A stretch of 64,000 nt of DNA from Blepharisma stoltei ATCC 30299 (lineage: Eukaryota; Protista; Ciliophora), in assembly GCA_965603825.1 (NCBI GenBank), contig CBFDEM010000050.1, forward strand, positions 62,001-126,000, written 5' to 3'. A program made the position numbers and the translations under genes. The notes below the pieces were generated by a model. It was given only the letters and a program-made list of their open reading frames with translations. It had not been told where the DNA came from and searched no databases. Each line of letters opens with the position of its first letter. Position 1 is the stretch's first letter. Shown here one piece after another: positions 1 through 64,000 of the stretch.

Positions 1-3000
1 TTAAGAGTCCTTCTATCCCAGTCATCTGTAACTCTACCTCCATAATTGCACTCCCCAGCTAAATAGTTTAGGGCTTTATAAGGAATTGTTGTGTAGTTGT
101 CTATCATTAATTTCAGCTGTCTCATTGATATATTTAAATCTGAATCATTAAACTCATACTGCACATTCCACCCTAGCGCTCCAAATTTCTTTCTTTCCCT
201 TATCAAGCAATGGAAAAATGCTAACCCAAAAAATAATTTATGCCATTCCTCTGGTTTCTTGCTGCTTTCATATAGCAGCTTGTCCTCTTTTGACATATTA
301 ATCCTCTGATAAATGCTAATTAAATTATTTTTCAACCCTTTTGGAGGCTCATGTGTAATTTTTACTCCTTGTTGTAAAATTGTGATAGGGAATTTTTCAT
401 TACTTTTACAGGTCAGCCACAGTCTGAAATCAGGATTTATTGTTACCATTTTTTTTTCTCTGTCGGTTATAAGCCTTTCTAATAGTCCATCTAAATCTGG
501 CATCCATGATAATGCTAAATGACAGTTCTGCAACAGCACCCAGCTTCCTGAACTAATAGATTCCCTTATAATCCTGACTGCTTTTTCACCTTGAGCTTTA
601 CCTAAAGACAGTGAGGTCAAATTCATGTTATTTTCTGAGGCAAATCTTTTTAGGATAGATTGAGGGTCATTCCCACTAGTTAATATAAAAATTAACGGTG
701 TCAAAGGCTCGGATTCTGATAAGGCGTTTTCTAAGCTTAATAATGGAGGCTTTAAATAAAATTCCCCTAAATATTTTTTGATAAATGCATAGATAGCTTG
801 TGTCACATTTTCTGGCCTGATTACTCTGTACAATAGCAATTTTTCTATATCAGAATAAGTTTCTTGGCTATAAGGATCTGGGAGGTCTTGTACAAATTCG
901 TCAAATTCTGGAATTTTGGTGAATTCTCGGGTCGACAGAGAAAACTTTTTCCACTCTTCTATATTATTTTGAATATTTTCTTTAATTTGGGAAAATGCTG
1001 ATAAATAAGAAAGCTCACAAATCTCGTCCCAGACTTTGTCCTCAAAAGCTTCTTTAAACTGATTAATCGGGTGCTGTCTGGTTTCGTCTTCTGAGGTAAA
1101 CCCGCTAAGCCCAGTCAATAAAAATCTAAACTCATTCGAATCTAGCAGCCCATCATGCTGGAGAAGCCTAATTGCCATAAGAAAACTGAATAAAAATTTA
1201 TCCTTTTCTGACAAAGACATACAAATGCTTAAAAATAGCTCCTGTCTGAACGTCGATATCAAATTTTGTATCCTGGTCTGTATATTTTTTGAAGCCTGTG
1301 CCTTTCCAATAGACCTCACAAATAGTGAGCTAAACCATTCTAATGAGAAAAAATACATCGGGTCAATATTCACCATATCAGACACACAAAAATAAAGGAC
1401 TGAGCTTAAATCAGCGACAGGTCTATAATTGCTTTGGAATTCAAGAATTCTTTGTTCATTAGTCCTAGAGGTCTGCAGCTTTTTTTCTATTTCTTCAGCA
1501 GTGTCTTTAGAAACTGTTAATTGGTTAATCAGATTTTCGTCGTCTAAAATGGTATCTCCAGCTGATTGTAGCATTTTTAAGATCTGGTCTTCGATTTCTT
1601 GAAGTTTTTTCATAAAACTGGCATTTTGAATGACCAGGAAGTTTCGGTCTTTGGACTCTTTTGGAAGCTCTTTCATACAGACTAAGGATAAAAGCTGCTC
1701 GATGAGACCTTCTTGGGTGATGGTGAAATTTAGAATAGTGACACGGGAAGCGATTTCTGGGCCGTAATGAGGGTTTACTAGGCGAGTTGCCATGTAAAAC
1801 TTGAAGCGGGGGTCACACTGTTTTTGGGTATCACCGATTTTTACGAGATTTACACCGTTTTCTTCATAGAAATTTTTAGATAAAATAGGATCAAGAATTG
1901 GGTCAATTTTTTCGTCGACATTTTCTAAAATTAAAGTGGCGCCTACAAATAAGGCATTTTCCAAAGTTGTCATAAATTCTTCGAAAAATGGCTTTGTCAC
2001 TACAAGCTGGTCTCTTTCTTCTTGAGCTTTTTTCTTTAAAAATTTGACTGCTTGCCCTTGTGGGTCTATTATTAGTGGCCAATGTTTGGACCTTTCAATG
2101 ATCAAGGCATTTTCAATGGAAATTTTATCGTTTGGTAGACCATATAAAATCCAGTTTTGTATCAGAAGAGGGTCACCAACCACGTCTTTTAATGAAAAAT
2201 CTTCTGAGCAGGTGACTGATTTCAGGCTTGAAATATAAGGAATCCACTGTTTTTGCACTATTTGGTCTCTATAGCTGCCAATAAAATTCCCTAAATATGA
2301 TACAACCCCTGCTGACAAAACGATATCCCCCAGCAGATTTTTCATATTTTCCGTAAGCTCAGTTATCCTTTGTGACCATCTTTTCCTTTCCCCTCCCAAT
2401 TTCTCTATAAGTTTGACAGCTCTCGCCATTTTAAGCTCACATTTTTCAATATCAGATATCAATTGTTGCTTTTTGGCGTCTTTTTCTTCAAATTGCAGCT
2501 TAAGATTCCTTATTTGTTCTTCCACACCTTTAAGCAGCTGCTCTTTTTCTTGGAGAATTTTGAATTTTTCTGCCATAGTGTCGTTAGCTTTATTAAGGGC
2601 TTCTTGTTTAGGCTTTATATCTTTGCTGACATTAAAGTAATTTACCATAGCCATAACCCATTTACAGAGGCCTTCAGCAGCGTTTGATGCATTTTTTACA
2701 GTGCTGGGCTCAAATTTGGGGTTCGAGATATAAGGTTGTAGACGGTCAATTACTTCTTGAGTCAAGCTGTCTTTATTGAATTTTTTTAGTAATTGGATGA
2801 ATTTGGGATTGTTCATCATTTTTTTGCCGGCTTCAAAGAAATCGTAAATAAATTTAGATTTGTCGTTGGGGTCTGGGATTTTTATAGGCTTTTCTTGGTT
2901 TATTATGACGACAGCTTCTACGACAAGCTTGACTGCTACAGGAGGGTTTAGCATTTTTCTGACTTCATTGATTTCTTGTTTCTTTAGTGTTTTAAGGGCT

Positions 3001-6000
3001 CGCTTGGCTGCATCTAGCTCTGGAAGCGCCAGGCTTAATTTTTCTTCACACTCCTGCTTCATTTTTTCGGCAATTTCTGCTTGTACAGCTGACTCTTGTT
3101 GTTCTGCTGCAACTAGACTTCGAGTTTTATCAGCCTCAGCGTTTTGCCGCTGAATATTTTTCATGATTTCGTCTGTTTCTCTTGCACTTTCTATTAGAAC
3201 AGGCTTAAGCTCAATTAATTCTTTTTTGAGCTGTTCTACAATTTCTTGAGTATCGTCTAATTTCTGGACCCCAATCGTATATTTTTCTCTAAGAGCCATG
3301 GTAGTTTTCTTTTTATACTCATAAAGACCTTTAATATTCATGAGCAAATGCAAAAAGTTAGCAGGAGTTGCATGATTTCTTCTCATAGTTTCTATATAAT
3401 AAGTTTCAGAAAATTCCAGCACACTCTGATGGATATAAACACAAGTTTTATCCATTACTTCTTCAGCGTCAGTCCCAGTCAAAATTCCGCTTTCCCTCAC
3501 ATACTGTTTTGCTACAGTCACTAGTGCTTCTTCCGGCCACACATTAAATCAATCTATCGTACAGCAATTCACAAATGACGGAAACTGCCTTAACTTTTGA
3601 CGTAAATTTTCCCCTGTATCTGACATACTAAGCACAATATGAAGATTTTTCCTGCAATTTTTAACAAATTCCTCCCATCTCTCAATAGAAGTTTTTATTG
3701 AATTTCCTCTTTTTTCTCTCATTTGTTCAGCTATAAAGTCTTTTTCATCCGGAGTGTACAGATTTGGGACTTCTCCTGAGTTCAAAATATTATTTATATT
3801 TTCAAAATAAATATTTTTGTTTAAATCAGTGTCTTTTACTAGAAAAACTTGTTTTTGATTTTCCTGCCCAGCGCTATTAAACAGGTTTTTTAAGTCTTCT
3901 TTTCATTCTCCTATATCATAATATTTCGACATTTGTATTTGGAAAACATTATATTCCTGTATAAAAGCTGCAAGCTTGCATAAAGAAACCCTTCCGCTCC
4001 CTCCTATTCCTATAAGCAATGCATGCCCGCTTGGCAATGAAATTATCCTTGATATCCTTATAATATGATAAACTGCGTAGTCAAACATAATAAGTTCAGC
4101 ATTTCCTTTATGCTTAATACTATACTCATATAGCACCACTTCTAGCCTTTTTCTAGCAGCGTCTATCGTACTGACTTCTTGGTATACAGGCTCTTCTATA
4201 AAATTACAAAAAATAGGCTCATGGCCGCCTGTAATATTATCATAGTCCTCATGCATCCAATGCTGGAAAGTTTCTTTGAGTTTTCCAATAAAAATATTTT
4301 TGTCTTTGTCGTTAATAAGTCTGTCAGAAAAAACTCGTAAACATTCGTGGATCCAGAGCCGATAGAGGACTTCAATTATAGGAATTTTTACTGATGGGAC
4401 TGAAGTAATGCATAAGCAAATATTGGTGATGTCTCGCAGATTAAAGGTATAGTGGCTTTTAGCAGGGGTGGGAGGCAAGGCGGTGAGTACTTTGTGGTAG
4501 ATGTCAATTGTGGCGGATGCGATAGAGATTATGGCACTTTTAACAAATTGGGAATGCTCTTGGAAACCGAGGTGCAAGTAAGAGGTAAAAATATTTTCTA
4601 AGGATTCTTTGTTAAATTCTGTAAAATCAAGTAAACAAAAATGACGAGTCATTCGTGATGAAATACGGTTACGGCCACCACCTGGATGTCCCATAGCTCC
4701 TAAATATATCATGTCTTCTAGTATTTTTAAATCACATGTTTCTCTATCAAACCACTCACATCGATCAATAGCTTGCCGTAATATTTCAATAGCTGGCTGT
4801 GCACCATATTGCTCTTTGGCAGGCATATTTAGGTCATCAATCATGACAATACAATGTTTCCCGAGCTCAGGGCCATAGTAGCCTTTTTTCCTTTTAATTA
4901 TTTTTGACTCAATAATATCTTGAACTTGATTGCAAGATGATTGGGCACTTAACGTACTCATGACATTTATATTTTTCTGTGGGTCAAGCTCATATATAAA
5001 TTTCTTAGCGATGACACTTTTACCAGTCCCAGTGGCTCCTGTAATAAGCACATGGTTTCCTCTTGGCACCAGCTTATTTAGCAGATACAAATAAGCAGCT
5101 GTATCTTCAGTAGGGACAATTAGCGAGCTTAGCTCATGGACTTTTTCCTTAGGAGCTTTCAGCACCATTTCATGCCAAGTCGACCACAGCTTTTTTTCAT
5201 AGTTATAATACATAGAAAAAGCATTGTTTTTATGGTAAATTTCGTCAAGCTCTTTAGAAGCATCAAGACCTTCTGCTCCTTTTCTACCTAGACTTCTAGA
5301 ATAAAGGTCACTTAAAAATTCACTGAATTGGCTTCTCCCATTTTCATTGCTTATACACCCTAAACTCCAGGTCAACGCAAATAAAAAAAAGCACAACACC
5401 TCAGATTTTTGTGCTTTTCCTATATCTTTAGCATTCAATACAAATTCACTTGTCAATAAATTTTCTTTTTTTGTGTATCTCTGGGTCAGTTTGCGTAGCG
5501 GGGTTCTGCCTTGGTCTACTACTGAAGAAAGTCTAGATACTTGTTTCCTTACGATTGAGCCTTGGGCAGTCTGCTTACGATTGTATTCAGTAATATCATC
5601 ATTAAGCTTGGCTTTACTTTTGCTTGATTTTAGCAGCAGTGCTTCAAAAACCTTTAATAAACTGCTGACAAGCCACAGTTTTGAAACTCCAAGTACTTTA
5701 GGGAAGCTTTTATTATTCATTACAAAATTCAGGCAGGGTTCTACAAAATATCCTACAATTTCTCTTATCAGACTTATATATGCTGGAGCTCTATAAGCAA
5801 TTGGCAAAGACTTTAGCCATTTTTCAAAAATTACTTTTCAGCCTAAGACGTCGTCTTGGTCAACATAAATCATCCCACATCTGCTTACGGTTGCAGGACT
5901 AGCATGATCTAAATTTTCGACTTCAAAGAGCATGCTGATCATTGGGGTAAGTTTAATGATTTCTCCACTGCTGAGACAAAGCTTTTTATTGTCATCAAGC

Positions 6001-9000
6001 ACTGTGTTCATATTTTCTATCCAAATAGCATCGACTGGCCCATCCATAATAAGCCATTTTAAGTTGTTAGTTTGGCTTTCCACAAAATGCAGGAGGTAAT
6101 GGCTGAGGATTCCATAGACCCATTCTCGGTTATAGGGGTTGGCATCACCATAGAGCTGTTCTAAAGTGACTGATTTGGGGTTTATTCAGACTATTTGGAC
6201 TTTATTAGCTTTGGGATCATCAAAAGCATTCTTCATGCTCAAAACTTTTTCTAGAACTTTAATTATAGACGACTTTCCAGACATTGCATTTCCTACAAGC
6301 ATCATTCCATGCCTAATCTGTATAATATCATAAAGCTGCAATACTTTAGTCACAAACTCTTTTTTCCACACAAGCCCAAGCTCTTCTAATACATCATAAA
6401 TGAGTGAGTTCATTTCAGAATTTTCTGCTTCTTCTAATTCAATCTGTGGGAATAAATCACTTGTGATGCCTAAAAACAGTGGAACATCTTCAATTAGGAA
6501 TTTTGGGACATTACTATCTTGTATTGCTTGCAGAACAATTTGGTCTTCGTCTTCTTCTGGCCTATCCCTTTTTAAAGCTCCAGCTCTCTTAATAATTGTG
6601 CTTACAGCCCTCATCCCATAATCATAATGCTTCTGGCTGCTTAGCTGCTCACTTGCTAATCTTAAGCTTGTTATAAATTTTACTGCAAGTCTTCTAGCAT
6701 CTTTAAACCCATAGGAATACAAATAAATTTCTGCTATCATGGAATAGTCAGGAATCATCATAGCGACAGGTCTAAATAATGCTTTTAAGTTGTCAGGAAG
6801 TTCAGATCTCCCTGCATACCCAGGGTTCATAGTAATAAAAATAGCACAGCTGTTATCAAGCTTAATCCAGTCATCCTCAAACCTGAATTTCGGCATATTT
6901 TTCATAAGCCCGACCTGTATCATCATAATTTGTTCAGCAATTACAGAAAGGACTTCTTGCTCTATTCTATTAAATTCATCAAAACAAGCCCACGCGCCAC
7001 AGTGGCAAAGTCCTATAAAGAACTTTGCCATTGAGATGTGGTCAAGTTTATCTGAGCAGTTAAAGACGACGCATTTTTTAGCAAGGGATTTGGCAAGATC
7101 TTTGGTGGTTTCTGTTTTCCCTGTACCAGCAGGGCCTTCTGGAGCGCCCCCTAAATTGAGACGAATAGCTCCCATAAGAGTACGATAGCATCTGTCAGTT
7201 AAAGGTGTCATTACAAGTCTTCCTTGATTTCCTAGGTATTCGTAGCCATATTCGCGCTCTGTGTCGATCATTTTGACTGAGACTGTGTCACTTTGGAGAT
7301 AATATCTGAGATGTTGAAGCCATTCAAAGTCACTGATGTCTTTGACTTTGTTATTGTATAAGCTTTCTATGACGTCTTTATTGTGGACGTCAAGGACGAC
7401 TAATGCACTGATGGTAATCCTGGTTTCGTCTGAGAGGTCTTGGCGGACAATTTCTACGATATCAATCAGTCGATCTGATTCTTCTGATAAGAGCTTTTTC
7501 AAGGATTCATATCCATTTTTAATAGCATCCTCACAGTTGTTTGTTCAAAACACCATATTTAGTGCATGTATCAGCTGTGATGGCCAGCTTTGTATTCACT
7601 GAAGGTAGCCTTTATTTCCTTTATCTGCTGCACAGTTAACCATTAGCTTCCTCAGCGTTTTTTTCATCATTTTTTCAATTTCATTCATCCATTCTTCTAC
7701 ATATTTAAACTTTTTTTCTTCCTTATTCTCAAATACAGAAATTTTGTCTAAAAACATGACTTCTTCTCCTTCAATACTCTTCATACCAATTATATCATTT
7801 TCATCATTAAATACAAGCGTATTAATGCCTTCAAAGCATTTTCCTATATATTTTTGCACAATATCTAGTTCTCTTGCATTTGAAAGAATTGCTAAAAGTT
7901 CTTCATTTGCAAGAAAATAAAATCTCCCGAATGCTTTTCGCTTGATATTAAGATAATCATTTAAAGATTTCATAATAATATCAAGGGTGCTGTTGCTGTA
8001 TTTTAGCTGCTCATGGAGTTTTGGGTTGCTAAATGTGACTTCTAGCACTAATGGGCTGTAATTTACTTGATTCATCATAGTTTCCCACATGAAATTAATA
8101 TGCCCAAACTTTCCAGCTTGTTCTGGCAGCTCATTTGATATATCAGGGTTCATAAAAATAGGTGCTAGATATATCCAATACCCCTGCATTTTTTCTCATT
8201 CATCAAGAATATCTTGTAACTTCACAAGCCCATTTTTCCAGGCATGCATTTCTTTCGCCATAAACTCAATATAAGGAGAATTGCACATAGAAATTGTTTT
8301 GACGAGGTTATCGTCAATAAGATCCCAAATAGGCTGATTGTTCTCGATGATGAAGATTTTTGTATCTTTGTAAGGAACTAATCGGAATTTCATGTCGTCC
8401 CATTCTTTTTCCATTTTTATTTTTGCGTTTTCTAAGGCGAGTTCTCTTGTCGCCCTTTCAGAAATATCCTCAATGTCATCTTGATACTCCATAATTCCTT
8501 GCTCAATAAGTGTTTCCATAGAAATATTCAGATGTTTGGTTAAGCTTAGCCCAGTTTTCTTTTGTAGCAATTCCCAATGTCTATCTCTTAGCCCAGGGTT
8601 TCTTAAATCTTTTATAATCGGAACATAAGGAGCAAACTTATTAACCTCTTCAAGCAGCGAAGTTGTAAGTTTAAGGCCTGCCGGCTGATCTTTAAAGGTA
8701 TTTCTCTGCATTCTAGTAAGCTCTGTCAAATACAGCTCGATTTCTGCATTTATTGATTCTCTGTCAAGCTCTCCTAAGTGTCCTTTCATCCATATAGGAA
8801 GATGCTCAAAGAAGTCTCTGATATAAAACCACAATTTACAAGATGGAGTAAATTCTAATTTCACTGAGTCCAAAACTTTGAAATCTGTGCTTCGGATTCC
8901 TACAATCCCTTCTCTTACATTAATAACTTTGCCAAATTCAATAGCTTTATCAATTCTGTCCCTTAACGACCCAAATGCATTGCTGACTTCTTCGAACTTT

Positions 9001-12000
9001 TCTATATCTTTTTCTTTTTTCAAGTCAAATAATAAGTCACGAATATCTTCAATTTCTTTAATTATAGCATATTGGCTTTCAGTCAGCTGTACTGCAAAGT
9101 CCCTTTCTTTTAACCTTATAGTCCTTTCACATGTTTTCTTGTACTTCATTGTTCGTTTGGCAAGTCCAAAAGCTTCCCAAGTCCTATAATAAAGATCGTC
9201 ATCTATACGGATTCCATAGTCTTCTAGTGTTTCAGTAATCCCAAAAAGCTGCCCTAAAATGTTACTGACGTATTCTAAACGTTCCCCAAGATGGGTTGCG
9301 ATGAAGTTTTTCATGTCGTTGAGCTCTTCTAAATTTGCAGGCTCGTGGGCTATGATTTCAATGATTTCTTTTTCTTGTTCTTCTACCTTAGCGACGTGGT
9401 CTTTTGCTTTTGTTAGCATTAAGGTTTCAAGCTCTGTTAATATTTTTTTTATTTTATTTTTTAATTGTTTCTGAACTTGGTCAATTTTAATCACAAAAAG
9501 TCCACAGTATAACCGTTCTTTTTTCCCAAAAATTAATTCAAGGCTTTCTGATGCTTCTTTACATCTATTAATTTCATAGTCAATTGCTTCAATTTTGAAT
9601 TTTTGCTCAAATTTCTGCTTTAGGCCTTTGACAGACAGCCCTATAAGAAATTCAAAAGGTTTCAGCATCTGTAGCAAGCTATAAGGGACTGTTCACAGCT
9701 CATCGACAAGTATTTTTATTTCATTTGTGACGTTAAATACAAATTCGTCGTTGTCTTCTACAACTCTTATAAGATTAGGGTCTCTGGCAGCACCTAACTC
9801 ACTAGTTTCAATGCTGGGGACTGCTTGGATTTCTTTGGTTGCAGAATATATGATATCATCAATGGCCTCTTGGATGTCCTCAAGACTAGGGTCAATAATA
9901 AAATTCCCATCGTTTTCAGTTTTTTTTGTCATAAGAACGCATTTAAAATAGGGGCGTTTTCGGTTTTTTTTATCCCATTCTTCGTTGGTGAATATTTTGA
10001 GCATTTCTTTGGACGGGATTCTTTCACATGGAATGCCGATATTCATAGAAGTGAAAAGCATATCTTTAATTTCGTGAAGCTGATCACGGAGATTTAATAA
10101 TGATCGCTCTAAGCATATTCTCATTTCACGCTCAAAGCCAAGATTGCAAAGACAAAGTAGCTTTCTCAGCCTTACAATAATTTCTGGTGCTAGCTGGTGT
10201 TCTAAATCAATGCTTTGATTTTCATATGCCCTCGCCATTATTTTTGCATTATTTCTCCCAATTCTTTCTTCATTAGCTTTATTGATGATATCTTGTATTC
10301 CAAACTGTGTATCAAACATAATATTTCTAAGCTCTCTTATCGTGTTCAAAGTCTCTACCTTATGCATTCTTACCATTTTTTCAAGCTTATAAGGTACCAT
10401 ATAGAATGTATTAAAAAGCATCAAATTTTTAAATTCAATAATCTGCTGGTTTTGTTTTACCAAAATATTTAAAGTATCAGGAAATGCTTGATGCAGGTTT
10501 TCTGAAATATATTGAACTCTTTCCCAGAAATCAAAGCCCAGCTTTTCTATTACCCCTATTCTATTTGTGTCATAATTTTTTTCGCTATAAGGTATGAATT
10601 TTTCAGGGGGTAAAATTTCGCAGAATAAATCTTGTTTTTCTTTATTGTATGGGAGATCAGCTTCAAATTCCATTTTATGCTGGGCGTACATGAAATTTTC
10701 TTCTACTTCGTTGATTAGACTGACTATTTGTGGAGGGTTTAATTGGAATGGATTTTTCATGATTTTTGTTGTTAAGACTATAGGAGCTAAATGATCGTAA
10801 TATCTATCTTTATATTCATCTATGCTGCCAAGGCCAATTTTTTTATATTGCATTGTTTCTTCTATTAGATGGGTAATTTCAGATTTTCATAGATGGTTTC
10901 GTGGATCATGGTGAATATGTGCTGGATACCTACGGAATTCCATTGGAACTCTATAATAATTTAAAAGCGAACTATTAAACTTCGGCTTTAGACGATTTAT
11001 TACAGCTTCAACCATTCTTAGCGGCATAGAAACAGTCGGGGACGTCATTCCTGTGATAATATTCGTATACTTCATAATAATTTCAGCTAAATCTCTGAAT
11101 TTTCCTGCAATTTTCAGTCTTTCTTCAAAATGCGCTTCAGTTTCATGCAAAAGGCGTAAATTGATCCTTGATACATTTTTTTCGCTTCCATTAGGCCATA
11201 ATACAACATATCTATCAATATCATTATTATACCTCAAAATTTCGCATTCTTTCCACTCATAACTTCCATCAGGATAAAACCATTTGGAATATGCCTTTGC
11301 TTTCCCATACCTTTGTTTCACACTTTTTATAAACTCTTCACCAGGCCCGAGCTCAGACTCAGGGTCATACATTTCTAAAGGCAAAAATTTGGTATTTTCT
11401 GTTCTCCCTATTTCTTCTATGGCTCCAGCAATAAATACATTTAAAGGCGCAGTTACCGTGAACCCTGGGTTTTCTTCATTTGGGTCTCTTTTTCTTGGTA
11501 CATTAGAAAAGTCCTTTTTTTCAATTTTTTCGTCAAATTTTTTAGTCTCATTAAGCAAGTTTGTAGGGCTTAGCTGCTTAATTTTAGATGGACTCTGGGC
11601 AGTGCTTGGTCTTGACGAAATTAAGCCTCGTGTTTTGGATTTTCTTACAATATAATCTGGCTTCGGCGCTTTGCGAGGTTCTCTATTTCTAGCTGCTGTC
11701 CAATCTTGTATAGGTGCAATCCCTGATTTTCTGATAATTCCAGCTGTAGTAGGCCTTGATGATGAAAATAAGCTGGAATACCTTGAATCAGGCCTTGGGG
11801 GAGCTTCATCACTGAGCATTGCTAAGCTGCTTGAAGTCAATAAATGAGGTATCTGTGGCTTTGTGATATTTCTTAATTGAGTTGTTAAAATAAGCTCGCC
11901 TTGGGTTTCTTCATTTTGTTCATCTCTGATAGGACTGGTTTTCGCTGAATCTCTTGAAAATAGTCCTCTGTTTGTAGGCATAGGCCTGGCTGAGTCTCTG

Positions 12001-12323
12001 GAAAACGTAGGTCTATATGTCATTATATTAGGCATGCTTCTTTGTGAAACTAATGTTGTAGAGGATGATAAAAGGCCCGTTTGCATAAATTCAGACAGAA
12101 GCATTTCACGAGAGGGGTTTTCTTGTAAAGTCCGAGAAAAGACTGCAAATTCTCCTGGGCGTGGAATAACAGGTCCTGATCCGCCTGATGTAATTTTTTC
12201 TAAAGCTTCGTGCTTTTGTTGGACTTCTTGGAATTTCAGGTAGTTTGAGACTGCAGCTGAGTGTCTTTGGTATCTTGATGACTTGGGCCTGTTGGAGTGT
12301 TTCTTCTTGGGTGGTTCAGTCAT
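1..12323 (-). CDS. Axonemal dynein heavy chain, DNAH1-like inner-arm type (3' end runs off the window)
   Basis: Eight track ORFs (10887..12323 to 3549..3785) share one frame and are separated only by TGA. AAA1 P-loop [21 protein letters not shown]; AAA2 [32 protein letters not shown]; AAA3 GATGTGKS; AAA4 GIGGSGR; [13 protein letters not shown] at the window edge. N-terminal FLPLEMYD...W..CEILRY...VSRINL resembles DNAH1. Confidence 0.95.
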
Positions 12324-12443
12324 ATTTTAAAGTTTATATAAGTTACAGTATTTTTGAATTTTAGTTGTATAGCAGAATAAAATCTGTTTCTATATAAGAT
12401 AGAGGTTAAAATAGCTTCATTTATTTCCATTATTAATTATTTC

Positions 12444-14009
12444 ATGATCTTTCCTAAAACACATAAACCAAAAGCCAAAAGTTTTGGAATTATGCCAAAA
12501 GAATTTTACGATGATCAAGTTTCACAGCTGATTTCTCATGATAAATTCCCTACTGAAGAAGTTAATAAGCCCAGCAAGAGAAGGGTCAGTAGTTACATTG
12601 GCATCTATAACGTACAATTATGCCCAAATAAAGCAATTACAAAAAGCAAAAGCACTAAGAATTTAAATAAAGAAATCATAATAAAGACAATTGAAAATCC
12701 GACTCAGACATTAGGAAGAGTTACAACAGCATCCACAAAAACAGGAACTATTGCCCCATCCACATTTAACACTTTTAGAATGCCAGAAGAAGCTAAATCA
12801 AAATCTAGTGAATTAAAGCTTAAAAGACTTAAAGATATAAAAAGCGCAATTTTAAGGACAAAAAGTGACCAGCTAGAAATCATCAGAGACATTGCTACAT
12901 ATGAAAACTATTTGTGTGATGAAATTGACTTCATTACCAAAATTTCAAGGATAAATCAACAATTGCAGCATCTACCTGAAGCCTATGAAAAACAGAAAAA
13001 AATAGATGAAAAATATACTGAAATTACAGATATTTTTAAAGAAAAACTAAAAAATTTTCTGGTTGATTTAGATCATGAAAAGTCTCATTTTTCAAAACCT
13101 TTTGTTAATGAAAAATATGCCATTCGTCCAATTGAGACAATTCGACATATGAAGCTGATTTTTGCTTGTCCTGCAAAAATCTCAGGAATTTATGGTGTTC
13201 TCAAAGTTTTCGGCAATGGATTATATAATAAATTTTCCATTACGTTTTTGCGTGACTCTGAGTTTTGTTTAGAGCTAAAGCTGACACATGACTTGATAGA
13301 GCTGGATAAAACTCTTTCATCAAAGCCTACAGTAGAAAAATTTAAAAAATTGATATTGCCTCATTTATATATAATTTTGCGTCGGCAAAATTACCAACTG
13401 CTATGAGACCAATTTCACTCTAAAGAATTTTTAGTATCAATAATAAGCATCAAAGGGAAAAAAGGCCCTCTGATGATCCGAATTGACCAAAGCGAGCCTG
13501 ATAAAGTTGATCTTGCCTTTACCAACCCAAATTTTTCTTTACAAGTAGACCTCACCCAGATAACAAAAAAGAAAAATCTTTTCTTGACCCCTCACAAGCA
13601 GCTTTTTAAGAAGCTTACATCTCATATTGTTTATAAAGAAGAAACAGGGATCTTTAAATGATACAAGAATGCTTCCTTATTTTTTACTGAAAAAGAAGAA
13701 AATTCGAAATTTTTAGACATGGAATATGTCCATCAACACTTAGGTGTGGTTCCATATACGTTTGAAACAGAAATTACGACAAAAATAGACGAAATTGAAT
13801 TTAAAATTATTATTTTGTCATATAAAGACTATGAAAAAGCTGAAATTCATAGAGGGGAAGATGTTAAAGAAATTCTGTTTGATTCACAGGATTATAGGTT
13901 TATTAAGGATTTGCAAGGGTCGAGGTTATCAACAAATATTGTAACGATATCGAAAAGTATTGAGTTTAAGAAGACGATGAAAAAGCTTTTTAATGTATTT
14001 GAAACTTAA
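12444..14009 (+). CDS. Hypothetical protein (~521 aa, 2 internal TGA=Trp)
   Basis: Three same-frame ORFs joined across TGA; ends TAA; divergent from the dynein gene. Confidence 0.75.
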
Positions 14010-14204
14010 TTTTGCTAATTTAATTGATTAGTTTTTAATTTTACTCGAATTTTAGATTTTTGCTAGATAAATAAAAGAAAAATAAAGATAGAATTTTTTA
14101 AGAGCCGATAAGCAATGAACATATATAATAATCGTATAGATTTTAAAGAATTAATAGCAGATATCTCTTTTAAGATATACAGCTGGCAATTTTTGTTATA
14201 AAGT

Positions 14205-14453
14205 TTAGCTTAATGATTTATCTTCAAGAAAATTCTTCATCAAAATCATTCTATCCACACATGCATAATACTTTTCTAGCAGCTGCTCCCTACATGTTGG
14301 ATCATTAAATCCTCTTGTGTCTGTGCAAGTTTGTCATTTATTATACCTCTTTTTGCACTTAGATTCCTGTTGTGTGTAGTCATTTTCTGAGCATTCTATT
14401 TGCTTATGAGGGGATCTTTTGGAACTCCAAGAATCAAAAAAATTCCATGACAT
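14205..14453 (-). CDS. Small Cys-motif (CX9C/CX10C, CHCH-like) protein, 82 aa, absent from the ORF track
   Basis: ATG at 14453 to TAA at 14205 with one TGA. Translation includes CKKRYNK(W)QTC-TDTRGFNDPT-CREQLLEKYYAC. Confidence 0.7.
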
Positions 14454-14713
14454 TCTGATACAAAATAAATATAAATGAAACTTGTATAGGGAGATTTAGA
14501 TTTTTGAACTTTCTAATCAGAAGGTTAATTTTGTTAAAATGGAATTGTGTCTAGTATAAATCATGAGTTGATTGTAAGGAGTTTTGCATGATAAAATAGA
14601 TAGATTTTTGATAATTAGTTTTAAAGTATAATTTATTATATAAATCGCTTTAATTTGGCCTAATAAAAATAGAATTATCTAATTTTCACAAATTAATATT
14701 AATTACATAGACG

Positions 14714-16045
14714 ATGAAAAAGTTCAAGGCGCTAGTCAGAAAGAGAAAGCTGAAAAAGCGAAAAATTCCCGAGTCAGATATGCTCCCGAAAGAGCTTGAT
14801 AACATAAAATTTTTCCCTGACGAGGAGCCTATTGGTGACGATAATTTATATGATTTTTTAGATCCGGCAGCATTTAAATTATGCAAAAGAGGAGCAAGTG
14901 TGGAGCTTGAATCCGGAGTTTCTAAGTCATCGCTTGTAAGCATCACAAAACCATTTGAAAATCTAAAAATTACTCAGAACATCGATCGCGCTCAGCTGAG
15001 CATTGTTAACCCACATCTTAAGAGATTTTCTATTTCTGGATATAAAAAAGAAGATAAAGTCATTATAGACGCAGAAATTAAGATTATTTTGCCGACAGCC
15101 ACATCTAAGATAGAGCCAGTAAAAAATTCTGAAATTATTAAGGACCCACTATTATTTTCGTTAGATAAAGCAATAAATTCTCCAAAAGAAGAAACAAAAT
15201 CGCTTCCAAACGTACCTATAAAATCTGTCCCTGCCAAGGAAAATGCTATTAATACAGCGAATAATACAGGTGAAGTAAAAATTCAAAAGGAAATAGAGCC
15301 TATAAAGAAGCCATCTAATGAAATTGAGGAAAATAAAGACAATTCTTCAGATGCATTCGATGCAATGTTTACTGTAGGGAATAGCAGATTATTACCTTGC
15401 TCTGCAGAAGTTAGAGCGAAGACTCCCGCTTTTGATTTGCTGCTAGAAATGGAGGCAGGGTCTGATTGAAAATTGAAGCTAAATAAGCCATTTGCCAAAA
15501 TTTACTTAAAAAAAGGGACAGATCGATATCCATCAGTCCCTGTTGTAAAAGCATTTTTAGATATGGAATTAAATGTACTGCCTGAAAATCTAATTTTCGT
15601 TTTATATGACATTGAGACTAGAAAAAAATGGGATAAGTCTTCTGTTAGTGAATTTATTGAAATTACGAAGACTGAAGACGTGGTACACTATTATATGCTA
15701 AATAAAGCGCCTTGGCCTTTTACTGATAGAGATTTTGTGGAAAAAAGATATATGAGAAAAAGGGATAATGGGGATATAGAAATTTATTTTGAAGACTGTG
15801 CACATGCAGATTATCCAGAAAGGGGGAAAAAAGTAACGAGAGGGAAAACTATACTTGGTGGACAAATTATGAGAAGAAAAATATCGAAAACTAGTGGCCA
15901 ACCTACACTTTTAGTAACTTTTATATGCCAAGCTGATATGAATGGGAAAATACCTGCTAAGGCCTTAAAAGAAACACTGCCAGCATCAATGCTTAAGTGG
16001 TATAAAGCAGTACAAAAAGAACTAAATTCATTTGTCTGTAAATAA
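14714..16045 (+). CDS. START-domain lipid-binding protein
   Basis: Two same-frame ORFs joined at TGA. C-terminal RKKWDKS, APWPFTDRDFV, DMNGKIP are typical START motifs. Confidence 0.88.
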
Positions 16046-16247
16046 TGCGAGTGAACTATTTAGAAAATATAAAATAACACAAAATATCTCTAAATTATTT
16101 CATGTAATTTATTATTCATATCCTTTAACTCAATTATAAAATAAATCTAAAACTTATTTATAATGCAATCTTTTTATATCCTTTTTCTTTTCTTTAAAAT
16201 ACCTTATAGAAAAGTATTTTTGAAAAATAATTATATTGTCGAAGAAT

Positions 16248-16562
16248 ATGGTGCAGTGGGAAGAACCTTTATTTGGCTGTTTTCGAGACTGTTGTAGCTG
16301 CATAATAATATCTCTCTGTCCCATGGCGTATTGTGTTTATCAAGGAATAAGCGTTAAAAAGGCTACTGGAGAATCTTGCTTATGTGCATGCTGCTACTCT
16401 GCTGTTTTATGCTGTATTGGCGCTGCAATTAATAGAGGGAAGATAAGGGATAGGTATCTTATAAACGGAAGCTGTTTTAGTGATTGTTTATTACACTGTC
16501 TCTGCGGCCCATGTGCAGCTTGCCAAGAATATAGAGAAGTAAATGTCCGTGAATCGCGGTAG
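16248..16562 (+). CDS. PLAC8 family Cys-rich protein
   Basis: WEEPLFGCFRD...R.KIRDRYLINGSCFSDCLLHCLCGPCAACQEYREV. Confidence 0.92.
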   Translation: MVQWEEPLFGCFRDCCSCIIISLCPMAYCVYQGISVKKATGESCLCACCYSAVLCCIGAAINRGKIRDRYLINGSCFSDCLLHCLCGPCAACQEYREVNVRESR

Positions 16563-16940
16563 GCAATATAAAAATTCAAAGGTAAAATGTTTAAATTAAC
16601 AAAAAACATTTTAATCAATTCTCGATTTATTAGAAATCAAGGAATAAAAGATTATTTATAAGGTAGTTTTGGATCATTTTATTACCAAAATAGCTGATTA
16701 AGAAGATATCTTTAATAATTAAATCAGTTACGAATTAATCAAGCATGACTATAATTTTATAATAGCTGGATTCTTTATTGCATGTTTTATTTGTCACTAT
16801 AAAGTTTTCATTGAGTAGTTTTCATATAGTGATAAGAAAAGTCTTAAATATATATACACATTTGAAGTTTAAAAATAAGGAATTCAGATATGACTTTAAC
16901 AAAATAACTTGTTTATGAATTCGATAATCTTTCATAATAA

Positions 16941-18053
16941 ATGTCAGCTAAAGAAGTGTGGGTTTTACTATCAATATACAGTTTAATAGTTGCAGCCTTT
17001 ATCGTAGTAATTGTCTCATCTGCATCTAGTCAGAGCAAGACCACAAAACTTGAAAAATTTGAACTAGTGGCAGGACAGCCTCTAAGATTTCATCTTTTAG
17101 GGGATTTTGGTGAACTTGATCCTTATGAGAAAATTTATAATGAGTACCCTGTCCAAGTAGTTGCCCAGAGAATGGTAGCAAATGCTTATGTGAGGCCAAT
17201 CTCTATGATTATCACAACTGGAGATAATAGATATCCAAAGCCAGACTCAAAATTTGACCAGGTGATTTACAAATATCTTTACCACATCTTCAACAAAGGT
17301 GGCTTACAAAGTAAACCTTGGTTTTTAGTCCTCGGAAATCATGACTGTTCAAGTAATCCTCAATATGAAATAGATGCAACCTCCCTCTACCCTATGTGGC
17401 ATTTACCTCGAAAATTTTATAATTTTACAATTGAAATCGACAATAAATATTTAGCTGCATTTATTTTTATGAATGGATGCTCACTGGCTCATGACATAAA
17501 TAAAGTAGGAGATTTAGAGCAATATGAATGGCTTGAAAAAATCCTTAAAGATTTAAATAGAAATCCAAGAGTGAAGTGAATATTAGTTAACATACATGAA
17601 CCACCATTTTCTGCAGGGATTCATCATGGCGATAACGAGCCTATCAAAAAATTCATCCTTCCATTACTTTTTAAGTATAATGTTGACATCCTTATGACAG
17701 GACATGAACACAATATGCAATATTTTATATCAAGATATAGCAATGATACAATGCCTCCCTATGAGCCATTGCCGAATTCTACTTTTAATTGCTCAAAAGA
17801 AGAGTTTGTGCCTTATAACAGAGAAAGCTTTTGGATTAAAGGACAAGGCTTGCATGAAATTGTACAAGGCGCTGGAGGAGCTGAGCTTTATGAGCTATGT
17901 CCAAATAAAACGACTGAAATGGCTGATTTAGTGTACGGTAATGTCCAGTTTGGGTTTTCTGAGGTGTATATTGATAGCACCATGATATCTGTGGATTATT
18001 ATGCCATAGATGAAGGAGACCCAGTTTATTCTTTGAAAATTTATGCTAAATAG
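16941..18053 (+). CDS. Purple acid phosphatase (ACP5-like metallophosphoesterase) with N-terminal membrane anchor
   Basis: GDFG, TGDN, LGNHD, GHEH metal-binding motifs; one TGA in 'RVK(W)ILV'; ends TAG. Confidence 0.9.
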
Positions 18054-18136
18054 TTATTATTCTTTTTAAATAACACATTTAATTATACTTTTATTGGGAA
18101 AAAAATAAATATATTGTTAAAAAATTATAATTATAA

Positions 18137-18403
18137 ATGGATCAGAGATTTATCATTAAGTCAGTTGACATGCCTGAAGAGATAGCAAATAAAGCCATTC
18201 AGACAGCTTTTGATGCAAAAGAGAAGTTTACAAACCACAACCAAATTGCTGCGTACATAAAGAGACAGTTTGATTCAGAGTTTCAGCCAGCTTGGCACTG
18301 TATAGTAGGAAGAGGATTTGGGAGTTTCGTCACTCATGACACAGGAAACTTAGTTTACTTTTTCTTGGAAGAATTCGCGATTTTGCTTTGGAAATCAGGG
18401 TAG
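18137..18403 (+). CDS. Dynein light chain, LC8 family
   Basis: IKSVDM...IAAYIKRQFD...WHCIVGRGFGSFVTH...ILLWKSG. Confidence 0.95.
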   Translation: MDQRFIIKSVDMPEEIANKAIQTAFDAKEKFTNHNQIAAYIKRQFDSEFQPAWHCIVGRGFGSFVTHDTGNLVYFFLEEFAILLWKSG

Positions 18404-18558
18404 ACAAGCTGACTTATTTGACTTTAAGAATAATTATATTTAATTTCCAATAATAATGTGAAGCGGGTTAAAGTTTTTGCTAAAATTAGTTGAATAATTA
18501 GTTAAATTTTGAAAAAATAAAATTGAGCTGCTTAGCCTCTTGTTTATGCATAATATTT

Positions 18559-19194
18559 TTACTGCAATATACATTTAACACACTGACTCCTTGCTCTGTC
18601 ATCATGGTTTTCCATAAATTCTTCTGTTTTGTTAGTAAAATTACTTGTTGCTCTCAGCCTATTTGATGCCTTTCTAGGGGAATTAACGCTAAGCTTTGCT
18701 TCACTGCCATATTCAGTCCCTTCCAAATCCCCTTGTGATTTTTTCTCATCAAATGCAGAAACAGCTGTAATAGGTGATTGAAGGTTAATGATTTCTTGAA
18801 AAGGGTCTGGCTTATTAAACCGTCCTTGGTTATAATGGTTTTGTCCCTGCTCTGACCTGTTCGTACTAAACTGATTCGCTTTAACCGGAGGAATAGTCAC
18901 AGAATGGACTTTTCTCGTAGGTTCTTCAATCATCCTTATTTCTGTTATATCTTGGCTGCGATGGTTTGCAGAAAATTCTTCATTTTCTGAGTCACTGCCA
19001 CTATTGTTTTCTTCATGGTCAGAGTCAGCTAAATTTAATTTTTCTTCAGTTTTTTTTGACATGCGATTTAAATCGTGTGTTTCTTTAGAAAGGGAAATGA
19101 AGTCTGTGTTGGAGTCTTTTAAATCAATAATCAAATCAGGCTCTTTTGTGGAATAATTCGAGCTTGTGTTCGATTGAGGATCGACTTGTTCCAT
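18559..19194 (-). CDS. Hypothetical disordered protein with C-terminal CaaX-like motif
   Basis: 211-aa ORF, low complexity, ends QCVKCILQ*. Confidence 0.7.
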   Translation of the reverse strand: MEQVDPQSNTSSNYSTKEPDLIIDLKDSNTDFISLSKETHDLNRMSKKTEEKLNLADSDHEENNSGSDSENEEFSANHRSQDITEIRMIEEPTRKVHSVTIPPVKANQFSTNRSEQGQNHYNQGRFNKPDPFQEIINLQSPITAVSAFDEKKSQGDLEGTEYGSEAKLSVNSPRKASNRLRATSNFTNKTEEFMENHDDRARSQCVKCILQ

Positions 19195-19548
19195 GATGGA
19201 ATATTATTTTATCATTTTTATGTGAAGCCTTCTTTTGGCTCTTCAATATTATTAATTTTTATAAAAATTCTGAAGCTTCTTGGAGATTTTTTATTTGAAT
19301 TTAATTAATTTATGAAAAATGTAGGGCAAGATCTCGAAATATGAACTGCAATATAACTGTTAAAGAAAATTGAGGCCAAAGGATGAGATAGGATGCAGAA
19401 TAGAATTTTATAAAAATAATTCAGTGAAAGGCTTTTTAGGGTTGACGGAAAGCTAATATAATTTGTAGCTAAAAATTCAATTGATTTAAAAATCGAATAT
19501 TTTAAAGAAATTTAAGTATTTTAAATTTCATTAATCAAATGATTATTT

Positions 19549-20064
19549 ATGTCATATCCAAAAAGACACATTTCACCTAATGCTGGTTCAGCTCCAACCT
19601 CAGCTCGACTACTAAGATCAACCCACCCTGATGCATATAACACATACTCAGGATTTTATTCTCCTAGGCGTTCCAATTCCTCTAAAAGATCAGCCTCAGA
19701 AGAACGCAAGGATATCGATACTTTAAGAAAAGAAGCACTTTACTTAAGAAATTCCTTTCGCAATGCAATCCAAGAAATAAAACAAATAAAAATCGCTCAT
19801 CAAGAAGACCTAAAATCAATGCATTTCGCATTTGAAGAATTGCGGCGTGAGATCGAAACTATTAAATTTGAAAAGGTTGAGAAAACTACTCAACAGAATG
19901 GAGGAGGGTCAATAGAAGAATACACAAAGCTTGCACAAGAGTTGATCAGCTTAAGAACTGACGTTGATAGGCTAAGTAGCAGTATTGGAAAAGAATCAAG
20001 GGCCTCTGCAGTCCAAAGCTATGAAAATTTCCTTCATGAAAAAACCCGAGGAAGAGGCCATTAG
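19549..20064 (+). CDS. Hypothetical coiled-coil protein
   Basis: 171-aa ORF, Ser/Arg-rich N-terminus then heptad-like region; ends TAG. Confidence 0.7.
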   Translation: MSYPKRHISPNAGSAPTSARLLRSTHPDAYNTYSGFYSPRRSNSSKRSASEERKDIDTLRKEALYLRNSFRNAIQEIKQIKIAHQEDLKSMHFAFEELRREIETIKFEKVEKTTQQNGGGSIEEYTKLAQELISLRTDVDRLSSSIGKESRASAVQSYENFLHEKTRGRGH

Positions 20065-20435
20065 GTTGAAAAAGAATAAAATTTGCATTAACTTATTTTT
20101 AATATGATTTCTAATAGGAAAGATATATAACGACATAAGGAAAGCCGTCAAAATAATGAAGATATATGCAAAATAGTCTAGAGAAATAGATTATACATAT
20201 TATTGTATAAATAAGGCTATTTCATACTATAAAAGCCATTTTAGGCCGAATTTGAAAATATTATTGTATCGAGCCTTTAAAATTTTTCATCCCCAGCTAA
20301 TAAAATATACACTATACAATTTAAAATTTGCATAGAATTTTTATAGCCTAGAAATTAAATATCAGAAAAAATTACTCGACCTGATAAAATTTTTCATTTA
20401 GCTGACCATTTCTTATCATCCTCTAAATTTACAAT

Positions 20436-21641
20436 ATGCATAATGAATTAGAATCCTTAAAAGAACTTCTTTTGCAAGACTCATGAGACTACACAACTGA
20501 GCCCGAGCTCATCGACCGCAATTCCTGCAATCGAGGCTCGCTAAGCGCTACTTTGCGGGCTTCAAAAATCCTTCTTTTTGACATAAATTCCAAAAATTGC
20601 TATTTGCTTAATTTAGACGATATTTATGACCAAAAAAATATTCTGCACGACAAGGATAATTCCTATGCTTTAATTTTTCAAGGTTTAGATGAACAAGAAG
20701 TCAAAGAAATTAGAAAATTTTTTGGTCTTCACCCAGTGATAGATTATGAATGTGCGAGCAACCATTTCAATAATAAAGACCATATGCTTGATTTTCATGA
20801 TTATTATTTGTTGACTATTAATGATGCTAGTATAGAGGGAGATGTAGAAAATCCGGTATCTATGAAAACTATTATTAGGAAAAATTTAATTTTGATTTTT
20901 TGTGAGGAGAGGGTTTATTGTATTAGGCAGCTATTTTATAAAGAATTGAATATAATTGATTTTGAGAACCGGGAATTCGAAAATTATATATGGGATTATA
21001 ATATTGCATGCAGGAAAACAGAAATCAATGAAAAATGCGGGTGCTCAGCAGTTGAAGCTATTTTTCACAGACTAATTGAGTGGATTTTTGCGAGACTCGA
21101 AAAAATCGCCTCAAATATGAATATAGAAGCGAGATGCTGTCTAGACTTTGCCACTGGAAAAATGAAAATCGGAGAACGCTTTGGGTTTATTACCAGGCTA
21201 AGCAAAGCTGAAAGACACATGCAGTGCCTTATTGACCTAATCAAGCCCAAATGCAAAGTATTTGATTCTTTATTAAAATCCTTAAACACCTCAAAAAGCT
21301 TGAAATATTACATAAAAAGTCTGAAAACAAGGGCTGAAGTTTTGGACAGAAAAATAGTCCACAGTCACACAATTTTATTAAAATCTGAAAAAATATTCAA
21401 TGCGACTATAGAAGACACACAAAATGAGACGGCAGATAAATTGTTAAAAATAATGAACCTTTTTTCAGGAATTGCGACTATTTATTTTCCTGCAAATCAT
21501 ATTCCAGGGACTATGGGGATGAATATACCTATTCCATTCAAAGAATGAGACTCATTTATACCTTATATTTGTTGCTGAGGGTTAATTGCGCTGATTTCAA
21601 TTAATTTTACTATTATTTTCAGGTGTAAGGGATGGTTTTAA
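20436..21641 (+). CDS. CorA/MIT-family Mg2+ transporter
   Basis: In-frame ATG at 20436 via TGA; FGLHP motif; GMN signature (GTMGMNIPIP); second TM and KGWF* only appear when TGA at 21546 is read as Trp. Confidence 0.9.
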
Positions 21642-21836
21642 TAGTGAGACATTAAAGTTTAAAAATTTTATAATTTAGCTAACATTTATTTAAAAATATA
21701 TAAAATGAGCCTAATATTTCTCTTATTAGTCCTAGCAGGCTTAATATTTTAAATTTAATAGAAAATCCAATACAACATAATCCCTCTCTAAACTCATGTT
21801 TGTTTATATCAACTTTTAAGACTATTTATATCCATC

Positions 21837-23066
21837 ATGATATTAGCAGAAACAAAAGACTTTTCCGCATTCATTGAAACACTCAAAGACAAAAAATCAG
21901 CAGAAACTGGGCTACTAATAGGAAGCTGGATCAGTGACAAGCCTCATATTTATTTCCAATCGAGAACACCTTCTTTAGAAATTCAGCCACAAAAAGGAAT
22001 TTCGGCGCTGCTTTCGACCCCTTTGACACCTCCTGAGGCACTTTATTCAGATTGGGTCCTTGAACATTCTAATCAGCTTTCCCGGCTACTTCCAGGAGGT
22101 CTAGATATTATTGGCTTATTTATGGTTTCTGATGAAGAATTGAATTTAGAAAGCTTTGCGTTCTTACCATCAGGGCTTTTAAGCTTATTAAATGACCTTT
22201 CTATAGAAGTTTTATCAAGAAATTCAGTTTTACTTATGCATTTCAATTCATGCAGTTATAAATATACACTTAAAATTGTTGATTTAAAAGTAAAACTTAT
22301 AACTGCTGGAGACTTAAAGCTAGTCCAATTACCTAAACTGGAAGAAATCCGCTGTTTTCTAAAGGTAAATCTCGAAGCTGCAGGAGAAGGAATTCCTCAA
22401 CTCTTAATCCAAGATATTTTAAAAGAATGAAACGTGATGCTCCATTCCTGCATAATTTTTATAGACAAACAGCTCAAAAGTGATCAAATTATTGGAAATT
22501 TAAAACAAGGAATTAATGCCCAAGATAAAGGGTTTCATATTGCTGAAATTTATTCAAAAAATTATGGATTTTGCTCTAATGAACAGTTATTTAGAATTAA
22601 TATACAAGGATTTATAGAGAGCAGAGTCCTTGTTACTCAGAAAATGACGATAAAAGAGGCAAGGGACTTGATAATTAAAGATATATTATTTTCGATGAAA
22701 GACAGGCTAGAAATTGTGTCTGATGAGTTTACTGTGGAAAAGAACCCGTTTTTGGCAGCTCCGCTGCCAAGAAAAATACAGCTGCCTAGAAGAGTGTTTT
22801 ATTCTTATAACAGTTGTGTGCTGAGCAGCTATATTTCGGCTTCACAAGAGGAAAATATAGCCCAAGCCTATACAGAAGTAATAGCTTCTGTTAAGCTCAC
22901 CCCTGTTGATTCTGTTGAAACTCTACCCAAAGTTGAAACTAAACATGAAGAAAATAGCAATAATTCAAATAAAATAGACTCAAATTCTGAGATATTTTCA
23001 TATACAATCTTTGGAATGATGTTTATGATGCTTTTTATCTCTTTTATTGTCAAGGCATACTACTAA
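21837..23066 (+). CDS. ODR-4-like ER membrane protein
   Basis: GLLIG, WVLEHSNQLSRLLPGGLDIIGLF, LPRRVF and a C-terminal TM anchor; one TGA. Confidence 0.82.
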
Positions 23067-23134
23067 TTATAAAATCTTTTATATTTTAACACCACAGAAA
23101 TATGGCTACACTTTCATATATTTCTAATTATTAC

Positions 23135-26100
23135 TTATGCTTTAACTTTTCTTTTTCTCGACACCTCTTCATCTCCTCTAAGCCCTGCTTCAAATTCATC
23201 TAACAAAATTTTCGACTCAGGTTTCCAGTTCTTTTTGCATTTTGTTAAAATTTCATTGAAATATCCCGCCAATATTCCATCCTCTAACAGTCTATTCTGC
23301 CAGGTCGACACATTATCAAGGAGTCTCCTCATCCCTTTTTCTCCTATTGGTATCCTTGTCAAGCAATACCCAATATTTAATACTTCATCCTTGCTTGACA
23401 TTAAAAACTTGTGGCATAATTTTTCAACTAAATTTTCTCCTTGTCTTTCTTTTTCAATATAAGAAAATAAAAGGTCAGCAATTCTTTTGAACTGTGGATG
23501 AGGGATTGAGGACTGAAGAAGCTTGCTGATAGTGTCTGGGATCATATTATATATAGTATTTGCATCTTTTTGGTGGAGTTCCTGCAAGAAAATGCATACA
23601 ACCTTTTTTAAGTCTTTTTCTAAATAGCACTGAAGTACTTCTCCCATCAGCCCTTTCATTTTTAGCATATCGTTTAAGACTAAATGAGAAATCACAAGCA
23701 GAGCTTTTTTGCCCACCTTTGTATCAGGATCTTTGAGTCTTGCAAATAAATGCTCGGAGTATTGCTCAAGAAGGTTAGGATACCTCATAACAAGGTCGCC
23801 TAGAGATATTAATGCAGAACTCCTCATTGAGGCACAGTCACCATTTTGAGCGATATTTATTAGTGTTGGCAAATATTTTTCACAGATTGCTGGGTTTATA
23901 CACATGATTTTTGATAGTGATAAAACCACAGATTTTTTAAGGATGCTGGTTTTTATACTATCCATACGTGTTGAAAGGGAAAGTATAAGTGGTGTAAGTT
24001 TCCCTAAAATCCCAGTTGTTACGATTTTTTCTTGAGAAATTCTTAATGCTTGCAGCTCATTTTCTACTTGTGCTGCTTTTCCACCACTGATTTCGTCCAT
24101 TTCATCTTGTTTTCCACCAGTTAGCATTGATTTTTTGTACTTTAAAGCCATTTTGTCACCATATACGACAGTTTTCATTGCAATTTCTGTGCCTACAAAT
24201 ATTGCTTTAGCGACTTCAATTTCTGAGTTTTTGCCATCTGTAAGAGGTTTAAGGCTTTGTACGGCAAATGCTTTTAAGACAGTTAATGGCTGATTACAAA
24301 TTGTGGAAGCAGCTCTGACAAGCTGCTCAGCAACAGAAAACCACCCAGACCCGTCAAATTCAAATAATTTGTGGATGGCTTGAGCTATGAATTGGTCAGT
24401 TTTTTCACCTTGATGCTCAAGTTTTTGAAAAGCGACCAAGGTTTCTCTAAAGATTTTCCAGTCCCCTGCTAGCTGCAGAGCTCTTGCTGCAAATGTGTCG
24501 TATCTTCTGTTTAAGAAAGAAGGGTCTGAAGAAGCAGTAAATCTTAAAATACAAGCAGCAGGATAGGAGACACTGCTTTTAAAGACAGACCAAATTTTTT
24601 TCAAAATTTGGGGTGGGACTGACTGCTGCTGAAGGAGTTCACAAAATAAATCTTCCAAAGAAGTCAATTGGCCTGTAGTCAAAGTTTCTATAAGCTCAAG
24701 CAAGTTTGCCACAACTTCTTCTTCATTGTGCAATTTTAAATTCAAATATATATTACTAAAAGCCTGCAAAACAGTTTTTCTTACTGTAGTTTCTCTGTTC
24801 CATATTAAAGAGAGCATGGATGCTGCAGCATCATATGCAGTAGTTATCCCTCTTAGATTGCAAGCAACCAGCCCATCTATAGCTCCTGTGATATCTGAGC
24901 TGTTTTTGCTTTTTAATAATTCTTTTAATATTTTTGACCCATGCTCTAGCAGTTTTATCATGTCTGCATAATCTGTTAAAAATTTGGCAGTTAACTGTTC
25001 TTTTACATACATCATTTGAAGGTCTTCTGGCTCTATATTATTTAAACTTTCGTCTACTTGTCCATCACAAGCACGTTGCAAGGACTCGAGTTTTATTTTA
25101 GTTTTGTCTATTTGCTCGTCGATTAAATTTTTATTTTCGACTTTCATACCCCCTTCAAGTAGCTTATTTTGATAAATCAAGCATTCAAATAATTGACAAG
25201 CTTTTTTTCTTACAAGAACTGTACAGTCATGAAGCCTTGAAGTCGCTATATTAAGAATTGGCAAAAACCAATGTCTCGGAAGTAAGTTTTCTTTGTTTAG
25301 GGTTATGAAGACATCAATGACTCTTGCGCGGCAAAAGCTGGATTTATCAAGAATACGGTCTTGGAGTCCTTGTAGCAGCTGTTCTCTATATGTTGTTGCT
25401 GTGTCTTTTTCAGTAGCTTCATTTTGATCAGCTCGGATTAAGAAGCATACGATCTCTCCAATAGCTGTTATAATAGAGTTCCTTAAAGTATAAGACTCAC
25501 AGTCAAAAAGTCCTATCAGAGTTGGAAGATTTTGCAAAACTTCTCTTGGCAAATTAGCTGAAAGTTTCTCTATAAAAGCTCCCACATTTTTTATCCCGTT
25601 TGTATCATTTGCTGGGTTTTGCTCTAAAGCAGCTATAGAAAGAGCTTTAAGAAGGTCACAGACCAAAGTTGGCTGATGCTTCACAATGGAAGCTATTGGT
25701 CCGATGACTGCCGACTGTTCCCCAAATAAGAGGTTTACAGCTCTCGCTCTCCAGCCAACCCACATTTCTGTCTTAGCATGCTCTGCTACACAGTTCATGA
25801 TCTCACATATCTCTTCTCTTTGGCCTTTTTCTATTTCGAAAAATGTGATGTCGATGATTAATTCAATTAATCGATCTTCAGGGACTCCTCCAGGGTAGAC
25901 TGCTTTTAAAGCATTCTGCAAAGCAGATTTAATAGCTTTCAAAGCTTTTAAAAGAGCTTTGGCTAAATTTTGGTTCTTTAGCTTAGCAAAAATATGTGAA
26001 AGAAGAAGAATGTACATTTTAAAAGCATTTCTAAGCTCAGTCGAATCTTCTTGCTTCACATCTGCAAGCTTTACTAAGTTTATTAAACTTGCAGACAGCA

Positions 26101-26356
26101 TATCAGTCAAAAGCTCTTGATTTTCAGGCTTAAGTTCTTCACAGTGGTACACAAAGCTATAAACAATATCAAAATTTGAAATTATAGCTAAACAGCTTGT
26201 GTCGGTACAAAACAGACTATTCATGATGGTATCAAACTCATTTTTTTGCCTTGTAGTATTCCATTCAGTCACCTTTTTGTAACCTTGGACCCAGTATTTG
26301 TCATCAGATGGTTCATCAAGGAGATGTTCAAACTTGTTAGGTAAAATTAACTCCAT
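23135..26356 (-). CDS. NCAPD2: Condensin complex subunit 1 (CAP-D2/Cnd1 HEAT-repeat protein)
   Basis: ESYTLRNSI, RILDKSSFCRARV, RLHD..VLVRKKA, LGDL..RYPNLLE, LVISHLVLNDMLKMKG, IYNMIPDTISKL. Confidence 0.92.
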   Translation of the reverse strand: MELILPNKFEHLLDEPSDDKYWVQGYKKVTEWNTTRQKNEFDTIMNSLFCTDTSCLAIISNFDIVYSFVYHCEELKPENQELLTDMLSASLINLVKLADVKQEDSTELRNAFKMYILLLSHIFAKLKNQNLAKALLKALKAIKSALQNALKAVYPGGVPEDRLIELIIDITFFEIEKGQREEICEIMNCVAEHAKTEMWVGWRARAVNLLFGEQSAVIGPIASIVKHQPTLVCDLLKALSIAALEQNPANDTNGIKNVGAFIEKLSANLPREVLQNLPTLIGLFDCESYTLRNSIITAIGEIVCFLIRADQNEATEKDTATTYREQLLQGLQDRILDKSSFCRARVIDVFITLNKENLLPRHWFLPILNIATSRLHDCTVLVRKKACQLFECLIYQNKLLEGGMKVENKNLIDEQIDKTKIKLESLQRACDGQVDESLNNIEPEDLQMMYVKEQLTAKFLTDYADMIKLLEHGSKILKELLKSKNSSDITGAIDGLVACNLRGITTAYDAAASMLSLIWNRETTVRKTVLQAFSNIYLNLKLHNEEEVVANLLELIETLTTGQLTSLEDLFCELLQQQSVPPQILKKIWSVFKSSVSYPAACILRFTASSDPSFLNRRYDTFAARALQLAGDWKIFRETLVAFQKLEHQGEKTDQFIAQAIHKLFEFDGSGWFSVAEQLVRAASTICNQPLTVLKAFAVQSLKPLTDGKNSEIEVAKAIFVGTEIAMKTVVYGDKMALKYKKSMLTGGKQDEMDEISGGKAAQVENELQALRISQEKIVTTGILGKLTPLILSLSTRMDSIKTSILKKSVVLSLSKIMCINPAICEKYLPTLINIAQNGDCASMRSSALISLGDLVMRYPNLLEQYSEHLFARLKDPDTKVGKKALLVISHLVLNDMLKMKGLMGEVLQCYLEKDLKKVVCIFLQELHQKDANTIYNMIPDTISKLLQSSIPHPQFKRIADLLFSYIEKERQGENLVEKLCHKFLMSSKDEVLNIGYCLTRIPIGEKGMRRLLDNVSTWQNRLLEDGILAGYFNEILTKCKKNWKPESKILLDEFEAGLRGDEEVSRKRKVKA

Positions 26357-26366
26357 TTAAATTTAG

Positions 26367-26374
26367 CCGCCAAA
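26367..26374 (-). promoter_or_regulatory. E2F-like site TTTGGCGG upstream of CAP-D2
   Basis: Matches WTTSSCSS; 10 nt before the ATG in otherwise AT-rich DNA. Confidence 0.55.
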
Positions 26375-26757
26375 TTATTATTGACGATTGAATAATTTTT
26401 TAAGTATGCTGGTATATGATAGTGATATAAGTAGATTCTTTCCTTCTTGTTGCTTTAAATTTTTAGATTTTACTAGATATATAAAGCCAAAATGAGACGG
26501 CAATTTCAAAGAGGTGAAATTATAAAGGACTAAGCTAAAAAGCAAAGCTTATCTCCATTAAGATCAAACCTGCCTTTTGGAACACTTGCTAATTATTTCA
26601 TTAGTTTAGCGGTTAATGAGTTTACCTAAGAAAAAGTCACATAAAATCTTAAATTACCTAAATTTCCTTAAAAGAGCCAATATCATATAAATTTGTTATC
26701 TAATCCTATCTTTAAAATTATTCACATTTAAAAAGCTCAAAATCACGATTTTCTGTT

Positions 26758-27627
26758 TTAAATGAAATGAATGTGTAATGAAAAGTATAAAGCCCTGTCT
26801 TCTTCACAAAGAAAGCAAAAATTTTGTATTTGTTTAAAAGGGATTAACAACATTTTTGATAAATCTTCTTTTAAAAAGTCTTTTATATGCCCTACTTCTT
26901 CATAACTCACAGTAAAGCTTTCAAAAGTTATCCTATTGTTATCATTATTTCTATTCAATATTGATAAGCGATATTTTTTCCTCACATCTGGGTTTGGCGA
27001 TCTGACTAGGAAACATAGGATTTTTTCTTCCGAGGAATAGTAATGCTCAAGAATAAAGGTAAAAGGCTCAGAGTCTAAGCTTACAGCTTGTTTTAAAATG
27101 CGAAATCTATATCTTCATATGCTTTCAGAGGGAGGATTTCATAGATACCTAAAGAGGGATCCTCTAGTAAGCTCTTGGACTTCATGGCAATTTGTTAAGT
27201 GGTCTGCTATAAGGCCAGGGTCTCCTCTTCATAAGCATTTTTGAAGCTCTTTGTAATAGCAAAACACTTGCGGCCTGTACTCACAAGTTTTTTCATGCTC
27301 AAATCGTTCAGATAGAGTAACTTGTTTGGTGCAGCCTCTTGAAGACCAGTTGCATTGGATTGTAAATTTATCAAGAAGCTGCTCTAAACTATAATTTCTA
27401 ACCTCACTTGAGATTGGGGATCGACAGACTGCACAAGACTTGCAAGGACTTTGTGACTCGCTCATTCGCTGAACACAACTTTGGCAATAGCTATGCCCTT
27501 TGCTGCACTGCACTATAGGGGGCTTGAAGAAATCTGAGCAGATAAGGCAAATCATGCTTTCATAGAAGTCATTTGAAGGTCTTGGGCGTTTTTCTGGAAG
27601 TGGGAGATCTATTGATTCTGTTATCAT
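26758..27627 (-). CDS. SINA/Siah-type RING E3 ubiquitin ligase
   Basis: CLICSDFFKPPIVQCSKGHSYCQSC RING, CAVCR, RNYSLE, zinc finger C..SSRGC...HEKTCEYRP; three TGA read through to TAA. Confidence 0.88.
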
Positions 27628-27922
27628 TTAAAAATTTCTAACGATATTATAAAATTTCAAAAGAAATAAAACATTTTTATTATAAAATATCAAGCATTAG
27701 TCATCTTAATAAACTTAGGCAATTTGGTAAATATTTTAGAATAGGCTATGCAATTAGCTAATGAAGAATTTTAGATTGTTTGGAAGCTTAAAGAAATAAT
27801 TATTAATTTTATAAATAAGATAAAATATATAAAAATCTATTTATTTGAAAATAATAATCCTTAAATACCTATAAAAACTATCAAAAATCACTATATTATT
27901 TTTATTTCATTAGAGGATATAA

Positions 27923-29932
27923 ATGGGATGCTCTCATAATACACAAAAAGGTGAACAATCAGCATGGACACAAAAATGAGCAACCTTTAAAGCGAAACTC
28001 AAGCTCAGCAAGCCTCGTGACGAAATTGTTAAAATTCTCCTGAAAATTTACACTCATGAGGCAAATCTTGAAGAATTATCCTCAGTCTCAATTATTCCTA
28101 CTGATGCTATAAGTCGTAAAGATCTTGAATTTTACATTCCTCAGCTTGTAAACTTTTTAATATGTGAAAGCACTGAAAATGAAGACCTTAACAAAATTTT
28201 CTTCCAATTCTGTAAAAATTCTATGACTTTTGCCCATAGAGTTATATGGTTTTTATCCTCTGTAAGAGATCCTGGGCTTGCTGTAAGATCTGATGAGTAT
28301 TTTTTATTTAGACTAAAACACCTTGTAGAAGTCGTCAGTAGAGAAGGGACGCTTTTGCCTCATCTAGATGAAGATCCGAAAAGGATTATTTTAAGAGAAA
28401 AAATTAGAATTTATAATGAAATGAAAAAAGAAGATTTAAACCCTCCAGTACCACGTATATTGTATATAGGTGAAAATATTGAAAGAGATATTCCTGTTGA
28501 GCCATACCCAAGGAAAGGAATTAAAGATGTCCTCATGTCAACGCTTTGGCTTGTTGAAGACTTAAATGTTATTGCTGAAAAAATTTTGTATTTAGAAAAA
28601 AAAGAAGCTTTATTAGCGACTGAGATTAAAAAAGTAAATTTGATGCTCCCTGCAAGTGTTCAGGTCCCTTTTCCTGGAAAAGTACCTAAAAATTGCGCAA
28701 TTCTTCATATTCCGCCTAGTGAAATAAAAGTTTTTGAAACAAAGGAAAGGGCTCCTTATTTGATTTGTGTAGAAATTTTTGATCCTGAAGAAGAAAAGAA
28801 AATACTAGAAGAAGAGGAGGAAGATATTTCAAGTCATTCAAGGACTTATTCAATGGTAACAGAGCCTGTACCAAGTTCAGCTGAGCAGAGCTTTGAGCTT
28901 TCTCAAATTGACGCTCTGAAATTGCATAAAAAAAAATCAAATGGTCTAAGAAGTAGTCTAGGAAATGGAGTTCATCTGCCATTTGAAGCAGGCGCCCCAA
29001 CTGGTGACACCGTTTCCGTAGTATATGATTTATCTGAAAACATTATTTCACAAAATCAAGAAACTTCTCAGCAGCAAGCAAAGAGGATCAGGTCAAGATC
29101 AATATTTGGTGAACTAAAAACATGAAGAATGCTAAAAGTAATTGTAAAAGTGGGCGATGACTTGTTACAAGAACAAATTGCAATGCAGCTTGTTTATAAA
29201 TTTCAAGAAATTTTTAAAGAAGATGGGCTAAATTTATGGCTCCGTCCATATGAAATTTTAGCGACTGGGCATAACTCAGGACTTGTCGAATGCATCCCTG
29301 ATGCGCAATCTTTAGACTCAATTAAAAAATCCCTTCCTCACGAATACCAATCCCTTAAAGATTTCTTCAGAATCAGATATGGCCAAGATGACTTAAGCCG
29401 CTATAAAAAAGCTTTAAGCAATTTTGTAGAAAGCCTTGCAGGTTATTCACTGCTTTGCTACATTTTGCAGATTGCTGACAGACATAATGGAAATATATTA
29501 ATGGATAATGAAGGGCATATTATTCATATTGATTTTGGGTTTATTTTGAATTATTTTCCAGGTGGACGTATAAGGTTTGAAGATGTTCCTTTTAAATTGA
29601 CCACTGAATTTTTAGAGTTGATGGGAGGGCATGGCTCAAGCTGATTTAGGTATTTTAGAAAATTATGTGTCAAAGGATTTTTGGCAGTCAGAAAAAGAAC
29701 TGAAGAAATTTTGCTGCTATTAGAAATGACAAGAAATGGAGTAGGGAGGCAGCTTCCTTGCTTTTCAGATGGAGAAAGAGCGACAGAATCACTTAAAAAG
29801 AGACTGGTGCCTGAGATGTCAGCTGCTCAGTGCAAAGGACACATAGTTGGGTTAATAAATGAAAGTTTGGACAACTGGAGAACAAACTGGTATGACCGCT
29901 ACCAATATCTTTGCCAAAATATTTTATATTAG
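27923..29932 (+). CDS. Phosphatidylinositol 4-kinase (type III beta-like)
   Basis: MGC start; DLEFYIPQLV helical domain; KERAPYLI; IVKVGDDLLQEQ, DRHNGN, HIDFGF, FEDVPFKLT; three TGA. Confidence 0.93.
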
Positions 29933-30577
29933 ATAAGAAACTCATATAAAATCATTTAATTTAAAGGTTAAATAAATCGATAAATTACTTTTATTTTTAA
30001 GAAATTCTAATACGCTTTAACAGTCCATAGATTTCATTATGTACTTCAGAGGAGCTTCTCGATTTTATGATTTCGAAGCAGAAATTTGTTTTGGCTTTCT
30101 CACATTTATTTATCGAGATTTTATAGACAAGCCATAAACGTTTCAAATAACTCTCAAAACTGCTTTAAATTTTCCCAAATGTTTGGAATAATGAATTTAA
30201 AAATCAATCTTGAATAAATCGTATTTTAGGCACAGAAATAGGACTATAATTTTAATCTTTACTTATTTTAGCTGAGTTTTGGCATAAAATTGAAAATTAT
30301 ATGAAACGTATTTTTAACAATCCTAATTCAATATATAAGAAATTGGCATAATTTACAAGCCAAAATCATAAGGAGCTCACATTAGAAAAGAAAAATAAGA
30401 CTATATACCCAAAACATTCATTTTGAATAATAGTTAACTCTGCCTCAATAATAATTAAAATCATAAATTATTTATTGTAGAGCTTATTGCATCCTAATAT
30501 TTCAATATCAATATCAGTATTTAACCGTCAGTCCTAGCGTTTAATCAAAGAAGTATTGAAGATTTATTATTTTTAAT

Positions 30578-32671
30578 ATGGTTGAACTAGCGCTTATTAG
30601 AAGAATGCAAGCACGTATTGACAATCTTTTTGAAAAGCATTGCTATGAAAGTGGCATAGCAATGCTAGAGCGTTTTTCTGGGCTTGCAAAAGATTATCCA
30701 GGACATCGAGATTTAATTTTTGAACATGTAAAAACGATTTTATTTTTATGTTTAGAAATTGTGAAAAATATACCAGAAAATGAAACCTCCATATATTTGA
30801 TTTCAAGCTGCTATAAACTTATAAAGCCTCATTCCATACTGAATCTAAGCGAAATCTTTAATATCAAGCAAGTTCTGGGTAAGCTTTATTATGAAAGTAA
30901 GAAGTTTATCAAGGCTGAGAAATTCTTCCAAGCATCGTATAAGCTGTCAAAAGAAATTCCATTAAGTGCAGAAATTTTGGAATTTTATCTATTTTACAGT
31001 AAATTTAACCTTGAATTTCAAAATAAAGTAATAGCTTCAAGCAAGTTTGCAAAAAAAATATTAAAAAATGCAAACAAAATTAATGCAGATAAAATTGATA
31101 TTGCTAATTTGCAAGAAAAAGCTCTCAAAATACTAATCAAGATAGAAATTGGCGCAAAGAATAAGGAAAATATAATTAAGTTGCTTGATTATGCAAGAAA
31201 GCTGCCATATATTAATACTTCAAAGCTCATGGCATGAGTTAACAATAGGTTTCAAGGGCTTGATTACTCGGATGTGGTTGCTTCTTCAATTTTAAATAAG
31301 TATAAAGAAAATCCAAAAGACAGATTCCCATCTACTAATACAAAATCCAAGCTACTACTAAGTTATAAAGAATCATCATTAGACTCTCCCAAGTCTCCTA
31401 AAAGCATCCAAAGCAGAACATTCCGATTAGGGTCACCAATTAACTTATCCAAAAGATCTTGTTTTTCACCTGAATCAACAAGAGTAAATTCTCCTGTGAA
31501 TTTCAATTTCAAGCCTAAACTTCTTTTCAATAAAAACAAATCTTCAAGAATTTTAAAACCTCAAAAACAGATAATAGAAAAAGACCAAGACTCAACAGAT
31601 AGTACTGTAACTCTCGAATCTAAACCATTAGAAATAAAATCTGAAGAGGAAAATTCACCTATAACCCTGACAAGTGATAGCGAAATTAATAAAGAAACCT
31701 CGAAATTATTTATAAAATTAAGCGAAGACAAAGAAGAGCCAATAAAAAGCGAATCTCCAAATCCAAATCAGAATTTAGAAGAAAATACAGAAAAAAACGA
31801 TACAACAGCAATACCTAAATCTGAAGAAAATAAAGAAATAAATAAAAACACTGAGATAAAGGCTAATGAAAAAGACACAAAAATAATGATAAAATCCGAA
31901 GAAAATAAACAAATAAATAAAAATGCAGAAATTAAGGTTAAAGAAGACAAATTTAATGATATAACCAAAGTTTCAATTATGATCCAATCATATGTGCGAA
32001 AATTGCTTGCCCAAAGAAAATTCAAAAACGATCAATCAAAACGCAAAGGCTTTACTGGGTACATTGCATATGGGCGACGAAAATTCAATGGCATTCTTTA
32101 TTTTGTCACCATAACATATCAAGGATTTGATAATCAGAATTTACGAAAAATCTGTGGAGTGTTAGCCAGAAATGTTGATAAAATGAATATTATTGTTGAT
32201 GCATATCCTCTAGTATCTGGGATTAAAAAGCCAGTATTCAGTTGTTATTCTACAGAAGAAATCACTGAGCTACTTGGCGTTTGGGACTTTGAGTTCTTAA
32301 AAAGTTCTTTACAGCCTGTTCTGTTAGATCGCGTAAAAATTATAAATAATCGTATCGATTTTTTTGCGACTGAAAAAGTCAGTGATCCGATGAAAAGATT
32401 GATTTATAGAGGAAAAGGCAAATTGGGGACTAGTAATTATTATAATATTCGGATCCACGAAATTATACAAGGATCAGTAAAAGGATATATGATAGCAGCA
32501 TTTACATTAAATCAAAAAATGGAAAAATTATTAGACATGCACCAACTAATTGAGCTGTTTGGAACAAGCCAAGAAAATATTATATTAAATAAAGTGCATG
32601 AAATAATTTCTTTATTGGCCGTGGAAAACAATAAATTGGTTATAAAAAAAGCAAACCCGGAACCTATGTAA
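30578..32671 (+). CDS. Hypothetical protein with TPR-like N-terminus and IQ motif
   Basis: Two same-frame ORFs joined at TGA; IQSYVRKLLAQRK IQ-like motif. Confidence 0.72.
31817..31945 (+). repeat. 75-nt in-frame tandem duplication (KSEENK[E/Q]INKN[T/A]EIK)
   Basis: Units start at 31817 and 31892. Confidence 0.8.
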
Positions 32672-32825
32672 AATAAATAGCAATTTTTTCCATTAATAGA
32701 GATTTTTAAATTTAAGAATATACCATTTTATGAATTTGCAGACATTCAATATGTTCCAAATTCTGAATTAAAGTCTTGCTAGATATAATAAAGTTATAAA
32801 TTCCTTATAGTAAATAATTATTATT

Positions 32826-34493
32826 TTAAATGCGAGTTCTAGGTTCTCCATGATCATCAACGTTTTTCCCAACTTTTTGTTTCCCATCAGCTGAATCTGT
32901 AGCCAGTTTTTTAGCTAGCTCTGGATTAACTCCTCTTAAATTCGGCTGATTTGAAGCCTCCCATTGTTCATATATTGCTCTATCGCAAGGACAATTCGTT
33001 CCCTGTGCCTGCCACGAAAGAAGAGCCAAAATCATAGTATTCCCAATTTCCCAAGAGATTTTTCTACTTAAATGCTGTTGAGTTAACAGTGGCAAAATAT
33101 TTTCTACCCTTTGAATCAAATGGCTAGCGCCTAAACTCTCTAGCGTTTTCTTAAAATAAGTCAAATTTGGGTCTTTTAATGTAGCTATAGCCCTCAGTAC
33201 ATCTAAACTTAGCACATTTGTGGTGCCTTCCCATATTGCATAAACCTGAGAATCCCTTAAAATGCTTGCAATATTTGAATTTTCCATATAACCAACCCCT
33301 CCTATACATTCAATAGCTTCACTAGCAATTTCTACCGCCTTTTTGGCTGTATAAAGTTTTACAACAGGTGTAATAAGCCTTAATGTTGCTTTTTCCCAAC
33401 TATTTGCAGTGTTTTTTTCTATTTTTTCCAGCAGATTTCATGCATAAATAGTCAAAATTAAGCATCCTCTGAAGCTTAATTCCATTTCACTTAATGTAGA
33501 TTGATGCAATGGGTATTCAATTACAGGCTTTTTAAATGCAATTCTTCTATATGCGTAATCTCTTGATATTGCAATTGATCTCCTCATAGCTGCAACAGCT
33601 CCTAGACTGTTGTAAAGTCTGGTGATATTAATTAAATGAGCGATATATTTAACACCTTGTCCAATTGGGGAGACTAGTTTTGCCCTACACCCATCAAGAA
33701 TCATTTCAGCAGTTGGCAGCTGTTTTGTGCCCATTTTTTCTTTAAGTCTTACAATTTTTATTCCATTGAGCTCTCCAGCTTCGTTTCTTAATTTTAGATA
33801 GAATAAGGACAGCTTAGAATCAACTCTTGCAAGAGCAAAAGCAGCATCTGCGGTTGTAGCTGATGTGAACCATTTATATCCATACAGCTTATAATAATCT
33901 CCGTTTTCATGTACAGCATAAGTCCTAGTTCCATTTGATACGTCAGATCCTCCATGTTTTTCTGTCATCCACTGTCCACAAGTCCAAAACTCCTCAGGAT
34001 TATTACTAGTCAGCCTTGTATAAGCTTCCATCAACTCAGGGTCTTCTTTAGCTTTTAGAAGCTCTCTGCTTAAAAATGCGGCCCCGTCAGTCATAGCTAA
34101 AGGACACAGAAAAAGTCCTGAAGAAGGGCTAAATAAATAAAGTTTGGCAAATTGAAGAAGTCTATGATGAATAATATTACTATACCCATGCTTTATCAAG
34201 CTTTCCTCAGCGCTTACTTTTTGCATAAATCCCCAAGCTGGATTTGTATAAATTTTATCCACCCTTCTCCCCCAGGCGTCAAACTGTTCAAAAACCGGGG
34301 GGAATTTTTCACATAAAAGGTGGTTTTCATAAATATCGCCTATAACCCTTTTCCCAAACCTTATTAATTCTCCTGAATACCTTCCCAGCTCATCTCCCAT
34401 AAAACTTGTCAAATATGATATCAGGGCTGAGTCTTCTAAATATTGGTTTCCCAGCCTTGGGCCTTCTTGTGAGTAATTAATATCTTCCACCAT
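32826..34493 (-). CDS. AidB-like acyl-CoA dehydrogenase
   Basis: CPLAMTDGAA, GQWMTEKHGGSDV, GYKWFTSA, RLKEKMGTKQLPTAE, IWEGTTNVLSLD; one TGA. Confidence 0.93.
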
Positions 34494-34522
34494 TCTTATA
34501 ATATGGTTACTTATTAATCTAA

Positions 34523-35626
34523 TTATGCATCAGAATCAGAGGCTTCAAAGCTGTCATCTTCGGACTCATCTTCAATTTCCATGTTTTCTCCTTCTGATGA
34601 CAGTATTTGTTCCTTTTGCAGGTCTTCTTCTTCCTCGAGGTTTCTGATAGGGATTTTCTTCTTTTCTAAAAAGCTGAACAGGTTTTTATATTCTTGACGG
34701 TCGACTCCAGTGAATTGGAAGCTTCCTGTCTTTGTGGTCACGTTTAGGTCAAAAGATCTGTTTGTGGACATAGAATGCTCGCTGACTCTGGCGAATTCTA
34801 TAAAGCGGATGTCTTCAAATCTGATATAAATAACTGGTTTTGATATAAAAATAAAGCTTTTTTGAAGAGGATATAAATGCCCTTCACTTGCTCTGACTGA
34901 GCATTTTATTGCGTGGGTGTCGTTGAAACTTCTGAAAGTTCCTGGAATAATTATATTGATTTTCACCATAGCTTTAAACAGTCTAGAAATCACATCAAAT
35001 GCTTTTCCTTCAATTGTAGGGGTCAAGTCTTCACCGAAATTTTTCTTAATTTCTTCAGGGGCCAAGTTTAAGCTCACGCTTTCTTCTTGCTCTTTATTGA
35101 ATTGCAAGACCACGAATGGGTATAAAGTGTTTCCTTGTCTAATTGGTGGCTCCAACCCTATTACGATAGCTACATGGATTCCGTCAGGTTTTGGAAGCAG
35201 AAAAGCCCTGGTCACGTTTTTGTACATAATTTTGTAGTTGTGGGTTTTTCCGTGGAGCCTCATAAAGGTATGGAACATGTCTAAAGAGCATTTTCCTCTT
35301 GGCACAATCATCGGCAGATCATACAATGTTACAATTGCGTCTCCTGAGTAGGCTCTTAGATCAGCACGGTCACTTATTTCTTTTGCAATTTTTTCACAAG
35401 AGTCTGGGTCAGGGACATAAAGCCTCATTTCACAGAGAATATCATCTTCCATAGTATCGTCCTGTTGGAATTCTAAAGCCACCTCATTTTTCCCAGGAAT
35501 TGCACAATTTGCTATATCTTTATAGTTGATTGTGAAACAAGGCTGGGCGTCGACTGAGAAGTCGAGACCAGTTTCTGTCGTGTTCAAGTCACCCCAACTC
35601 CAACCTTTAGTAGATAATTCTGCCAT
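34523..35626 (-). CDS. SSRP1: FACT complex subunit SSRP1/POB3 (apparently lacking the first PH domain and HMG box)
   Basis: KGWSWG, KNEVALEF, PRGK, LHGKT, FLLPKPD, PPIRQGNTLYP, GHLYPL, FARV; acidic tail. Confidence 0.93.
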   Translation of the reverse strand: MAELSTKGWSWGDLNTTETGLDFSVDAQPCFTINYKDIANCAIPGKNEVALEFQQDDTMEDDILCEMRLYVPDPDSCEKIAKEISDRADLRAYSGDAIVTLYDLPMIVPRGKCSLDMFHTFMRLHGKTHNYKIMYKNVTRAFLLPKPDGIHVAIVIGLEPPIRQGNTLYPFVVLQFNKEQEESVSLNLAPEEIKKNFGEDLTPTIEGKAFDVISRLFKAMVKINIIIPGTFRSFNDTHAIKCSVRASEGHLYPLQKSFIFISKPVIYIRFEDIRFIEFARVSEHSMSTNRSFDLNVTTKTGSFQFTGVDRQEYKNLFSFLEKKKIPIRNLEEEEDLQKEQILSSEGENMEIEDESEDDSFEASDSDA

Positions 35627-35635
35627 TATTTATTA

Positions 35636-35643
35636 CGCGCCAT
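35636..35643 (-). promoter_or_regulatory. E2F-like site (AA)ATGGCGCG upstream of SSRP1
   Basis: GGCGCG core 9 nt before the ATG; imperfect match to TTTSSCGC. Confidence 0.45.
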
Positions 35644-35719
35644 TTCTCTTTGACCTCAATTCTGTCAGGAGAGGGACTGAGGAATATTAGTTTAATAAAC
35701 TAAAATAATTAATAGTTTA

Positions 35720-37435
35720 TTATGTATTGGTTAAATTAGATACAATTTCATAAAGTTCAATAAAATCAGGCCGCGATTTCTCATCAACAGTCAGCATCGG
35801 ACGTAGAATTCTTTTCAATTTTTCACTATAAGGAATATTATAGATCTCATCGCTAAGCCTCTGCTCTAAGTTACTAGAAAGATCATTTAAGCCAGTTGGC
35901 TGACGTAAACTTGCCATGCTGAAAAATGTGAGTCCTAAAGAATAAACGTCTGATTTAAATCTGTTATGTCGAACTATCACATTAGGATTTGATCCCCTTA
36001 TATAGCCCATATAAGCTTCCAACTGCAGAGGGCTAAAGAATGGTACAGTTCCACCAAGCTTAAACGTCCTCGTTGTTTCTGTAGAAATCCTAAAAGTATC
36101 ATGTGTCGCAATGCCAAAATCAATGATTTTGATTTTACGTTCTTTCGTAAAAGCAAAATTCGGAGGTTTAATATCGGAATGCCCTATATTCTTCCCTTGC
36201 ATTTGGCAAAAGGCTTCAATCAAAGATTTAAAAATCTCTATCAGCTCTTCCTCTTCCCAAAACGACCCTGTTTTTGCCCTTTCTTCTATTTCTTTCCCTA
36301 GGTCTCCTCCTTCGCAGTTTTCCATGACTATCAAATTATTGAAATATTTTCCTTTATGGTCTAAAAGTGTAGCATAAACTTTGCAAATATTAGGATGGTC
36401 TAATTCTTTCATTATGAAAACTTCTCTGATAACATAATTAAACTCTTCTTGGTTTTCACAGTAATTTATTTTGATTGCAACTTTTAGGTTTTGAAGGCTT
36501 TTTAGTACCCCTAAATGGATTTCGACCTTTTGGTTTTCACTTTGATATACTAATTTTTCAAAATTAATATCAGATACTTTTATTCCTCTAGTAATTATCT
36601 CCATAATAGATGATGATGGAGGGTTGACTGAGGGCGGAATTGGCGCTGGTGCCCTTCTTGAATCTGGGATTTGTGGTCTTGCATTCTGTGGAGGTCAGCC
36701 GTTTTGTGCTTGCTGTCTTGGACTTATAGGTGATTTTGGCCTTGTGTTTATAAGCTGGTTAATTTCATTTGCCCTAATTGCTGGAGTTATAGGGGCCTGC
36801 CTTCTTAAATCTATTTGCTGAGTTGGCTGATTTTGCACTTGCAATTGTGATCTTCTAGGAGATAGAGGAATTCCTGGCTGCATCTGTGGGGTCTGAGGAA
36901 ACCTTGGGATATTTACTTGTGAGCCACTAAGAGGTGGGGATTCATACAAAACTTCTTGAGATCCCGATCTATGAACATTTGCTTCATATCTGCTTGGAGG
37001 ATTTACCACTCATCCTGAATCAGATTTTTGCCTCATCATATTTGGAGGATCATTTGGAATTGTGTCGTTTTGCGGTCCAATTAGCTCTATTTCCAGCTTT
37101 ACTCAGCCAGTCATTTTATTATTTCAAGAAATTGGGTACTTTTCACATTCTCTGCCTTTTTCAAGCAAATTCCTTAAGCCAATCACACCTTGACCGATAA
37201 CTTGATTAGATAAGATGCCTTTCTCAATGACTTGGACTGTTAATACGCTTCCGTCCTTTTGTGGGAATTCGAATGTTTCGCTTCATAGTGGAGAATATCC
37301 AGGTATTGTTGATGAATCCTGGACATTTGACCCTAATCTGAGAGAAGCATATGTTTTTATTCCTAAAATGTTTTTTTTGGTTATTTCACCTTCAACAAGC
37401 CTCACTTTTAATATTCCTTGGTTTGAGCTTCTCAT
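35720..37435 (-). CDS. C2-domain + Pro/Gln-rich linker + Ser/Thr protein kinase
   Basis: Single frame from ATG 37435 through several TGA. C2-like LKVRLVEG...P.(W)SETFEF...LTVQV...IGQGVI; kinase VAIK, HSDIKPPN, DFG, KSDVYSLG. Confidence 0.85.
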
Positions 37436-37602
37436 AGAAATTTATATAATTTCTTTAATTTTTAATTATTTATGTCTGGAGAAACTTTATAATTGATTAA
37501 TTTTGCTTTTTTTAAAGAAGAATTTCATTAGTAATGAAATATAACTTTTATGAAATAAAGAATTTAAAATCTATAAGAATATAAAAAAATTATCAATATA
37601 GC

Positions 37603-37902
37603 ATGGCTTCAAGGAAAGATATAGAACAGATTTTAACTGATCAAGACCAACTAAATAAGCTTGTATTTGTAGCTATGAAGACAATAGACACGAATGACTC
37701 AGGAACATTAGATCCTGATGAGCTGGGTAATATTATGAGACAAGTCGCAATAGATGTTGGCGATACTCCTCCCAGCGATAGCGATATCAGAGAAGTTTTC
37801 GCAGAATTAGACAAGAATAATGATGGGTATATTGATTTTGATGAATTTAAAGATCTGATAGTAAGAGTTCTGAACAATATTTTGAGTTCAGAACTTGCTT
37901 AG
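37603..37902 (+). CDS. Two-EF-hand calcium-binding protein
   Basis: DTNDSGTLDPDE and DKNNDGYIDFDE loops. Confidence 0.92.
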   Translation: MASRKDIEQILTDQDQLNKLVFVAMKTIDTNDSGTLDPDELGNIMRQVAIDVGDTPPSDSDIREVFAELDKNNDGYIDFDEFKDLIVRVLNNILSSELA

Positions 37903-37959
37903 TTTATATATTTCATTAATTTAATTGAATATCCAAATACTCAAGATTATACTCTTAAT

Positions 37960-38340
37960 ATGGAAAACAAACCATCTGGAAGAACAAATGCCAAAGGCAA
38001 GAGTAAAGAAGACAGTTTTCAAACTTCCGCAGTTGATCAATATCAAAGATGCATTACAGACAGCCCTGGCATCATTGAATACAAGCAGCGCCCAGATCTA
38101 ACAATTGACGAAATCGCAGAACTTAGGTGTAAACCTTTGGCTTGCCAAGTCCAAATGTGTATGTCAGTTCCTCACAAGCAAGCTTCACAAAGAGACATTT
38201 TCACAGGCATGCCCGTTAATTTTAATAGTGAATGTGAAAACCATAAAAGAAATTTTTATGAGTGTATTGAAAGAGAAAGAGAATTGGTCTTAGAAAAAAT
38301 TAAACAGAACATTTCTGTGGAAGAAATACTAAAAAGTTAA
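37960..38340 (+). CDS. Twin CX9C protein, CMC4/p8-MTCP1-like
   Basis: CKPLACQVQMC and CENHKRNFYEC. Confidence 0.65.
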   Translation: MENKPSGRTNAKGKSKEDSFQTSAVDQYQRCITDSPGIIEYKQRPDLTIDEIAELRCKPLACQVQMCMSVPHKQASQRDIFTGMPVNFNSECENHKRNFYECIERERELVLEKIKQNISVEEILKS

Positions 38341-38354
38341 TTAGAATTATTCAA

Positions 38355-39899
38355 TTAGTTTGTATCAAGTCTATTTGTACTGGCTGATGTAAAAAATCTA
38401 GACATGCCTGTTGAAGACATTTTGGACCTGGAGCTTAATGCTTTTGAAAGAATATCTTCAGCTTGGATTTTAGGAGTCAAAGATCATCCAAAGCGTTTTT
38501 GAGATAAGGTGTTAGGGCTAGATAAACTCCCATCAAACTGAGTATCAATTGCAAGCTTTAAAGCTCTTTTTTTCTTTTTACGGTAAGGGTCATTTTTCGG
38601 AGAAATTACTGCACAGCGCATCAAGGGCCTGAGTTTAAAAAAATCCTCACTTAATGTACCAACTGATGGGGTAGGCTCAAACAAGACGTTGATCCCATTT
38701 TTTTCTTTGAGATTTTCATAGTATTCTTTCATTCTTGAAGAAAGGCGGTTTGCACACACAGATTTTTCAACTGAAGAAATTTTTAGTTTTGATTCCAAAT
38801 TTTGCTTTCTTTCCTCAGAAATAATTTTCACTTTTTTAAATACTAATGGAGCAGCTTCATTATCCATTTGGATTTCTCTGACGAAAATTTTATTTGCAAA
38901 AATAAGCCACATTTTGCCGTTTTCATCTGAAACAAATTCAGCCTGCATTTTGAGAAGCTCAAAATGAGTGTGAACAGCTAAAAAATACGCAATTCTTTGG
39001 CAAATTAATTTGCAGTATTCAGTCTGATTTTCATTTTGCAGCCGATCTTCTAGCTCAGGATTTTCTGTAACTCCTGCATTTTTCAATTCCCCAATTGCAT
39101 GAATATCTTCTTTTTTATGAGAATAATAAGTGAAAAGTACCGATTCACCTATCCCGTTTCTACATTTCAAAGCAGTCTGAAGATAAGAAATATGTTTCCA
39201 ATAATTAACCCCAGGGTTTTCATAAATTATCTGAAAAATCTCATTTTCGTCCATAACTTTAATAGGGCCTTCTTCATCTCTGGGGTGGAGATTTTGCGAA
39301 AAATTGTCTTTATCGCCTATAAAATACCTCGCGCACATGATTTCGTTGCGATGATCTGAAGGATTAGGCTTGCTGCTTATTATTGTTCTTTGTCGCCTTC
39401 CAACTCCTCCACCACCTCCAACAGTTTCCCTTTTTCTGAATTTTACTACATTTGCAAAATTTTTGATCATTTCTTGGACTTTTAGCTTGTCAGCTGATTT
39501 TATGAATTTTAAGGTTTTATCTCGGCTTGGAGATAAAATAAAGGCTGGCTTTCCTTGTTTGAAGGCTGCAGTTTCAGGGATATTAATCCGGATGCCTTTA
39601 TCAAGAGAGGCTTCACCAAGTTTTTCAGCAAGCCAAATAAAGCTTTTTTGAAGACCATATACCATTAGATCAGAATCTTCAATTGAAAATTGAGGAGCTG
39701 TTTTAATTTTTCCTCTTGATTGTAAAAAACATACACTGCAGCTGCAAGAATAAGGAGGCAAAGATTGATCGAATTGAAATCCGCCTTTGGCAGTTGCAGA
39801 GAATGCATTTTCTTCATCTACAATATCATAGATATGGTCAATATTTCGGACTAGAGGAAGACGGAGCTCTAGATCATCTTCAGTTAAATTTGTACGCAT
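38355..39899 (-). CDS. Hypothetical protein (~514 aa)
   Basis: 471-aa ORF extends through TGA at 38484 to TAA at 38355. Confidence 0.78.
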
Positions 39900-39976
39900 A
39901 TTAATATATTTTAAAATTTATTATGTTTTAATTATTATTTCCAAAGTTTAAGGTTTCATAAAATATAGCCACACTG

Positions 39977-40567
39977 CTACAAAAATTCGCCGATTTCTCT
40001 TGCCATACCACTAGTTAGTCTGCCAAGTGAAGTGCCTTTATCTTTTAGTTTCTTATAAGCCCACAAAAATTTTCGAATTTCATATCCTCTCATGTCAGAA
40101 AAATATTTTTCACGTAAAAAATTTTTAATTTGCACTAATTTTCCGATTTTTAAGTTCACATTTTCACAGCCAAGCTGCACTTCTGGGGCTTGTTTATGTT
40201 TAATCAAATAGCAGCACATATAATAAGGCGTCCTATAATAATAGAGAGATTCTGCATGACAATCTGCTCCCATTTCTCATAGCCATTTGACAATATTAAA
40301 ATGCCCATTGATAGTTGCTAGATGTATTGCTGCCTGTCCATCGAAATTGCAAATATTAAGATCGATATTAAGGCTTGTATAAATTCATTTAGCAAGGTTT
40401 AATTTTCCCATATAGCAAGCGACATGTAGTATATTGCTGCCTAGAGTGTCAACTGGATCGAAAGGATCATGCTTCATTTCAGTCATCAATTTATTTAGAA
40501 GTAAAATATCATCCCTCTCAATTGCTGCTATGATCCGGAACTTTTTACCAAACTGTTTTTTAAGCAT
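39977..40567 (-). CDS. Ankyrin-repeat protein
   Basis: GSNILHVACYMGKLNLAK(W)I, DGQAAIHLATINGHFNIVKWL; same-frame join across TGA. Confidence 0.85.
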
Positions 40568-40657
40568 TTTTATTTAATTAATAGGCATTTTGTTTTGGAA
40601 GGTTTCAGCATTAATTGCAAGTTAAAACTTTGGTATGCTTACCTATCAAATTATCGA

Positions 40658-40665
40658 TTTCGCGC
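40658..40665 (+). promoter_or_regulatory. Canonical E2F site TTTCGCGC in the ankyrin/PCNA divergent spacer
   Basis: Exact TTTSSCGC match in an AT-rich spacer, about 315 nt upstream of PCNA. Confidence 0.4.
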
Positions 40666-40959
40666 CCCAGCCTCATATAAACACTCTTAAATTATCTTAT
40701 CTTTTTCAGAATAAAGCTATAGCAATCATCATAAAAAATTAAGTTATAGCTATTAATTAATTCATAATGAAAAACGCTTTCAAAGTTTCATAAGATGCAT
40801 AATCTTCATTATTTGATAAAATTGGAATAAATAAAATTATTAAATCTAACACCCCCAATTTTAAAACAGTTAAGACTTCAGCCTTATATTTAAGCAAATT
40901 CTAAGTATAAAATCTAAATTGATTCTAATATAGATAAGTCCATTTACCGGCAACTCTCA

Positions 40960-40967
40960 TTTGGCGG
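40960..40967 (+). promoter_or_regulatory. E2F-like site TTTGGCGG upstream of PCNA
   Basis: 12 nt before the ATG; same 8-mer as at CAP-D2. Confidence 0.6.
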
Positions 40968-40979
40968 GTTATAATAAAA

Positions 40980-41753
40980 ATGTTCGAAGCATTACTCGGC
41001 AATGGTCTGATCCTCAAAAAAATTATCGAAGCCATTAAAGAGCTCGTATCTGAAGTTAACCTCGAAGTCACAAGTGAAGGTCTCAGCATTCAAGCAATGG
41101 ATGCCTCCCATGTAGCATTAGTAGTCCTTAGTCTCCGAGCTGAACAATTCGAAGAATACCGCTGTGACCGCCCTCAGACTCTCGGCGTCTCCATCGGAAA
41201 CCTCGCAAAATTAATGAAAATTGCTGGCAACGACGACTCCATCACTCTCAGAGCTGAAGACGACGCCAATATTCTAACCTTAACTTTCACAGGCAAAAAC
41301 AACGAAAGAGTCAGCGAATTTAACCTCAATCTATTGACCTTAGACTCAGAACACCTCGGAATCCCTGAACAAGACTACTCTGCAGTCATGAAAATGTCCA
41401 GTGCTGAATTTTCCAGAATTTGCAGAGAACTGACCCAAATTACAGACACTTTAAACCTAGCAGTTGATAAAGAAGCTGCTAAGTTCGCCGTTTCTGGAGA
41501 CATTGGAGCTGGCTCTATCACAATGAGGCCTAACGACTCTGACAAAGCTGAAGAAAAAATGTTTTTAAGGGCAACTGAGCCAGTTTCTATGGCCTTTGCA
41601 TTGAGATACCTCAATTTATTCAACAAAGCGGCCAGTCTTTCAGACGAAGTCACACTTAGCATGTCCCCAGAAGTCCCAATTGTGCTGCAGTTTGGATTTG
41701 ACTTAGGAGAGCTTAAATACTTCTTAGCCCCAAAGATCGCTGAAGAAGCTTAA
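40980..41753 (+). CDS. PCNA: Proliferating cell nuclear antigen
   Basis: MFEA.L, QAMDASHVALV, YRCDR, LDSEHLGIPEQDY, FALRYLN.F.KA, LKYFLAPKI. Confidence 0.98.
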   Translation: MFEALLGNGLILKKIIEAIKELVSEVNLEVTSEGLSIQAMDASHVALVVLSLRAEQFEEYRCDRPQTLGVSIGNLAKLMKIAGNDDSITLRAEDDANILTLTFTGKNNERVSEFNLNLLTLDSEHLGIPEQDYSAVMKMSSAEFSRICRELTQITDTLNLAVDKEAAKFAVSGDIGAGSITMRPNDSDKAEEKMFLRATEPVSMAFALRYLNLFNKAASLSDEVTLSMSPEVPIVLQFGFDLGELKYFLAPKIAEEA

Positions 41754-41778
41754 TTTTTAATTAAAAATTTGAGATTAA

Positions 41779-42300
41779 TTATGTTTTTATTCGTTTGCAT
41801 GGTACAAATTCACTGTCAATTTTGCGCTTGAAATTATATAGGTCGTCTATGGCCATATAGTCTTCATAAAAAGCTCCAAAATTATTGTCGCTGGTATTAT
41901 TATATTTTCCTGCTGCTGCTGCTGCTGCTGTTTTTTGGTTATAAATTGGCTTAGTTTTGTCATCTTCTATCATCAAAAGTGGGGCTTTATAAATTTCTAT
42001 TTTCTTAGCTGGCAGCGGGACTGAAGATTTCGTATTGAAATATTTTGGGGTTTGCGTAAGAATCATTGATTCGTAATTTTTTACCCTTTTCTTTTGAAAT
42101 TTGGCAAGGCTTGCCAGGGTGCTGCTTAGAATTTCAGACTCTTTTAATTCGGCGTCAAGTAATAGATCCTTTTTAACTTCTGGAATTCAAGTGACTTGCA
42201 AAATAGGAGGGTTTTCTGGAGGGTAGCAGCTGTAAGACCATGAAATTGTTTGGCTCTCAACTTCTGTGCTTTGAGGTTCAATATCCATAGTATCGTTCAT
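41779..42300 (-). CDS. Hypothetical protein (~173 aa) with poly-Ala tract
   Basis: ATG 42300 is in frame with ORF 41779..42066 across one TGA. Confidence 0.65.
41911..41930. repeat. (TGC)n microsatellite encoding poly-Ala
   Basis: tgctgctgctgctgctgctg. Confidence 0.85.
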
Positions 42301-42491
42301 CGCTTCTAGAAAATGATTATAAAGTCCCTAGCTATTTTCATATTTATTTTTAGTAGAAAAATAAAATAAAGCTTTTGGATAGGATTATTATAGATATAAG
42401 AAAATTGAGCCATAGGATACAATGATTTTAATCTATCAATTAAAATTAATGTTTTTTTTTTTAAATTTAATAAATATAAATAATAACATAT

Positions 42492-43970
42492 TTATTCAGC
42501 AGGCTTAACAAATTTCCCATCTTTCCACACTCCTCTCATAACTCTTCCATCAGCCTCTCTTAGTATCCCTGCTCCATCCTGCTTATCTTTCTTAAACTCT
42601 CCTTCATATTTACTTCCATTTCTATATATCATGCAGCCATATCCATGTCTGACCCCATCAAGCCATTCTCCTGTATATTCTCTTCCATTGGCCCACTTAT
42701 GTTTTCCTACCCCACACATCCTATTTCTTTTCCATTCTCCTACATATACACTTTTATCTTCCCACGTATATTCCCCCACACCTTGTTTTTCGTCTTGAAA
42801 ATAATTCCCTATATATTGATTTCCTGAAGCCCATGCTGTTTTGCCTATCCCATGCTGTTTATCATTAAGCCATTCTCCTTCATATGAATCTCCACTTGTC
42901 CATATTTGTTTACCCTTGCCGTCTCTCATATTATTTCTTCATTCTCCTAGATATATAGTTCCATTATCATAGCGGTATTGCATAAAAGTTCTTTCCCCTG
43001 CAAGGAGTCCTGCAGAAGGTAGAGAAATTGTGTCAATTTTTTCTTTGATGGCTTGGATTTCTTGGTTAATTTGAGACATTCGGGAATTTATAGAGTCCAT
43101 ACCTCTAAGCTCTATTGTGGTCCTACGAGGGCTTTCTTCTTGATTTGGCTGGCTGTTGTGGCTTTGCAGTACAAGTTTGCTAGGGACTGAAGCAGTTGAG
43201 GAGGTTTGGGAAGATTTTATTTGTAAAGAAGGCTGCTGAGGTTGCCGCTTGGCTTGGTTTTCTGATAATGGTTTCACACTTGACTTGTTAGGCTCATTTT
43301 TAAGCATTTCTTGTTTAAGCCAAAGCCATACTATATAAATCTTACAGAATCCATCACTGATAATGTCTTTCCACTTCGCTAAATTCCCTCCGCTTCCAAA
43401 GGTATCTTTTGGAGCTACATGGACCCTTTTCCATTCTCCTTCATACATATCTCCATCTATATGTGTGAATTTTCCAAAGCCTGATGGCTTTGAATATGAC
43501 CAGTTTCCTTCATATTTCGCCCCATCTGGCCATTCCATTGTACCATACCCATCTCTAAACCCTCCTAGTCAAAGGCCTGTATAAATTGCTCCTGATTTAT
43601 AGCGATATGGTTTTCTATTTTGTCTACGTGAGGAAAAACCTATTTTATTGCTCAAAGTTTCGAATATTTCCTGCTTGGAGAAATAAGCATGATTTGGCTG
43701 ATTTTGGCGTTTTAAGTGCCGGACAAGTTTTCTGACTGAGTAGCCTCGTCAGACTGCGACTAGTTTAGGCACAACAGGTTTGAGATGGGCGAGGCTAGGG
43801 GAAAGTGATAGTTTTGGAGCTGATTTTACTATATCAGAGTTCATAGATGGCAAGGAAGAAGAAGGCTCATAAGTGAGATCCTATTTATTATTTACACTTT
43901 GGGTGTTTACTTCTTGCTGTTTTTCTAGTATATGTGTACAGTCACAGGTTTTGCAATTTAAGTTTCCCAT
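42492..43970 (-). CDS. MORN-repeat protein with N-terminal acylation motif and IQ-like motif; two 15-nt introns
   Basis: MGNLNCKTCDC start; LVAV(W)RGYSVRK; many Y.GEW...G.G MORN units in two blocks. Confidence 0.9.
43331..43345 (-). other. 15-nt spliceosomal intron (in frame, stop-free)
   Basis: GTAAGATTTATATAG; A at position 10; removal gives DGF-LWLW. Confidence 0.7.
43881..43895 (-). other. 15-nt spliceosomal intron
   Basis: GTAAATAATAAATAG; removing it eliminates the only in-frame TAG. Confidence 0.88.
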
Positions 43971-44124
43971 TTATTAATTTTAACAATTAGTTGTATATAT
44001 TAATTTTTCCTTGCTAAAATCATCAATTAATTAATTTGACTGGATTTTTGTATGATTGGACTTATTATTCAAGTGAAAATGTAATATGATCAATAATCAT
44101 GACAATTATAATAGAAAATGATGA

Positions 44125-45018
44125 TTATGAGTTTTTCAAATCATCAATATTTCGCAGCTGTGTTTTGGTTTGCAATACAAATGCTTCTAGCATGGCCCTT
44201 TTGGCGTAAAGTTCTTGAAGTCTTTTTCTTTTTTCTTCTGCAGATAAATTTTCACTGCTTGGGTTACTCGGAACTGCAGAAACTTTCACAGTTTCTAAAG
44301 TCTCCAAAAGGCTATTAACAGATGGCTGGGTTACAGGGGTTTTTCCTGGCTCTGCAAGTAAACTATCTATAAGCTCATCTTCATTTCAGGCTTTTCCCAT
44401 AAACTTTATCTGCTCTTTACTCTCAAATAAAGTTGGCTTTTTTTTCTCTGGATCTTTCTTAATTGATGACATTTTTCTTTTGATAGTGCCGTAATATCGG
44501 TTTTTTACAGCTACAGAAGGTTTTCCATTCAAAAAGCCGGCAATTTTCTTTCAGTTACCTCCATAAGTATTATAGAGCTTAATAATTAAGTTGTCTTCTT
44601 CACGAGTTCATTTATTCTTTTTTGATTCTGAATTCTTATTTTTCCATCTTTTGTGTCCAGGTGCAGGGATTTTGCTTTGAATATGATTTGAATCAGCTTC
44701 AGTGCTAATTTCAGAATTTTCTATTAAACTTAGGTGAATAAGGCTATTTCCAGGAGTTTGATCGTTTTCTGATATTTTATCCTCTTCACAACTCCAATTT
44801 ACTTTACTAATTTTTGATATTTGAGATAACTCATCCAGCTCTGATATAGCTGGAGAACGTGGGACAGGAGATCACGAATCAAGATTTAGCCATGGATCAT
44901 CATTTATTATTGCAAGAGGTTCATGGGTTTCAGCTCCAGTTTCACAAAGATTTTCAATTTCCGGGAGATTTTCATCCCAATAGTCAGAAGCACTGTGTAT
45001 TGCATTTTTCCAGTCCAT
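44125..45018 (-). CDS. Myb/SANT-domain transcription factor (mostly invisible in the standard-code track)
   Basis: KNK(W)TREEDNLIIKLYNTYGGN(W)KKIAGFLNGKPSVAVKNRYY; both conserved Trp are TGA. Confidence 0.88.
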
Positions 45019-46081
45019 TTAATTTATATTTATTCTCACTAAAACTTAAACGTCATTAAAAATTGTATGCTTTAGAATTTATGGAAACTTCGACATATTA
45101 TTTTTATTGTATGATAGGCGTTAATCTCAAAATATAATAAATATTTTTCGAGAGTTGAAATTTTGATAATTATGGAAAAATATTTATAATTAAAATATCA
45201 GAATAAAAAATGAAGCTGTTGAGATTATGGATTATTTAAAAAGATAAAAAAAATTAATATAAAATAAAAATTATTTCGATGATCCTTCAATTATTAAAAA
45301 CGGTAATTGTTTTTAATTTTTTTGAAATAGTTATATTGTGTTGAATTGCGGTAAAATATTGGAAAGGATAATTTATAAATAATAATCTTTATTGGTATTT
45401 TGCTCGGTTATAAAATAAGTGTTTTATAATTTAAAATTCATAGAAAAAAGGAAATTAAAAATTTTTCACCATTTCTTCAAAAGATGATTATTAAGAAAAT
45501 AATTATTTTTCTTCTGAAGTGCAGAGAATTTTACTACCTAAATTACGAAATCTAATAAATTATCTTGCATGCTAAATAACTTTAATAAACTGTTAATAAT
45601 TTATTTTTTAAAGATTATTTATCATTAGTAGATAGATCGACTTTTCTTACATATTGAAAATTGTCATTAAGAGCATCTAGCATTGGAAATTATTTAAATA
45701 AATTTTTATATTCAGAATTTATTATGATTTATTTTATAATATATTAATTTAACTGAATCATATAATGCATTTTTCAACTCTGCTTTATCAATCTTTGCTC
45801 TTTTTGATGATTAAATTCCTATGATTATAGGTTTATAATAGTCAATCATTCAAATAATATATATAATATTTACATGGTGGCAATGATTATAAAAAGTCTA
45901 GCTGCAATTATTATTTAAATTATTTATGATAGTGCTGCAGTTTAATGAATGCTAATGTTCTAGTCACATATATCTTTGTTAGGAGTGTAAATAAAAATAG
46001 ATCGTTTAATAGAATCTATATTAAAAATGGAAACATTTACTTCAATATAGGTTTCAAAATTGAGATAAATAATTAAAATAA

Positions 46082-47014
46082 ATGAATTCATTTAGAGCAA
46101 AGAGCACTAAAAACTTCCAAGGCGTTTCCGTGTCTAATAAAATGCCACATATCCAAGACTACACCTACATGAATGAGGTTTCCTTAATCAATACGGACAT
46201 TTACAAAGACATTAATAAAAAATCCAAAGAGCTAATGATAGAAACAGTCAGCAAGTCAAAAGACCATATTATTAGCATCATCAAAGACCTTAAATTAATG
46301 ATTTCTAAAGAAGCCACTTCAAGCTCAACTCCCCCAAAAAAATTCACTTTTCTATATAAAAATCTGCAGATGTCTATAATTTCTTTAAAGTCTGCCTTAC
46401 AAAATCTAGATAAAATTCTCAAAGAAATTCTTATAACAAACCAAGTCTGCATCTCAAAAATGCTGGACTCGATTGAATTAGGCTTGATAGGATCTTCAGA
46501 ACGGCTAGAAGAAATAATCAGTAACATTAAACCTTTGCAGCTTGATATTAAAAATGTCGATGGGGTGTTAAATATCAAAATAAAACATTTAAAGAGATAT
46601 ACTAATGCCAATAGTTTATTTACATACAAATTATCAAGAAAGCGTTATGAAACTATGCTGCTAAAAGACCGAACTGAAGAAACATTATCATCTTATAAAA
46701 CAATTGGTAAAAGAATGTATAAGCTGAAAAAATACGACACATCAATTGAGTATCTTTTAAAGTTTATCGAATACCAAAATACGGAAAAATATAGTAAAGA
46801 TACATTTGAGGTGCTATCTTTATTAGGAAAATCATATTATATGTCTGGAGAATATGCAAAAGCCCAAGAATATTTCAAAATTGCAGAAAAAACAATTGAA
46901 GATATATGCTCTTTGCAGTCGTCAAGAAGAAAAAAAATTGAAGAAATGATGGCAAGGGTATCTAAAAAACTTGAGCTTATAAATGAGCAAGAATTATCAA
47001 ATTTTTTTAATTAA
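46082..47014 (+). CDS. Hypothetical protein with C-terminal TPR-like repeats
   Basis: IGKRMYKLKKYDTSIEYL / LGKSYYMSGEYAKAQEYFKIA. Confidence 0.75.
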   Translation: MNSFRAKSTKNFQGVSVSNKMPHIQDYTYMNEVSLINTDIYKDINKKSKELMIETVSKSKDHIISIIKDLKLMISKEATSSSTPPKKFTFLYKNLQMSIISLKSALQNLDKILKEILITNQVCISKMLDSIELGLIGSSERLEEIISNIKPLQLDIKNVDGVLNIKIKHLKRYTNANSLFTYKLSRKRYETMLLKDRTEETLSSYKTIGKRMYKLKKYDTSIEYLLKFIEYQNTEKYSKDTFEVLSLLGKSYYMSGEYAKAQEYFKIAEKTIEDICSLQSSRRKKIEEMMARVSKKLELINEQELSNFFN

Positions 47015-47077
47015 GCTCAATAAGGCCATTCATCATTGAATTACCTTATAAGTATTTAATTAAACTTAAATATATCA

Positions 47078-49804
47078 TTAATTTTTCAAAAAAATCTTAA
47101 AGGGACACACATAAGCTGCCAGTTTCTTAAACGAGCTTTCAAGGTCTTCATAAACAGTATCCATCAATATCCCTCTTTTCGTCATTTTTACTAGCTCATT
47201 CAACAAATTCCTCCCAAACGAATGACTATTTACCGAAAGGACCACAAGATTCGCTGGCGTGCTCCTTATAATTTTTTCTAATTTTTCAAGCTTTATATTA
47301 CTCCCTTTTTCTTCTCCATCTGTAATCACAATAACCCATTGATGATTTTGTGTATCATTTTCCAAATAAGAATCCTCAAAATAAAAATTACAGGCAATAA
47401 TTTGTTTATAAGCCTCCGCAATCCCATCTAATAAAACCCTTTTTTCTTTTCTTAATTTATATTCTGGGAATTTTATGTCTTTTGAAAGCCGCTTGGTAAG
47501 ATTGAATAAAATTCTACAAGAGTCATCAAAATTAATTATAGAAAGACGGTCTTTAGGATCTACAATGTCTTTTATAAAAGTTTTAAGGTTTGCGTGCATA
47601 TAGGAGCTTCCTAATTTTGTGTCCATGGCGATTACGATATCTTGTTGCCTCTCTTCTACTGTGGTTAAGGCTGCATTTAGTTCGTCGACTGGTAATCTTT
47701 GGCTTTCGAAAATAGAAATTAGTCTTTTAATGGACTGTTTTCTGATTGCTGGGTCGAAATATTGATAGTCTTCTATACAAGATAAAAATAGATCAGCTGC
47801 AAACATAGTTTTTGACTGATTTTGTAGGTGGACTCCAAGATAGTACTTTTGCCTCTGCATCAAAATGTCTTGTAAGGAGTCAACTGGCCTTTTTTCTAAT
47901 AATGATTGGGCTTCATCAAGTGCTGCTTCAGGGTTTCTAAAATCAGCTAAAAGCCCTTCTGCGTAATCTATTAAGCAAAACACAATTTCTGGAGAATTTG
48001 GCTCTTTTCTATAAAACTCCAAAGCTTCTTCAAACAGATTTATAGCTTCTTCTGTTTTAACTCTAGCAAGCATCATTGCTCTCGCTGTTTGGGATTTTCG
48101 CTTTGCTAATAATTTTTCAGAAAATCCTTCAATTTGTTGGGCAAGCTGATAAGAATTATAATAGCTTGTGGCCGCTTCTAAATACTGATGGTTTCTCAAA
48201 TGAATATTTCCAAGCTCCAGATAGCACATTTCCATAGCTTTTTTATTGCCAAAAGTGGAATACAATGATAGTGCTTGAGAGTAATTCATGATCGCGTGGG
48301 TTTCTTGTTTAAAATTATCAGTATCTTTAAGCTTGAGAACGAGTCTTAGCCTATCAAAAACTTCATATAAGGTTTCCATTTCTGGGGGGCCTGGAGTATA
48401 TTGTTCTTTTATGTCTAAGCCTAAATCATGATTTACAAGCCTTTCTAAGATTTCTAATAATTTGTCAATTGGAGCTACAATAGATGAAGCTATGTTTTGG
48501 GTCATATACCAGCATAATAATGCAATAAGGACTAAAACCCCTGCAAAAATCCCAGTTTCTATGTACATCATATTTTGGCAGTCATCTTTTAGACCGTCAA
48601 TTTTTTCATAAACTTGACTTTCTGGTGTGACTATTCCTATAGAAAGATAATGAGTCATAATTGACTGAGAAAATGTCATCCTCAAGTTTATAGGGGAAAC
48701 TGCAATTATCATTTTTTCGCCATTTTTATAGTAATTTCCTAAAGAGCTTTCATTTTTGCTGAATTTTGGTAAAATTTCATTTGTAAAATAATCGACTTCA
48801 TCTTGATCAGGATTTGAGCCAAATTCAAGCTGCTGGATTGAAGGTATTGTAGGATTATTTCTATTTAAGTTAGGGTGTAAAACAACTTTTCCTGTTGTGT
48901 CTAATGAATAGCAGTACGATGACGTATTTTTCAGCGAATTTATTATATGGGTTTCTATCGTGTCAAGATAATAATCAATGCATACAGCAGCTTGCATTGC
49001 GCTGCTAATCCAAATTCCTCTGCATGCAGTTTGGCCTAAATTATTTGTATTGGTAAATAAATACGGCTCAGTTAAAATTGCAGCTGTTTTATTGGTCGCA
49101 TTTTTTGTATCTTGATACCATGGTCTACACCTTGGGTCAAACTGAGGTGGCCTATGAAGATTATAAACGCATTTTCCTGAATAGTCTCTGTATACAATAA
49201 ATCCGCTATATTGTGATGGATTTGAATAAAATAGCCCATCAGATGACCATCCTATATAGTCTTGTGCAAAATATCAAGGTCTGATCTTCCCAATTGATGC
49301 TATGGGCCTTAAAAAACTGTCAAAAATAGCGGAAGACTTCAAGTTCAAGAGAGATTGGGTAGAAAGTTGTTGTGGAAAAATCTGATATGGATTTAAATAT
49401 CATACAGCAGCTTCATAGCTTTTATTTGTAGATGAGTCATAGCCAGGCGGAAATGACTGTTTTAAGTCAAATAATTGCCCATTTACATAATTATTGGAAT
49501 CATCAAAATAAGGCTTTGTTTTTAGCTGCTTTTGGTTGTATTTATCAATTAAGGCTCCTGCAATGATCATCAGGTTAGCAGAGTATTGAATAACTGAATA
49601 TGAGCCAGCTAATGCCATGTACTCGCTCATATTTAGCAAAGCAACTCCTTGACTATAGGTCATATCATCTATATAATTGTCTAATCATTTGGGGTATTCA
49701 ACATATAAAGGAACAGCAGCTATGACTCCAGTAATAATTATTCCAGTCATTAAAGGCAAAAGAATGCCGCATAAAATTTTTCGCCTGAGCCCTCGTTTAC
49801 CCAT
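47078..49804 (-). CDS. Membrane sensor: TM-dCache-TM-HAMP-TPR-vWA (~908 aa)
   Basis: One frame from ATG 49804 via three TGA. TM1 ILCGILLPLMTGIIITGVIAAVPLY; Cache motifs YIGWSSDG, FDPRCRPWY, TEPY, VCID, LDTTGKVVLHP; TM2 IFAGVLVLIALLCWY; HAMP IVAPIDKL...EMETLYEVFDRL; TPR helices; vWA DIVIAMD, IINFDD, VIVITDG. Confidence 0.82.
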
Positions 49805-49915
49805 TTTATTTTTGTAAAAATTCTAAGTTATTATACAAATTATTCAATTTTGAGATTATGTATAAGTTATAAAATTGGATGCTGTATTAAATGAAAATAA
49901 TTATGTAAGTATCAC

Positions 49916-49988
49916 TCCGCATTTGTCTAGCTGGTTAGGATATCAGGCCTTCACCCTGAAGACCCGGGTTCGAGTCCCGGATGCGGAA
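49916..49988 (+). tRNA. tRNA-Glu (anticodon TTC), with C at position 33
   Basis: Acceptor TCCGCAT/ATGCGGA; anticodon stem TCAGG/CCTGA with loop CCTTCAC; T arm CCGGG-TTCGAGT-CCCGG; oligo-T terminator downstream. Confidence 0.93.
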
Positions 49989-50151
49989 TCCTTTTTATTA
50001 AAAATTATTAATATGTTTTATGTTAAATTTAAGATGATTCCTAATAAATATATTTTACTCTAGTTGCCTTTCCACATATCAGTTAATTTTTTCTAATTTT
50101 AAATTTAAATTCCATTTAGCTTTATTTAATACAAAATTACATGTACAAAAA

Positions 50152-50862
50152 TTATGGACTTGTTCCATCATTTCCTTGTGTTTTAAATGAAGTTAGCGAA
50201 ATATCCATGATATTTTGATTCTTTTTCGAAAACGGTGATGGGTCCCTTTTTCTAATCGAAGGTACAACTTGTTGCTTTTTGTGTCCTACCACAAAAGATT
50301 TGTTTATATAGTTACGTGAATTCTCATTTATTCTTTCCATCTCCCCAATTATTTTTCGATTTTTATAAATTCGGCTCTCTTCTTTTCAACTTAAATTTTT
50401 TGTTTTTTTTGTTTTTAAAGGCGGAAGCGAAAAACTTGCTTTATTTCCTGAGACAGTGAGCTCAAGTTGATTTTCTTTAGCGCTTTCTTTTGATGGTTTT
50501 ATTTGTGAATCCATGCTTTCCTGAAATGCAATTCTTTTAGTTACTGCTCTTGTTGACACCACTAATAAAGACGGCTGCATTTTTGGCTCAGGTTTTATAG
50601 GCTCAGATTGTATTGGCTCATACCTGCTTATCCTTTCAAAAACTTTATCTGACAAAGGGCTATAAATTTTATAATTCCTGCAAAACTTTGATGCTTTTAG
50701 ATTGATTTTAGATAGAGGCTGAGGTGTAAACACAAATTTTTGGTCTGGCTCATCAACATTCACAAGTAAGTCTTCATTATTTACTTTTACTGAGGTTGCT
50801 AATAAGCTTTCTATACGTTGTGAAGCATATCTTCAAAATTCAGCTTGAGAGAGTTCTTCCAT
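50152..50862 (-). CDS. Hypothetical basic/low-complexity protein
   Basis: ATG 50862 and two track ORFs lie in one frame across two TGA; ends TAA. Confidence 0.65.
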
Positions 50863-50873
50863 ATTAAGCTTAA

Positions 50874-51992
50874 TTAATTATGCGAAGTCACTGGGTTAAG
50901 GTTGCAGTTTGGGCATCTAGGACGGAAAGATTTCAAAATCAGCCACTCATTGAGGCAGCTTGAATGAAAAATATGACGACAAGTCGTTATTTTTACCTTA
51001 TCATTTTCGGATAGTTCGGTTAAACATATAGTACAAACTGATTCTCCTAAAAATTCAAGATCTGAGGCAAAAGCTTTTTCTTCAAGCCGCTGGTGGATAG
51101 GGGGTTTCAGCATTTTGAAGCATTTGGAGTTTAGGCAGCAATATTTGATAATTCCGATTATTACTAACTTTGAAAGGCTGAAGCCAACTATGGAACAAGA
51201 GATAAGGACAAAAATTGTTAAGGGCCCGATATTTTCGTCATCTGACTGATGGGCTTGGCAGGATTTTGGAGGATTTTTTAAACTGTTACAGTAAAGCTCT
51301 AGCAATGAGCCTTTTTGGCTATCAAACTCCTCTCCATTAATGATAATTGTCGGAGCTATATATGAAAAATTTCTATTTTTCTCAAATTCCTTCTGCAAAA
51401 TTCTATTATCATCAACCAATATATCAGTCCCATCAACAGAATCATTAACACATTTTAATATTTCTGATGGTGATTGCCCAACAGCATACAAATAAATTTT
51501 ACTACAAAGGCTTGCATAGCTATATCTGCAATAATTTGAAATTAACTCCAAATATTCAATAAAAATTCTTGATGATTCTGAATTTTTTCTTGTTTTTTTC
51601 AAAAAACAAAGAGACCGTAAAGACTCAATTACAAGGTCTCTGCCTAAGTTGATGCTTTGTGAATCTTTTAAGCAGTATCGTCCTGAGGCAATACAATCAT
51701 CAGTTATTTCAGTACCATTAAGATTTGAATAATACTCAAAAGATAGATCTAAAAAAATTCTGTCAGAAAGAGTTTTTTTCAGGACTCGATACAAGCCATT
51801 AATATATTTCCAGTCTCGGATATGATCCCCTGTTAAATAAAGAAAGATATAAGGAATGTCTGATTTGAATGGCTCACTAATTATGCTGGTGTTTTGTATT
51901 GGTAAAGAATAATCATTTGCCAGAGTTCGATTTTCATGCAGAAAAATTGCAAATAAATAGCTCATTAAATTTAACATTATGGCTTCCATCAT
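50874..51992 (-). CDS. Vacuolar-sorting-receptor-like luminal domain + TM + RING-H2 E3 ligase
   Basis: CIASGRYC, GRDLVIESLRSLC, DNRILQKE, PTIIING, YC.SLKNPPKSC; TM IFVLISCSIVGFSL; CTICLTEL...CRHIFHSSCLNEWL...CPNC. Confidence 0.78.
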   Translation of the reverse strand: MMEAIMLNLMSYLFAIFLHENRTLANDYSLPIQNTSIISEPFKSDIPYIFLYLTGDHIRDWKYINGLYRVLKKTLSDRIFLDLSFEYYSNLNGTEITDDCIASGRYCLKDSQSINLGRDLVIESLRSLCFLKKTRKNSESSRIFIEYLELISNYCRYSYASLCSKIYLYAVGQSPSEILKCVNDSVDGTDILVDDNRILQKEFEKNRNFSYIAPTIIINGEEFDSQKGSLLELYCNSLKNPPKSCQAHQSDDENIGPLTIFVLISCSIVGFSLSKLVIIGIIKYCCLNSKCFKMLKPPIHQRLEEKAFASDLEFLGESVCTICLTELSENDKVKITTCRHIFHSSCLNEWLILKSFRPRCPNCNLNPVTSHN

Positions 51993-52191
51993 TTTTAATT
52001 TTTGATTATAAAAGTGACTGCAATGCACTTTATATATTACATTGAGATCAAAAATCCTCAAAAAATGCCTCAAAACGGAGCAGGAAAAACCATTATGAGA
52101 TATAACGGTGAAGTAATTAGAATATTTGATTTTTTTTAAGCATAATTAATATATTATTTAGATTAAATTTTATTTTCAGCAAAGTTGATAT

Positions 52192-53550
52192 TTATGGGCT
52201 GCGTTGATTTATGTATTCTTGCTTTTTCAATCATAAATACTCTTTAATCAATCTTTTGAGCCACTTTAATACAGATTTTACACTTGGCAACTTCGATAAA
52301 GAGTTTGGCGGAGAATATTCCAGTATAAGAATAACAACATTTTTATAGAATTCTTTAGAATCATTGGTAATTTTTGCCTCTTTAATTACTTTTTGGCAAG
52401 CACTAACAATTTGGTCAGAGCTTTCTACTTTTAAAGCCCTTATCAGCTGGCCTATTATTTTTCTCATTGTGCTTGAGCTTATTTCTTCATTTTTTGGAGC
52501 TCTTGCAGGAGAAACTCGTTTTCTAGTCAATGTCCTTTGTGTTTCTAATAATTGGTCTTCTAAGTCATTTATCCTTTGCTCACACTCATCTAAATATTTT
52601 TTGAGATCTTCCTTTGTATTAATTAAATCTTGGATTTCTTTGTCTTTAGAATCAAGCTTAGAAATCAATTTAAAATCTTCTTTGCTTCTGCTTTTGGATT
52701 GTTCGCTTAATAGACTTCCCATTCTAATTTTTAAACTTTCAGCTTCTTCTTTTGATTTTTCAGAAATTTGCAGAAGATTCTTATTTTGTGTTGATAATTC
52801 GAAATTGATTTTTTTTAATTCTTTATTTTCATTTTCTAATAGATTGATTTTTTCTACGTTTGATTTTAAAATTTCACTAAATTCCGCTTTTTCATATGAA
52901 AACTGAATTTTAATTTTTTCTAAATCTGCGATTTTGTTGAGGAATTCTTTTTCTTTTTCTAAATCAAGTTCTTGTTTTTGATGAATTTTTACTAATTTGA
53001 TATTTAATTCTTGGATTAGCCTTTCGCAGCCATACAATTCATTTTTTAAATCTGCAATTATATTATCTTTTTTGATTAATTCTATATTTACCACTTCCAA
53101 TTCATCGATTTTTGCTTTAGTATCACAAATTTCTTTTTTTAGTTCTTTAATTCCTTTATTTTCTTCAAAATTTCCATTGCTTTCATAAGAGTCCTGTTTT
53201 AAAAATCATGAAGAAATGCCTGGATCTAAAGTGTAGCTGAATTTTTTCTTTTCAGGGGATTTTGGGTTTAAGGTAAAATCAATTAATTCTGGTTTCACAT
53301 TAATTCAAGGTTCAGCTTTAGTTTTGTTTATTTCTTGGCCTTTTTCTATATAAAAACCGGAATCTGATTTTTGAGATTTTGAAAAAGATAATTCAAGATC
53401 TTCTTTAGAGAGTTTTGATCCAATATATAAATTATTGGGTTCAGGAATTCAAGAAGACTGAGAGCTTTCTCCAGTTATTTGTTTTTGGATATTTTGCAAA
53501 GATTTTTTTATGTTTGAAATTCGTTCCTCGACATCATAATCTAAAGACAT
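52192..53550 (-). CDS. Coiled-coil protein
   Basis: ATG 53550 to TAA 52192 in one frame across TGA codons; E/K/L-rich heptads. Confidence 0.75.
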
Positions 53551-54336
53551 CTTTTAATATTTTAATTTTGTATATCCATATCATAAGTATTTATATTGTG
53601 AAAAGGGAAAATATCGCCTATAAAGAAAAAGGCTTTGATTGATTAAATTATGTAACTCAATAATTTTTAGATTGATAGTAATAAGCTATATTCAAGAAAA
53701 ATTAAAGATATCTGAGAATAAATAGATATTGATAGGAAAAAAGCTGGGTAACTGAGAAATATTCAATTAATTATCATAATCATAAAATATGATTACACAG
53801 GTAAATCGTACATGAGTTCATTGTAATATTACCTTTGCTGAATAATAGTATGCTAAATTGAAAGTTTCAATTTTGTTAATATTACACTCTTAATAAAAAA
53901 TTAAACAAATTTATCCTTAATTTTTAATTCTCCCATTTTCAATCAAAATAATAAATAATAGTTAATGGAGATTAATGATAATTAATTAATTTTAATGGAG
54001 TTCCAAATAAGTTATTTTAATCCATTTCAAATTGAATAGGCATTGAACCTTCAAAAATATTAATAAAATGCTTAAAAATTGTAATATGAAGAATCAACGG
54101 AGTCTCTAAGCTTAGCATCAACAAAATAAAAATTTCACATCTTCTAAAATATAAAAATTATCACAAAAATCAGGAATTAAACTCAAAATTTATTAATTCC
54201 AAGAAAGATACACACATTTTCACAAGTTTTTGCAAATAATAATATACCTTAAATATTGAAAATAATTAAGACGAATTACAAAAACCTCATCCATTTTAGC
54301 TAATAAAATTTCACACCAATAATTAAATTTTCTAAG

Positions 54337-54951
54337 ATGGTTGATTGCATTGACGAATACTTGGGATCAGAATACACATGCCAATTTGATTTCTTGTTGG
54401 AATCAATGCAGTCAGAATTAATGCATCCTAATGAGCGTAAACTTTCATTTGTTGACTTACTGAGTCACTCCTACGCACATTACACAGATGTAATCCTTAC
54501 ACAGATCCCTAGCATAGATTCTATGCCAGAGCACTTCGACGAGCAAACACTTACACAATCATTCACTCAAGAGGATTGCGAGGTCAAACTGAATCCCTTG
54601 ATTTATGAGGTCTATGAGACCCAAATTCAAAAGCAAAAGAAAAAAAAGCCTATTGTCGCTAAGGACACAATTGTTGTCATACACAAGCCTGTCGAGCTCA
54701 CTCCAGACCACATCATCGGGACAATTACGCTAGAAGAGCGCCGAAAAAAGATCAAAAAATACCTGGAGAAGAGGCAGAGGCGAACGTGGAACAAAAAGAT
54801 CTCTTATGACTGCCGAAAGCGAGTCGCTGACGGCCGATTAAGGATCAAAGGGAGATTTGTGACAAAAGAACAGGCAATCGCCATTCTTGGGATTGACCAC
54901 CCAGCTGTACAAAATTTGTTAGCGATGGAAAGGGAAAGCCAGAATAATTAG
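54337..54951 (+). CDS. CCT-domain (CONSTANS/CO-like/TOC1) protein
   Basis: ERRKKIKKYLEKRQRRTWNKKISYDCRKRVADGRLRIKGRFV. Confidence 0.9.
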   Translation: MVDCIDEYLGSEYTCQFDFLLESMQSELMHPNERKLSFVDLLSHSYAHYTDVILTQIPSIDSMPEHFDEQTLTQSFTQEDCEVKLNPLIYEVYETQIQKQKKKKPIVAKDTIVVIHKPVELTPDHIIGTITLEERRKKIKKYLEKRQRRTWNKKISYDCRKRVADGRLRIKGRFVTKEQAIAILGIDHPAVQNLLAMERESQNN

Positions 54952-55405
54952 TTATATAGCATAATCTGAATGGTGATTCATTATGAATAAGGACTTATAC
55001 GTTTGGTTTATTTTTTGGGGTTATTTTGAGATTTATCGGAGAAATCTTGAAATATCAAAAATCTGATAGAGGGAGAATAAATTAATTAAATAGGAATAAA
55101 TCTAGTCAATAAATAGGTGAAGTAATTTAGAATTCTGTAATTTTATTAATTTAGAAATTTTATTTACTTCCCTAATGATTGAAAAAGCTGTTTTAATGGT
55201 TCTCATCAGACTTACTTGTTTGCTACTTTTGACCCTTAAATTTTTTATCAAATATTTTATCGTACTCAAAGTTTGGTAGAAAACTTTTTAACCTAAACTT
55301 CATATTCAGTAACTCTGTAAAAAGGTATAATGCTTGCATACTCTTAAGCAAACGTATTTCTTGTGTTAATTAAAAGCTCTTATTTTTAAGTTTATAATTA
55401 TTAAA

Positions 55406-55657
55406 ATGAAACTATTAAAATTTCTTAATTTGTGGAATGAAGCAAGAGCAGATTATCATGTGGCTGAAAAATTATCAGAGAGCAAGTCATTTAGAAAGTT
55501 TGTAGTAGGAATTGTAGAGTTTCCTCGAAAAATCGCAGATTATTTAGTCCCTGATCATGAAATTGCAGAATTGAAGAAAAAAGAAGCAGAAAAAAACTCA
55601 AAGACTTACCTCCTTGAAGATAAAAATCACCCAAAATATGTAAGTAATAAAAAATAA
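55406..55657 (+). CDS. Small hypothetical protein (83 aa)
   Basis: Isolated ATG..TAA ORF with higher GC than its flanks and an AT-rich start context. Confidence 0.6.
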   Translation: MKLLKFLNLWNEARADYHVAEKLSESKSFRKFVVGIVEFPRKIADYLVPDHEIAELKKKEAEKNSKTYLLEDKNHPKYVSNKK

Positions 55658-56239
55658 AGCCTGTTTTTAAATCGATGCTTTAATCAGATCAAAATAGAAA
55701 TAATTTTACGTATTAATTAGCCATTATTTAGCAATTTTTGATTTATTAGCCAAAATTATTGTTGCTTTAAGCTTCAAATATAAGAAATGCCATAAATTTT
55801 ATATTTTAAAGTTTGTAATTGAACAAATAAATAAACCTCACTCATTCCAAAAATATTAAATCGCTGTAAAATAATCAAAAATATATAGATTTTTTTATTT
55901 CATTTCATAATGAGCTTGCTAGTACATCATGCAAAATACTATTAAAGATAAATAAATATTAAATTTGAAGTAGATTAAAATTTCTCACTAATTTGGAAAT
56001 TATTTCGTTGATCCCTAATTTAAAGTGACTCTTTATATTATTTAAAATTTATAAATTAATCTAGTAAGATTGCTATATTTTAAATAGTATAATTATTAGG
56101 CAGGGCAACCATTAAAGAACTCACATATAAGTCTTCTTTTAATTTTTTTAAGAATGCTTTGAAGAAGCCTCAGATGAGATTGCAGCTAATAGAAGTTATG
56201 AGAATTTATACAAAAATCACAGCTTTTAGTTTCAGACAT

Positions 56240-56283
56240 GACTGTTTGGCCGAGCGGTCTAAGGCGGTAGCTTAAGGCGCTAT

Positions 56284-56314
<31 letters not shown>

Positions 56315-56319
56315 AGTCA
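56240..56319 (+). tRNA. tRNA-Leu (anticodon AAG)
   Basis: GACTGTT/AGCAGTC acceptor; TGGCCGAGCGGTCTAAGGC D arm; GTAGC-TTAAGGC-GCTAT anticodon arm; variable arm; GTGGG-TTCAAAT-CCCAC; T6 terminator. Confidence 0.95.
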
Positions 56320-56502
56320 TTTTTTACTATTATTATTTTCTGAATTTTTGGTATACTTAAAGGATCATTTTTGCTTATTAATCATAATGAAGATATATAT
56401 CATTTAACGATTATAATTTAACTCGCTACTTTTTTCCTATTTGCAATTAAATATTTTTTAATTCTATTTTATTAGTAGTTTTCTAAACTTATATTCTTAT
56501 AT

Positions 56503-58431
56503 TTATAAATTTGCAATTTTAGAACCTTTCCGCGCTTGAAGCTTCGTCATCAATGAAGACAGTGCGTTTCCTGACTTTTTTGCCTTTATAATACTTTCAA
56601 AACTAATCGCTGCTTTTGAATCAATAGACAGATTCCTCGACCTGTCATGCCCTCCTATTGACGGTTTTGGCTGTGGCGTTGATTTCATTGAGCTTTCATT
56701 GCTCATTGCATCTTCTTTATCCTCAAAAAATGGTGAGCTCTGTATATTAAAGCTTGGTACTGAAACTGAATGTGAATGATGTGACTGCGCAATGGTCAAT
56801 TTATTTTTCAAATCTTTTATTTCCAGCTCTTTTTGCATAAGCTGTTTATTTAATTCTTCTAATTTTTGTTCATCTTTCTACCTAAAATTTACCTTTTGAA
56901 AGCTATTATTTTCTTGCTCAAAAATAATATCAGATAAAGCCAATATATATTCTTTCATAGAATTAAACTGCTCTTTGTTAAAATGAGCTTTATATGACTT
57001 TCTAGGCTCACTTGTGGAGGCTAAATAGAGCTTACGGCGTGATCTTAAAGATTTGCTGCGGACTTCTATTTCGTGCCTGAAAATGTCTTTAAAAGTTTTG
57101 GATCTTTTTAATATTGGGTATAGTCTTACAGAAGAAAGCAATGTATTTAGAGTAATAAAATCCCATCGTAGCCATTTTAGGATTGGGGATATGTTTTCTT
57201 CACATAGCTCAAAAGGACATTGCTCACATCATTTCCCGACTAGGTGTAAAGCTTGGTCTTCTGATTTTATATTTAAATATTTGTACTTCAAAATTACCTC
57301 AAGATTACTTTGAGAAAATTTTTCTAAGCTTTCATTTTCTAGAGAAGATTCTGGATTTTTAGCCAAATGCTGTAGGATTGAGGAATATAAAAACTCAACT
57401 TTTGCAAAAATTTTTATTTTTAAATCAGAAATACTCTGCTGGTTAAAAGGTGAAATAGTTCTGATTATATCTTGAGAATTTGAGCCTGCAAGAATTGGGA
57501 TTAAATTTGGATGTTTTCCTGACAGATCTTCATCATTAATTTGTACAGCATATGAAATCACCACAATAGAATCTTTTGTGATGCCTTTATTTGATTTTAG
57601 TTCTGTATGTTTTAAAGAAACTTCTAATTTATTTTCATGCTCAAAGCTTCATATACACAAAACCCAGCTCAGCCCGCTAATCTCAAAAGGCTCAGATTCT
57701 CTATAGAAATTTCCAGACTCAAAATGCATGATATTTCAAGTAAAACCTTCCAGCTGCCTATTAGTGACATCAGAGTTCAATATTTTTGTTTCTTCTTTTT
57801 CTAATAAATCGAGCAGCGACGAAGCACCTTTCAGCTCTTTGATTTTTTCAATAATATATGAGTTATCAGAGCTCGCCACAATTAAATTTTGTTCCATTGA
57901 GCTTCCAATTAAGTCTTCTACTAAAGGAACTTCCATTTTCTCAATGACTGACTGAAATTTAGAAAAAATAAAGCTTGAATTTTTAGCTGAATAATCTAAC
58001 GTCGCATGATATAGGATTTTTCAATGTTCTGCTACAGGAGGTGTGGAAATCTTTGTGAAAGCGTCTTGCAGGAATAATAAAACTGTTTCTTTAGTTAGTC
58101 CTGGGCATATAATATCAGTTATCAATGAAATTTGCAGTTTTGTGTCTTTAAAGAAGTCTGAAAGCCAAAGAAGCTTTTGGACGTTGAATAGGTCAGTTTT
58201 CTGGATTTTTCCTGTGTCAAGATAGGAAATATAAAGGTTTAGAGAAAGAGGAGTCACCCATTCAGGAAGAAGGACTCTTACCTCAGCATAATTTTCAGAT
58301 CCGATCAAGATTTCTTGGAAATAGCTGCTTTTTGAAAGCAAAAGCTGTTTGTTCGCTCTTATAGTATCGTTTTCTACAGCAAAAACGACTTCTCCGTCCA
58401 GATTGAGGCTTTGATTTTCTAAAGGATTCAT
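56503..58431 (-). CDS. BTB/POZ - MATH-like - BACK-like - coiled-coil protein; one 15-nt intron
   Basis: Five track ORFs in one frame. BTB VVFAVENDTIRANKQLLLSKSSYF...YLDTGKI; MATH-like FT(W)NI...SEPFEISGLSWVLCI; BACK-like LNIKSEDQALHLVGK(W)...LRW. Confidence 0.8.
56878..56892 (-). other. 15-nt spliceosomal intron
   Basis: GTAAATTTTAGGTAG; removal joins QK|KDEQKLEE in frame. Confidence 0.82.
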
Positions 58432-58475
58432 AATTTAATAATAAATCAGTTAATAAAGAGGGTTTTTCATAAATA

Positions 58476-59099
58476 TTAGTAACATGAACTCAGCTCACTA
58501 GAAGCTGTATTTCGCTTAGTCATTATGGCCTCAGCGATTTTTCTGAAAAGCAGATCTATATTTAACGAAGATTTCGCTGAAGTCTCAAGCCATTCCATAT
58601 TATGTGTTTTGCTGAATTTTTTGGCCATTGCCTCAGAAACTTGTTTATTGCTGCTGTCAGCTTTATTTCCTACCAGAAATAGAATGCAATTAGGCTCTTT
58701 TGAAATTAGGTCATTAACCCAATATGAGCATTTTTCAAATGTCTTTAAATTGGCGACATCATAGACAATAACACTGACTGAAGTATCTCTGTAATATAAA
58801 GGCATCAATGATTTAAATCGTTCTTGACCCGCTGTGTCCCATAGGTCTAGAGCGATAGTTTTATTGATATCTAGAGGAATATTCGTCTTAAACTGTGCTG
58901 CATTTGTGTTGACGATGGATTGATGAAATTGGACTCCAAGTGTGATTTCATGAGCTTCGTCAAAAAGGTTGTAGATGTGCCGCTGGAGAATTGATGATTT
59001 TCCAACTCCTGAGTCACCTAGAAATATGACCTTATTTTCGATTTTTGAGCTGCATCTGAGCTCTCTTTTATTTCTCTTTTTTCTATTGTTGCAACACAT
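58476..59099 (-). CDS. Rab-family small GTPase (Rab5-related, divergent)
   Basis: GDSGVGKS, WDTAGQERFKSLMPLYYR, GNKAD, ETSAK. Confidence 0.92.
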   Translation of the reverse strand: MCCNNRKKRNKRELRCSSKIENKVIFLGDSGVGKSSILQRHIYNLFDEAHEITLGVQFHQSIVNTNAAQFKTNIPLDINKTIALDLWDTAGQERFKSLMPLYYRDTSVSVIVYDVANLKTFEKCSYWVNDLISKEPNCILFLVGNKADSSNKQVSEAMAKKFSKTHNMEWLETSAKSSLNIDLLFRKIAEAIMTKRNTASSELSSCY

Positions 59100-59113
59100 T
59101 TTTACTCCTAATA

Positions 59114-60514
59114 TTAAAAGATTAAATGAGTTGGAATCCTATTATAGTCGCAGACCTTCGAAATAGCTCGAGACAGCGACTCATGTTTAAACTGCATCTC
59201 TTTCTCTATATCCTCCAATATCTCCTGAGAGCTCCTCCTATATCCTTCTAAATTCCTTTCAAGATCTCCTATTTTTTCACTCAAATTTTTATTTTCCCCA
59301 TAAAAAGACCTTGACAGACACTCAATTTTATTCCCAATACTCAAATTAAGGTCTCCAGTCTGAGTCAAATACGAGTCTCTTTCAAATTGCTCATGCAAAA
59401 TTGAAATTTCAGCTGACAGCTTTGCAATTTTTTTTTCTTGATTTTCTATAAGTTCTTGCTGCCTTGCTGAAAGTGAGTGTTTAATTTCAGCGACTCTTTC
59501 GATGGTCTGTGTGGTTAAATTCTGCAAGACTGAATGATCATGCTTTATTGACCCTTGATAATGTTCAAGCTGTTCTTGGATCTCACTGATTTGTTGAGCA
59601 AGCTCTTTTGAATTGATTTGGAGGGTGTCGTCATAAGTGTCAAGTCTCCGCTTATTGTCATCTCTGAGGAGGTCTAAATCTTTATCAAGCTTTTGTCGTT
59701 TGGAGTCAATGAAGTCGATTTTGTCTTTAAGGTCGAAGGATTCTTTTTTAAGCCGGTTCATGTCTATGTCATAGTTTTCTTTAAAGCTGTCAAATGTAAG
59801 GTTAAGCTTTCTGAGATCTAAGGTAAATTCTTTTAGTTCTTCAGCGTTTCTGAAACCTTTTTCCCGGGTGTCTTTGAGCTCAAATCCTAAATTGTCAAAT
59901 CGTTCGTTCACAATATCAAACTTATCGTAGACTTCTCGCCGAATTTTGCTAGAAGAGGCTGAAATTAAGTCATCAAGCCTAATATTCAGCTCATTCTTCA
60001 GCTGATTGGCAGAGCTTCCAACTAAATTTTCAGTTTTCGATTCAATTTCTTTTTTACTATGAGCCAAATTTACATCCACGATATACCTATAGCTGTCGTT
60101 AAGTTCCTTTTTTAGCTGAATAATTGACTTGTTTTGTTCGGTCATTGCAGTGTCTAATACATTTATTATTTTTTCTTGTTGCTGAAGCTTAGGGGATAAA
60201 ACTGAATATTCTTTCCTTGCTTCATTCAAAATTTCTTCTCGTAGATTTCCTAGCTGCCCAAGAATATTTCCTGATAAATCTTCAAAAGCAGCCTTTAGTG
60301 CGTTGATTTGAATAGACAGCTGCTGGTGATTCTAAATAAAGATTACTTTGTAATTCATCACTTCCAACGACTCAGTGACATCAGATTCCTTTGCCAAGTT
60401 TTCTTTAAGCTCTTCAATTGCATATGTCATAGTATCAAGCTTTTCTCTGAGCTTTACTGGGTTTTTCATCTTACTCAGAGAAGATTTCGTTGGGGAGTAT
60501 AGGCTTTTTCTCAT
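59114..60514 (-). CDS. Coiled-coil protein; one 15-nt intron
   Basis: ORFs 60332..60514 and 59114..60229 join in frame after removing the intron at 60332-60346. Confidence 0.8.
60332..60346 (-). other. 15-nt spliceosomal intron
   Basis: GTAATCTTTATTTAG; removal gives NYK|NHQQLSIQ. Confidence 0.86.
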
Positions 60515-60578
60515 TTTTGTTTGAATTTCTATATTGAATTTGATGAGAAAGCAAGGATTTATGTAAACTAATTATAAT

Positions 60579-61700
60579 CTATAAATCTAATAAATTCACA
60601 TTTTGGACTTCCTTCTTTGGCTCAACTTTTTGAACCATAGGGACACTTAAATTTGCGAGATTTTGCTTATTTTCATTATCTGGCCCAAAAAGTCCATCAG
60701 AAAAGATATTGATGCTGTCCACATAGCTGGAATTTAAATGTTCCCTGTTTTTATTGTCGTCATATATAAGCTCTTCCTCACCAGTCTTTATTAATAAATT
60801 CCCTATTTTTGCTTGGCTACTTATACTTTCACATTGTAAAGTGTTGTAAAAGAAAATGGCAATTGAGTCTAACACATATTGAGGTCTTGCACTGTTGTGG
60901 TCACCTTCTACTATTGATAAACTCTTATCGCCTGCATATTTTGCATATAAATCATGGGTATGACTTGGGCTTATTAGCATGTCTCCATTAGCACAGATAA
61001 ACATTGCAGGGATAAAACATTTGTTTACGTGGTCTATAGGCTCTAAGTCATTTATATTAAACCCAGCTTTTTTTTTGATTGTTTTTCTTATCATTGACTT
61101 TGCGACTGAGACAATAAACCCAGGAATTTTTGAGTACGTTCTTGCTAGCTCGTCTGAGAGTCGACTTAAAGAACAAAATGGGCTATCAATAACCATTCCT
61201 GCAATAGAGGGATCCCTATCTCCATGCAGTAATGAAGTAGCTGCTCCCATACTTCTGCCCCACAATCCAATACAAGAGACTTTCCCTGAAACCCTCAAAA
61301 ATTCCACCACAGTTGATAGATCATCTCTTTCATACCAGCCAAGCGAAATAAAATCTCCTTCTGAAAGTCCTGAGCCAGAGGTATCTAAACAGAAAACTGT
61401 AATGTTCACTGGCAGAAGGACTTGAGTAGCAGTGAGTGCTTCAAGTCTCGAACTGCTGTTTCCATGGAGATAAATTACACAAGGCAGTTTTTCTGAAACT
61501 CTTTCTTCGCGGATTGGTTCAAAATGAGAGCAGGCAAGCCGAAGTCCTCGAGAATTGTAAAGATCAAGATCTGTTCGCTGAAATGTTTTATTTTCCAATG
61601 AAAATTCAGCTGGGCCGAGATCTAGGGGGTCATATACTTCTCGTGGAGGTCTGATTATTGCTTTTCAAAGTTCTTCGTAGCCTTTTTTCAAAAATGACAT
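60579..61700 (-). CDS. Alpha/beta hydrolase (hydrolase_4/YqkD-like)
   Basis: GYEEL(W)KAIIRPPR, YLHGNSSSR, GSGLSEG..ISLGWYE, WGRSMGA nucleophile, GDHNS.RP. Confidence 0.92.
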
Positions 61701-61864
61701 TATTTAAATTTGTATTATAAATCGAAAAAAAATACTAAAATTCATTGTTATGAAACTCTAAATATGCTAATAATGCTTTTAATCTTATTTTATGATGTTA
61801 AAATAAATTAATTACCAATTGTACCATTTAAATAAATTACTTTATATTTAATTAACTCTTGAAA

Positions 61865-64000
61865 TTATTGTTCTGATACTGCCAATTCTTCTTTACCCTT
61901 CTCTTTTTCCAAAATTTTTATTTTTTCTTCCTGTTCTTTAATAATCCTCTCTTTTTCCAGCAAATCCTCCTCATACATTTGGATTATATTTTTATAGTCC
62001 TGTGTCAAAGGTGCTTCAGTTTTCATTTTTATAATAGAATCAAAACTTGAAGCCCCAAATAAGCTTTCTTCTCCGAATGCAAATGACGAAGACTCCTCAG
62101 GTATTTCAACAATACTTTCTTTATGTATTTTAGGGGAGCCTATATAATTTTCTAATATATCAGATTTACTATGCCTAGGACTGCACATTAGCATTCTTGA
62201 TTTAAATTCAGAAAACACTTGCTTTATAGAATCAGCCAGCTTGCTTGGGTCTGACTCAGCTATTTGTGGCTCAATTTTATCGACTAAACTTTTTAATCTT
62301 TTATTTTCCCTTCTTATAATCCCGTTTTCTTTGGTCAAATTATCAATATTTGCAGTGAGCTCTTCATGCAAAAATTCATCTTGTTTTTGGATCTCTAAAT
62401 TATCTTCAGACCTGCTTTCTTTAAGTGCAGCAATTTCTAGCTCAGCTTTTTCTTTATATTCTGTATGCTCCTCACGCAGTTTTTGTAGCTCTAAACTTGA
62501 AATTTCCAGCTCTTTTGTAATTGAGTCAACTATTGTTTCCAATTGAGATTTTTCAAATTCTAATCTATTTATTTCTTTTTTAAATTTTTTTATGTCCTCA
62601 AACATTTGTTTGATGCTTTCAGTGTATTCTTGCTCAATTTTTATGATTTTTTCGTTATTTTTTTCTTCCTCTTCTTGGATTTTATTATAAAGTTCTGCAT
62701 TTAATGCCTTGATTTTTTCCAGCTCTTCTTTTAAGCTAGCCTCTTGATTTTCACTTGTTAAGTTATTGATTTTGTTTTTAAGTTTTGCGTTTTCTTCAAT
62801 TAGGCTTGAGACTTGGTTCATTTTGTTGTCCATTGAGGACTTCATAAGCCTTTCACGACTTTCATATTTTGTAGAAATTTCGTCAAATTGCAGCTTTAAT
62901 TTTTCAGCTTCTTCTTCATGCCTTTGGTTTGATTTGTGTGCTTCATCAGTAAGACGAATATTTTCTATCATTAGCTCTTCACATTTTTTTTGGAGTGATG
63001 CGACGCTTGCTATTTGAGATTTTAGATCATCAATTTCATCTTGATGCTTATTACACTGCATTATTAATTTATCTCTGGTTTCCAATAGCTTAGCTTTTTC
63101 AGTCTCTAAAGATGACTTAACTTTATTTAAATCATCTTTTTCTGATAGCAATTTTTCATGGTCAGCTGAAATTTTTGCTATTATAAAGCCTAGGTCTGCT
63201 TTTTCTTTTTCAAGTTTAGAGATTTTTTGAGGTAACTCTTCGACTTTGCTTAGCATTAAGTTTAAATCAGATTTTTCTTTTTCTAGCTTCGCTATTTTTT
63301 GTGGATATTCTTCAGCTGATATTTTATTTAGAGTTGAAGCAAGCTCAGATTTTTCTTTTTCAAGCTTGGATATCCTTTGAGGATATTCTTCATTTGAAAA
63401 TTTATTCACGATAGAACCAAGCTCTGATTTTTCTTTTTCAAGTTTTGCGATTCTCTGAGGAAAATCTTCAGATGACAAATTTTTGATTACTGATTTTAAA
63501 TCAGAATTTTCTTTTTCAAGTCTTGCAATTTTTTGAGGATATTCTTCAGCTGAAAAGTTGTTTATGACTAAATTAAGGTCAGATTTTTCTTTTTCAAATT
63601 TCATAAGTTTTTGGAGAAGCTCCTGTGAAGGAGCCTCAGTCTTTCGGCAATTTTCTAATTGGGATTTTATGGATTCTATTTGGTCTTTTAAAGCATTTAT
63701 TTGAAGCTTTAGACTGTTATTTTCTGATTCTAAGCCGATTGATTTTTCTTTAAGCTGAAGGAAAGAAGAGACATTGCTGTTTCTAATTGACCAAGCTGTT
63801 TGAAATTTTAAAAATTTGGCCAGCAATTTGTTTGGAGCGGATAATAATTTCTCACTTTTTAATAAAATCAGTTTTAGTTGATTTTCAAAGTGACTTTGAA
63901 CTGAAAGGATTTGGTTTTGGATCTGAGTTACGGTATATTCACCAACAGCCAAAACTTTTAAATTTTTTATTTTTTCTTTTTGTTTTGCAACCTTAATTGA
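61865..64000 (-). CDS. Large coiled-coil protein with 26-aa tandem repeats (5' end outside window)
   Basis: Frame is open to position 64000; E/K/L-rich. Confidence 0.85.
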   Translation of the reverse strand, partial: SIKVAKQKEKIKNLKVLAVGEYTVTQIQNQILSVQSHFENQLKLILLKSEKLLSAPNKLLAKFLKFQTAWSIRNSNVSSFLQLKEKSIGLESENNSLKLQINALKDQIESIKSQLENCRKTEAPSQELLQKLMKFEKEKSDLNLVINNFSAEEYPQKIARLEKENSDLKSVIKNLSSEDFPQRIAKLEKEKSELGSIVNKFSNEEYPQRISKLEKEKSELASTLNKISAEEYPQKIAKLEKEKSDLNLMLSKVEELPQKISKLEKEKADLGFIIAKISADHEKLLSEKDDLNKVKSSLETEKAKLLETRDKLIMQCNKHQDEIDDLKSQIASVASLQKKCEELMIENIRLTDEAHKSNQRHEEEAEKLKLQFDEISTKYESRERLMKSSMDNKMNQVSSLIEENAKLKNKINNLTSENQEASLKEELEKIKALNAELYNKIQEEEEKNNEKIIKIEQEYTESIKQMFEDIKKFKKEINRLEFEKSQLETIVDSITKELEISSLELQKLREEHTEYKEKAELEIAALKESRSEDNLEIQKQDEFLHEELTANIDNLTKENGIIRRENKRLKSLVDKIEPQIAESDPSKLADSIKQVFSEFKSRMLMCSPRHSKSDILENYIGSPKIHKESIVEIPEESSSFAFGEESLFGASSFDSIIKMKTEAPLTQDYKNIIQMYEEDLLEKERIIKEQEEKIKILEKEKGKEELAVSEQ
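63161..63595 (-). repeat. 78-nt (26-aa) coding tandem repeat, about 5.5 copies
   Basis: EKEKSDL.....FSAEEYPQKIA.L units starting at 63595, 63517, etc.; one unit is 2 aa shorter. Confidence 0.88.

Follow-up and report, generated by a model that had tools for sequence, protein, structure and literature searches.

The gene at 47078..49804 on the reverse strand of a 64,000-nucleotide stretch of the Blepharisma stoltei genome (the window, whose numbering is used throughout) is intronless and encodes a long receptor subunit of 908 amino acids with the domain order TM-dCache_1-TM-HAMP-TPR-vWA. On balance we judge it reasonably likely that this protein does the signalling in a heterodimeric membrane receptor that senses amino acids or close analogues, and that it belongs to a family which eukaryotes inherited from Asgard archaea; its partner would be a short paralogue that ends after HAMP (TM-dCache-TM-HAMP). 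We found no description of the family in the literature searched (most subscription journals lay outside its scope), and neither an archaeal signalling-protein census nor a Cache review mentions it in the parts available to us. The long/short receptor family is apparently undescribed.

Gene structure and expression

Under translation table 4, with UGA read as tryptophan, the gene is a single 908-codon open reading frame. Tables 1 and 11 place three internal stops in it, all UGA, at residues 40, 135 and 177, and trying table 6 likewise leaves three, in keeping with an earlier note on this DNA which held that the protein emerges only with UGA as Trp. On the reverse strand, the codons concerned are those of Trp40 (49685..49687; ORF translation and orthologue comparison), Trp135 (49400..49402), which is TGG in a syntenic orthologue and Trp in a standard-code homologue, and Trp177 (49274..49276), at a position that is not conserved. 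This reading holds across the window, where a 4108-amino-acid ORF at 3-12326 on the reverse strand, dynein-heavy-chain-like by eye, requires nine in-frame UGA codons, and B. stoltei has been reported to read UGA as Trp and to have introns of 15-16 nt (PMC9942806). A public protein record (P0001) is identical over all 908 residues and served for full-length work, other searches having used stop-free pieces.

Contigs guessed to be RNA-derived, from four runs of one study, cover 47068-49782, end at the intergenic gap and contain no splice joints, and a single 2212-nt contig among them reaches from the ligand pocket to the vWA domain, which argues against the two separate transcripts that the earlier note had considered. 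The gene is probably transcribed. Hidden 15-nt introns were looked for, and none was present in the read contigs or indicated by the syntenic orthologue (contig L012, also UGA=Trp), which aligns gap-free at 67% identity. The orthologue comparison gave a pN of 0.20 against a saturated pS of 0.81, and 23 of the 26 read variants in the gene are synonymous and three non-synonymous; the gene is real and under purifying selection.

Around it, a convergent gene at 46082-47011 on the forward strand encodes a 310-amino-acid TPR-containing protein with little or no coverage by RNA-like contigs, and this synteny is kept in L012. A divergent tRNA-Glu(TTC) lies at 49916-49988 on the forward strand, 112 bp upstream of the receptor start codon, and a tRNA-Leu(AAG) at 56239-56320 on the same strand; a reverse-strand gene at 50877-52145 encodes a protein in which a thioredoxin-like domain of the vacuolar-sorting-receptor type is combined with a RING finger at the C-terminus.

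Domain architecture

All features that follow lie on the reverse strand. A short basic N-terminus precedes TM1, a signal anchor at residues 10-31 (49712..49777; hydropathy and an AlphaFold 2 helix at 5-68). The extracytoplasmic dCache_1 domain spans residues about 36-410 (48575..49699) and has no vWA insertion, as judged from Pfam, a sequence match to PctA and Foldseek, and TM2 occupies residues 413-435 (48500..48568; hydropathy and AlphaFold 2). HAMP follows directly at about 437-494 (48323..48496) as a helix, a 16-residue connector and a second helix, and leads into a TPR array of the LGN/kinesin-light-chain type at about 496-716 (47657..48319; Pfam, profile and structure matches). The C-terminal vWA domain at 721-899 (47108..47644; Pfam, structure matches and conservation) has a degenerate MIDAS, and in the tail (47081..47107) a clade-specific C-P-x-K replaces the family's terminal Glu motif, as seen from conservation.

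In Pfam scans, dCache_1 (PF02743) was recognised with E 6e-7 and 29.7 bits, under the curated cut-off of 45, TPR_12 with E 5e-7 and VWA with E 8e-4. HAMP (PF00672) reached E 0.077 with this protein by itself and 0.0075 with the highest-scoring member of the family, a weak match that is joined by the AlphaFold helix-connector-helix and by the HAMP-conserved residues P445, D460-L461 and E475. The full-length AlphaFold model (mean pLDDT 90.9, pTM 0.59) contains all domains in this order, namely a dCache fold with a stalk helix, HAMP, TPR hairpins and a Rossmann-type vWA, and the TPR-vWA module modelled alone reached pLDDT 93 and pTM 0.85. Foldseek aligned the dCache domain to PctA with a TM score by target of about 0.6, and a PDB sequence search found PctA with E 5e-8. 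The vWA gave structure matches with Z up to 18.9 and the TPRs matched LGN/KLC-type arrays, each separately; matches in the structure search covered one domain each, with no solved structure joining TPR and vWA in this way. Within the dCache domain, the pairs C212-C226 and C261-C275 are probable disulfides.

Hydropathy and domain order, with the vWA following TM2, HAMP and TPR, predict that the TPR-vWA module is cytoplasmic. Neither the Pfam scans nor the model contained an MCPsignal, HisKA-HATPase, GGDEF, cyclase, kinase or SpoIIE domain. The architecture that the earlier note had read from the letters is thus borne out: two TMs around a dCache_1-type domain, a HAMP right after TM2, TPRs, and a C-terminal vWA with a non-enzymatic output, with both the Cache and the HAMP fold recovered by profile and structure prediction.

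Distribution and origin of the family

By features and structure, the best match in the Atlas was a 953-amino-acid Thorarchaeota cluster with Cache, TPR and vWA. A word-index search returned only four relatives, and a full HMM search, used in its place, returned 177 representatives at E < 1e-30, many of them full length. Named members come from Fabrea salina, Hodarchaeales, the jakobid Stygiella, Trimastix, Platysulcus, Mallomonas and the chytrid Rhizophlyctis, so that the eukaryotic range takes in ciliates, a jakobid, a metamonad, stramenopiles and a chytrid. A contig that is heterotrich-like and uses the standard code (P0004/L011) carries close homologues, and Fabrea belongs to the wider clade. 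Of 400 Asgard genomes in GTDB, 129 had a match at E < 1e-45, about 100 of these near full length, and roughly a quarter of the 400 carry end-to-end homologues; Lokiarchaeum ossiferum has one long/short pair. Ciliate and Asgard profiles align across 838 columns, a colinear homology of the whole chain. A sample of 1,204 genomes from four bacterial phyla, in which the top three candidates per genome were scored, yielded no full-length copy. A restriction to Asgard archaea among prokaryotes was ruled out by the long gene in three of 301 Thermoplasmatota; the one of these three loci sampled in the tree (L036) was placed among Asgard sequences.

Five further members, with both subunits present, lie on intronless giant-virus-like contigs (L013, L146-L149), some of which carry genes typical of protist giant viruses (tRNA ligases, a translation factor, dynamin, D123). 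One virus-like member was scanned against IMG/VR and gave no match, so the giant-virus label reflects gene context. The suggestion of a ciliate receptor class is not supported, because the family also occurs in Asgard archaea, in eukaryotes of several other groups and on giant-virus-like contigs.

In a tree of the region shared by both subunits, long and short proteins separate with support of 99/98. The eukaryote-side short proteins (ciliate, virus-like and the N-halves of fusions) form one clade (97/94), as do the long ones (100/97), which are nested in the archaeal long proteins and adjoin Heimdallarchaeota-labelled sequences (96/82); the long proteins of the virus-like contigs group with the chytrid protein. 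Monophyly of the archaeal long proteins was rejected (p-AU 0.007 under LG+G4). These trees used LG+G4 rather than a mixture model, on data with compositional bias and many eukaryote-side rows that carry no taxon name, and model violation or ancient transfer may lie behind the eukaryotic placement. The simplest reading of the topology is that the duplication took place before Asgard archaea diversified and that the pair reached eukaryotes by inheritance, and eukaryotes probably obtained the family from an Asgard-archaeal ancestor. The few Thermoplasmatota and virus-like copies indicate that the gene pair can move horizontally.

The output module and its loss of consensus residues

Of 113 family members, 87 have an intact MIDAS, and 80 of these 87 end in a hydrophobic-Glu-x-hydrophobic motif, versus 3 of the other 26; the family consensus also has an Asn ladder in the TPRs. 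This conserved Glu, which follows the last vWA helix, may be likened to the internal ligand of integrin I-domains. The association of MIDAS and tail looks strong in the raw counts but comes down to three to five independent pairs and loses significance once phylogeny is controlled for; with so few independent events their joint loss is suggestive only, and we treat it as a lead.

The Blepharisma protein keeps two of the five MIDAS positions (D728, K730, G732, R789 and D829, compared with DxSxS...T...D), as the earlier note's description of a degenerate site implied, and belongs to a 15-member clade (support 100) in which MIDAS, Asn ladder and terminal Glu are all lost. Judged by comparison across the family, the degenerate MIDAS is a derived state. 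Since the three features disappeared together in one clade and one paralogue, L004 on contig 57, retains them all, the protein could be an output-dead co-receptor or decoy, which would bind ligand and signal only by pairing or competing with an intact long subunit such as L004. We regard this as unlikely: the clade has fixed residues of its own across TPR, vWA and tail (E525, E530, K570, E616, R688, Q801, N768, P901 and K903), identity with the orthologue is still 72% for TPR and 62% for vWA although synonymous distance is saturated, and a decoy could simply drop the 410-residue module, as short subunits do.

Several other Blepharisma long genes differ in structure. Paralogue L005 has two 15-nt introns and entered alignments and trees as a joined translation, in which the cut at the first intron is displaced by one base but stays in frame. 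A second, fast-evolving long class (L102, L100, L103, L105, L106) is without both the amino-acid motif and the MIDAS, and each of its genes is interrupted behind the stalk by a stretch with an in-frame stop, probably a tiny intron; L102 (G000:C50:46624-51537) lies about 12 kb before the window. L010 (G000:C2:693598-696981) is an isolated vWA-only fragment about 20 kb downstream of L002, nearly identical to the end of that paralogue and probably a partial duplicate.

The short partner subunit

In archaea, the short gene directly follows the long gene in 38 of the 39 loci with room for it, and on all five giant-virus-like contigs the two lie at most 4 kb apart. Nine proteins of 1520-2130 amino acids, one from Mallomonas, combine short and long subunits in one chain, and the six fusion N-halves tested all group with short subunits. 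One archaeal subclade has lost the dCache domain from both subunits jointly, leaving proteins of 575 and 150 amino acids. Blepharisma itself has about 10 long and about 9 short genes (L101, L104, L107-L111, L115 and L122), the latter falling in the short clade with support of 97/94. Archaeal adjacency, the fusions and the Blepharisma partner orthologues together point to a heterodimer. In Blepharisma the long genes are not linked to the short ones, so it is from these comparisons that we infer the pairing of this paralogue.

That lack of linkage would also suit a homodimer, in which ciliate long subunits are partner-free and two TPR-vWA modules move relative to each other, and bacterial dCache-HAMP receptors are indeed homodimers. 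We think this distinctly unlikely, given that about 9 partner orthologues are kept in Blepharisma and that the partner is linked, fused or co-lost with the long subunit elsewhere.

Among the Blepharisma short genes, L101 and L104 stand in tandem and keep the full amino-acid motif, and several have in common a conserved motif in the C-terminal tail that did not appear in archaeal short subunits. Two of the fusions, P0143 (L125) and P0150, have an extra N-terminal region of about 500 amino acids; that of P0143, the one scanned, is a PARP catalytic domain and a possible enzymatic output. The Cache-less archaeal variant (L129-L131, L144, L145) adjoins a six-TM gene that could supply input.

Two further genes recur at the archaeal loci, one for an FG-GAP/BBS2-like propeller (25 of 42 loci) and one for a SpeA-like arginine decarboxylase (20 of 42), often abutting the short gene. 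The propellers are FG-GAP/BBS2/ITFG2-like, some with a C-terminal zinc ribbon (loci L126-L145 and L017-L035). Both proteins are candidate effectors in archaea; the Blepharisma genome has no clear orthologue of either. The neighbourhood hints at amino-acid or polyamine signalling, and the frequency of the decarboxylase fits amino-acid signalling.

Comparison with known receptors

The input half of the protein resembles the bacterial dCache_1AA chemoreceptors (PctA/B/C, CtaA, Mlp24/Mlp37, Tlp3), which have the same TM-dCache_1-TM-HAMP arrangement and the R, W, Y and D of the pocket, and the dCache-HAMP kinases, cyclases and SpoIIE phosphatases share this module. Unlike these bacterial receptors, the present family has a TPR-vWA output in place of an MCP, kinase, cyclase or phosphatase, and a dedicated partner subunit that lacks an output. 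By profile and structure the closest TPR type is that of LGN/Pins and kinesin light chain, and the vWA may be compared with the integrin I-domain and other vWA adaptors, but here TPR and vWA sit under a receptor HAMP.

Among eukaryotic proteins, alpha2delta and CACHD1 also combine the dCache_1 amino-acid motif with a vWA. Their vWA interrupts the Cache and lies outside the cell, whereas here the Cache is contiguous, TM2 leads into a HAMP, and the vWA, behind the TPRs, is predicted to be cytoplasmic; the earlier note had already pointed to this difference in vWA location. Gumerov et al. 2022 stated that all eukaryotic dCache_1 proteins carry a vWA inserted in the Cache (PMC8915833); the family is a counter-example to this rule. 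The shared domains, and weaker Foldseek matches to alpha2delta and CACHD1, would allow an auxiliary subunit of the same kind, modulating the trafficking or gating of a channel or other membrane protein. This seems quite improbable, because the protein has one dCache, two TMs and a HAMP, with a vWA that lies outside the Cache on the presumed cytoplasmic side; because its best sequence and structure matches are bacterial chemoreceptor domains, Foldseek ranking these, with PctA, CtaA, PctB and Mlp37, above CACHD1 and alpha2delta; and because the conserved archaeal neighbours include no channel gene.

The ligand pocket

Aligned to PctA, the protein keeps four of the five dCache_1AA motif residues, R227, W229, Y248 and D277, with a short spacer. 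The carboxyl-binding half lies in FDPRCRPWY at 49115..49141 (reverse strand, as are the two that follow), where the earlier note had placed it, with F222 (PctA Y121), R227 (R126), W229 (W128) and Y230, as identified from the PctA alignment and the published motif (PMC8915833). TEPY at 49061..49072 supplies Y248 (PctA Y144), and VCID at 48974..48985 supplies D277, equivalent to the amino-group contact D173 of PctA; the note's reading of a kept Arg, Trp, Tyr and distal Asp with Phe for the first Tyr agrees with this alignment. The motif as defined by Gumerov et al. 2022 allows some variability (PMC8915833). Tyr occupies the Y121 position in 89 of 120 family members and in the syntenic orthologue, and the position of PctA D146 is also Phe here. 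With both positions changed to Phe, affinity or ligand class may differ from PctA.

Tryptophan and leucine antagonise the Blepharisma pheromone gamone 2. The note's speculative link to this pheromone is highly improbable. In its favour, gamone 2 is derived from tryptophan and bears a carboxylate (PMC9942806, PMC9542385), a pocket of this type takes up Trp in PctA, and Phe at the D146 position reduces negative charge; but gamone 2 is a substituted lactate that has no alpha-amino group (PMC9542385) while the pocket keeps the amino-binding Y248 and D277, an identical pocket sequence occurs in the standard-code heterotrich-like homologue P0004 and in one Asgard protein, and the family is much older than the pheromone.

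Discussion

HAMP domains work as two-chain four-helix bundles, which leads us to infer that long and short subunits of the proposed heterodimer pair through stalk, TM and HAMP. Ligand in the distal Cache pocket would shift TM2 and repack HAMP, as in bacterial receptors, and the change in HAMP would reposition the single TPR-vWA module such that a cytoplasmic partner is bound or released, with no catalysis. The working parts of the ancestral switch were probably the metal site, the peptide groove of the TPRs and the tail with its terminal Glu, and in the heterotrich-type clade the output surface may have been rebuilt as a metal-independent docking site. In Blepharisma, long and short genes might combine into a chemosensory or nutrient-sensing repertoire, with the receptor facing either the medium or the food-vacuole lumen. 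As a fuller scenario, which we offer tentatively and hold to be somewhat short of an even chance, the family would be a pre-eukaryotic heterodimeric amino-acid sensor with a HAMP-driven, non-enzymatic TPR-vWA switch, passed vertically from Asgard archaea to LECA, expanded in ciliates into a combinatorial chemosensory or nutrient-sensing repertoire and captured as an intact gene pair by giant viruses of protists.

The published view is that eukaryotic Cache domains were transferred from bacteria (PMC4822843, PMC8915833). Against it, the family is a candidate for an Asgard-derived eukaryotic signalling system. While its input module is well known, it would add a new kind of HAMP output, whose signalling is predicted, and an asymmetric receptor design that can be tested in cultured Lokiarchaeum ossiferum, with its one pair, and in Blepharisma. 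To our knowledge, the small-molecule receptors of ciliates and of most free-living protists are largely unidentified; the about 10 long and 9 short genes of Blepharisma offer a concrete repertoire, whose ligand-binding domains are soluble and directly screenable.
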